NCBI GenBank assembly: GCA_951406725.2
Contig: OX597816.1
Coordinates: 50,902,001-50,966,000 of the forward strand
Length of the DNA stretch: 64,000 bases
Reading direction: 5' to 3'
Source: Octopus vulgaris
Lineage: Eukaryota
This document shows, piece after piece, positions 1 through 64,000 of the stretch; the stretch's first letter is position 1, and every line of letters begins with the position of its first letter. Both the position numbers and the translations under genes were made by a program. Under the pieces are notes generated by a model. That model made no database searches. It saw only the letters and a program-made list of their open reading frames with translations, and was not told the origin of the DNA.

Positions 1-427
1 ACAGTTTCTGAATCTGTAAATAACGATCATTACATCATGGTAAAAGAAATCTTCCGCGACATTTGAAGGCAGCATGATCAGTAAAGCTCCACAGTTGCAA
101 TATTTATTTTCTTTGATCTTAGTTATAAGTAAAATTTCGGATGGGTTATCGATTTTTCTTTACCTGTTTCTGAAGTTGATGTGATTACTATATATTAGCT
201 GAGGCCAATTCAATTGATTGAAGCACTCCCTTAAAAAATTTCGTAACTTCACAATACTCGAGATTCAACTCAAACTGTAGTATTTAGTTTTATACTTCAC
301 AAATTCTTGTCAAATTTTCATTTAATATACATTGAACTTCGCGCGTTTAATATCAGTAAAATAAGAGCCATTATTATAACTATGATTCTCCTCTAAAATA
401 ATTATATTTATAGCTAATAAAATTGCG

Positions 428-600
428 TGGAGGCGCGTGGCTTACTGGTTAGGGTGTTAAATTCATGATCGTAAGATTGTGGTTCCTGGACCGGGCGATT
501 CGTTGTGTTCTTGAGCAAAACACTTAATATGTCCAGGTAGGAAATATATACGCCACTGAAACCGTGAAACCGGCCCTTATGAGCCTGGTAGAGCTCGAGA
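428..600 (+). mobile_element. Degenerate tRNA-derived SINE
   Basis: Starts GTGGAGGCGCGTGGCTTACTGGTTAGGG (A-box-like) and continues GACCGGGCG...GTGTTCTTGAGCAAAACACTT, similar to the SINE heads at 61025 and 61781. Confidence 0.7.
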
Positions 601-792
601 AGGAACATTTAGTTTTAAATTAAATTGATGTTATCTGTCTATCGCAACATGTGTGTAACTATTACAAATTATTGAGCAGAAACCCGTTCCTTATCAATAA
701 TAACATCAGCAAAAGTGTATTTCAACACTAGGCAAATATTCTTTTAAAAAAACTTTCCTTTAATTTTTCCAAATATTAATTGGTTTCCATAG

Positions 793-834
793 TTACAGTT
801 GGTAAAGTCTCAATGACTGGAACCGGTACTGAAA
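793..834 (+). ncRNA. Decayed type I hammerhead ribozyme
   Basis: ttacag-TTGGTAA-agtc[tcaat]gact-GGAA-ccgg-TA-ctgaaa. Stem I, stem II, palindromic stem III and a GUA site are all in register, but the core has 3 changes from CTGATGA and GAAA reads GGAA. Confidence 0.5.
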
Positions 835-877
835 TGTTTTTATAGAATTATTTTAGCATTTTCTACCTTGATTTTTT

Positions 878-937
<60 letters not shown>

Positions 938-1039
938 ATAGAAATGGTAAGACAAAAAAAGAACGAAAGAAACCTCGATATTATGTAAATAGAGGAATTT
1001 ATCTGTAAATGTATTATGTGACAATTATTCGGTAGCCAT

Positions 1040-1100
1040 GATAAAACTTCGAGTTTCGGATGTCGGGATAGAAATCCACGTCGCCATCTCTTCAGATATC
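1040..1100 (-). ncRNA. Hammerhead ribozyme with extended stem II, partly decayed
   Basis: Minus strand reads gatat-CTGAAGA-gatggcg...cgacatcc-GAAA-ct[cga]ag-TT-ttatc. Both core boxes are intact; stems I and II have mismatches next to the core. Confidence 0.55.
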
Positions 1101-1111
1101 CGTCCGGCCGG

Positions 1112-1154
<43 letters not shown>

Positions 1155-1289
1155 GAGGGCATTATACATACATGCCAGAGGCATTATACATACATGCCAC
1201 ACGCTAAGAGGGACAATTAGTCATTTCTACCAAAAATATTACTAATCCCACCGAATGCAATTTTTCAAAGTAAGACATTTAAAAAATAT

Positions 1290-1337
1290 AGACCTGTATC
1301 ACAGTGATTTCATACTTACGTATTCATCAGCAGGCCT
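1290..1337 (-). ncRNA. Type I hammerhead ribozyme (inverted copy of 1848-1895)
   Basis: Reverse complement of the 1848-1895 motif, inside the left arm of the inverted repeat. Confidence 0.85.
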
Positions 1338-1847
1338 GGATGTATCATACATAAACGACCCTGCCTCGCTTAAGCCGATCAGCTAACTGATCAACATCAA
1401 CGAAGCACATGGGTGAGTTTACATATATTACATCCGGTGAATGGCAGACTTTTACGAATTGCATTTCGGGAAGGAAAGTTTTTTCGGAATAAAAATTTAG
1501 CAATTAAGGACAACTACTTAATAAGGAAAACTTAACAAGAAGTTGTCAGGTAGATAGCCTGACATTAATATGTTCAATAAGAAATAATTATTTTCGAAAT
1601 TTTTTTCTCTTATGAGGTTTTCACGCTATCTACCTGACAATTTCTTGTTAAGTTTTCCTTATTAAGTAGTTGTCCTTAATTGCTAAATTTTTATTCCGAA
1701 AAAACCTTTCCTTTCCCGAAATGCAATTCGTAAAAGTCTGCCATTCACCGGATGTAATATATGTAAACTCACCCATGTGCTTCGCTGATGTTGATCAGTT
1801 AGCTGATCGGCTTAAGCGAGGCAGGGTCGTTTATGTATGATACATCC

Positions 1848-1895
1848 AGGCCTGCTGATGAATACGTAAGTATGAAATCACTGTGATACAGGTCT
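1848..1895 (+). ncRNA. Minimal type I hammerhead ribozyme
   Basis: aggcctg-CTGATGA-atac[GTAA]gtat-GAAA-tcac[t]gtga-TA-caggtct. Stem I is 7 bp, the core is complete, stem II is 4 bp with a GNRA loop, stem III is near-palindromic, and the cleavage triplet is AUA (cut after 1888). Confidence 0.88.
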
Positions 1896-2159
1896 ATATT
1901 TTTAAATGTCTTACTTTGAAAAATTGCATTCGGTGGGATTAGTAATATTTTTGGTAGAAATGACTAATTGTCCCTCTTAGCGTGTGGCATGTATGTATAA
2001 TGCCATCTGGCATGTATGTATAATGCCCTCTATATATAAATTAATATGTTCAATAAGAAATAATTATTTTCGAATTTTTTTTTCTCTTATGAGGTTTTCA
2101 CGCTATCTACCTGACAACTTCTTGTTAAGTTTTCCTTATTAAGTAGTTGTCCTTAATTG

Positions 2160-2209
<50 letters not shown>

Positions 2210-2589
2210 TTACACAATAATTATAACGATATAGATTATAGGAATTTGTTAATCTTCAAAATTTATTTCCTTTTGATATCGTTATAATTATCGCTAATAT
2301 TCTCTCCAGATAATACTACCATCCAAAGACAGAGAAGCGTACAAGGAATTACTCGTCTCAGGAATTTGCAGCGTGACCGAGGATATATTTTAGATACTAA
2401 TCGATGCGGTTAACCGTTACATGTAACAAAACTGAGAGCCACCGCGGTAAGAACCTGGATAAAATATCCCTCCAAACTCACATGCCTGTGTACATATATG
2501 CATGTATATAAGCAAATGTTTGTACATATGTATATATACTTATGTTAAGCGAGTCCCAGCTCAGTGAGCAATCCGACATTATTCCTAAT

Positions 2590-2740
2590 GAGAAAGGTAT
2601 TCCTTTGCAGTGTTACGGGTCCACAACTTATTGGACTCGAGAAATATGAAGTGAAGTATTTTGCCGAAGAACACAACTCGCCGCTAGTTCCAAGAATTGA
2701 ACACACGATGTTGTAATCATGCGAGCAGTTGACCACGCGA
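2590..2740 (-). mobile_element. Degenerate tRNA-derived SINE
   Basis: Minus strand has GTTCAATTC (B-box-like) followed by GTTGTGTTCTTCGGCAAAATACTT, resembling the 428-600 family. Confidence 0.55.
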
Positions 2741-4164
2741 TGTGTGTGCGTATAATTCTGGTTGAATATAGAAGTAGTGCCGTTGTATTTTCCAAGGTTC
2801 TAAACATTTAAATGTTACGAAGTTATATAAATTTCAACACAATTTCAGATCTCAATGCCTCAAATGCATGATTACACGAACTGACTTCCTTTGCAACTTT
2901 TTCCGTCCACAAATTAATTCTGCAATGAGAAAGAACATTTTGGGAAAATATAAAACGTAACCATCTGTTCAGTTAATTGGATGATTCATGGAGAGTTTTG
3001 AATCATTTGAAGAATTTAATTTAATGTGTTTAGTAATGCAAAATTAAGAATTCCCTTTTCGTGCTTTTTTAAAAACAATTCTTTATATTCTTCCAGTGAA
3101 TTGTATTTTGCTCGTAATTTGTTCACTATACCAACGGTTGCTAGGTCAATCAGTCTTTATTGTGTCATCGTGCTCTTCCATGAACACTGGAACCGTCGCT
3201 GATGAAAAATCTTTCAAATTATTATAGTAGAACGATCATAATGGAAAATCATCATAATGGAAAAGATAATCATTTAACTTGAATATTTGTATTGTTTAGA
3301 AACTGATGTACCTCCAAAATCTCACACATGTATTCTGAGAATTTATCTTGTTATTTTGCGTTAATATTTTCCCTGAAATGCTGGAATCTTTTCAATACTG
3401 TCAGAATACAAAATATTGTCTTCATTGTTAAAATACTGTCAACCTTTATCGAAGGAACCACGAGTAATGAAACATCTCACTAGTATTTAAATGAAGACGT
3501 ATAAGAGCAAAAAGTAAAATATTCGAAACATTATACTCTAACTCCTCATTATTTTCAGTTGTAATAAATATTGTCTGTTTCAGTTCCAGTTTTATATGTG
3601 TTGGAAACCGATATTGATGTTTTTCAGCAGCCTATTTCCCTCAATTTCATGTAGCGTGCCTAGAGATTTTGAGTGCAAGATCAGATAAGAGACCTTGACA
3701 GACACCGTGGCTCTAATCACTTGTACTGATCTGCTTGAAAACCGCTATATTCCTTAAACTACAAAACCAGATTCCGCCGTAATTCCTCACAGCATGAATT
3801 TCACAAAGAATATTCTACCTGATGCCACGACACACGTTCCTTTATGACCAGTAATTCCATCAACATAATCTAATATATGACTATATTTTCTAATCGGTCT
3901 CTATAATGAATACAAATAAAGTGGACAGATTAAACCACAAAAGTAGTGGGCGAAAGATTGGCCTAAAACAAATTACAATAATCTCTAATCCCCCGCTGAG
4001 AAAACGTACTGTACACGCGCAATATGAAATCGAATCTATGTTTACAGATATATGGCAAACAAAAGCAAAACGGAGAATACGGCCACAATGTACGAAGAGA
4101 AACTGTGTTGAATGGTACATTCACAACTTTGAATAAAGTGTTAAAAAATGCCTGTATCTGAGTT

Positions 4165-4226
<62 letters not shown>

Positions 4227-5044
4227 CTTGGAAGTGAATGCTAGGCGTTCGATCATATAATAACAAAATAATATATAAACATATGCATATATACATACAT
4301 ATATGTACATACCTACATCTATATGTATATATACATGCATTAATGGGTACAGGACAACAAAAAAACGTTGAACATAACGAGGAACAAAGACATAAAACAA
4401 AAACATGGAAACGAACTTTTTTTCAAACAACGGAAAAACAGAGTACAGGACTTACAACACAAGGTATATTCCCCTACTTCAGTTGTCCTTGTTTCGGCTA
4501 CTCGCATTTCTCATTGTGTTCAACGTTTTTTTGTGTCCTGTGCCCATATATGCATGTATATATAGATGTAGGTATGTACATATATGTATATATATATGCA
4601 TACGTTTATATATTATTTTTTTATTATATATATATATATATGTTTGTGTGTGTGTATGTATATCTATGCATATATATATATGTATAAATATATGTGAGTG
4701 TGTGTATGTGTGAGTGTAATGATGTGTGGTTTCGCGTACACGCGCAAACAGATGGAAAAGTGATAAGTTTTATAGATGTTATTACACTTTCATTCTAAAA
4801 ATATATCTATGTTCTATAAATGTGCGGAAAGTATATATATCTTCAGGAAACTAATTCAAACACCTTAGAGTGCGAATCTGCAGGTAGCAAGAAAGAAAAT
4901 CAGGTAAAAATGGCAACGTATTTTATAAGCAAATAATAAATAAAAAACTTATGTACTCTCGCACATCAACTTACACACATAAACACGCATACATCACAAG
5001 CAATGTTCTTGTTTATGCTAGAATGTTGTATCTCTCTTCCCTCT

Positions 5045-5260
5045 AATATTGGCTTCAAATTTAGGCACAAGACCAGTGATTTCGGACGAGGGGGAATCGA
5101 TTACATCGACCCCGCACTCAATTGGTCCTTATTTTATCGACCGCGAAATAATCAAAGGCAAAGTAGACATGAGCGTAATTAGAACTCAGAAGGTACAGAT
5201 TGACGAAATTCCACCAAGCATTTTATCCGGCGCGGTAACAATTCTGCTAGCACACTGGCC
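5045..5260 (-). mobile_element. Abundant SINE family A, minus copy
   Basis: Reverse complement of the 5440/12670 consensus (GAGTTCTAAT B-box-like, GGGGTCGATGTAATCGA). Confidence 0.75.
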
Positions 5261-5439
5261 TATATTCAGAGCGAATTCAGTTAACCATTTTGCCCAGCAT
5301 GTTAATGATTCTGTGAGCTCGCTGCTTTACAATACGATCTAATATTGATTTAAATTTTGGTTAAAAGGCCCGCATCATTTTGCCAACACTTGAAACCAAT
5401 ATTCTGCCGAATGAAATGCTTAGCGGCATTTCGCTTGTC

Positions 5440-5835
5440 GGCGAGCTGGCAGAAACGTTAGCGCGCCGGACGAAATGCTGAGCGGTATTTCGTCTGCCGC
5501 TACGTTCTGAGTTCAAATTCCGCCGAGGTCGACTTTGCCTTTCATTCTTTCGGGGTCCATAAATTAAGTACCAGTTACGCACTGGGGTCGATGTAATCGA
5601 CTTAATACCTATGTCTGTCCTTGTTTGTCCCCTCTGTGTTTAGCCCCTTGTGGGTAATAAAGAAATAGGTATTTCGCTTGTCTTTATGTCCTGAGATCTA
5701 ATTCCATCAAGATTGATTCGCATTTTATTCTCTCGTGGCCGATAAATTATTTACCAGTTGAACATCGGGGTCAATGTAATCGACATACCACTCCCCCCAA
5801 ATTGCTGGCCTCGTACCAAAAATTGAGACCAGTAT
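5440..5835 (+). mobile_element. Abundant SINE family A, tandem dimer
   Basis: GGCGAGCTGGCAGAAACGTTAGCGCGCCGG...GAGTTCAAATTCCGCCGAGGTCGACTTTGCC...GGGGTCGATGTAATCGAC, followed by a second degraded unit. More than 10 related copies occur in the window. Confidence 0.85.
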
Positions 5836-6479
5836 TACGCAACTATTAATCACATAATTACGTCGGCAAGAGCACAAGCGCGAGCATGCAAGGACCCGCG
5901 CAATGAACTCATGATGATAACACCACTCACCGTATAAAATACAAAACCACATCTATAAACACATTGCTGTTAGAAAAAATTGACACATTTCAACATTCCA
6001 TAAATTCATATGCGCACACACACTCTCAAACACGTACACAGGCAAGTGACACATTTTTCATAACATAATGAAGTCACCGACCAGCAAGAACATGAATACA
6101 CATACAAACTAACTACACAATATCACATACAGTTTGCACCGAAACCCACGACTCATGAATTTACATACAACTGATACATACAAACATACAAACTGTGACA
6201 TTCCCACACAAACATACGTCTCTCATCAAGTTCACATGTTCGCAGAATAATTTGCTACATCAAGTCACTAATCGAGAATCATGTACACAAAAACATTTTA
6301 CAGATTCACTCACGATATAATATTTCTCATGAAAGACTAGAGCTGTTACATTTACAGAGGAGGTAGACCAACTGTTTAGAAGCTATGCAGAAAGTCATAA
6401 TAGTGAACGAAGTTTCTTTCTAATTTTTGCAAAATTAACGCAGGATTATATCTCCTGCAGTAGGTTTTGGTAAGTTTGA

Positions 6480-7533
6480 AGGACGAGCGGTCATAAATTT
6501 CTCATAAATTTCCTCTTTTTACAAGGGAACGGGCGAAATGCATGCCCAGATGAAGGAAGTCATGAACGATGGCTACCCATCCTACTCCACTGAAAAAATC
6601 TGGATGTGATGGTTTCGGAGGGTCGGCCTGAGGTCACAGATGAACCCAAGTCAGAAGGGCCAACTTACGCGGCCACAGTGGGCAAAGTCGATGCTGTGCA
6701 CGTAATGATTTGCACATACCTGAGACTCTGGAGATTTCCCGAGAAAGGGTAGGCCATATCATCCACAACCTTCTGGACATGAGAAAGATTTCCGCAAATT
6801 TGGTGCCGAAATGCATGAACGCAGATCAGAAGTGCATCTAAGTGACGACATGAAAGGTGATTTTGGTGCAGTTTACTGCGGAAAAGGCTGATTTTGTGGC
6901 TGGTTTATTCGCCTTGCATGGAATTTGATTTCATCATTATGATCCTCAAACCAAACCGCAATCAGTGGAGTGGTGTCACAGCGGTTCACCACGTCCCAAG
7001 AAGCTTCAAATCCAGAAATCAGTTGGAAATTTTCAAGGAAAAATATTGAGTATTCCTCCTAACATATCTGCCAAGGATCCGCACCATCAACGCAGAACAC
7101 TACAGGTCTTTGTTGGACGAATTGTGTGAAGCTTTGAAGTAGAAAGCTGAACCGTGATTTCCCTGCTTTTGCCGGACAAGGAACCAGCGAGCAAAGAACA
7201 TGAAAATTTTAGGACAATACACGACTTTGCCTTGGAATTGGTAGACCATTCACCTTACTCTCCTGACTAGTTTCCTTCTGAATATTACCTCTACAACTGA
7301 AGAATTATCTTAAGAGAACGAAATTCCACACCGATTAAGAAGTGATCGCTGCTGCAGAGGCCTGGCTAGAGGCCCAACATTGCGAGTGCATTTTACAAGG
7401 CTTAGAAAAATTGAAGGATTGCAGCAATAATCTGTGAATCTGAGAGGGGAATATATTGAATAAAATCATGATTAACTGATCCTCCTGTATTTACTTTCAC
7501 TTAGAACCAGGGAATTTTCAGCAGTCGCTCCTA
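6480..7533 (+). mobile_element. Decayed mariner DNA transposon
   Basis: Translated pieces read RKISANLVPK (WVPK motif), HHYDPQTKPQSVEW, TINAEHY, DHSPYSPD* (YSPDL motif) and RGEYIE*, with many stops and frameshifts. The 3' TIR-like ACCAGGGAATTTTCAGCAG...TA resembles the MITE ends at 23771-23965. Confidence 0.9.
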
Positions 7534-8255
7534 CAGGCATATTTCACACTTGCACACGCGTACGGGCACACACACACACACGTTCAAATGCACCCACGCA
7601 CATAGACTCGTACATAAAAAAGATATGCACAAACATATAAGAAATAAACACAGCAACGTTTTACCACCTTCCTCATACACTTATGTATATAAGCAGTCAC
7701 AAACAAGCACGCAAGACTGACACTGATCCTTCCATTCACTTTACTGTTTTAAAACATAACAATAGGCTCACTTTTAAAATTCTGTTTGGTCAATAGCCAA
7801 AATGATAACAAATGCACGGTCGTTTTCACGTACATTGTACTTATAAAGTTCGTTATTTCTCTTCATCTTCCTTCTCCCAAATAAAACATTCTTTATATAG
7901 CAATTTCCATTGTTGTAGTCAGCGACGTAATATCAATGATTACATGAAAGGTATTCATGTAATTAAGTGTTTTTATGTCTTGAATTTTGTTTATTTTCCT
8001 TCGCTATATAAATAGTATACGCATTGATACTTAAACCTATAAACGTACGCACACGTAAATACATGCATATAAATTTGTATCTACACACAGACACAGGCGT
8101 AGAATCTATGCCGAAGAAATTCTAGAAACCCAACAGGCTTGTACACTTAATACAGAGAAACAAACGATAACTATAAATCGTGGCCAAAAATGTACCTTAA
8201 CCATAGCACACAATTACACATTCACAGAACGGTGTCAAATAACAAACAAATTTAC

Positions 8256-8346
8256 CCTTCCTTTTAAACACACTACCAACATGCTGCACAAAGGCATCGT
8301 AGTATTCTCTTGAAACTCTTCTTTTCATTGACATCCGATCCGCCAT
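8256..8346 (-). CDS. Possible short coding exon of an unidentified gene (MADRMSMKRRVSREYYDAFVQHVGSVFKRK)
   Basis: ATGG start, 30 open codons plus 1 nt, then GG|GTAAAT donor, in unique sequence. No homology recognised. Confidence 0.25.
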
Positions 8347-9722
8347 ACGTTTATAATGCAACTAAACTTTCTTCATTCAGCTTATTGTAAATATTATCAA
8401 TCCGGCTCGTCCACTCCTCATAGACTCCACTCTTTTTAACGGAAACGATTTTTACACAAACAATATTTTCGAAATATATTAAAGAAATATATAAACTATA
8501 TTGGAAAATTAAATTTCTAATTTGAGAAAATGTAAATTATTTCAAAGTCTTGAAGAGAAATCCCAAAATCAACGAGTAAGTGTGAATAATGTAGATTTGC
8601 CTCGAAGATTTAATGGAGGAGGCCAGTCACGGAAACAATAATGAAAATATGATTCATTCAGATTTTTATATAAAGGGTCTGATCACATTTACATTCTCGA
8701 AACATATTTTAAGTACGTTGTTCGTCACCTCATAGATCAGACACAATGTGTGACATACCATGATTTGATGGCAAATATTTTAAGTTTTGAATGCTTTCGT
8801 CTAAAATCTTCCGATAGTGTTTAGCATCTCCCTAGCTCATTTTTTGTCTGATATGAGAAATTAGAGGGTGGGCGACAGTAAAACTTTTGGAATAATGTCA
8901 GTCAACTGGCGTGAAAATATCAAAAGGCAATTTGTTAGAACCAGAAACATTTTTAATATTTTACATTCTTTAAGCTATGTTCAAATTGTTAAATTCCTTG
9001 ATATCAAATACAAATTGTGGTTCTTATAATCATTTCATTTTGAATACAATAATTACTTCACATAATAAATTTGACAATGGTACATATTTAATGTACAATT
9101 CCGTTAATTTCATTAAATTTTAATATATGTTCATATTTCTCCGAACACTTGATAGCTATTTTGTAATTTGTGATAACGAATTATACAATAATGAATGATT
9201 ATTTTATTTTCATAGTAAAAACATTAAAAAAGGGACATTGCATTTATTAATAATGATTTCTATGTCTGAAACATAGTTTTAGTGATCATCCTTAATTCTG
9301 ACAACCAGCGAATTTCTACTTGCCTGATTTTGTCAATATTAGTTTAGTAGTATTTCAGTATTAGATTCATCTCATATATATCTTTCACGGAATTTATTTC
9401 CGTCGATTGATATCAGTATAGTAACACTTCCGTAAATTGCTCAGTCATTTTTAAACACATTTTCTTATCCCAACAATGTTTTAAATCAGCCAAATTTGCA
9501 TTATTGTATCTGAAAATTAAACTAAGTACTTGTCATTTTCAATTAGTGTAACGAAAAATGAGAAAGTAAATGTTAATTGGAAAAATACATTTTGTTCTCA
9601 GCTTTGAGTTCTATTTGTGCCATAGCCATTTTTCCCCAACTGCACAAACCTTGGCGCAGTTTTCAGCATTGAAGTCCTCTCATCTCGATGCTTTAAGTTT
9701 GCTTAAATAAATTATTATTATT

Positions 9723-11960
<2,238 letters not shown>

Positions 11961-11966
11961 TTATTA

Positions 11967-12118
<152 letters not shown>

Positions 12119-12119
12119 T

Positions 12120-12530
12120 TCGACACGCCTTATGAAACATGCTCCCAAAGAACATGCTTCGCGGTTCAGTCTCACTGCATGTCACATTGAGCAAATGTTC
12201 TGTTCTATAGTCTCGGTCCTCCGAAAGCCTTATGAGTGAATTTGGTAGACATACGTTGAAAGAAGATCGTCTTATATATGTATATATCTATGTGGGTCCC
12301 TCTGTGTTTGTGCTTGACCTCCATCATCGCTTGATAACCTGTATTATTGTGTTTATCTTCCTGCAACATGGCGGTTCCGTAGAAGATAACAGATAGAATA
12401 AGTACCAGACTTATACAAAGAAAAAAAAGTAGCATGTACTTGGATCAATTTGTTCGACTCAAAGCTCATCAAGGCGGTGTCACAACATATCCGCGGTCAA
12501 ATGACTGCAACATGTAAAAAATAAAAGGTA
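12120..12530 (+). mobile_element. SINE family B (internal TA/TG tract), degenerate
   Basis: Body GCGGTTC...GATAGAATAAGTAC...AAGGCGGTG...GTCAAATGACTG is shared with 31010-31290, 41040-41258 and 63220-63548. Confidence 0.75.
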
Positions 12531-12669
12531 AACAAATTTGATGGCCTTAATCGAATTTCTCCGAACCCTGACTCAAAGTAACTACATATCGTTCAGTAAG
12601 ATTTCATCAAATGTATCAGCGGGTTTTGGAGAAACTACCAGCCCTGATTAATACCTTCTAATATTATAA

Positions 12670-12894
12670 GGCGGCGGGCTGGCAGATACGTCAGCGCGCC
12701 GGGTGAAATGCTTAGCGGTATTCCGTCTGTCGTTACGTTCTGAGTTCTAATTTCGCCGAGGACGAATTTGCCTTTCCTCTTTTCGGGGTCGATAAATATC
12801 AGTTTCGCACTGGGGTCGATGTAATCGACTTAATCCCTTTGTATATCCCTGTTTATCCCCTCAATGTTTAGCCACTTGTGGGCAATAAAGAAAT
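12670..12894 (+). mobile_element. SINE family A
   Basis: Full-length match to the 5440 unit. Confidence 0.85.
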
Positions 12895-13349
12895 ATGATA
12901 CCTCCTGATATTAAAAGAACAAGAAAGAAGAAATTTTGTTACTTGATATTTGCATATATATGCTTCTCTCATATTCCTCAATCTCACGTTTTTTTTCAGT
13001 GAGCATAAATGCATTTACGTTACGTGATAATTGACTTATAATGGAGAGTGTAGAATTGTTCGCGAAATTTCAGTGTAGACACGGAAACTATCATTCAGCC
13101 ACTGGGGAATTGATAAAATTTCGTATTTGCACTCAATCATATTAAATATATCTATAACTGTATTTTGCTTTGTGCCTACACATTTAGGTAAAGTGACACA
13201 CAAGATTTTTTTTACACATCATTCTTAATGACTATCACAGCCAAATGAGATTTCACGTGTATATACATATATACACTTACAACTATCAATGACTTAAAAT
13301 TATTCAATCTATTCAAGAAAAAATTTTGTCCAGTGAATTTTGTACGTGG

Positions 13350-13494
<145 letters not shown>

Positions 13495-13799
13495 TTCTTT
13501 ACTTATTTCAGTCATTTGACTGCGGCCATGCTGAAGCACCGAGAGAGAAAGGGGGGAAGAGCAGCGGAAGAATGAGTATGTGATTAAGCAAGTTATGAAG
13601 TTAGAAAAAGACAATCACTGTATAGAAAATCTCTTTCAGTCAAACGGTTTAGTGTTTATTCATAGGAATCGCCAATTATTTTCCAGCCAACGAAGGAGAC
13701 CGATATTCTTCAGGATCATTAATATTGGTAATCCAAGCCATGATGCTCCTATTACTATCCATCCATATATCAGTCGATTTATGACTGTGTATTGGAACT

Positions 13800-14151
13800 G
13801 CTAATGTATTAATCAAATCTGTTTGTGATGTATCCCGATTGTGCCAAGGACATCAAAATTGTTGAGAGACAAAATGAAACGTCACAAGCTACGGAGATTT
13901 GACATAGTCGAGAAACTGAGAGGGAAGTTAGATGCCTTCATGAAAAACAATAGCCAGGCTATTGATAGCAAGTGGATTGCCTCAGGGAGCTTACTTGAGG
14001 GTGCTAATTTTAATGGATATTCTACCATCCATGGGAGCAGTAATACAGAGACAAACGAACTAGACATGCTGACGATATGCTGACTAGATATGACAGCCAG
14101 GGAATCTTACTACGTTGATATTCCACAAAATAAAATTGATACCATACATAC

Positions 14152-14222
<71 letters not shown>

Positions 14223-14960
14223 CAGAAGAAAACGACATGTAAATTAACGCGGGAAACCCCAAGCTTTGCGCTTTCAACCAGCTTGCTTTAACATGCCACA
14301 ACGAGGATAATTAGGACCCAAAGTAGCTGCAATCCGAGAGTGAAAAACTGTGGCTGATAAGAGCAACGACACATTGTTTCGTGCATATATCACCAAGATG
14401 GTGACGCTATGCAGGCAAATGGCCAGATGGATTTTGAAAACTATAAGGACAAAGAGTCAGGAAATCATTTTGGTTCAATGGAAGACATTTGTCCTCAGCT
14501 ATCTGGACTACTGTTCTCAATTCTATCACCCAACAGTGCCAAAATAATAGCGAAGCTTCATACAGTCCAGCGGTGCTACAGCAGGAACATTACACCCAAG
14601 GAACATCTGAGCTACTGGGAAAGACTGAAAGAGTTATGACTCAGCTCAATGAAGCAAATAGAGGCGAGATATGTAGTGATATATATATGGTAAATAAACC
14701 TAGAGCGATTGGAACCAAACGTTGGCAGTAAGAGTTATGCCAAGCCCCGACTAGACGTCAGTGGACTGTTCTTAATTTTCCACCATACCGCCTACAATGA
14801 GGATAATGTATTACAGCAGCTGAAGATTCAAAATATCATATTTGTTGAATAACTTCGCAAACAACTAAGAAAACTACGTGGGATGGAGGTAGACGTTTTC
14901 AAGAAACAACTTGACTTACTGGAGTCCAGGATCCCAGATGAAACTCTATAACTGCAAGAA
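13800..14960 (+). mobile_element. Decayed CR1/L2-group LINE ORF2 (RT and C-terminus), interrupted by (TA)n
   Basis: Translated pieces read VMYPDCAK (YLDFAK-like), SGLPQG (GVPQG), HADD (YADD), WKTFVLSYLDYCSQF and VQRCYSRNI...LSYWERLKEL. Confidence 0.8.
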
Positions 14961-15127
14961 AATAAAAGAATAACGCAATATCATATTCTTTCCTTCAAAA
15001 TGACAAACACAAAAGTAGTCCTTGGAAAGGATATAGCACTGGCGGTGCCCCTGCATGGGCACGGCTTATATGCTAAAACACAAAAGAACAAAGGATTATT
15101 ACACATACACACACACACACATATATA

Positions 15128-15174
<47 letters not shown>

Positions 15175-15339
15175 ATCAATACGGAGCAAATAATTCACGA
15201 AAAATTAATTTGCGAAGACATAATTAAATCTGTTATTATCTAGTGTAACAATTTGTTTAAATAATAGTAACAGAGTCAATTGCTTTTTAGTGAAGTATTT
15301 TTTCTTGTCAATTATTTACTCCGTATTGAAATTATTTTC

Positions 15340-15485
15340 ACCCTGGTGGCTGCCATGATTTCGGCGCAAAATGAATCAGTTCTAGCGCAGACTTCGACAG
15401 GAAGTGTTGGGACTTTCCATCATGGTAACACGAGCTGAAGAATCTGATGCTATTTTTGCCAGAGTAGAAATCGGTCTACGTGAGT
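15340..15485. promoter_or_regulatory. Promoter/enhancer-like island with ETS and NF-kB motifs
   Basis: CAGGAAGT at 15398-15405 lies 3 bp from a perfect GGGACTTTCC at 15409-15418. GC/CpG is locally higher. An ATG at 15422 is open to a C|GTGAGT donor at 15479/15480. Confidence 0.4.
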
Positions 15486-15672
15486 CTAAATACTTCTATG
15501 TACGTTGGGAGATTGTCATAGCCCGTTTGCCTTCGGGCGGTTGATTTCTGTAGTTATCATCAATGTATTTTAGCGTTTTAAATAAGAGTTTTGACTGTTA
15601 TTTCCAGCAGGTAGACATACTTAGTACGTCCTTCGATTAATTTTAATCCTTCAGCTAAACACAGGCACACAG

Positions 15673-15704
<32 letters not shown>

Positions 15705-15717
15705 GTATGTATGTATG

Positions 15718-15774
<57 letters not shown>

Positions 15775-17857
15775 TAGATAGATAGATAGATATGTGCGTG
15801 TGTGTGGTTGTGTGATTAAACGTTTATATGTATGTATTTCTCTATGTATGTATGATATTCACGTTTGTTGCATTTGAATTAAAGTAGACACGGAATTTCC
15901 TCTCACGTCTCCAATTTGAAAACTGAACAATCGCAGATGAAATACGGTTATGTGTATAAGTCTTTGAAGTCGGTAATATAAACACCGGTGATATTCAGAC
16001 TGTTATTCGTTTGCCTATTCTCTCTTTTCTGCTCTACTCAAACTACTTTCATTCTAATGAACAGAAATTCTCATATTACCAATCAAAAACATTATACAAA
16101 CTATGGTATTTACGCTCACAACATACTTTAATCTTTTCTTTAGATATTGTCATTCATCGAATATATGGGTCATCAATATCAACAATGTAAAGGTTATCTC
16201 TTAAAGACTTTCGCACCCAATAATTGTACAATTTTACATCTTTCAGACCATCCATTACTGACGCTGTTCAGTTTGCGACTTTAAAGCACGAAACTGAAAA
16301 ATGAACAAACCAACTCATCAATCACCTATACGATGTTAGTTGGTTGAATGAAGGATATTTATGTCAAGTAACTAATGAGCATTTGGCTATTAATGATAGA
16401 CTTACAACTCACTGTGTGAATTTATAGTTCTAAAACTTACCAGCCGCGATTCTATTCACTAATGCGATATATGAATAACATTCCCTGATAATTATGAGTT
16501 AAACTGGTCTAATAATTTCGTGAAACACATGAAATGAAGAAAAGTTCCGATGAGGAAATGTACAACGCTGTGCATGTTATATCAAAGAAATATATTTGTC
16601 TGAGATTCGCTAGTAAAGAATTGTCAAACAAGGAATGAACAATAAAATAAGTATGGAAAATCCATTGTTGTAGTACGAAATAAATATAACGATTACTTTA
16701 CATATATACATGAGCACATCTATTGTTGGTGTAATTTATTCTGTATTGATTGTGCCATAAAAACAGCGAGTTTATTTCACAAATGAAATATTATATATGA
16801 TCTTCTATAAAATCGTTAGCCCACTGGTGTGTAGCATCCCTTGACTGTTTCATCTACACCTCAATTTGATAGTGCTGCCCTGATTTTCTGCACATGAAGC
16901 ATATGACACCTAGCCTTTTCTTTAGCTTAACATTGTAACCCATTTCAATATATCAAACATCGTATTCTCCACTCGTTTCTCTTGCGTCGTTATCAGATAG
17001 GCAATTGAGTATAGATATATTTTCTTAAGAGACGTTAATGTACAGGTTTTATGCTGAATATAAGTTCCATTTGTTTAACGTATCACAGAAATGTTAGCTT
17101 TACTTCCACTTCTACTTGTTGAAATTGAACTTCAGGCATCGCATTATTCAGCCATATGATTATAAGAAGATTTAAGTGGGTGAGCGGGCAGAATCGTTAA
17201 CACGCCATGTAAAATGCTCACTCAGCGGCATTTTGTCCATCTTTAACGTTGTGACCGAATCCTGCCTTATTTTGCTTAACGTTTAATTCTTTTCGGTGTC
17301 AATAAACTAAGTACCAATTTAACACTGGTATCAATGTAATCAACTTAACCACTTCCACGAAATTGCGGGCCTTGTGCCAAAATTTGAAACTAATATAATT
17401 ATAATGAAATTTACAAGATTATTTCTTGTTTCTATACGCACAAACAAAAAAATTATCACTAAATGAAAAACCCAGTCATTAGGACATTCTTTTTTATCGA
17501 TTGTGCAGAAAGAAGTCTCAACGTCCAAGGATTTCGGTCACGGTAATATACAATATAGAGATGAGTGAAGAAAAGGTGATACTAAGAATCAGTCGCGGTA
17601 GGTAGGGGATGCTTATGCAAATAATTTGAATTAAGGATGTGTGTTACAAATAGGATGTGTGAAATCTAGAATTAAGACGCATATCAGACAGACGCTGTAA
17701 TTTATTGCTCGATAGTAATAAAATGACCTTTGTTTTTAATGCTAGAAAAGATGTATCTGTGTCTATTAGTAGCCGCATATCCGCTGTATTCCAGTGTGGG
17801 TTATACTTGTTCTTGTAGAGTTTCAGTCTCCGAATATAACTGAAGTATTATCAGTTA

Positions 17858-18381
17858 CATATACACAGAGAACGTAATGGAAGAGTGGCATGAGGTATCA
17901 TACATATGTGATGAAAGGACCATTCGAATTCCCAGCAAGCTGGTTGTTTACATAGAGAGGAGATATTTCCAGAGATATGAGTGATTTGAATTTTAAAATA
18001 GCTTATTTTTACTTGCCATAACATTATGCATACACGTATATGAAATGATTGCGAAAGACAGAGCTAGCATTTGTAACAGTTTTAGGTGTTTAATTGCCTC
18101 TTTGAAAAAAAGAAAGGAAAACAGAAAAAGTGAATCGTAATTCGAGAAGCGATATGATATCTGTGTCTTAGAATAAAGCTAGTGTATCACTTTATAAATT
18201 AGTGAATACAGCCAGGGTGCGTCAGGAATTATAAAGTTAGAGCGTTTTAGACGTGTGATGTATCATATACTCACTGAACATAATGGAAGAGTGGGATGAG
18301 GTATCATACATATTTGCTGTGAAGACCATTCGAATTCCCAGCAAGCTGGTCGTTTATATAGAGATGACAGATTTCCAGAGA
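17858..18381. repeat. Diverged ~115 bp direct duplication
   Basis: 17858-17975 and 18264-18381 share AATGGAAGAGTGG.ATGAGGTATCATACATAT...GACCATTCGAATTCCCAGCAAGCTGGT without indels. Confidence 0.9.
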
Positions 18382-20458
18382 GATATTGGAAACATGTCAT
18401 ATCGATGTTTACAGAATGTGTGTCAGTGGTCCCTTTAGTGCTTGTTTGATATTATTGTTTGTCTCTGAAGATGCTATGATTGTCACGCAAGTGCTAGAGA
18501 GTAAAGGAATTACCCTACAGCAATGCTTTCCTCAAATTACTAACGATTAAAAGATAATTTGGCCTAAGAACCGGGAGAATATATCCAGTTGATCTGGTGA
18601 TATATTCTATTGATCACTGTAAAGGAAGACTAATTGTAATGTTTACATAACATCCTTATTAATGAATAATTCTTTCACTGCTTTCGACAGTCAGGAATGT
18701 AGAGCAAAAGCGAAAAGCGATCAGGTAAAGTGAAAAGCGACCAGGAAGATTAAAACTGAAACGTGTAGCAAAACGATAACTTTGTAGCATATACTTTTAG
18801 CTGTACGTACTAATCAAGCAGAATGTCTTGGGAAGCGACCATTTTCAGCATTCATTGATCAGAATGCATACATTGATGTTCCTCTACTTGTTCTAAAGCC
18901 AAATTAAGTGGAAATTTACCTCGTCTACACTACTCAAAAAGGTAAACGTTCACTTCATTTTCTTGCATAAATATATATTTCAAAAATCATATTTTAAAAT
19001 TGAAGATCTAATTAACTTACAGAGTTATTAACAATTCAAAAATTTTATTGTACTATCATTTGTGAAATAATTTACATAGTATGTCTTTACACATATCTTT
19101 TGCTTTCTAAATATCTTTAACAGGTGCTATGTTATGGCGATATATACCCAACTGATCATTATTGCTCGCTTGAACCTGCGTTTTTAATAATATTTAATAC
19201 AGTGAAATAAAACTCCACAACACATAGCACATCGTATTGCAAATTATTATTATCACGAAAAATAGCAGTCAGATGACTATTTTAAAATATATAACTAGTC
19301 AAATCATGAAAGCAATAAAATAATCTGTTAAAAGTTCGCCGATACAAGAAAATGAAAACTTGGAGTTCAAAACAAAATACGAATTTTGAATTGAATCAAT
19401 ACTTGATGAATAAACAGCTGCTTTACTTTAGCATGAAATGCTTAATGCTGTAGAAATTTCAATTAGGAAAGAAAACAAAAACAGGACCCTCATTGTAAAA
19501 GCGGAATAAATGATTGATGTGTCATTTGTTCTGATTTTTCCAGTAGATAATTGACGGTGATCTATATGAATTTACATTTATAAACTTGTGTGATATAATC
19601 TCATATCTATATCATTATATAACGATAATTAGGCATTATTTTATAATGGAAGGAGAAATATAATAGACTGAGTCTTACCTTACGAAAAATAACAAATCAA
19701 ATGTCTCTGTAAAGAAATTTTAATGTACATACAATTTTTATGTATAAAAAATAATCTATGTAGAATGTAAACGAGTGCACGTTAGACATCAAATTACATC
19801 CGAACTGTTTGCTGCAAGATAGCATCCGATTAAATAATAGAAAAAAATACCCTTAAATGCACACGTTAATGATCTATTCGTGAAACACAGTTTTACAGCA
19901 TGTACAACGGTTGGTAGGAAACATAAGACAAGCATTAACGAAAATGTATTGTTTAAATTATTTCTTTAAATCAAATTTCATATTTGCAAATGATGAAAGG
20001 CAACTGAAAAGAAAAGCATATGCTATATTTTTTCTGTAATGTAGTAGTTCATAATTAGAAATATTTTAAATATGAATACCCCTTAAAGAATACAAGCTAT
20101 ATAGTATATCAGAATCATCTCCATGAGATAATGAAAAACTGCAGGATATTCCAAGACCAACAGTTGCATCTACTTAGATTTTCTAGCTAAAACAAAGTAA
20201 GATAGAAATCGAGAGATTCATTACGCTAAAATATAAAATCAAATTACTACATAGAGATTCTTACTAAAAATCAAGAAAATTTTGAAGCTCTAGCAGGTAA
20301 TGCACTTCAAGATATGATGGTATCTATGGTTACGATAAAATTATAATGTTTTGAAATAGTAACAACAATAACATATTTGCGGAAAATATTAACGGTTTCA
20401 GATATGTAATATATGACAAAAATCGAAGTTTTCAGGACAATATCAATAATAATAATAA

Positions 20459-20523
<65 letters not shown>

Positions 20524-20549
20524 ACAATGATAGTAATTGATACAGTGCT

Positions 20550-21122
20550 TGATGCCCGGACGCAATACTTTGATGCCACGATGCAGTACCAGGTACTCGC
20601 TGTCATGGCTGCCAATCTTAATTGATTGAAAGTGATATCATGTACATTATTTTGTCTTTGTATCAAAGATGGGCCACAACAAATATTCGGCTCAATATCA
20701 CAGATTTGTTTGTCAGTTGTTTGACCATAACCAGTTGAGCATGTCTCTTTGTGGCTGGCAAAATGTGCATATCTGATCAGGAGTAGAAGTGGTGTGGGAT
20801 CATCATAACCGTTTGTTGAAAGGAATTCGTTAGATTTGGATAATTCACCTCTGGAAACATGGGTTTTCGTTCAACAACCTTCAACAACCCTTATTCAGGG
20901 TTTTGAGCGGGTTGGGCTACTCGACCAGAAGAAAATTGTAACAGGGTCCACCTGTAAGGACATGCGCTGTTTATTTTGATATGAGGTCACCAATTTGCGC
21001 ACACATTGTTGTGATGCATGCGCCTGATGTATCTTTATCAGGCGGGTAGTCATGGTGGGTAAACTGGGCTTTGTATATTTTACCCCAGTGTCACTTTCAT
21101 AGCATTCACAACTCTCTCACTC

Positions 21123-21198
<76 letters not shown>
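20550..21198 (+). mobile_element. Diverged copy of the ~555 bp element with (AAT)n tail
   Basis: Reverse complement of the 9723-11930 unit, ending CTCTCACTC followed by a long (AAT)n tract. Confidence 0.85.
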
Positions 21199-21201
<3 letters not shown>

Positions 21202-21289
21202 TGAAGAAGAAGAAGAAGAAGAAGAAGAAGAAGAAGAAGAAGAAGAAGAAGAAGAAGAAGAAGAAGAAGAAGAAGAATGATTTCAAATA

Positions 21290-21697
21290 GCGGAAGATTG
21301 GAGAAGAGTTTATGTCGATTTCATCGACCTTCAGTACTCCACCGGTATGTAATTTATCGATCTCAAAAGGATGGAAGGTAAAGTCCATCTTCGAATTTGA
21401 ATTTAGAACGTAGAAACGGGCGAAATACCGCTAAGCATTTTGCGAGTCGTGCCAACGATTCTCCGAGCTCGCCACTTTAGCAGCAACAAGTAATAATCGT
21501 TTGTTCTAAAGGCACAAGAAACGAAATCTTTAAAGATAAAACTAGTAGATTAAACTGATCCCAGGGTTTTAGTGGTTCTTAATTTATCGACACCGAAATA
21601 GTAAAATGCAACGTCGATCTCGGTGGAATTTGAACTTAGAACATAAATACGGACCAAGTAATTCGCTCGGCATGTTAAAATCTCTGCCAGCTCGCCA
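21290..21697 (-). mobile_element. SINE family A, two minus copies
   Basis: Two consecutive reverse-complement matches, each ending in GCTCGCCAC. Confidence 0.7.
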
Positions 21698-23230
21698 CAT
21701 TCGCAACAACATTAATAATAAGAACAATAATGGGCACAGTGACAATGACAACAAAAAATAGCGAAAATTATGATGATGAGAACGGCGATGATGATGATGA
21801 TAAAGATGATGATGAAAATGAAGCCTATGATGATGGTGATGATGATGATAATGATGATGACCAAAACGACGACATTACAGTTCATATTTGAAAGTGGAAT
21901 GAGGAAGAGAGCACAGGAAGAGGAAAATGAATTTGATGAGAATAGCCTTAATGAATAGCAAAATTTCCGGAAAAATTTGATGAAAAATTAATGTAAAGGA
22001 ACGAGAGGCCACGGTGTTAGTTGATTTGTAGACAGATTTTGCGAGGCTATAAAATTAACATAAAAATATGGACACTGTGTTATATCGGGAATATCTAAAC
22101 ACAAAATTACAACGGTAACTATAACCAAATGTTGACTTTAGTTAGTTTTCCTAGATTTAGGAAAACACCCTAGATCAGTTAATTATGTTTGTTTTCAAAA
22201 TGCTCCTGTCTCAGATTTACACACTTAGTTCAGATATCCTTCAGTTTTTTCTCAGCGCAGTAAAAGAACTCCTAAGCGTAGCAATGATTTAAGCCACTTG
22301 GACATTTGGTAGCAGTGCAAACTGTAAGCAAAAACAAGTTAAATTAGAAGAAATACATCACGTAAGAATAACAAGTATTTGGGAAACATATGAAGGATCT
22401 CAGAGTGAAAACAGAAAACCCGCTAAATTTTTTTAAAATATAAATAAAAAAATTTAGACCCAAACCTAGTATGTCTATGGTATAGAACTGCGTATCCGCT
22501 GTTCTTGAAGAAAATATCAGAACTTAGGATACCATGCTGAAGTTAGCGAATTATTCGGAGGAGAAATTTCAGAAAAATATCTCTGAAAAATAGTTGAATA
22601 TTAAGCCAGCTTCTAGTTTAAAATCCTCAAATGTGGGAGTATAAAAGTGAAAAATTTCATGATGGCGTCAATTATCATTGCGTTCTTGCATAAGAAAGAA
22701 CTTGAGCACAAAACTTTGAAAAGTTTTTTGAATTCAAAGTACGAACAGATACGAAAAGTATAAAGATATATAAAAATATACCGTAAAGAAATATATTCCA
22801 TACAGACTTCATAAAATGTCCATTTTCTCGAACAAATTGCACCTCGAGGAAAAATTCATAATTAAACAATGTTAAACAATAATAAAATGATGAACAGAAA
22901 AGCAATAATAAATGAAATTTTCTGCCTCACGCACACGAACAATTTTGAGGTGTGAGAATAGTTGATTAGATTGTCCTCAGACTAGTATTAATATTATATC
23001 ATATGGATAACACGGCAAACTTGCACAATCGTTAGTATGCCGTGTAAAATGCTTAGCAGTCTTTCGTCCGTCTTTATGTTCTGCCGAGATCGAATTTCCC
23101 TTTCATTATTTCAGGATCGAGAAAATAAGTCCCAGTTGAACACGGAGGTCGATTTAACTCTCTCCTCTGATATTGCTAGACTTGTGCCAAAATTTGAAAC
23201 TAATATTATATTATAGTTCTATATTTAAAT

Positions 23231-23543
23231 TATTTGCATTTGACGGATATTTATCCTCATCTTGTTTGTTGTTAACGCAGCGTTTCGGCTTATATACTCC
23301 GGGCAAATGGCGTAGTGGTTAAGAGCGAGGGCTACTAACCCCAACATTCCGAGTTCGATTCCAGGCAGTGACCAGAATAATAATAATAATAATGATAATA
23401 ATAATAATAACAACAACATCATCGAATAAGAACCATGGATCGAAATTTCCCTAAGACATCTGATGAAGGCTGGACAGTATACCAGCGGAAACGTTGTGTT
23501 GACAACAAAGAAGATGAGGACAAATATCCGTCAAATGTAAATA
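23231..23543 (+). mobile_element. tRNA-headed, hammerhead-tailed SINE-like element with 5' inverted copy of its 3' end
   Basis: A box TGGCGTAGTGG at 23308-23318, anticodon arm GGGG-CTACTAA-CCCC, B box GAGTTCGATTCC at 23351-23362, an (AAT)n spacer, and a hammerhead at 23455-23500. 23231-23300 is the reverse complement of ~23472-23543. Confidence 0.85.
23455..23500 (+). ncRNA. Type I hammerhead ribozyme
   Basis: gacat-CTGATGA-a-ggctgg[acagtata]ccagcg-GAAA-cg-TT-gtgtt, with palindromic stem III AACGTT and a GUU site. The inverted copy (AGCCGAAACG) suggests a consensus stem II of GGCTG/CAGCC. Confidence 0.75.
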
Positions 23544-23770
23544 TTATATTTTATTGATAGGGCGGTGAGTTGCAGAATCGGTAGCACGCCGAGCAAAATG
23601 GTTAGTGCTGTTTTGTCCATCCTAATGATTTGCGTACAGTTTTCGCTGAGGCCGACTTTGCCTTTTATCCTTTCGGGATCGATAAATAACACCACTTGAA
23701 CTCTGGATTTACTACCATGCCATTCCCACGTCGGTATTGCTTGTCTTTTGCCCAAATTTTAAAACAATAT

Positions 23771-23965
23771 TACAAGTAGGTGCTGAAAACTTCCTGGATC
23801 AGTTAATTATGTTTGTTTTCAACATGCCCCTGTCTCAGATTCACACACTTATTGCAGGTGTCCTCCTGTTTTTCTCAGCCCAGTAAAAGAACTGCTAAAC
23901 TTGGTCTTCCAACCAGGCATCGCATGATACTCTTAAAACCAGGAATTGTTCAGCATGACCTCGTA
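23771..23965. mobile_element. Mariner-derived MITE
   Basis: Imperfect TIRs TACAAGTAGGTGCTGAAAACTTCCTGG / CCAGGAATTGTTCAGCATGACCTCGTA with TA flanks. The interior is antisense to the mariner 3' end (cf. 7385-7480). A partial copy lies at ~22173-22275. Confidence 0.75.
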
Positions 23966-24472
23966 TATTATATAGAACATCAGATTTGAAAATTATTCAT
24001 GAGGCGAAAAAAAATATATATATTAGTGTGCTTTATCCAGAATAGATTTATATTCGGCCTAAAACAAATTCCAAATATATGGTAATCAGTAATCTGCTCA
24101 TTATAAAACACAATTAACATAATACTGAACACAAAAACGTGTGGAATTACTCACTACATTGTGCTAGCGTTCTTTCCTAGCTACCCTTATCCATTAAAAT
24201 TTTCCCAGTTGAAAGCCACTCGATGAATTTGCAGTATTTTTGTTAATTTCACAAATTATTGAACAAATTTACTATAGACTTGCACTAATTTTTCCTCAAA
24301 TCTTTAATTCCTTAGTTCAAAATTTATAAAGGAAACACACAAAAATGAGTGCCTGGGTATGGACGAAAGATAACTAAATGCTTATTTACATTCCTCTCAG
24401 ATTTTTGTACAATACGACGTTATATTTCGCATGATATTCATGATGTTTTAAACCAGAACGTAATGAAATCAC

Positions 24473-24544
<72 letters not shown>

Positions 24545-25269
24545 TGCTGCAGCAGCAGCAGCAGCAGCAATAGAAGCAATATCACAGTAGCAATAGTGGT
24601 AGTAGTAGTTTAAAAGGAGGAGTAGGAGGAATAAAATAATTTTAAACAGTAGTTGATGATGATGATGATGATGATAATTCTGATCATCATTATCATCATC
24701 ATGGCGATGGTAGTGATGGTGGTAATGATGGTAATCTTCTTGTTGTCCTTGGTAGTGGTGATGATAAAATGAGGATTTTGATATTGAGTTTGATAAAGGG
24801 GTGATTACTGACATTTTCATAATGATTCTTTCTTTCTATATATATATTAAAGGTTTGGAAACTCTATATACTTGTCCATGGATTAAATTTAATCTAGCAA
24901 CTGACCTTCTTACTTATAAATACTAAAATAATTTGCAGCTTGTAATAATCTATCAGTTTACTGACAAAAGCCTGTTATTTTTGCGCGAATGCTGTTTATT
25001 TCCTTATGAACTAATTTCATACATTAATCATCGCAGCACAACATACGGCAAAATAGCCATCAATTACGCAGCCTACTTGAATTTACAAATCTTTCTCGTT
25101 TCCTTCCAACCACTCGAAAAATTTTAAATTTTCAATGGATTGTTCGAATTTTTCATACTGATGTAGTTTTACCATGATGAAGAAATCGCAGTAAATGTTT
25201 TCAAAAATGAATAATAAAGAAGTTAGAAGCATTTAATTATATGTTATTTTAGACACTGCAGAACTATGA

Positions 25270-25630
25270 GTGTCACCACGCTGTTTATCCTCTCGCCTGT
25301 GACAGGTCCGTGTGCTTTCTCCTTGTTGGGTATGGGTTCCATACTACAGCGAAATCGGTGCGTTGTTATTTTAGGAATATGCGAGTATGTGAAGTACAGG
25401 TCACCGTAAATAGTCATCCTCGGTAGAACTGATTATCGAATGCAATCTGCAAGTGCATCACGATATCGAGAAGGCAGAGCGAAAAGAGAAACAAAATTTC
25501 TCGAATCTCACGTTACACGACGCTGGAAAGCCACTGTTCAGGTAGCATTTGCACCCCAATTCTTGTATTTTCTTCTCAAAAATAGAGTTTCGTCTATTTC
25601 AACAATTCCTCTGGAACCAACCTAAATCTT
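25270..25630 (-). mobile_element. Decayed Merlin (IS1595/ISXO2-like) transposase
   Basis: Minus strand reads VGSRGIVEIDETLFLRRKY, QMLPEQW, LFALPSRYRDALADCIR*SVLPRMTIYGD and PVTGERINSV. These match the VEIDE / QW.FGG / I.PG..I.SD / DP.TG.HTN motifs of this family. Confidence 0.8.
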
Positions 25631-27309
25631 CATAGGATTATAGATTCTTCTGCTCGTATCTACCGTAAATCAATGTTATACTCTACAGTGATAGTAGTGA
25701 CATATATCCCCAATTCTTTGTTATAAAACCTAGTAGTTGTCCAACGGTATGCTGGAGTTGCCATGACAACAAAAGTGTCCTCACTGCTGAAGACACTGGC
25801 TTAAAATACGTTGGATAAAATATGTAAATTTAAATGCCTTGAAGTTATTTATTATAAATTTTCCAAAATAATAGTTTCAAAGTCCAACAAGTTGGGCGGA
25901 TAGAGTAAGTTGGTTACATCGACCCTAGTGTTTAAGTGGTAGTTATTTCATCGAACCTAAAAAGATGAATGGCAAATTTGATCTCAGCAGAATTTGAACA
26001 TAGAAGATAAGGACGGACAAAATGTTACTAAGCATTTTGCTCGACGTGCGAGAGAGTCTGCCGCTCGCTGTATTAATTTTCCGGTATAATAGCGGCGATA
26101 TTCGTCACTAGCACATAAAACTGTATCAAAAGCAAATTTTTGGAAACTTTTCAGATTAAGATTTATAGTTGGAAGAAAAGGAAAGAAGATTCGAGTTTAT
26201 TATCGTGAAATAATTAAAGTTTTAATAGTATCTGTAAGGAAGCCAGGAGTGTCATACGAACACTGCATCACGTCAAAACTTTTTGGTAATATATTTTAAA
26301 GGAAGCTGTCAGTCTCAGTCGGTCTAGCTTCGCAGTCAACCTGGAGAACGCAAGTCGACGTTTATATTTTTTGAAAGCTCAATTCTCATTTAAGCGTCAA
26401 ATTTTGACCTTTCTTATATTTATTTCCTTCGTTCTTACAATAGATGTCTCACATATGTCATATTTTGTTCTCAGTACATTACAGTTTAGTCTACAACATG
26501 AGCGCTTAGGAATATCGCTACCAATTGATTTCGTTACTAGAATTTTATAACGAATAACTGATGTCTCAGCAAGAATTTCGAGTCCTAAAAGAAAGTAACT
26601 GAAAACAGCCGAACATATTGTTCAATGCGCTAGTTTGTGTGAATTAATAGTTCTAGTCTAATAGTGAAATAAAGCATTAATAGCAAATTAATGATTTGGG
26701 ATCTAATTTACCATAAAAATCAAGTGGGCAAACCAAACAGTACCCAAGTTGGAAAATCTCATGTATATCTCAAGCGGTTGTATAATGAAACAAAGTTTAT
26801 GTAAGACAAAATTCCAACGACATCTGGATACCAGAATAAAATGGGATTACTTACTTTGGTTCCATCTCTTCAGCTCTGCAAAAATTGATTTTCCAGATCC
26901 TCACTCCTCAAATTGTAAACCTCTCCATTTTATTTTCTGCATGAAAACCGTCGCTATACTTGCAGCTGCTGTTTTCTTCTCCTTCTTCCAATCAGGACTT
27001 ACGCCATTAGCCACAAAGAATAATCTCTAATTCGAGCCTACTCTAAGCTACTAAGAATGCGTGTGGCAATTTGAAGAACTACCCACCACAGGCGATAGAC
27101 TGGCGTGTGCACGGGCGCGAAAGCTACGTTATCTTCATTCTGTAAACGGTGGCTTTTAACGGATGGAGAGCTGAAACATCCTGGAGTACAGAGGATTCGC
27201 AATCTAGACTAGTGTCTGTAAGTTTACCACACCATTGTGGGTTACACCATTGTTCCTTCTAGAGGGAAAGCAAGTTGTGGTTAAAGAGTACAGTTGGTTT
27301 CACAACCAC

Positions 27310-27441
27310 TTCCCGCCGGAGCCTCGTAGAGCTTAGGTGTTTTTGCTCAATAAATACTCACAATGCCCGATCTGGGAATTGAAACCGCGTTCTTACGACT
27401 GCGCGTTCGCTGGCCTTACCACTGGGCTACTGCGCCTCCAC
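27310..27441 (-). mobile_element. Head of tRNA(Arg)-like SINE
   Basis: Reverse complement of the 61025 head (GGAGGCGCAGTAGCCCAGTGGTAAGG...GGTTTCAATTCCCAGA). Confidence 0.75.
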
Positions 27442-29769
27442 TTGCAGCTGTTATTGATACTGAGGCTGTTGTTGACGTTGTTTTTCCCGTTACCATCTTT
27501 TCAGCAACACGTAAAACATAAATTATTTAACCATATCTATTCCAGTTTATTAACTGATAGAATATGCTTGGGGTGACGTCATCTAATACAACAAGGTAGA
27601 ACGACCCGTGTAAGATTTTCAATTTGACGTAAGTGACTACGTTGGTTATTTCTTGCAGTTTAAATGATTACGTAGAGCCTCACGTGTTGCTCATTATTTT
27701 CAGATAAATTTGCAAACGTCTATCATATATGATTAAACCGATAAAACTTCAAACTGAATATAAACCTGATCGATATTCTTGTTGTGAAACAGACTGCAAA
27801 GGTCAGAAGCACTTCTACTCCACCTCTGGCTACTTTATAAAAAAGCATCTTAATTTTGATAAAATACGGATTTGAATTCGAAATCTGGGTAGCTTATAAA
27901 TCATAACGTCTCCCCCTCAGGTACATTTCCTTACATCACGAAGTGTATTTGTTGATATGTGTATATATATACTAAGAGCCGAAAATAAGACGCTAATCTC
28001 TGAAATAATTCAAAGGGGAAAATATGAATCATATCGATATTCTATATTCATTAGGATAGCAATTATAAAATGTTTGCCGCTAACTCTAATAATAATCATC
28101 CAAAGAGAAATGATTGTTTTAAATATTATTTTTATTTTATTATGGATATTGATTTCTGAAGAGTGTATTGAGTTTTCGCAGATTACAAGTTGGTCATTTT
28201 TATCGTTTTAATTTTAAAAGTTATTTTTATCGCTTATTTCCATCATTTTCAGATTTTAGAATATTATGTTTTATTTCATTTTTTTTTCCTACTTTCAAGT
28301 TGTGTTACCCTAGCTTAATAAATTCGAGACGTCAACGAATCGAAAATATGTATTAAAATTTTATCAACAATAATAAATACTACCAATCTACATAGAAATA
28401 GAAACCTGTTTATACATACTTTGATACATACACGTAAAGTTTTATATAAAATGTGTCCGTGTGCGTGCTTAAGTGGACGTGTGCATTTATAAACTAAACA
28501 CATGGATATAGATGCTTGCATGCATGCATGCATCCACATATACATACATATATTTATTATATATATATATATATATGTGTGTTTGTGTGTGTGTGTGTGT
28601 GAGTGTGTGTGTGTGTAATGAGTGTAACAACTCCATGTTACAACTACAATTTAGTGGATATTTTTGTTATATGTTAACTTTATATATTACTCTAATATTC
28701 TCTTTATAATATCATAATGTTCCAAAATTTTATGTGGTAGTTATCTTGGTTTCGTGTGTGGGTGTGCGGGTGTGTGTGTGGTCTGTGCGTGTGTGTATGT
28801 GTGTATGTGTGGTGTGTCTGTGTGTGTGTGCGTATGTTTCTCTGTATTTTTTAAATGATCTAATTATAACAGATGAATACGGCTTAAAAATATTTCGCTA
28901 TGAGTCCATGTAAACAAAACTCAACAGAAAGATCATTAAAACAAGTTTTTGCGTGATTTTTTAAACTAAATTTTAGGAGAAAAACCATAACACTTAGTTA
29001 TATTCAAGACACACTAATGATATTATATTTTGATTTGAAATAGTTTTTTTTTTTTCATCGAAAACATTCAGTTTTTCTGAAGGTTATCCTAAAAATGCTG
29101 GGTAGCATATATTCTATTACCTCCGAAATTATTTTCGCATGTGCGTGCGTGAAAATATTAACGTTTTGGAATTAAAGGAGTTTCAAGAAAACATTAAATG
29201 ACTTAGACAACACGTCAGGAAATTCTTTGTTTCAAAGGCAATATCTAATATTTTACAATAAATTATTCTTTTTCAAAAATCATTTATGTATGCAAGACTA
29301 GTGTGTTATCGTTGTTTTAATGTTCTGAAAGTATAATTATGCCGATAATATCGTCTCATAAATTTATTTGCTTTTAACTCGATGTAATCTAGTCCATTCT
29401 GATGATGTCAGATGTGACAGAGGTTCCAAAGATATCGGAATTTATCATTGACTACAGAGATAAGTTTTGTAAATGGAAATTTCTCATACTATTAATGTTA
29501 TTTTGTCTCTGGTAATTTCAAATGGTCATTATTTTTTTATTTTTCTTAATGGACGTCATTGTGTTAACAGTGAAGTTTATTGTTGAATCTCGAGTAAAAT
29601 TCAGCTGAAGATTTTTCCCCAATCGCTGGTCAGTTACAAACATATATAAATTCATACACACACGCTCGCACACGCAAACACACACACACACACACTCACA
29701 CAAACAGACGCACTCAGACACACAGAAACACATATATTGTGTCATCCCATAAATAATGTGATTCTTTTA

Positions 29770-30670
29770 ATTGCATGAACTAAAGATCGGAGGAGACGGG
29801 ATAAACTACCTGCATCAACTTGCTCTAAAATCAGGTAGTGAAGGTGACGCCTGCGGTCGTCTGCGAGGGTTCAAAGGCAACTTTGACCCTGTGGAAGACA
29901 GTGGCCACAGGCGAAATGACCTTCCCCGAATTTCTGAGAATGGCTGGCTCCAGGTATCCAGTGATACTTAAGGGTCGTACCCCCCATGTGTCACTCGTGC
30001 CGGAGTCATGCCACATTAAGGACGACTTCCCCCGGGGCCGGGGTAAGCTCCTGGAAGTGTCAGTGTGTGCCACCTCCCCTACCCGGTCAAAGGGTGAAGC
30101 GGATGTGGCTGAAGAAGTGTTAACCTCGTCAACCCAAAAAGGATTAAAAACGAAAAAGGCGCCAACAATGGTTGCCAGCCGAAGGACACTGAGGCTTCGG
30201 AAGTTGGGGAAGAGACTCCGGACAAAGCGAAAGAGCTCCAGTCTCCCGAAGTCAAGAAGGAAAGGAAAAAAAAAAGAAAGAAGAACGGGTCATTGCAGAT
30301 GGACGATGATGTGCCGTCTGCATGTCCCGAAGTTGTGCCACCCACGGTGGAAGAATCGACCCCCACCCTTAAAGATGATGAATTAATTATCTTTTTCTAC
30401 AAGGGCGTGTAGATGGAATAATAGTAGAACATAAAGAGACAGTAGATATGGCCTTAACACGGGATCCCGAATGGCCTCCGCAGATAGCTGTGGAGGTCAT
30501 AAGGTTTCCCGTGTGGGAAAAGCTTAAAAGATTTGAAGAGGAATGTTGCATATGGATGGGTGGGCCTTACACGACTTACATGTCGTACATGAGAGAGGCA
30601 TGGGAAATGGCAGGATACAGGATCTCAAGCAGCATTGAAGATAATGATGGATATATCGATGAGTAGGAGG
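29770..30670 (+). mobile_element. Decayed retroelement ORF1/gag-like region with zinc knuckle
   Basis: GC-richer island. Around 29960-30035, correcting two compensating frameshifts gives VILKGRxPMCHSCRES(C)HIKDD(F)P, a degenerate CX2CX4HX4C knuckle, followed by a basic low-complexity tail. Confidence 0.55.
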
Positions 30671-31009
30671 TGAAAAACCTCGTTAGAGGGTTTGAAACCT
30701 CATCTTATTGCATTATTTGTTGTGGCTTATAACCTTGATTGTTAAGGATTTTTTTTAAATGTTAAGTAAGAGGTTTTAGGGCCTCCTTCTTGTAAGAGGT
30801 TTGAAACCTCATACTGATTTTTAAAAACGAAAATATGTTTTCGAGAAAGATCCAACCGGCGGGTTTTGGGTTTCGTCTCTCATTTATACATTTTATTTCA
30901 TTTTCATTCATTAATGTGTTTGTCCAGCCTGCAGCTACTCTGTATACTGCCTTTATGACAAATATAATGAAATAAAGCAGCTTGCATACGAACCACACAG
31001 AATGTTAGT

Positions 31010-31290
31010 GGATTTCGTAGACGGAAACTAAAAGAAGTCCGTCGTATATATGTATATATATATACATATATACATGTGTGTATATGTTTGTGTCTCTGTG
31101 TTTGTCTCCCCAAAATTGCTTGACAACCAATGCTGGTGTGTTTATGTCCCTGTAACTTAGCGGTTCGATAAAAATAACCGATAGAATAAGTACTAGGCGT
31201 ACAAAGAATAAGTTCTGAGGTCGATTTGCTCGACTAAAGTTGGTGCTCCAGTATCGCCACAGTCACATGATTGAAACAGGTAAAAAGGTA
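31010..31290 (+). mobile_element. SINE family B
   Basis: Shares the TTGACAACC.ATGCTGGTGTGTTTA...GATAGAATAAGTACTAGG body. Confidence 0.8.
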
Positions 31291-31698
31291 AAATAGTATA
31301 TAATGTGTTTCTCTACAACAACAACAACAATAATAATAATAATAATAATAATAATAGTAATAATAATAATAATGATAAGAAGAAGAAGAAGAAGAAGAAG
31401 AAGATGAAGAAGAAGAAGAAGAAGAAGAAGAAGAAGAAGAAGAAGAAGAAGAAGAAGAAGAAGAAGAAGAAGAAGAAGAAGAAGAAGAGTCCTTTCTACG
31501 AAAATTAGAAGGCCTAAGATTTAGGGGAGGTGACTAGTCGATTAGATCGAACCAGTATTTCACTGGTACTCAAATTATCGACCCCAAAAGGATGAAAGGC
31601 ACAGTCGACATTGGCGGAATTTGAACTCAGAAGGTAAAAAACCATGGAAATGCAGCTAAGCATCTTGCTCGATGTGCTAACGATTTAACAACATCAAT

Positions 31699-31760
<62 letters not shown>

Positions 31761-31789
31761 TAGTAAAGATAATTGTAGAAAATAGTAGT

Positions 31790-32497
31790 AGTGACACATG
31801 GTTATGTTTGCTGAAAAGGAGGCCGAAAAGTGAGACAGAAGGATTGTTAGTAGTAGCATAAAATCAAGCATTGTTGACTAATTGTTGACTAATTGGATAA
31901 AAGACAAGGAACACAATAACTAGGTAGATTTCCATTGTAGGTTACGTAAATCAAAGGAGGAATATGTTACTCAGATAGTATGTGAATTTCACACACTTGT
32001 ACAGAAAGAATATAAGAAAGACATGACAACCTAGGGAGAGTAATCCACTGGGATTTATGTAGAAAGCTAGGATTTGATCGTATACGATAAGTGGTATGAA
32101 CATGAACTTCGTAACGTACTAGAAAGTAAGAAACTTTATCATTCAGATAGACTGAATAATAGAAGCAACAAAGCATGATCTATTAGTAGACTAAGATAAT
32201 ATAAAACACTAGGTAATTGATTTTACTGTGGCAAATGATGAGAAAGTCAATATGAGAAGTATAAAAAATAGCAACGTATCAGTATCTAGAGGCATTGGGA
32301 ACTATTTGGGAACAGATGGATAGAGGAAATAGTCATAAAATAAAGTTTAGTACAGCTCCAGAAAAACAGTGTTATGATGGACTGCTAGAATACTTATGTG
32401 GGTTCTTTACATCTAAAGTTACTTGATGTAGCCTGATGTTAGGATTCTTCTTTTCCAACAATCTAATCTGTTGTGCGCATATGAAATAATAATAATT
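31790..32497 (+). mobile_element. 5'-truncated R4/Dong-type LINE (zinc finger plus restriction-like endonuclease), decayed
   Basis: Translated pieces read KSETEGLLVVA*NQAL, CRL, RHDNLGRVIHWDLCRKLG, IEATKHDLL, VIDFTVAND and LQKTVL*WTARIL. An (AAT)n tract lies upstream and a short (AAT)n tail at ~32486. Confidence 0.8.
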
Positions 32498-32499
32498 TT

Positions 32500-32544
<45 letters not shown>

Positions 32545-35464
32545 GAGATAGAGAGATAAAGAGATAGAGTTAGATAGAGTTAGATAGATAGTTACATAGA
32601 TAGGCAAATAGACAGACAGACAGATAAATAGCTAGCTAGCTAGATATATATATATATATAGATGGATAGATTGATAGAGAGATGAGTGTTCGTAAGACAC
32701 ACTACCTAAGGTAATTAGAAGTATGTGTATAGCTTCAGTGAAAAAAATATGGCATTATCAACTAGATTATTTCCGTACTCACATTTTAAACAATCGTTTT
32801 AAAAACATGCATGAATAGTCATGAATAAAAATTACGGAATGGTAATTTTATTTAGTCGAGAGTAAACAATGCGTATATCAACTCCTATACTGAAAATTGT
32901 CTGCAATTTTGTGAGGTATCATTAAATATGTTATATTTATTTAACAACGACCACCTGTCGTGCGACCATTCACTACATAATGTTTTGCTTTCTAAATGAG
33001 ATGAGAAATAAAGCTTACTTACCTGACAACACATTATTCTCTGCTGAAATGTAAATCAACAGTTATAATCCTCATATATCGGCATTGAGGTTAGCATTTA
33101 TAAATTTATATTTTGGACAAGGAATATAGGAACTACAAACCTTCAGTCCATTTGTAAAATATATTTGAATGAATATAATTGTATAATATTTTTTTTTATT
33201 TCTCACATATCCGTGGAATGTAGGGCACACCCAACCTTCTTTGTAGAACATATCTTTGACAGACATGGAAAGTTATTCCATTGTTTTCGAACACGTAATT
33301 ACTGTATAAAAGTTTAAAGGCTTTGATTTACTGCATTGACTGAGGAAGAATTTCCATTGATGCACACACACACAGACACACGCGCACACAGACATAAACA
33401 CACTCACAAATACACACACGCACACACACACACACACATTTTCCGATACATATTCACTCACAAAAATATTCATACTTATATGTATACATATAATTATATG
33501 TATATGTGTAAATGTATACACACACATGTGCCTATGTGAGTATGTTGTTACGAAATTGTTATGAATTTTTGTTTACATTGAAAATGCATTATTCTACCAA
33601 TTATTATTTTATCAGGAAAACCAAGTTCTAATGGATTCGATCGCAAGGTCAATTCCAGGGAAAAACATGCAGAAATATCTCTTTCCACTCATTATATTTT
33701 TCAAATAATGGCTTCAGTTTTTTAAGTTCTTAAATCCTACCACTTCTCACTGGTTAAACCATCTGCATCTTATCAACAGCATCAATCTGCATCATCGTAT
33801 CCTTCAATGTCGTTAGCATCACAAACAATCATTCGCGTATAAAAGAGTATTCTACTTGACAAGTGGTAGTTATTGATTAACTTCAGACAATCTGTGATGG
33901 ATATGATTGCTGAGCAAAAATATCCCACCCGTGCGTATTTAATTACCCTTTCATGATGTAAGCTATATTTTGTGATCTTAAGGAGATTTGGTTGCAGTTT
34001 CTAGCCAGTCGATGGACTACATCTAAATTAATCTAGTTGTCTCTTGGCATGGTAATTAATGAAGGTGTTAATTCCACTGTGCAAACGGCATTCATTATTG
34101 CGTTATTTCCTTGGAGGAATATTAGTCACAACACCTATTGTTCGAAAATTTCCTGTGTAAAAGAACATAATCGAATATGAATTGGTATTTGTTTTATTTC
34201 AATATTTTCTGAATTTGTTTTTATTTAAGTATTTTCAAAATTTTATCGAAATGTCTTTTCACGATCACCTTTCAAATTTAAGTCAGTGGATGGTAACTGA
34301 TGGAATATAACACAACACTTCAAATAATTCTAAAGTATTCGCTGAAACAAAGAGCTTTTATCTTAACTTCGAATCTCTAAAAACGTGCAAAAGCGACACG
34401 GTTTCAATACTATTGCACTATAGTTTTAATAGAATTCCTCCCAATGTTTTCAATATATTTGCTCGTATTATTTGATCTCAATTTTCTAATGCATCCATTA
34501 TACAGATGTTTTCTTTATATCTGTTAGCATCCACTGAGAGGCTTTGAAGCTGCAACAACATTATTGGAAATGGATTTTTGCTTGCGTTGCTTTACATTTA
34601 TATGTAATATTTATAAAATAGAGATACAAAGACGATCACATGAAAGGAATGGACGAGACGTCTACCAACAGTGTTTTTGTGATTAGTTTACTAAGTTAAA
34701 TACTTGCTCAAACTTTCTTTCCAAATATGTTTCTATAGACTTAGGCTACCTCTGATTAGCTAGCTTTTCATGAAATACTGAATTAAATTTTTTTTAAAGT
34801 TTTGAATAGAGAGAGGAAAAAAGAACATATATACAGATAGATTTAAACGAGTTGTATATTCAAAAGAATTTGCTGTTATGTGAACATATAATATATAAAC
34901 CCTTGTGGTGTCTGTAAATGCATTGCCGACTCTGACACCACTTCAAATGATGACAGCGATCACATATGACATTACGTAACCAATCATGCGTAATCCTTTC
35001 CAAGATTTCCATATTAAACTCTCTCACACGCACAAAGACATACATTTACAAGTATACACGTATATATACGACAAGAAGCGACACATCCAACATAATATAA
35101 GTGTTCATAAATACATGAAACCATACGTAGATGTACTTAATATATTCGTATATGTATACATTTATGATTACGAGAGAAAATACGTGATTGTATATCTATT
35201 CCTATATATGCATGTATGTATGTATATATACATACAGTATATGTATGGTTAGATATATGTATGTAAATACACACACACATATGAATATATATATGTATGC
35301 ATATATATATGAGCTTACCTTTCTATATATGTATAGATATATATTATATATTCATATATAAGTATATATATACAGTTATATAAATACATTTAGATATATA
35401 CCTACACACAAATACACACACATACATACGGACGCGTATGTATGTATGTTTATATATATATGCT

Positions 35465-35517
<53 letters not shown>

Positions 35518-36399
35518 CGTTGTGCTCGTGAAAATGTGTGTCCACATATGTTTTCATGAACTATTGATTTTTTTCATGGCGGATATGTCGCTTTTCGTCA
35601 GCTTGGTTGGACATGTTTTTCTTATGCTGTAGTACAAATTTAATCAATCGGACTTGTGTTTCTGCTTCATAATCTACACAAACAATATTGGATCTATTTC
35701 AGGACCAGCTATATTAGTATTTCATTGAAATAACCAGATTATTGATTCCCCAAGGGAATATTGTCTATTATCGACTGAGTAGGATTCGAAATCAGAAATT
35801 CCACATAAGTAACGATTAATTATAATATGTGACCTTTAAACTCCCAATAAAATAATAACCTATGAGTAAATATTTACATTTACTTCTTTAGTCATTCCTG
35901 CAGTGAATATTTACTACCGTTTTATATATTGTGTTCATGAATAGTGTATCTTTGTAGAATTTCTCTAGGTGTATTATATTTCAATAATCTTTTTCTTCAC
36001 ACTCGTGTACATTATGCGAAGAAATACTGGCTTTAATTAAGAGGTGCTATGTGTGAGAAACTCGCCAGATTTTTCTCCCTAATATAATTAAAATAATAAT
36101 GATAATTAGAATAATGTTAACGCACAGACAATAGACAATTTACTGCAGTATATGACTTAAGGTATCATCTAGGATGGATATGCTGTTTTAAAAAGAAATA
36201 AAAAGCATACGCATAAATCTCTTTCAACAGCGGGCAATGAGAGTACTGGATGAGTTTCGGTTTTGCAGGACTTATCAACTGGTTGTTCATTACAATAGAC
36301 AATAAGATGATCCTTGCTATTCATCTAGATGGTGCATAGATTATGGGTGTAAATGTCCATGTTATTTTTCATTATTTACATTATTTGCATTATTTACAT

Positions 36400-37140
36400 T
36401 GGACAAGTCTTATAAATGATGGTAGCTACAGCAAAGAAAAGAATGGCCCAACTCTGAAAACAGAGATCTTGATCAAGATCAGGGATCACTTTACACCAAT
36501 GAAGTACAAAAAAGTGACTCAACACTACAGTAAACTACCACACATGTACGGTCTCCCTAAAATTCACAAGAATGGTACTTCCGTTAAGACCTATGGTGAA
36601 CTGTAGAGGTTCAGCATGTCATGCATTGAGCCGCTTTCTTGTGGATATAATCAGTCCATTAGCAGGAAAGTCAACATCGTATGTAAAGAATTACACCCAC
36701 TCCACTGAATTGATCAATATACCCCCATTGAATCCAACCAGATGGTGAGACTAGATGTGATAGGCCTCTTCACCAAAGTCCCAACTAGTGAAAGACTACC
36801 AGTAATACAAGAAAAAAACTAGTGACAGACACCCATCTAAAAGAACGCACCAGTATACCAATAAAACTTCATGGAAATGTTGACTGTCTGTGTAGAAACT
36901 ACCTATTTCAGTATGGGCACTGATATATATATCGACAAAAAGAGGATTTAGCTATGGGTTCGCCATTATCACCAGTGATAGTCAATATATACATGGAATA
37001 CGTTGAGAATTTGGCGTTATGATCAACACCACTAAAGCCAACACTATGGCTACGATATGTTGATGGCACCTTTATACACTGGCCCCACAAGGAAGATGTC
37101 TAAGTGATTTTAGATCATGTGAACTCAATAAAGTTATCCA
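36400..37140 (+). mobile_element. Penelope-like element reverse transcriptase fragment (pseudogenised)
   Basis: Translated pieces read PHMYGLPKIHK, RPMVNCRGS, YVKN, LDVIGLFTKVP, YRQKEDLAMGSPLSPVIVNIYME and LWLRYVDGTF, which are diagnostic PLE RT motifs. Stops and frameshifts are present. Confidence 0.92.
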
Positions 37141-39379
37141 AACAGTTGTTGGGAGGGTTAATACATATAAGAAACAGTTAACAATAGATATAGTGTGTTT
37201 GACGTTTTAAAAGGGCAGAAAAGGGATAGGACCAAACATGAAAATGCTAGTGTAGCATATCTTAGTAAAATTATCTGGGTATAGGAAGGAGAATAAGCTA
37301 GAGAATTCTCGTGATGGATTCCAAGCTCAATATTATTTCGTTCAATTGTGTATAGGTGAATATAGTCGTTCTCAGGAGGAGTTTTTTCAGGAAGGGTGAA
37401 TTTAGGCAGTAGTTCGCATTATATTTACATAGAAATACAGTGGTGGATTTGAAGGTATGGTCCGTGTTCTGGGGTTGAAAGTTTATATGTAAAGTGCCGG
37501 TTAGTAGGTGCAACGTTGCAGATCGTATGGCATAACCAACCTATGATGGTGAAACCATCATGGGAAAATTTGGCATATCAGTTACCTAATGAGAGTAAGG
37601 TTGGACCAAAGCGCGGTCTTAGTGCTCGTTTCTTGTTTGTTGAACAGAATTTTGTCTGTGTCTGGCCATGTGATTTTTGAAAACTTGTGTTGGTGTGTTT
37701 GTATCCTCCAACTAGCAGTTCGGTGAAGGGATACGATAGAAAAAGTACTGGGGGCAATTCATTGGACTGCAATTTGAAGGGGGTGCTCCATCATGGCCCC
37801 ATTTTAATGACAAGAACAAGTAAAATATAAAAAGTGATATATATGCATATATATATTGATCAATGCAATCATTATATCAATTTAAATGCAGGGCTATCAT
37901 CAGCTGCGCAAATAAGTTGATAGAATTTTAATCAATCTGACATATTAATATAATTTTACTCAAATACCTTAACAGAGCACGAAGATGAAAGAAATCCATG
38001 TAAACGCTATTGTAGCTAAAAATATATTACACTTTCAAGAAATGCATTAAGCTTACTGGGGTCATAGCTCGTAAAGGATCGTGATTCATTTTTATTAATC
38101 TATTTTATCAACTACTAAATCTAAGCCTAGAGGACTGTCTCTGTTTAGAATGAAGGGAGAGAGCAAGTTTATAGCTAGGTATGGTAATAAATATTGTCAA
38201 GATTTTAGTAGTAAATTGCGTGTAGCATATCTGTCAATAAAGGTGGCTGGGTAAAGGGGACCCTAAATCATGGTGTTAATTACCGGTTAAAGGGGCAAGA
38301 TACTTATAAAACCTGTGATGTTAATAGAGAGGAGATTTTATCATGGGGTACTTTAGGTGATTGTTTATAAACAAAATTGATAGGTTGTATTCAGGTAAAA
38401 TTCAAGATGATAAAAAATGATACATTAACCAAAATAGATAAAATGTGTATATATATATATCAATTTTCAACACTAAAAGGGAAAGATTACATAGAATCAG
38501 TTTAATATTCATTGATGTACTTAATTATTTACTTATTAGGCGGTTTCTATAAAGATTGCTCTGGGCATTACTTATGGAATACTGGACAGATAAATATACT
38601 ATCGATGTAGTAATTATAAGCCAAGAATCAGAAAAAATAATGTTGTGAACAGATACACACACATTTTTAACTATGTGCACGTATGCACACATACACAAAT
38701 ATTTATACGTTTTTATGGATATAGGATAATCATGTCGCATAGACTTAATTAACTAGAAAGTGTCTATCTCTATCTTAGAACAGTAACAACTTATAGGGAG
38801 AAGAGCTTAATAGGTGAGTATATCAAATTAAGAAAACAAAATAAGATTTTATAGAAAATTATAAGAAATATATATAATTACATTTAAAGAGACTGGATAT
38901 TAAAACTTGAGGTACGAAAGAGATAAAGATAACTCCAAAAGAAGAAGCAATAGGTACGGGATTTGTGAGTGCAGTTGCAGGTATTCAAACAGTAGAGATT
39001 TTATATGTTGCAATGTTAGAGGTTCTATTACATTTATGATTTTATAGTTTCTAGGGGGACTTACATAAGAGCCATTACAAATATACATAATATGATCAGT
39101 AGGTTAGAGCACCTTCGAAAGGAACAAATACATGATGAAGTCAGATTAACTAGGCAGGATTTTGCATCGGATACTAATTACATGTAGCACACCACATATC
39201 ATAACATATGACCTATAACATATGCAATGCAATTTAAAATCACCATATAACTCAAAATCCAATGATTTTATTATATATAATCCTAGAGGGTAATTTCACA
39301 ACAGATACGACACCAAAATTAATTTCCATCATTAAAGTTCAAGTATACCACCTATAATTGCTAATTATGAAAATGCCTA

Positions 39380-39770
39380 AATGTACGGTTGAGGCTATCT
39401 ATTATTCTCTTATCAATCAGATTGTTCTTGTCCCCATACATAAAAACCGCATAAGTGTCCATAGAGCACAGCTCAAAACTGTATTGACTATCTCTTAAAG
39501 TCTGCACTTTCCGTATTATATCCCATTTAAGGCTAAATTCAGTTACCCTTTACTTCAGTTCTCAAATCTTGTTAGATAAGGACGTACACTTGGCTTTATG
39601 TTTGAGTTTAAAAGATAAATGATTAATACGCGTTTCATATTTATCGAACATCTTATATATATATATATGTATGTATATATAAAGTTACAAGCCTCAGTTA
39701 TGATTGTACATCTATAAATTACGTTTTGGATTAGAAATCGGCCTAGTAACGGGTAGTGGGATTTAACTGC
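39380..39770 (-). mobile_element. Penelope-like element GIY-YIG endonuclease fragment
   Basis: Minus strand reads PLLGRFLIQNVIYRCTI...YIRCS (VIY...YIG, expanded by a TA tract), then TSLSNKI*ELK...FSLKWDII...ELC...NLIDKR, resembling the PLE endonuclease C-terminus. Confidence 0.7.
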
Positions 39771-40071
39771 CTTATTCAATTAAACGGAGCTGCTTGAAAC
39801 GGTCGTACTGCATCGCTTCTTTATGTATGTATATATATATATATATATGGTACTTATGGGAACAACTGTATTCGAAGACTCACTTTGTCGTTTAGTGCTC
39901 AACATGAGGAGTAGATAGAAAGCCGGCAACTGAAGTATCGTTCTCTGTGTTACTTGTCCTGTTTTCCATTTCTTTCTCTCGCTGTTTGCGTTTTGAAATC
40001 ATTTGTTTTCGTATTTCATGTTCTTTAGTGTTAGTGACGTCCTCATATATATATATATAAATAAATATGCA

Positions 40072-40128
<57 letters not shown>

Positions 40129-40652
40129 GTATAGATATGTACATACATATACATCTACACGCACACACACATACATATACACACAAACACATACTGACGT
40201 GCATACGTAAGAGAACATGTGCAAATGAAGATGAGAAATTGATCACAGTTAAATAATAAATACAGAGTGAAATAGTGTTTTATTGAATCTGAAAAGACCT
40301 CACAACGTGTTGCTTGCTGTTTTCAACAGACAGTCGTGAGTATTAAGAAGTAAAGTGAACATATATAACCAGTATAGTTATAAAATATTTAGAAATTTAT
40401 TGAAAGGTCATAATTAATATTTAGCAACTTGGATGGTCATAACTCTCAGTCGAAACTGCTTTAAATATTCATTTTATGAGTTGCTAAATAATAATTACTA
40501 CACTATTTATAAATAAATACCAAACATAGGTCTTCTCCGAATCGAGTGTCTAATGATCGATTAAGTTAAAATCTGAGGAACAGATTGATAGATCCGTTCA
40601 GCTGCAATACACACGCGCGTGCACGTATATACTTATATGCACACATACATAA

Positions 40653-40744
<92 letters not shown>

Positions 40745-40811
40745 GGAGTAAACACATAAATGTGAAACAAGGTGGAAAAAAAGAGTACTCAAATACCAGT
40801 GGTAGAGTAAT

Positions 40812-40957
40812 ATGCTTTATTTAAAGCAGTAGAAAATTCAACAAAATCTGTTACTCTGAGTTTCTCGTTGCCGTTCATCAGACAGTTTTTCTTAGAAAAA
40901 CTGTCTGATGAACGGCAACAGATTTTGTTGAATTTTCTGCTGCTTTAAATAAAGTAT
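40812..40957. repeat. Fold-back inverted duplication containing a hammerhead
   Basis: The left arm 40812-40892 and right arm 40894-40957 are reverse complements, but the right arm lacks 17 nt. The block lies between (TA)n tracts. Confidence 0.9.
40848..40885 (-). ncRNA. Minimal type I hammerhead ribozyme
   Basis: Minus strand reads ctgt-CTGATGA-acg[GCAA]cga-GAAA-ctc[a]gag-TA-acag. The core is complete, stem II has a GNRA loop (first pair is an A-A mismatch), stem III is near-palindromic, and the site is GUA. Confidence 0.8.
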
Positions 40958-41021
<64 letters not shown>

Positions 41022-41039
41022 GTGTGTGTTTATGTATAT

Positions 41040-41258
41040 GTGTGTGTTTGTATGTTTCTGTGTCTGTGTTTGTCCCCATCCAACTGCGCTTGACAACCGA
41101 TGCTGGTGTGTTTATGTCAACGTCACTTAGCGGTTCGGCAAAAGAAACCGATAGAATAAGTATTAGGCTTACAAAGAATAAGTTCGAGTTCGATTTGCTC
41201 GACTAAAGCGGTGCTCCATCATGCCCACAGTCAAATGACTGAAAGAAGTAAAACAGAG
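41040..41258 (+). mobile_element. SINE family B 3' half
   Basis: Matches the 31080-31290 body. Confidence 0.8.
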
Positions 41259-41280
41259 TATGTGTGTATGTGCATATAAC

Positions 41281-41340
<60 letters not shown>

Positions 41341-41431
41341 ATGTATATATATAATATATATGTATACACACATGCATAACTATATATATATAAATATATA
41401 TATGTATATATATGTATGTATAGATAAATAT

Positions 41432-41532
<101 letters not shown>

Positions 41533-42018
41533 CCTCATACACAAAATAGCGAGTAATTGTGCGTAGGAGATCATTCCAACATCAAGATAGACTCAAATGG
41601 TACATTACCAACATATACGTATTTGCGCTTTGACAGTGCTGGTAAGGTAATGTTCCTTTGTGAGTTATCCATATGTTTCGATGTATCTATATTGTATTAT
41701 ATTTAAATTCATGTGGTATATTTTATCTCTCTAAATACATGTCCGAAGTATATTTCCAAGAAATCCATTTCTTCTGATGTATGTTTGATGATGTGTTCCT
41801 ACAACAGACATTCCTGATTCAAATCGAAATGGCTTACTGAATTCTTAATCTCGATGTCTTTGTAGATACTTCTATTAAGTTTAAAAAAAAAATTATGTGA
41901 CTGTCTGCTCCCATTAACCTACTGTTTAAGCATACCGATTTGTAATGGCCATTACCGTTGCAAAGGAATCTCTGCTTTTTGCATTGAAGTTGATAATAAT
42001 AAATATTTAAACATTCTA

Positions 42019-42095
<77 letters not shown>

Positions 42096-43244
42096 AAATA
42101 CTACTACTACTATTACTACTACTACAGGCTATTGGTAGCGACAGTAAAAATAACTTTATTAAAATGGAAAGAAATGGAAAAATAATATAGTAGAACAAAA
42201 TATAAGAGAACGTAAAGCACTAAGATTTCTTGATGATTATGATGGTGTTGATGATTATGATGATGATGAATATGATGATGATGATGATGCCGATGATGAT
42301 GACGATGATGACGATGATGATGATAACGACCATGATGATGACGACGACGACGACGATGATGATGATGATATTGATTATTATGATGACCAGGATTATGATA
42401 ATGATGATGATGATGATATTGATGATGATGATGACGATGATGATGACGATGACGACGACGATGATGATGATGGTTTTGACGATGATGATGATGATGATGA
42501 TAAATGGGCTGAAGTACAAGAAATAGAAAAAATAAATGTGAGTTGAAAAAGAACTAAAAAGAGAAAGAAGTAACTGCACGCCAGAGTGGATGAAGGAAAA
42601 AAAAAGCATAAATCAAGGAGAAAACCAATTATAGATGCAAAAATATCTCGTAAACGCAATGAAAATGGCTTACAGTAGGAACTGGAGCTAACAGGCACTT
42701 CAAAGTCCTGCAAGGTAAAATCTTTGAATTATAAACTTTATAACCCATGCTGTTTATCAACTCTAACGTTTTAAAAACTAAGTTATTTTATCTAAAAATG
42801 AATAACATGACGTCCAGTACGTTCAGACACGTTAGGCCAGACATATCTGACAGTTTAAAGGAAAGAAGTTTTAACCGATATATTTATGTCTCTATATCAA
42901 TCGTTAAGTTACATGGCTGAGGATAAATGTTGTAATTGGCGGTCGGAATTATTTGCTAACGACATTGCTGAGAGAAGATGCGATTAAGATTCTGCACTTT
43001 TGTTGCTTACATTTTGGTATAACTCACACATAATTATTTATAATTAGGAAGTGTATTGAATGGGAATGATATCGGATTATTAAGGGTACTTATTTTATCG
43101 CCTATGTACAGAAGATACATAAAAAGAACATCATTTGTACATATTTAAAAGAATAGGAGGCTATATTGCAAAAATCCTGACACACAATTCGATATATATT
43201 TGTGCATAGTATGTGTGTGTATGTATGTGTGTATGTGTGTATAT

Positions 43245-43465
43245 ACATGCATATAATAGAGATGACCACTACGTGGACATCCAATATGCTAGAAGAAGAT
43301 CATCTACGATCTAACTACAAAGAAAAGAATGTTATCTAGACAAATTCAGCAAATACCAGGATTTCTCTAGAGAACATTCGTTTCTTTGTAGTTAGATCGT
43401 AGGTTATCTTATTCTAGCATATTGGATGTCCACTTAGTGGTCATGCCTATTTCTACGCATGTATT
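43245..43465. mobile_element. Hairpin (fold-back) MITE-like element
   Basis: Imperfect ~90 bp inverted arms (ATGACCACTACGTGGACATCCAATATGCTAGAA... / ...TTCTAGCATATTGGATGTCCACTTAGTGGTCAT). A single-arm relative lies at ~51868-51945. Confidence 0.8.
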
Positions 43466-43550
43466 ACACTTTTTCAGAATATTCAGATTTATACTATAGT
43501 ACTTGTTTTAAATTGATATTAATTAAATTATTATTCAATTTATCACCCTC

Positions 43551-43594
<44 letters not shown>

Positions 43595-43620
43595 CATATA
43601 TACATATATATATGCATATG

Positions 43621-43706
<86 letters not shown>

Positions 43707-43711
43707 TTATA

Positions 43712-43742
<31 letters not shown>

Positions 43743-43779
43743 ACATATACATATATATATATGTATATATGTATGTGTG

Positions 43780-43827
<48 letters not shown>

Positions 43828-44699
43828 GATATAGATAGATAGATAGATCGATAGATAGATATAGATATATAGATATATAAATTTACTTCTAATATAGGAT
43901 TATGTTTTATTCCAAAACAATTCCATCAAAGTGTCCAGCATCTTAAAATAGCTTTAAAGGTGAACATTGTAAACAATTATAAACAGGGGCAAAAGTTAAA
44001 AGATTTCTATGCCAATATGCTGAGAATAGACTTTAAATCATCAATCACCACATTACAATCTGTGGATTAATCCCGAAATTGATTCAATATAGAGATGACG
44101 AATTAAAAATATATTCTGTTAGCTTGCCTTCCTCGATTTGAGCACGATGTGTTTTCATAGTGAATGTATATTGTAATGTGGTGATTGATTATTTAAGTCT
44201 ATTCTCGGCATATTGCCATAGAAATCCTTTTTTCTTTTGCCCTTGCTTATAACTGATATATATAGAGAGAGAGAAAAGGAGGGAGACAAACAGACAGGTG
44301 GATATATATATAGAGAGAGAGAGGGAGAGGGAGTGTTTATGTTATATGAATATCTTCCCTTACGTAAACGATTTTTCACAAATTACCTAGTTATTTCCTC
44401 CACTCTCATACAACGCCTTCATTAATGTAAAGTATATAACGTATCAAGATTTAGATATATAGTATTGTTATATGAATTTATTTTCCATTACTATACAATT
44501 TTGTTTCAGTAATACTAATTAGAACATAATAATATTCTATAAAAAATATATTAACTGTAATCAATTATATAAGTCTTATCTTTTCAATTACCCGTATCGC
44601 TATATTCAAAACATTTGCAATTTACTAAATTAATGCAGATACAAAATGAAAAACGAATCGTAAGTTTATGAAACATTGTGCTTTTGAGGAGATAAATGA

Positions 44700-45400
44700 C
44701 GGAATGGAGTATCCAAGCTTCCGCCGATAAGGAGATCCTAAACTGGGCAGCCTTCCTCTACAATGTTGCATATATAGACGACTCACAACCTCTAACCTCG
44801 GACCCGAAGAGGACTAGAAGAAGATAAATCGTTCTTTACAATATACCAATTCATATAGGAATTTCCACCAACCTAGCCACGATTGTCCTGTCGTAGATTA
44901 TGAAGAAATTTCCCAACCTCTAGAAAGATCCAGCCGTCCAGGGGATTTTCAGCTACCCACCCGATGGCATCGCAAGGCACGACATGGACATGATGGCCAC
45001 GACTTCATGGGAAATTACACACAAAATTGCAATCGCTTAGATGCCGGGTGAGAGAGAATACCATATCTTGTCTTGTTTCATATTTATATTCTAGGACATC
45101 GCGAGTGAGACCTCTGACATTGAATTGACAATAATCGACAGGGCCATACACTTCTAGTGAGGGTCGCCTTCTATTGGCACCTTTGCCTCAGTTCACCTGC
45201 CTGCAATATGTATTAACAGGAATTACAAATCATGATGTTGCCATCAGAGCTACGCCGTTCTGGTGAACTTCAAACCACTGGCTGCTGATAACCCAGGTAT
45301 ACCATCTTAATATTAGCTGTTAGTCAACATTGGTCCCCACAACCATGAAGACGGTTCCTATTCATCGCTGACCCCACCATCAAATGCATCCTTTTGTATC
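44700..45400 (-). mobile_element. Possible decayed LINE 5' region (APE endonuclease-like)
   Basis: GC-richer island. The minus strand gives FNVRGLT and later ILCV, resembling the N-terminus of an APE domain. Heavily degraded. Confidence 0.35.
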
Positions 45401-45832
45401 TAGCGTACATCTGTCACGACCGCACACATAAATACGAAAGGCATGGCTATATGTACACACACTCACACACACACACACACGCACACATACGCACACACAC
45501 ACCAGAAAAATAACCATCACTCGTATACATGTTCTTCAAAACAAATTCGTATTCACTTATTCACTTCTACAAAATGTATTCACTTACGTGCGCACATATG
45601 ATAGAAGCCAAGCCGTCAGCACCTTCCTGTTTTACCACGTAGTCCAAGAAATTCTCCTTTGTAATACAGCTGATGTCGCTGAAATTGCCCTTCTCACTGG
45701 CAAGAATGTGATCCAAGTTGACGAATAGCAGCCCATTTCCTTGTAGATATTTTGGACTTTCTGTACTTTTCCATTAGGTGATTTGTGCCTGAATGATTTA
45801 GGTTCCTGTAAGGTTAAATGTAGCCGAATCAA

Positions 45833-45926
<94 letters not shown>

Positions 45927-46427
45927 TCTGTGTTCGTGTGTGTGTGTGTGTATGTGGTTTAATATTCGCTGTATATAGTTATGAGGCACAAAGAATTTCA
46001 TACATTTGAGACGTGATATAGACTGGTTTTTTACAACACGCATTGTGTCTCCTATTAATTTTCTGGCTTTGACTAAACTACTCTATAGTGTTTACGAACC
46101 AGAACAATAGAACAAGTGACATGGCAAGAACAAAAATATTGAAGAAAGATGGATGCAAAACGCGGAAGGGCAAAAGACGAAAGAGTAAATTTAATAGAGC
46201 AAGATGAGAATTAGTGTTATGTTCCCCGTTATCGTAAAGCCACAATAAAGGTAGTAAATATTGAATAAATGGAGAGGGTTATAAAGTGTTCCGTACAGCT
46301 GCTCAATCCGGTGAGGGTGGTGTCCTTCAATTCATCAAAAGTAACTTATCCATAGGTTTGTACTGCGGTATTCCTGATCAGAAATTTTCAGCAAATGCTC
46401 ACATAAGCTTTACTTTCGACATATATT

Positions 46428-46857
46428 CTTTTCTATTTTAGGCACAAGGCCCGAAATGTTTGGGGAGGTGACCAGTCGATTAGATCGACCCCAATACGCA
46501 ATGTGTACTTAATTTATCGACCCCGGAAGGGTATAAAAAAAGTCGACCTCGGCGGAATTTGAACTCAGAGAATAAAGACAGGCGAAATACTGCTAAGCAT
46601 TTCGCCCGGCGTGCTAACGTTACTTATTTCTTTGTTGCCCACAAATGACAAGATATAGAGGGGACAAACAAGGACAGACTATGTATTAAGTCGATTACAT
46701 CGACCCCAGTGCGTAACTGGTACTTAATTTCTCGATCCCGAAATTTTGAAAGGCAAAGTTGACCTCGGCGGGATTTGAACTCAGAACGTAATGGCAGACG
46801 AAATACTGCTAAGCATTTCGCCCGGTGTGCTAACGTTTCTGCCAGCTTACCGCCATC
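46428..46857 (-). mobile_element. SINE family A, tandem dimer
   Basis: Two well-preserved head-to-tail units on the minus strand with different 3' tails. Confidence 0.85.
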
Positions 46858-47769
46858 CTTTCGACAATATATTAATACTATTAAAATACCTATTACTATT
46901 TTCAATGTTTAAAGATCTATCAACAACACCAATTCTATGTCCTTCATCTGAAGGGCCATTTTGATCATGCCACGTCCACTATCGCCTACGGATGGATTTT
47001 TTTTATTTCTGATTTCTAGAAATAGGGAATCACTTATTCTTGATTATCATCCACAAAATTACAAATTTCTGACAAAATTCTTGCTCTTCGTTTCATCGAT
47101 ATCATCCATGTTATCACTAGCTATATACAACATTATTATCACTGACAGTTACATGAACAATAATAATTAAAATACACAGCATAATTATAATCACCTGAAA
47201 GTTGACATCAGCATCATCACGATTATGATGAGCAACATCGTAATTATCATCATCATCATCATCATTGTCGTCGTCGTCGTCGTCGCCGAAATCATCTTCA
47301 TAAAATCATACAATCTACAATTGGAATTTCATAAACAAACCATTACATTGACCTAGTTTTCAAACCGCAAATGATAAAGAAACTGAAGCTTACAAAACAT
47401 TCACAATATTACAAATGATATTATTTCTAGAGACACGATTAAACACTCCCTCGAGCAACGTTTATATTTATTTTTAATTCAGAATGTCTATAATATTTTC
47501 CGCATCCACGGCATTCTAATTGCATATTAAATGTTCCAGTTTAAATATCGCTTTCTTAATTGACATCAAATTTGCAAATGCACTGATATTCAACTTTTAA
47601 TCTTTTACACAGTTCATGTATTGGACTGGGGCCATATTTTGAGAAAGGACAGACAGGCTTTTAACCATTTACGATAAACCCAATATTTTTGTCCGGTGAG
47701 TATAAAGAGGGATAAAAACGCAATCATACAGAGACGCTCACACACATACAATAATGTGCAAATATCCTC

Positions 47770-47811
<42 letters not shown>

Positions 47812-47853
47812 GTATGTATACACATGCGTATATATGTCTGTGTGTGTGTGAGG

Positions 47854-47884
<31 letters not shown>

Positions 47885-48947
47885 CGTGTGTGCATGTGTT
47901 TGTGTGTGCGTGTGTGTCTATTTGTGAAACTTCATATTTAATTCGTGAGATGCTAGACGCGTATAACCGTTCATAATTTGTTCTCCCTGACTGGCGGAGA
48001 AACGTTATTAAATTATGGCTTACAGACCTGTAACAAATGGAGTTTTCAAATCAATCAAGTAATAAAACTGGGCTACATTTACCGTTTGTTTAATTGACAG
48101 ATTGAATATCGTCCAGTATGTGATTTCTATTAGAACAAATTATTTCAAGTGAAGAATCTTTGGAAAACAGTTTTCTTTTATAAATACAGTTAATTATTTC
48201 AATAAACTATTGAACATTCAGGTACACACGGTCGTAACCGAAAACAAATTTGTGTAAACGCTTTTACCCTCTTCAGTTTTATGCATGCCATTTGTGCGAC
48301 AGTTATTGTGCCCGGTAGCACTTGATATGATTTGGGGCTTACTTTTCGATTCATAACTTATCGAGTACTTTAGTGTGTCAATTCGCTTTCTTTTTGTGTT
48401 TGTCCTATATTTGAAAAAGAAACCATAATGTTCGAATAATCCATTCGCACGGGTAAACTTTGAAATCCCTCGCATAGGTATCCAACATCGCTTTACCAAT
48501 TTTCTTCTTTCTTGGAAAGTGAAGTCCTTTTTTTTTATTGTGGAACTATAATGTGGGAAAGTATCAAACTTAAATACTTACCACAATATAACCTTTTGAT
48601 TTTATTATGAGCAATCAAATGACGCATGCTTCAACAAAATCATCGCGCATTTTACTTGTTTCAATTGTTTCCAATATGAATATCAACCTACGGAATGTCT
48701 CCTCAGATTTGGTATTTATTTTCCAATTGCGAAACATCTGAGACATTCTAATATTTTGGTCTCTTGTGTTTGATAACGAATGTAGATTTCAAAAGTAATG
48801 GTTTTGTCGAATATTATATGCATAGATTTTTGATACTAACTCCATCTTGAAAATGTCTTGCTGTTGCTTCTTACTCGTTGCAGGTGTTTCTTTAGAAGTT
48901 AAGTAATGGAAATTAATTTACATTCATTTATGCATAAGTTATCATCA

Positions 48948-48988
<41 letters not shown>

Positions 48989-49024
48989 ATTATTATTATT
49001 AATATTATTATTATTATTATTAAT

Positions 49025-49065
<41 letters not shown>

Positions 49066-50530
49066 TATTATTATTATTATTATTACATTCATTTTGTCTA
49101 CGAAGGAATATTTGTAGTTCTTCTGAATAATTGACACAGGTGCGATTCCTCATATGCAGCTTGTCATAATGAATGGAATGTTACTTTAGGAAGAGACGGA
49201 AGACACTATCTAAAGATTCAGTATCCTTATATATCTGTATATTTACATCACATGTCATTTGAAATAGTCTCCGTTAGTCACGGAAATGTGGAAGACGAAT
49301 TAATCTTTCCTTCATCCCTATTGTGAATTGTTAGACATTAAGTCAAGTTCTTTGTTATATCTGAAGGAAAGAAAGACAAATTTCTAGAGGTGATACAGGA
49401 GAATCTTTGATTAATATTGTCAACCGAAAATTAAACAAAAACTTTTTTTCCGACGTCGAAGAAGATAACACGTGCGTTTGAAACCGATTAACGCGTGCGT
49501 TTGAAAAGCTGAGGAGACTAAAACAGCTTGCACAAGAACTCTTTCCTCTTAGAACTGTGTTAATCTGCTTTGTTAAAGTATATGCTAATACAATTAATAC
49601 ATTATCGTTTCTTTAAAAATGTCTTTTAAAGGTGTATATGTGTGTGTTCATAATGTATGTATATATATATATCTTAATATATATTGAAATAGATAGATAG
49701 GGAATAGATACAAATATAGAAAGATAGATATAGAAAGAGAGAGAGAAACATGGAATAGTTTATAGTGATTGCCTCAAAATCTCAAACTTTTTTCCATTAA
49801 TTGTACATAAATATTTCGAAGTGTATACACATTATTTAAAATACTTCACTAGATATACCACCGTTAATTTGTTCATAGAATATTACGATACAATGGAAGA
49901 AGTCTGCAAATGTATGCAGCGCAACCATAGCAATAACATAATTTTTAAATCATTATAATTTATCTGAGAATTCATTATAAAATTTTCAAGCGAATACATA
50001 AATTCCATTACATGTGTGGAGAATAATTTCTCCACAAACGCATATTCACCCAAACAGACACACACACAAACACACACACAAACACACACAAACACGCACA
50101 TACGCATACACATCACACATCACACATTAAAGCGTGACATATCCCGCTGGGTTATATAACATATTTTACATTTTAATACAATATTCTAATGTAATAATTT
50201 ATATATTCGACGCAGCAGAATGGCCTTATAAAATCCAAGTAAAACTTTAGTTTGTCTTTTGCTGTCATTTCTAACTATAATTAATCATTATTAAGTTTTA
50301 TCTTTCTTAATGTTTCAATATAAAAACAAAACCTTAAAATTCAGCGACGGTATACAATATTTAATAAATATCACAGAAAGAAAATATTTCATGTGGTACG
50401 AAATATGACATAAAGGTTACTTTAATTTGAATAACGAGGCTTACTCTCCCTACCTAGCCTATATTGATAATTTGTTTATAACCATTTTGGTTTGTACTTA
50501 CTTTGAATTTAGTAGATTATGTATATACGT

Positions 50531-50631
<101 letters not shown>

Positions 50632-50940
50632 TGCATATATACATATATATATGCGTGTGTATGTATGTACATACACATATATGTGACAGTGGATGTGTAT
50701 TCGCATATATAGGTAAATGATTAAAATATATAGAGAATTATCTACAAATTAATATGAGTGTGTATGTGTGTGTGTAAGTGTGAGTGTTTTTAAAGGGATA
50801 TTTTTTGTTCCACCGGAACAATACGAGAAGGTAAAAATTAAACTGGAAAAGGAAAACCAAACAAAACATAGAACCGGTATTAAGGAAGGCTAAGAAAATA
50901 TTAGATTTCTAAGCCCTAAAATTCACTCCATAATTGCCCA

Positions 50941-51181
50941 CGGGCATATGCCGTAGTGGATAAGAGCGCGGGCTATTAACTCCAAGATTCCCATTGCGAT
51001 ACCAGGCAGTGACATGAATAATAATAATAATAATGGTGATAATAACATCGAAAAATACCTTGTGAATGAGAACCCAGGTTCGAAATTTCCCCAAGGGATA
51101 TGGTGAATGCTGGAGTGTATATCGGCCAAAATGCTGTGTTAACAACAAAGGTGAGGACAAATATCCGTCAAGTGTAAATAA
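50941..51181 (+). mobile_element. Second, older copy of the tRNA-head/(AAT)n/hammerhead element
   Basis: Colinear with 23300-23543: CGTAGTGG.TAAGAGCG, CCAGGCAGTGAC, (AAT)n, TCGAAATTTCCC, GTGTT.ACAACAAAG, TGAGGACAAATATCCGTCAA. The hammerhead core is mutated (ATGGTGA...AAAA). Confidence 0.85.
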
Positions 51182-51495
51182 GGAAAACGAAACAAATTTG
51201 AAGGTTTACTTAGTATTTCTTTAAAGAAGATTGTTCTGTAAGACCGGTAGAATGCGAGAATGTACAAAGTACACTACAAAATGAACGGAGAACAAAACAC
51301 ACCAGATCCACTAAAGCGCTATACTTAATGACGTGATGTCAGTCCTGAAGTATAATGTATTATGTCTTTGGAGTTTAACTCTTATTTTAGCATATGCGGT
51401 GCTACTCAGAACCCTCCTTCACTTTTGTGACCTGTATATATTTTTCTTCATCTTCTATTTGCTAATAAATCACTTTATTTAATTGTTATATATAA

Positions 51496-51641
<146 letters not shown>

Positions 51642-51725
51642 TTGGAATTAATCGGTGGAACTAAGCACGTGTTTGTTTTTTTACGGAAAACTGGTGGTTA
51701 GTTTTACAAATTATATTGCATTTGG

Positions 51726-51781
51726 AACGATCGTACTGACGAGTCCTACGGACGAAGGATTCCGTGAGTGATTTATTCGTT
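51726..51781 (+). ncRNA. Hammerhead-like core, incomplete
   Basis: CTGACGA-gtcc[tac]ggac-GAAG at 51736-51757. The last core A is a G, and stem III cannot be drawn cleanly. Confidence 0.4.
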
Positions 51782-51967
51782 AATAGGCGAAATCGGTTTC
51801 CGATTAATTCTTGTTTTTTATATAATTTTCATCTGTCTTGCCCGCATATTGTTCTGGTGCCCGCTGAAATTTTCTCTAGAGAACATTCTGTCTTTGTAGT
51901 TTGATCGTAGGTGATCTACTTCTAGCATATGGCTGTCCACATAGCCATTTAAATATAGATAACATAC

Positions 51968-52064
<97 letters not shown>

Positions 52065-55000
52065 GATACACCCACTCATATATTGATATTTGTATATACT
52101 ATACCTAGTGAATCATAAATAAGTGACACTTTCATTACAATTATATGATGTGTCAGTCATTTCCTTTATCTTTGCTCTTGAAGTATATTAGTGTTTGTGT
52201 GAATGTATGTGTATGTGATTGTGCATGCGTGTGTGCGCGTTTGCGCGCGTGTTTTGTCTGACCCTGTGTATATTATGTCTTTGTGTATTCTTGTACAATG
52301 AATCGCTTGTTTGCAGAATAATACCTATTAATGAGGCAGTGCATTTCCCTAATATTTTATTTCATTAATGATTTCATTATATTCTACTAAATGCTTCACC
52401 GAAATATATAAACGAAATTAATTTTGGTTTACAGGTTTGTGAAATTTATGAATTCTGATGAAAGTCGTTTCTTAATCAACAAAGTTATGACGTCAGATAT
52501 TAATGAAATCCGCATATGTTCATATATCGATTGCACTTTTACGTTCCTTATGCTTAAATGCACCTAATTAGTGTTGCATTACGTTTAGTGCCGTTCTCGA
52601 GTGACTAATAATCAAATTCAAACATATGGCAATCAATTACAAAATTTTCAATTCCAAATACATCATCTACATAAGAAAGGATATTCAACTGAACATGCAC
52701 AAACAATTATTCTGCTTAATTAACCTCAATTACCTGCCGCCAAATATTTCACTACTCCCGGCTTAATTCAAGTGGGATTTCGTATATAGCATTCTATTTT
52801 ATACGATGACACAAAAACAGGTGCACAATAAATATATTTTGTCTATAAGTAATCTCTTCCCCTTCTCCCCTATGCCTTTACCCAGTATACCTAAGATGAT
52901 AAATATATGTTCTAACCCAACTAATTATTGAAGGTTGTTTTTACAAAAATATAACAATTTGACTTATGGAATTTCCTTTCAATCCATCTATTTAAGGCGT
53001 ATTATTTTTAGATATTTGCTTTTACATTGTAATATACTTTTTTTTGCCTTCATGTTCATATAATATATTGGGTGGCATATGTAGGATGTTTTTTGGTTAC
53101 ATATTTCTGAATAGGTATCAACGATTCTTGCGGTCAATTTGGATTATACATTTATCTGCATATCTATTCCCAATTTTAATAACGTGTAGATAAATGTGTA
53201 TTATTCTTCGTGAAAGTAATTTTACTGTAAATATATAAAGTTAAACTGCAGATGAGAGAGAGAGAGATGGAGAAGAGTATCTGCCATTAAATATGTCTCT
53301 ATATAAACCAAGGTTCTAGAAATAAACGTATCGTGATATAAAGGAATTTCGTCAGAAGCAGAATCACATCTTCCTGCACAGAATACCGCGGATGTAAATA
53401 TTTCTGTTATCTATTGTTAACTCTTTAATCACATAAATGACAAAAACCAGGATAGGAAGCGAAAGAGAAATAGAATAAAATGAATATGTAGTTAAAATTG
53501 AAGATACGTGACCGACCGCTAACATATTTGAATAATGCTATCCCTACTAGTGATAAAAGATATAACATTAGAGCAATATATTGCAAACATTATCATTCAA
53601 AATATAAAGTAAAAATTCATCAGACATGAGCATAATGTATGCGCTTTGCTTTGTATATAAGTTGTATAGCCCATTAAGTTTATTTGAAAAGTATAAAATA
53701 ATTTTTGGAAATTTGCAGAGATATACTTAAAAATAATAAATCTTTAAAATTGTAGACACTCTTCTATTTATATAACGTAGAATATCTTCATGAAATAAAT
53801 GTGCCATTAAAATTTACGTCATATGAGTGTCCTTGATTCCAAAGATCAAGTAGATGGAGGAAGTGTAAGTGATGCTGAGTATAGCATACCTGAACCTCTA
53901 CACATATAGCATGTTTTCGTTGATAATCAGCATTTTGGCTTCTTATTATTTTCTGTTATATTCGCATAAATGTACCAAATTTCTCTTGACTGCCAGTTTA
54001 TTATATATTCCTTCTTACATACAGAAATGTCAAATCACCAAACAAAATATTTTTCTCAATTCTTTTCTGTATATTTTGTTATGAGTTAAAATAACCAATG
54101 CTTGACGTTGCCATTCATGCGTCCGGATTGACAAATGAATTAAGAGGGCATAATTTTGGAAAGGAGTTTCGTTTGTGCAGGAGATGAGATATATTGCAGA
54201 ATTTGATCCTAAAATTTAATTTCTGAGTTCAAATATTGATATGACCTAAGTGTGAAGCGGATAATTTAATATCTTCATAATTTAATATCTCATAATTTAA
54301 TATCTTCACTTGGTCCTCGAAATCCCTTAACTCTGTCAACGTCACTACTTTTATAGGTATTCAGCCTGAGGATACGCCACTCGCATCAGTTTCGGTGTTT
54401 CCATAAGCTGTCACGAATGACGACTTCTTAAAACACACTTAAAATTATCATTATGTATTTTTCTTGCGAGATTCCTGATATGAAACTTTGTGTTGAAACA
54501 GATGTTATTTTTTTCTATCCTCAAAATTGACTAAACAGAACAAGAGGAAACTCATATAAAGGACAACTAGGAACAATGATAAATCTGAATTAATGAATGA
54601 ATATATAACGCCTATGGTTATTTTGAAGAAGATATTGACTATCCCGAAATATAACAATAAAATAAAAATTGTTCTTTCTAAACGATAAAGATCCATACGT
54701 GGAAATATCTCCCACTCACACCAATGAATATTATATTTCGTTGGTACATAGCCGCATATACCTAAATTTATGAGGAATATAGTATTGCAGGTATGGGGGT
54801 AGGGTTTTTGCCCTTGCAAATTCATTACCGTTCATGTGATGGTATAAAAGCATTGGAGTAGTGTCTCGATTTTGTCCTAAGTGGTGACACAATAAGTATA
54901 AGGAGAAATGATCGGGTAGGTAGGTTGAGTCTTAATAGAGTGTAGCAAATTACCTGTTTCACTGAGCAATACTTTGAAGTGTGATGCTAATTAAATCGAA

Positions 55001-56065
55001 ATATATTTTATAAGTAGGTATGTTTTGCGTATTTTCCACAGTATTTCTTTATTCAAAATTACAGCTCGTTCCGATGAGCTACAAGAAAGAAAAATCAACT
55101 GAGCGTAAAAGAAGAACTTGTGACGTTGTGTTACGAACAGTTTTCACAATATGATGTACGGAAGATGATGATAATCTGCAATGCGAATGATTTTAAAGTT
55201 TTATGCATGTGTGTATATGTCATTAATGATTAAAATTACAGGGCGAGTCTTTTTTCTTGATTAGTGCAGTGAAGGTATGTTTGTGAGATTTTTCCTATTA
55301 CGATTGATAAATATTCTCATCATTATTTTGCTATGTTTCTTTATACATAGTTTCTTGATTTGGTCGAGACTAATAATTCACTATTTATGACGTATAAAGA
55401 GAACACAGCTAAACAGGATTGCTCTCACGGATTTTCTAAATCAGTGTATGCATTACAGAGAGACTTAAGTATTGGCGAATACATTTCGCAAAAAGCGTAT
55501 ATGAAAATAATTAAATAAAAAGTTAATGAAATATATAATGCTGCTATTAGTGTTTAAGTTTAGCACAAGGTTCTATGGAGTTGTACTCAACTGATAACAT
55601 CTAAGTGTATTAAACAAATAAAACCCCACTCAAGTTGTCTAGCACTTTTGGTTGATATGCGCCATTTGCTTGCTTGATTAGTTTTGCAGGGGAGCATGTT
55701 TGTTTTATGTGAGATTTTTCTTAATAACTATGTACGTCTGCTGAGATATGGTACTCATGAAGACATTATGATATCTAAAAGTTAATGAATAAAGATTACC
55801 TATCAAATTAAGTGTCTTACTAATTGTGTAGCTTATGAAATCCTCACGTCCGAAAATGGTCTCTTAACGCAGTTTAACTAGTTGAATATATTTATTCACA
55901 ACAGACAATAGAGTGTAATTAAATCTGAAGCCAATTTTATACATGTTATGCATATATACGCACACACACACGCACACACATACACACACACGCATATATT
56001 ATATATATATACATGTGTGTATGTGTAATGCATGTATGTGTGTATGTATATGCGTATGTTTGTAT

Positions 56066-56108
<43 letters not shown>

Positions 56109-57275
56109 TATATATGCTTGTATATGTGAATATAATATATGAATATAATCTGTCGCAATCAGTAAATCTGCAATTTGATTACCTAAATAGCAGTAACTTA
56201 TGGCTACACTCACTCTGTGTATTCAATAAACGAAGGATCAGTATTATGCAATGGATCTCAATAGAAATTAAGAAATATGACTAAACATTCACCTGAAAAT
56301 TTGAACGTTACCTTAGTTCCAGCTCGTTACTGTGCTAATAATGTATTCACATAAAATTTTAACCATTTCCATTTAAGGTGGTATGTGCCGCTACAGATAT
56401 CTTAAGCACAAAGAATAACGTTTTGTGTGTTAGAGCATGCAGAAATGCGCTAAAATGAAAGCACGATTAAACAATATTGTCTCCATTGAGTTGAGTTAGC
56501 TATAGCAATGGCGGATTGTCATATGATAATCAATTGCTTTCGTATCAGCTGAAAAGTGTCTCAAGACAGAATATAATTCGTAAATGAAATGATAAGGAAT
56601 TTCCGCAACATGTAACGTCAATAAACAGAAGTAGATATCGTTGGAAAATTAGCGATAAATTTGGAGTCGATTAATTTATGACACATCCTACATCTGCAGC
56701 ACAGCAAAAAAACCCTCAAAATTAAATAACATAACATGAACTTAGAAAGAAATAAGTTGCGACAAGCACAGTGCATATTCTCAAGTCAGGTAAGGAATTC
56801 TTGGAATGCAACCGGACTTATGGATCCTGTATGGATATAGATGGTGGCATATTTATGTAAATGAACTATATTTATCAGTTAATTACCAGTGATTCAAGAG
56901 TAATGATAACTACGACTACGAGGATTACAATAGTGTTTTCTGAGCAGCATAATTGTTGGGGCCCGAATTTAATATTTACAATTGGAGTGAAATAACATTT
57001 ACAATTTTAATTAAATAGCATTGATTTCGGCTTTGACTTTAATCCATTTGTAGGCCAAACACGTAAGTATTAGGTTGAAATTCATCGATTATAACGCTCC
57101 TTCATATATGAGGTCTTCTGCTCATTAACAGATATAAAGATATAAAGAGGTCCAAACAGTTTTAACTGTCAACCGTATGCAGAGCCACATCATAAAATGG
57201 TCAATAATTTTTTTAAGTAAAAGCCGGAGAGATGGTTATTGCACAAAACTTAAAAAAGTAGGAACTATAAATAAT

Positions 57276-57348
<73 letters not shown>

Positions 57349-57814
57349 GGTGAGAGAGACAGGAGGAGGAGGGGGAGGAGGAGAGAGAGTAGATGGCAAT
57401 ATTTGGAATTCCAGATAATATGATAAGTAATTCTTTCAATTCTTATTTCCTAAAGTTATTCTAGCAATGTTGGCTAATATCCAATGACCCTTTTCATGTT
57501 CACAGATTTGTGTCTGTGCTATAAATATGTGAGTATTCATCTAAGGTTTATGTGATATCAAATGTGTATAATGAGGTACAATTCGAGTGAAGCGTATAAA
57601 TATAAATGATTCGTCTTAAGATGAATCATCTTTGAAGACATATAATCACGTACTTGTGTATCATGCGAGATATTGAACATCGTAAGTGTATTTAATTTCT
57701 CTCTTCTTCCAACACAGGAAAAAAGTAATGTATTTCTGACATCAAATAATAGATTAAGCAGGGCAGTTAATTTACATACATATGTGTGCGTGTGTCTTTG
57801 TGAGCATGCATAAC

Positions 57815-57856
<42 letters not shown>

Positions 57857-58527
57857 TGTGTGTGTGTGTGTGTGTGTTTATAGATGTATGAGTCTGTGGG
57901 GACATATATGTGTTTATGTTTGTATTTATGTATGTATGTGTTTATATCAGGGGTGTACTATGTACTATCAGGCTATATTTTACAGTTCATAAACACTCAC
58001 TGTCATATTACCAACAAATACACTCCCTGGTACATACAACTTCATACACGTACACACACGCTTATATATAATATAATGTACGCATCCAGAAATATAAACC
58101 CGACCTTTTGTCAGTATGTATACATATATGTATATATATATATATATATATAAACATTTTCAGCGTGGGAGGTGTTTATAAGACACTTAAACACACGAAA
58201 ACCATTAGATTAACTTCAACATTAAACTTTAATTTCTCAAACATTTTTCGACGCTTTGTGATTGCGACCTGTTCACTGGCAAAATTCAGTCGCGGTCTCG
58301 AACCGATGAAAGTATTTTCGCATGTTAATTTTTAATATTGAAGTGGATCTAACAGATTTTGGGTCTTTTTAAATGCCTTATAAACGCCTTCCACGCTGCA
58401 ATTGTTTTGTTTCAACACTCGATCTCAGATCATGTCACGTGCTATGCAAGTACATGTACGTATTATAATATATATATATATATATATATGTATGTATACA
58501 CAAGCACACACACACACACACACACAC

Positions 58528-58593
<66 letters not shown>

Positions 58594-59098
58594 GTATGCG
58601 TCTTTGGATGCCCATACATTGTGTGTTTGTCTATAGAACTATGTGAATGTATGAGCTTATAAATGAAGCTATAATGAAAGCAAATCTGCTACCTCTTTAA
58701 ACAATCGTCATGTAGTAGTTGTAATGCGGTAATTGCAAATATATCTGTGAATTCTTGTGTATATCTTCAATTTAGTCCTATGTCGTTATCTTCAGTGTAA
58801 CGAAATATCTACTGATGAATTCAATAGTGATATATAATAAAAATGAAAATGGGTATGCCGAGATATCTTGCATCAATGATGATATGTGGAAGTCAAGTAT
58901 AAGTTTAAATGAGAAGTAAATAGATAAAATTTATATGATAGTTATTGAAGAAGTAATACATGTGTATATATATATGTGAGTGTGTGTATGTATATATATA
59001 TATATACGTGTGTGTGCGTATATATATATGTATGTATACATACACATATACATATATAACTATATCGTCATCTCTATGTATATATATATATACATACA

Positions 59099-59243
<145 letters not shown>

Positions 59244-59607
59244 TTCCATCATATTTTATTCTCTTGCTTTTAAGTTATCTTACGCAATTGAACTTTTTAT
59301 GAAGTCCTATTATTATGAAATAATTCTTCGAAACTAATTTTTAGCTGCAGACTTAAAAAACACAGTATTTGAAATTTGAATGGTCTCGCACAAAGTTTTC
59401 AATGGTGTATATTGATTTTTCTTTTAACAAGTAGAGTATTATTAATACACAGACTGGTACCCACTAGTACACACGCAGAAATACACAAACACACACACAT
59501 ACATTCTGAGAAATAGAGACACGCGCACACATGTGTATATATTTATATATATATATGTGTGTATGTGTATGTATCTGCATATATATATATATATTTTTTT
59601 TTTTTGC

Positions 59608-59686
<79 letters not shown>

Positions 59687-59949
59687 GGATGGAAGAAAAT
59701 TCAATGGAAATTCGAGCGAATTAAATTCTTGTAGTTTAAGTAAAATGCATATATATAACACTCTGTCTGTCTGTCTCTCTCTCTCTCTGGATGTATGCTA
59801 GCATCTATATGTTAGCGCATGTATAAGTATATAATTTGGGTTATCTCACATATGCGATGTTTTATATTTGATATTTTCGAAAATTTAAATAATCAAAGTT
59901 CTAATTAAAATAAAATTAAAATTAAAATAATCAAATCTAAAACATATTC

Positions 59950-60310
59950 CCCTTCGTTTTCTACAATGTCCTTCCATTTACTTTGTACAGTTGCAAGGAC
60001 CCTCTTCCAAACTCCACTAGTCCTTGATGAAGAATATTCTTCCAGTACCGTTCTGACTTAGTTTACAGAATTCACATTTTTTCCGCTAAACTGTTTTTGA
60101 AGACTGCGTAATAAATAATAATAAGATATGGCAATGTCCGGCGAATATGGTGGATAGGGCATCGTTTCTCATTCAAACTGATCCAGCCTTTGGAATGTCA
60201 TCCTCGCTGTATGTGGATGAGCATTATCCTGACGGAATGACGCCTTTCGTCTTGAAACGAAAGATGGTCATTTTTCTTTTAGATGATGTTAGTTGCAACC
60301 TAAGTCTAGA
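59950..60310 (-). mobile_element. Mariner transposase C-terminal remnant
   Basis: Minus strand reads RQDNAH (HDNARPH-like) and PPYSPDIA. Confidence 0.75.
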
Positions 60311-60493
60311 TGAATATTATAACATATAAACATGTAAAAAGTAATTATTTAATGAAAGACGTGAGGGTCATCTATCATATACACACTGTTCTAAATATGT
60401 TTGGAAAATTCTATGAGGCGTCTATATATATGTAAACGTACGTATCCAATTATATATGTGTATATGTATCTATGAACGATTGTATATTTGTAA

Positions 60494-60579
<86 letters not shown>

Positions 60580-60686
60580 ATAATGTATCGTTAATGCGTG
60601 TATGTCCATATATTTGCATATGCATGTTTATGTATGTGAATGTACTTCTATACATATATGGGCATTGCTACACATGTATATATATG

Positions 60687-60790
<104 letters not shown>

Positions 60791-61024
60791 TGTGTGTGTA
60801 TGTGTGTGAGAGAAAGAGAATGGGTGTGAGTTTTAAGTTTTCCCGTCATGTACAGAAAAAACATGAAACTAAGATATGACGGGCAATATATGGATTCATA
60901 AAATCTTCTCTCTTCAGTATTTCACAGACATAGTCTTGGATTAAGGTGATCTAATAACTTGGTCCATTCGAGGTGATCTGTGTGAAAGTCCCATCATTCC
61001 ATAAATCTATATATTTCACTGCAA

Positions 61025-61408
61025 GGAGGCGCAATGGCCCAGTGGTTAGGGCAGCGGACTCGCGGTCGTAGGATCGCGGTTTCGATTCCCAGACCGGGCG
61101 TTGTGAGTGTTTATTGAGCGAAAACACCTAAAGCTCCACGAGGCTCCGGCAGGGGATGGTGGTGATCCCTGCTGTACTCTTTCACCACAACTTTCTCTCA
61201 CTCTTGCTTCCTGTTTCTGTTGTACCTTGTATTTCAAAGGGCCGGCCTTGTCACTCTCTGTGTCACGCTGAATATCCCCGATAACTACGTTAAGGGTACA
61301 CGTATCTGTGCAGTGCTCAGCCACTTACACGTTAATTTCACGAGCAGGCTGCTCCGTTGATTCGGATCAACCGGAACCCTCGTCGTCGTAACCGACGGAG
61401 TGCTTCCA
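61025..61408 (+). mobile_element. Young tRNA(Arg)-like SINE (resembles Octopus OR-type)
   Basis: A box TGGCCCAGTGG, anticodon region CTCGC (TCG) and B box GGTTTCGATTCC; intact ~385 bp. Confidence 0.85.
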
Positions 61409-61454
61409 TATTTCACTGCATATATAAATATACAAAGGGAGAGAGAGAGGAACG

Positions 61455-61477
<23 letters not shown>

Positions 61478-61485
<8 letters not shown>

Positions 61486-61780
61486 ATCACGTGACCGACC
61501 AGACCATGAGCTGTTGTTACACATCGCTGGTCACAATGCGTTCGCATTGTTTTAGCCTTCGAATGACGCCACCCCGCTGGCTAAGTGAGCAGGCCAACTG
61601 AAGAAAGAGTGAGAGAAAGAGTGGTGAAGGAGTACATCAGGTATCACCACCCCTGCCGGAGCCTCGTGGAGCTTTTAAGTGTTTTCGCTCAATAAACACA
61701 CACAACGCCCGGTCTGGGAATCGAAACCGCGATCTTACGACCGCAAGTCCGCTGCCCTAACCACTAGGTCATTGCGCCTC

Positions 61781-61781
<1 letters not shown>
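61478..61781 (-). mobile_element. tRNA(Arg)-like SINE with the same head but a different tail
   Basis: The first ~180 nt match the 61025 element. The tail is unrelated and ends GTCACGTGATCACGTGAT before (TA)n. Confidence 0.85.
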
Positions 61782-61830
<49 letters not shown>

Positions 61831-61851
61831 CATATACACGGGTGTTTGTGC

Positions 61852-61900
<49 letters not shown>

Positions 61901-62289
61901 CATACATACATATACACGTGCGTTTGTGCGTATATATATATATATATGTATATATTAAAGATCCAGTAGACGTAGCATCAGCAAAAATATACTCCATTCA
62001 CTGAGAATAAATATCCATTCAAGTATTCAACTGCAGGTGTTATGTGATTCATGCTCTTATGATACTTGAACAGGCATGTTTATTTAAACAGACGCAAATA
62101 TGTTAAAGCAATATATCAGGTTGTGTTTGTGCGTCATATATATGCATAATCAAGGACGCCGAATAGTAAGAACATTAGAAAAATAGTTGATGCAAAACTG
62201 AAACGAGACAAAAGAAATGAAACAAGATGATTACTATCCTCGTCCTCCTTGATTGCATAAATCTTATTAAATACAACTGGCTTAGAATA

Positions 62290-63202
62290 AAATAACAGAA
62301 AATTGGGGGGAAATCCTCCTCGTCGAAACGAAACACTGGAAGGAAAACAAAACTGTCAGATAGGGACTGTCAGACTCTTACACAAATTGTTAAAAAGGAT
62401 CACAAAATTCAGCTCCCAAAATTACTGCAGCACTTAATTACCACCTAGGGAACCCAATTTCCACAAAAACTGTTTGCCGGAAGCTGCACAAAGCGGGATT
62501 ATATAGGAAGGCTGCAATCAGAAAAAACACTACTGTCAAAAACAAACGTTGCAAAACGTTTAGTGTGGAGTAAAAACGTACGGAATGGGTCCCTAGAGCA
62601 GTGGAAGAATGTTATTTCTTCGGACGAGTCATCCTGTACCGTATTTCCGACCACCGGCCGAGTATACGAGTGGAGACAGCCAAAAGAAGCATTTGACGCA
62701 GACTGCTTTCTACCGAGTGTTAAACATGGAGGAGGATCTGCGATGATCTGGGAGGGCTATATCTTGGAAATCCGCCGGCCCTATGCCTTCGCTTCATGGC
62801 GGAATTAATAGGCAAGACTATTTAAACATTTTATATGATCAAATTCATCCCATGGTTGCAGAACTGTTTCCGGAGAGAAACGCAATCTTTCCGGATGATA
62901 ATGCACACAGCTAAAGTTGTTACTGAATGGCACGAGGAACATTCTCCTAAAGTTGAACATCTTATATGCCCACCACAGACACCAGATCTCAATAATATTG
63001 AAGATTTACGATGCATTTTAGAAGAACTGGGGACCGTTTTAGCTGAATGGACAAAAGATCCTTTGGAAAAAATTCAATCTTTGTACGAGTCCATACTTCA
63101 TAGAATTCAAGCTGTAATTACTGCCAAAGGCAGTCCTACTCCGCATTAAGATAAATGTGTTTGAAATTTTAAGCTTTCCCATTATTTTGTCCAACCCCTG
63201 TA
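62290..63202 (+). mobile_element. Decayed Tc1-like DNA transposon
   Basis: Translated pieces read WKNVISSDESS, SVKHGGGSAMIW, DDNAH (frameshifted) and CPPQTPDLNNIE. The right TIR is ATTATTTTGTCCAACCCCTG followed by TA. Confidence 0.92.
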
Positions 63203-63219
63203 TATGTATATACATACTC

Positions 63220-63548
63220 TTTTATTATTTTTTTGCTCGTTTCAATCATTTGAGTGCAGCCATGCTGGAGCACCACCTTTAGTCGAACAAATCTACCACA
63301 TAAGCCTAGTACTTATTCTATCAGTCTTTTCGCCGAAGCGTTAAGTTACGGGAACGTAATAACACCAACGTCGGTTGTCAAGCGATAGTGTGAGTACAAA
63401 TAGAGACACACACAAATACATTCACATGACTTTGGTTGGCCCGAATATATAGTAAAAACCACTAGCCCAAGGAGCCACGCATTGGGACTGAACTCGGAAT
63501 CTTGTGGTTGGAAATTAAGCATCTTACCGTTTAGCCACTTCTGCGCCT
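63220..63548 (-). mobile_element. SINE family B with tRNA-like head
   Basis: Minus-strand head has TGGCTAAACGG (A box) and GAGTTCAGTCCC (B box), followed by the family B body. Confidence 0.75.
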
Positions 63549-64000
63549 ATATTAATACGCTTAAACCTTACAAGCGATCACCGTGCATTAACAAAGGCAA
63601 ATAGACCAATTTGTAAAAAGTATAATTTTTTGGGGTGGGGGCATATGTATATTCATTTTTCATATATGCGTGTGTGTGTATGCGTATATAAACATGTGCG
63701 GGTATGTACATATATGGGCGTGTGTGTATGAGTGCAGAAGGGCATGTCCGTATATGAACGAGGTTTTTATGCTTTGTATAATGCCTTATGTGTTTTCTGT
63801 TACCTTTAACCATGGTTTTTCTTGTGCTTGTGCGTATATAGACGTATGTATGAACTTTTACGGTACGCATGTGTGTGTGTGTATGAGTCTGTATATATAT
63901 GCGTATATATTTGGCGAAAAATGCGAGTGAGGATGTGTACGTTTTCATAGTGACGTATAAGTACGCACGTGGGTCCGCGAGCGCACATGTGAGTGTATGA

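What the first reader, a model, noticed from the sequence alone, without database searches (positions are those of the whole stretch)
23231..23543. Candidate self-cleaving SINE: tRNA-derived Pol III head + (AAT)n + hammerhead ribozyme, with a Penelope-style inverted end
Seen: a tRNA-like head with A and B boxes and a GGGG-CTACTAA-CCCC arm reminiscent of tRNA-Ser(GCU), an (AAT)n spacer, a type I hammerhead with palindromic AACGTT stem III, and a short tail. The last ~70 nt are duplicated in inverted orientation directly before the head. A colinear second copy at 50941-51181 shows this is a dispersed family. Established: minimal type I hammerheads with palindromic stem III occur in Penelope-like element pLTRs, PLE insertions often carry inverted partial terminal copies, and Schistosoma Sm-alpha repeats combine a tRNA-like promoter with a hammerhead. 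Inference: this is a non-autonomous Pol III element that captured a PLE pLTR, self-processes, and is retrotransposed by PLE RT/GIY-YIG rather than by a LINE. I do not recall such a family being described in cephalopods, but I cannot verify novelty.
Basis: partly seen in the sequence, partly recalled or inferred. Interest (0 to 1): 0.9.

Follow-up and report, generated by a model that had tools for sequence, protein, structure and literature searches.

The report
Penelope retrotransposon with built-in tRNA promoter
This stretch is a decayed copy of the terminal repeat of a Penelope-type retrotransposon that carries a tRNA-like promoter sequence and a hammerhead ribozyme motif, and roughly 20,000 such short copies likely arose because RNA starts at that tRNA-like head, so the element would make its own SINE.

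Summary
The anatomy is real: tRNA-like head with A and B boxes, (AAT)n, minimal type I hammerhead, inverted 5' piece. It is not a separate SINE that captured a Penelope end. The same unit lies about 40 nt behind the stop codon of an RT + GIY-YIG Penelope-type ORF (23 of 30 loci picked by endonuclease alone) and in front of the next ORF, whose frame runs through the hammerhead. It is the element's own pseudo-LTR. Yet most copies start at the head: exact 17-mer counts fall 5.2-fold across tRNA +1 (6,502 to 1,243) and only 1.2-fold inside the ORF. About 20,000 insertions; 30 of 47 have inverted ends. Best reading: RNAs starting at the tRNA-like promoter (likely Pol III) are copied by the element's own enzyme. 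The catalytic core is conserved above background (P about 0.002); the A/B boxes are not. The ORF lacks T4 terminators, but host LINEs are also T-run poor (P about 0.2). The head resembles tRNA-Arg, not Ser. This copy's ribozyme is probably impaired. Ten literature searches found no Penelope element with a tRNA head; Repbase, Dfam and SINEBase could not be checked.

The parts
23210..23229 (-). Inverted piece of the family's extreme 3' tail (about +265 to +285), separated from the rest of the inverted arm by a short deletion
   Evidence: 17 of 20 bases match the reverse complement of the tail end, read by eye
23231..23298 (-). Inverted, 5'-truncated copy of the 3' part of the unit (Penelope-type inversion)
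   Evidence: 87% identity over 68 nt to 23476-23543; same divergent layout in 30 of 47 insertions
23301..23373 (+). tRNA-derived head (A box 23308-23318, anticodon-like arm 23329-23342, 5-nt variable loop, B box 23353-23361); first part of the element's pseudo-LTR
   Evidence: host-tRNA profile E=0.0019; best pairwise match tRNA-Arg(TCG); no cloverleaf call
23376..23421 (+). (AAT)n/(AAC)n spacer, variable in length between copies
   Evidence: lengths
23424..23543 (+). Start of the Penelope ORF as it appears in the terminal repeat; the family's ATG corresponds to 23426-23428, which reads ATA in this copy; the frame runs through the hammerhead
   Evidence: translations of single copies L173, L174, L184 and 44-46% identity to the N-terminus of P0008; mapping
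23455..23500 (+). Minimal type I hammerhead: stem I 23455-23459/23496-23500, core 23460-23466, stem II 23468-23473/23482-23487, GAAA 23488-23491, CG loop, predicted cut after 23495; G10.1-C11.1 broken here
50871..51181 (+). Second copy: last about 38 nt of the ORF, 3' UTR, head (from 50941), spacer and a hammerhead with a decayed core
36371..37145 (+). Third piece of the same element: RT-region fragment (36399-37145, 85% to L062) with a short inverted tail piece in front (36371-36396)

Best explanation
The locus is a decayed copy of the terminal repeat (pseudo-LTR) of a Penelope/Poseidon-type retrotransposon, a repeat that contains a tRNA-derived A/B-box head, an (AAT)n spacer, the start codon and a minimal hammerhead, and it was likely copied by the element's own RT/GIY-YIG protein from an RNA that likely starts at the tRNA-like head under RNA polymerase III. 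Shown: the unit follows the ORF stop by about 40 nt, precedes the ORF in partial tandems, and is about five times more abundant than the sequence just upstream of it, with 5' ends piled at -6 to +8 of tRNA +1. Inferred: (a) Pol III starts RNA at any intact head; (b) RT primes at one of two 3' sites (+240 to +258, or +283) and runs off the RNA's 5' end, giving a 240-285-nt SINE-like copy, whether the RNA came from a solo repeat or from the 5' repeat of a full element; (c) a second, truncated strand or fold-back makes the inverted arm; (d) the hammerhead cuts only as a dimer through the ACGU palindrome, so monomer RNAs stay whole, which is why copies extend past the cut site; (e) in tandem transcripts the cut separates the start codon from the ORF, and re-ligation to a circle would restore it and give the partial tandems.
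For: ORF linkage: 29 of 30 loci picked by the upstream stretch continue into the head; 23 of 30 picked by a sea-urchin endonuclease peptide, independent of the head, have it and 25 of 30 have the hammerhead body. RT: RVT_1 E=1e-9; endonuclease: matches the C-terminal part of PF01541-carrying P0086 at E=2e-7 and Atlas GIY-YIG clusters at 0.95-0.96. Tandems ORF end-head-hammerhead-ORF start in L175, L181, L185, L191; L184 and L199 start at +1/+4 and run into the ORF. Genome-wide exact 17-mer counts: +207, 14,145; +32, 6,502; -36, 1,243; -168, 1,008; controls 0-1. 5' ends at -6..+8 in 22 of 30 position-ordered loci, 1 of 30 reaching the ORF. Only 4 of 47 insertions include ORF. Same ends recur in DNA runs of organisms A, B, C, D. 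Core substitutions 9 of 422 against 4.7% for composition-matched columns, P about 0.002, in 45 copies not picked on the hammerhead. Frame through the hammerhead is shared with P0008, P0124 and L232. No T4 run on the sense strand of the 2.3-kb ORF majority, 28 on the antisense; 0 of 20 intact related ORFs from other organisms are T4-free. pLTR as promoter of the downstream copy is established for Drosophila Penelope (PMC2377424, discussion).
Against: No direct transcription evidence: the RNA runs are unstranded and show no start or end peak. A/B boxes are not more conserved than the rest of the head (41 of 748 against 153 of 2,617). T4 absence is not significant against six Pfam-confirmed LINE frames of the same genome (13 observed, 24.9 expected; P(0) about 0.22). 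A hairpin spans the +1 region, and reads pile at a fold-back junction there, so part of the peak can come from RT fold-back. 4 of the 7 N-terminal loci with a head run upstream past +1, so not all templates start there. No compensatory changes in hammerhead stems within the family; the active dimer fold is 7 kcal/mol above the computed dimer minimum. The longer spacer of short copies (41.5 against 15 nt, p=7e-5) did not replicate significantly (27 against 20.5, p=0.12).
Confidence: 0.6

Rival explanations
1. Ordinary 5'-truncated Penelope copies with a passenger: an old tRNA + (AAT)n SINE piece sits in the 3' UTR, the element is transcribed by Pol II, and RT tends to fall off or fold back at the hairpin around +1, which creates the peak of 5' ends.
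For: Bases -16..-2 are an imperfect inverted copy of +1..+14; fold-back junctions at this apex are the commonest single loose end in the head region. Boxes not selectively conserved. Short and long copies share one majority sequence. A few heads end in the microsatellite with no body (L089, L326, L327, L330).
Against: A structural stall should leave ends on the 3' side of the hairpin (+14 or later); only 3 of 30 end at +16..+23, while 22 of 30 end at -6..+8, most joined to unrelated flank or to an inverted body piece rather than folded back. 37 of 38 related elements lack any tRNA-like segment, so the peak coincides with the one family that has a promoter-like head (their 5' ends were not mapped).
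Confidence: 0.25
2. One reading: a separate tRNA SINE lineage captured the pseudo-LTR and is mobilised in trans; ORF-linked heads are secondary chimeras.
For: Short copies dominate, look somewhat younger (4.0% against 5.8% non-CpG divergence, with selection bias) and include very long spacers; core conservation implies several source copies.
Against: The head is present behind the ORF in most ORF-bearing copies (23 of 30), always at the same offset; no diagnostic column separates the classes.
Confidence: 0.09
3. The tRNA-like segment is a processing signal: RNase P cuts long Penelope RNAs at +1 and releases the short template.
For: Many copies start exactly at the first G of the head.
Against: No cloverleaf is recognised even at relaxed thresholds; many copies carry 2-6 upstream bases, beyond an RNase P site.
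Confidence: 0.06

Closest known systems
Penelope/Poseidon-clade Penelope-like elements with minimal hammerheads in the pLTR (PMC4209133, parts 1-2 of 4 read; PMC8557442, passages)
   Same: Single ORF with RT and C-terminal GIY-YIG, partial tandems forming pLTRs, inverted 5'-truncated piece, 30-40-nt tail at one end, minimal type I hammerhead with an extra base before stem II and a palindromic loop 3.
   Different: pLTR contains a tRNA-derived A/B-box head; 5' ends pile at that head instead of being spread; start codon lies upstream of the cut site and no intron was seen at the 5' end (the frame is continuous in single copies).
Schistosoma Sm-alpha / Sj-alpha SINE-like repeats (as reviewed in PMC6765202, passages; original paper not held)
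   Same: Pol III-type promoter followed by a type I hammerhead in a short dispersed repeat.
   Different: Sm-alpha is described as often tandem, with no autonomous partner named in the passages read; here copies are mostly monomers with inverted arms and the unit is the terminal repeat of an identified autonomous element.
Non-LTR retrozymes (PMC7229834, passages; bioRxiv 10.64898/2026.07.22.740005, part 1 of 5 and passages)
   Same: Short non-coding hammerhead units derived from PLE pLTRs and proposed to use PLE proteins.
   Different: Defined as head-to-tail tandem arrays; the preprint has no occurrence of tRNA, Pol III, octopus or cephalopod. Here tandems of the short unit are rare.
Cassandra, Helenus and Ajax (PMC10886601, abstract start and passages)
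   Same: Small-RNA-derived Pol III-type sequence inside a retroelement's terminal repeat.
   Different: Those are non-autonomous LTR elements; here the repeat belongs to a protein-coding Penelope-type element and holds a ribozyme.
Octopus tRNA-derived SINEs OK, OR1, OR2 (Ohshima and Okada 1994; seen only as a citation, paper not held)
   Same: tRNA-derived heads in an octopus-type genome; an Arg origin for OR1/OR2 is recalled, not from a call.
   Different: Could not be compared; the short unit may already be one of these or be filed as a SINE in Repbase or Dfam.

Membership tests
Penelope-like element (EN+, Penelope/Poseidon) | Single ORF with RT followed by C-terminal GIY-YIG endonuclease | tested here: met
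   RVT_1; endonuclease by BLAST to P0086 and Atlas; Pfam GIY-YIG itself did not hit the 109-aa piece; order in L062
Penelope-like element (EN+, Penelope/Poseidon) | Pseudo-LTR formed by partial tandem | tested here: met
   L175, L181, L185, L191
Penelope-like element (EN+, Penelope/Poseidon) | Inverted 5'-truncated piece and 30-40-nt tail at one end | tested here: met
   30 of 47 insertions inverted; 3' ends at +240..+258 or +283
Penelope-like element (EN+, Penelope/Poseidon) | No extra zinc-finger linker between RT and EN (separates it from Neptune/Nematis); clade placement by RT tree with named references | tested here: inconclusive
   No such motif seen by eye in the linker; the tree had no named PLE reference sequences
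Minimal type I hammerhead ribozyme | CUGANGA and GAAA core, NUH site, stems I and II, G10.1-C11.1, palindromic loop 3 | tested here: met
   All four elements intact in 42 of 89 copies; G10.1-C11.1 broken in the window copy; Rfam models give no hit
Minimal type I hammerhead ribozyme | Core conserved above background; stem covariation | tested here: inconclusive
   Core 2.1% against 4.7%, P about 0.002; no double-sided stem changes within the family
Minimal type I hammerhead ribozyme | Self-cleavage | not testable with these tools
   No end peak in fragmented unstranded RNA runs, which is uninformative
tRNA-derived SINE | tRNA-related head with A and B boxes at a fixed 5' end | tested here: met
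tRNA-derived SINE | Pol III transcription | not testable with these tools
   Indirect only: 5' end peak (for), no box conservation and non-significant T4 test (against)
tRNA-derived SINE | Separate non-autonomous lineage sharing only a 3' tail with its partner | tested here: not met
   Whole unit is part of the autonomous element; no diagnostic columns
tRNA-derived SINE | LINE-type insertion: simple-repeat or poly(A) 3' end and target-site duplication | tested here: not met
   Unique 3' ends and inversions; only an AT-rich 8-mer overlapping the ends of the window copy; TSDs were not surveyed in other copies
Non-LTR retrozyme | Head-to-tail tandem units each with a hammerhead | tested here: not met
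   Direct repeats of the body in a few loci only (for example L017, L020, L092, L136)

The most novel reading that the evidence does not exclude
A protein-coding retrotransposon transcribed over its whole 2.6-kb unit by RNA polymerase III from a tRNA-derived promoter in its terminal repeat: the hammerhead makes a cap unnecessary, the ORF has been purged of T4 terminators, the start codon is rejoined only in circular RNA, and the terminal repeat doubles as a self-made SINE. L232, a distant relative with A/B-box-like motifs, an AAT run and a hammerhead behind its ORF and no T5 run, may be a second case.
Probability: 0.25. Interest if true: 0.85.

Novelty: new variant of a known kind. Interest (0 to 1): 0.6.

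Why it matters
It gives a concrete SINE-like family with an identified Penelope-type partner, and a different route to a SINE: not capture of a partner's tail by a tRNA gene copy, but a tRNA-type promoter inside the autonomous element's own terminal repeat. It makes open points of Penelope biology testable with tens of thousands of natural copies: where RNA starts, whether the hammerhead must be intact for spreading, and how inversions and the 40-nt tail form. If the full element is Pol III-transcribed it would be a coding retrotransposon of a kind not found in my searches. For annotation: about 20,000 insertions in this genome that pipelines would likely split between 'SINE' and 'Penelope' are one element.

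Tried and rejected
Rfam over the window and over 23200-23600: no tRNA or hammerhead hit, only microsatellite noise. ARAGORN at thresholds 95 to 75: no gene; a hit at 70 is near shuffle level. tRNA-Ser(GCU) origin: rejected on the 5-nt variable loop, though no Ser(GCT) gene was sampled. A recurrent 3' end at ORF nt 395, first read as a possible terminator, is an artefact of a 39-nt deletion in reference copy L062. Spacer-length difference: significant in the first sample, not in the replicate. T4-run absence: significant against shuffles (P 0.007 and 0.023) and related elements of other organisms, not against host LINE frames. Search for other Penelope families in G000 as a same-genome control returned only this family in the 30 loci fetched of 150 matches. 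No RNA holder is on record in the run index; raw RNA runs gave no strand, start or end information. Earlier findings of the scan: none. Papers not held: Ohshima and Okada 1994, Lunse 2017, Ferbeyre 1998. No supplements were read; family lists in supplements of PMC13282606, PMC8557442 or PMC4209133 may already contain this element.

Full report
Observation. The window holds, at 23301-23543, a tRNA-like head, an (AAT)n spacer, a minimal type I hammerhead and a short tail, preceded by an inverted copy of the last 68 nt at 87% identity. Rfam and ARAGORN recognise neither the tRNA nor the ribozyme, but a profile built from 37 tRNA genes (35 from this genome) scores the head at E=0.0019 in the window and 1.6e-6 in copy L066, with no antisense hit. 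Pairwise, the best of the 35 sampled host tRNAs is Arg(TCG) for the window copy and Cys/Arg for L066; the variable loop is 5 nt, so the Ser label is unlikely. A hammerhead pattern of 25 fixed bases has 3,165 exact matches in the 2.8-Gb genome and its reversed control none.

What the unit belongs to. Two copies shared sequence upstream of the head. That stretch translates to the end of a Penelope-type endonuclease. Of 30 loci picked by it, 29 continue into the head. An independent pick, a sea-urchin endonuclease peptide, gave 150 matches; all 30 fetched belong to this family, 23 have the head right behind the stop codon and 25 the hammerhead body. L062 is a near full-length copy with N-terminal region, RT and endonuclease (RVT_1 E=1e-9; GIY-YIG by BLAST E=2e-7 and Atlas 0.95-0.96; no direct Pfam hit). 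The 'tail' is the start of the ORF: in single copies the frame runs through the hammerhead and on into the ORF (L173, L174), L184 shows the ATG about 35 nt upstream of the catalytic core, and the region aligns with the N-terminus of P0008 at 44-46%. Loci picked by the ORF start show partial tandems, ORF end-head-spacer-hammerhead-ORF start, in L175, L181, L185 and L191. So the unit is the element's pseudo-LTR, the part that acts as promoter for the downstream copy in Drosophila Penelope (PMC2377424, abstract and discussion). The window itself holds a second copy that begins in the ORF end and a 760-nt RT fragment.

Most copies nevertheless look like a SINE. Exact 17-mer counts along the element are 14,145 at +207, 6,502 at +32, 1,243 at -36 and 1,008 at -168 relative to tRNA +1: a 5.2-fold drop over 68 nt across +1 against 1.2-fold over 132 nt inside the ORF; the four words may differ somewhat in mutability. 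Among the first 30 matches of the head word on contig C1, 22 start at -6..+8, 4 at -16..-25, 3 at +16..+23 and 1 in the ORF (a few loci overlap or are duplicates). After merging the two position-ordered samples, 30 of 47 insertions have a divergent inverted piece and 4 of 47 include ORF. 3' ends fall at +240..+258 or +283, matching the 30-40-nt tail described for PLEs (PMC8557442, passages); the same ends and a fold-back junction at -6 recur in DNA runs of organisms A, B, C and D. Seventy evenly spaced 10-kb stretches held 5 insertions, about 20,000 genome-wide (95% range 6,500-47,000). Non-CpG divergence from the majority is 4.0% for short and 5.8% for ORF-linked copies, with selection bias towards young short copies.

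Is there a separate SINE lineage? No column separates short from ORF-linked copies by majority base (66 against 19 copies; 33 against 30). Spacers were longer in short copies in one sample (p=7e-5) but not significantly in the replicate (p=0.12). I therefore read the short copies as products of the element's own repeat, possibly re-amplified from solo copies.

Ribozyme. Core, GAAA, loop and G10.1-C11.1 are all intact in 42 of 89 copies; stems I and II pair in most copies with no double-sided change. In 45 copies not picked on the hammerhead, the ten non-CpG core positions carry 9 changes in 422, against 4.7% for composition-matched columns (P about 0.002), which suggests that source copies needed an intact core; the overlap with the coding frame is a confound. 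The layout matches the minimal PLE hammerheads that cut weakly and as dimers (PMC4209133, parts 1-2). The computed active dimer lies 7 kcal/mol above the dimer minimum, so folding energy does not support efficient cleavage. The window copy has lost G10.1-C11.1 and the ATG.

Pol III. For: A and B boxes at tRNA spacing, the sharp 5' step, and no T4 run on the sense strand of the 2.3-kb ORF majority (28 on the antisense; 3.9 and 2.9 expected from shuffles, P 0.007 and 0.023); single copies have 0-2 runs at unshared places; related ORFs from other organisms average 2.4 per kb at similar T content, 3 of 65 have none and 0 of 20 intact ones. Against: six Pfam-confirmed LINE frames of this genome have 13 runs against 24.9 expected, which puts P(0) near 0.22; box positions are no better conserved than the rest of the head; a hairpin at +1 offers a fold-back route; and 4 of 7 heads upstream of an ORF start continue past +1. 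RNA-seq reads cover the unit but are unstranded and show no start or end. Among 38 3' flanks of related elements only L232 has a weak tRNA-profile hit (E=0.034), with A/B-like motifs, an AAT run, an ATG and a hammerhead in the same order, and 2 T4 and no T5 runs in 2.7 kb; about 0.4 chance hits of the motif scan were expected, and its place next to the clade of this element is weakly supported (86/69). It is a lead, not proof.

Known systems and novelty. Pol III promoter plus hammerhead is known from Schistosoma Sm-alpha (PMC6765202, passages; PMC8490949, passages); PLE-derived short hammerhead units are known as non-LTR retrozymes and short non-autonomous Penelope elements are reported in butterflies; small-RNA heads in terminal repeats are known from non-autonomous LTR elements. 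Ten searches and passages of an Octopus vulgaris repeat annotation, two SINE papers and a SINE-origin paper showed no Penelope element with a tRNA-derived head; subscription papers, Repbase, Dfam and SINEBase were not searchable, and the short unit may be among the octopus SINEs of 1994. Verdict: real, a new variant of a known kind; anatomy about 0.95 sure, mobilisation by this element about 0.9, Pol III start about 0.6, Pol III transcription of the whole coding element about 0.25.

Noticed in passing
L232:2820-3030: Distant Penelope-type element (37% RT identity) with A/B-box-like motifs, an AAT run, an ATG and a hammerhead behind its ORF; two identical 2.8-kb units in the contig; possible second tRNA-headed element.
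   Followed up: partly
L066:1586-1616 (RNA runs X21-X23): An RNA-only loose end in 209-255 reads per run differs from the family mainly by T>C on the plus strand (A>G on the element strand), as A-to-I hyper-editing of inverted-repeat double-stranded RNA would give; no DNA of the same animal.
   Followed up: partly
L066 oriented -16..+14 of the head (window 50925-50954): The 15 bases before the head are an imperfect inverted copy of its start, perhaps the scar of the fold-back by which the head joined the element.
   Followed up: partly
window:23560-23700: A different repeat, with an A-box-like start as read by eye, begins 17 nt after the finding.
   Followed up: no
window:9700-12240 and 20300-21200: Several copies, direct and inverted, of another repeat with long (ATT)n tracts.
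   Followed up: no
window:1279-1906: Inverted repeat with 206-nt arms at 97%, MITE-like.
   Followed up: no
L089, L327, L328: Head plus (AAT)n followed directly by A-rich LINE-like sequence instead of the hammerhead body; later insertion into the microsatellite or a chimera.
   Followed up: no
L310-L314: Penelope-type ORFs lie in contigs filed under bacterial metagenome-assembled genomes, probably eukaryotic contamination.
   Followed up: no
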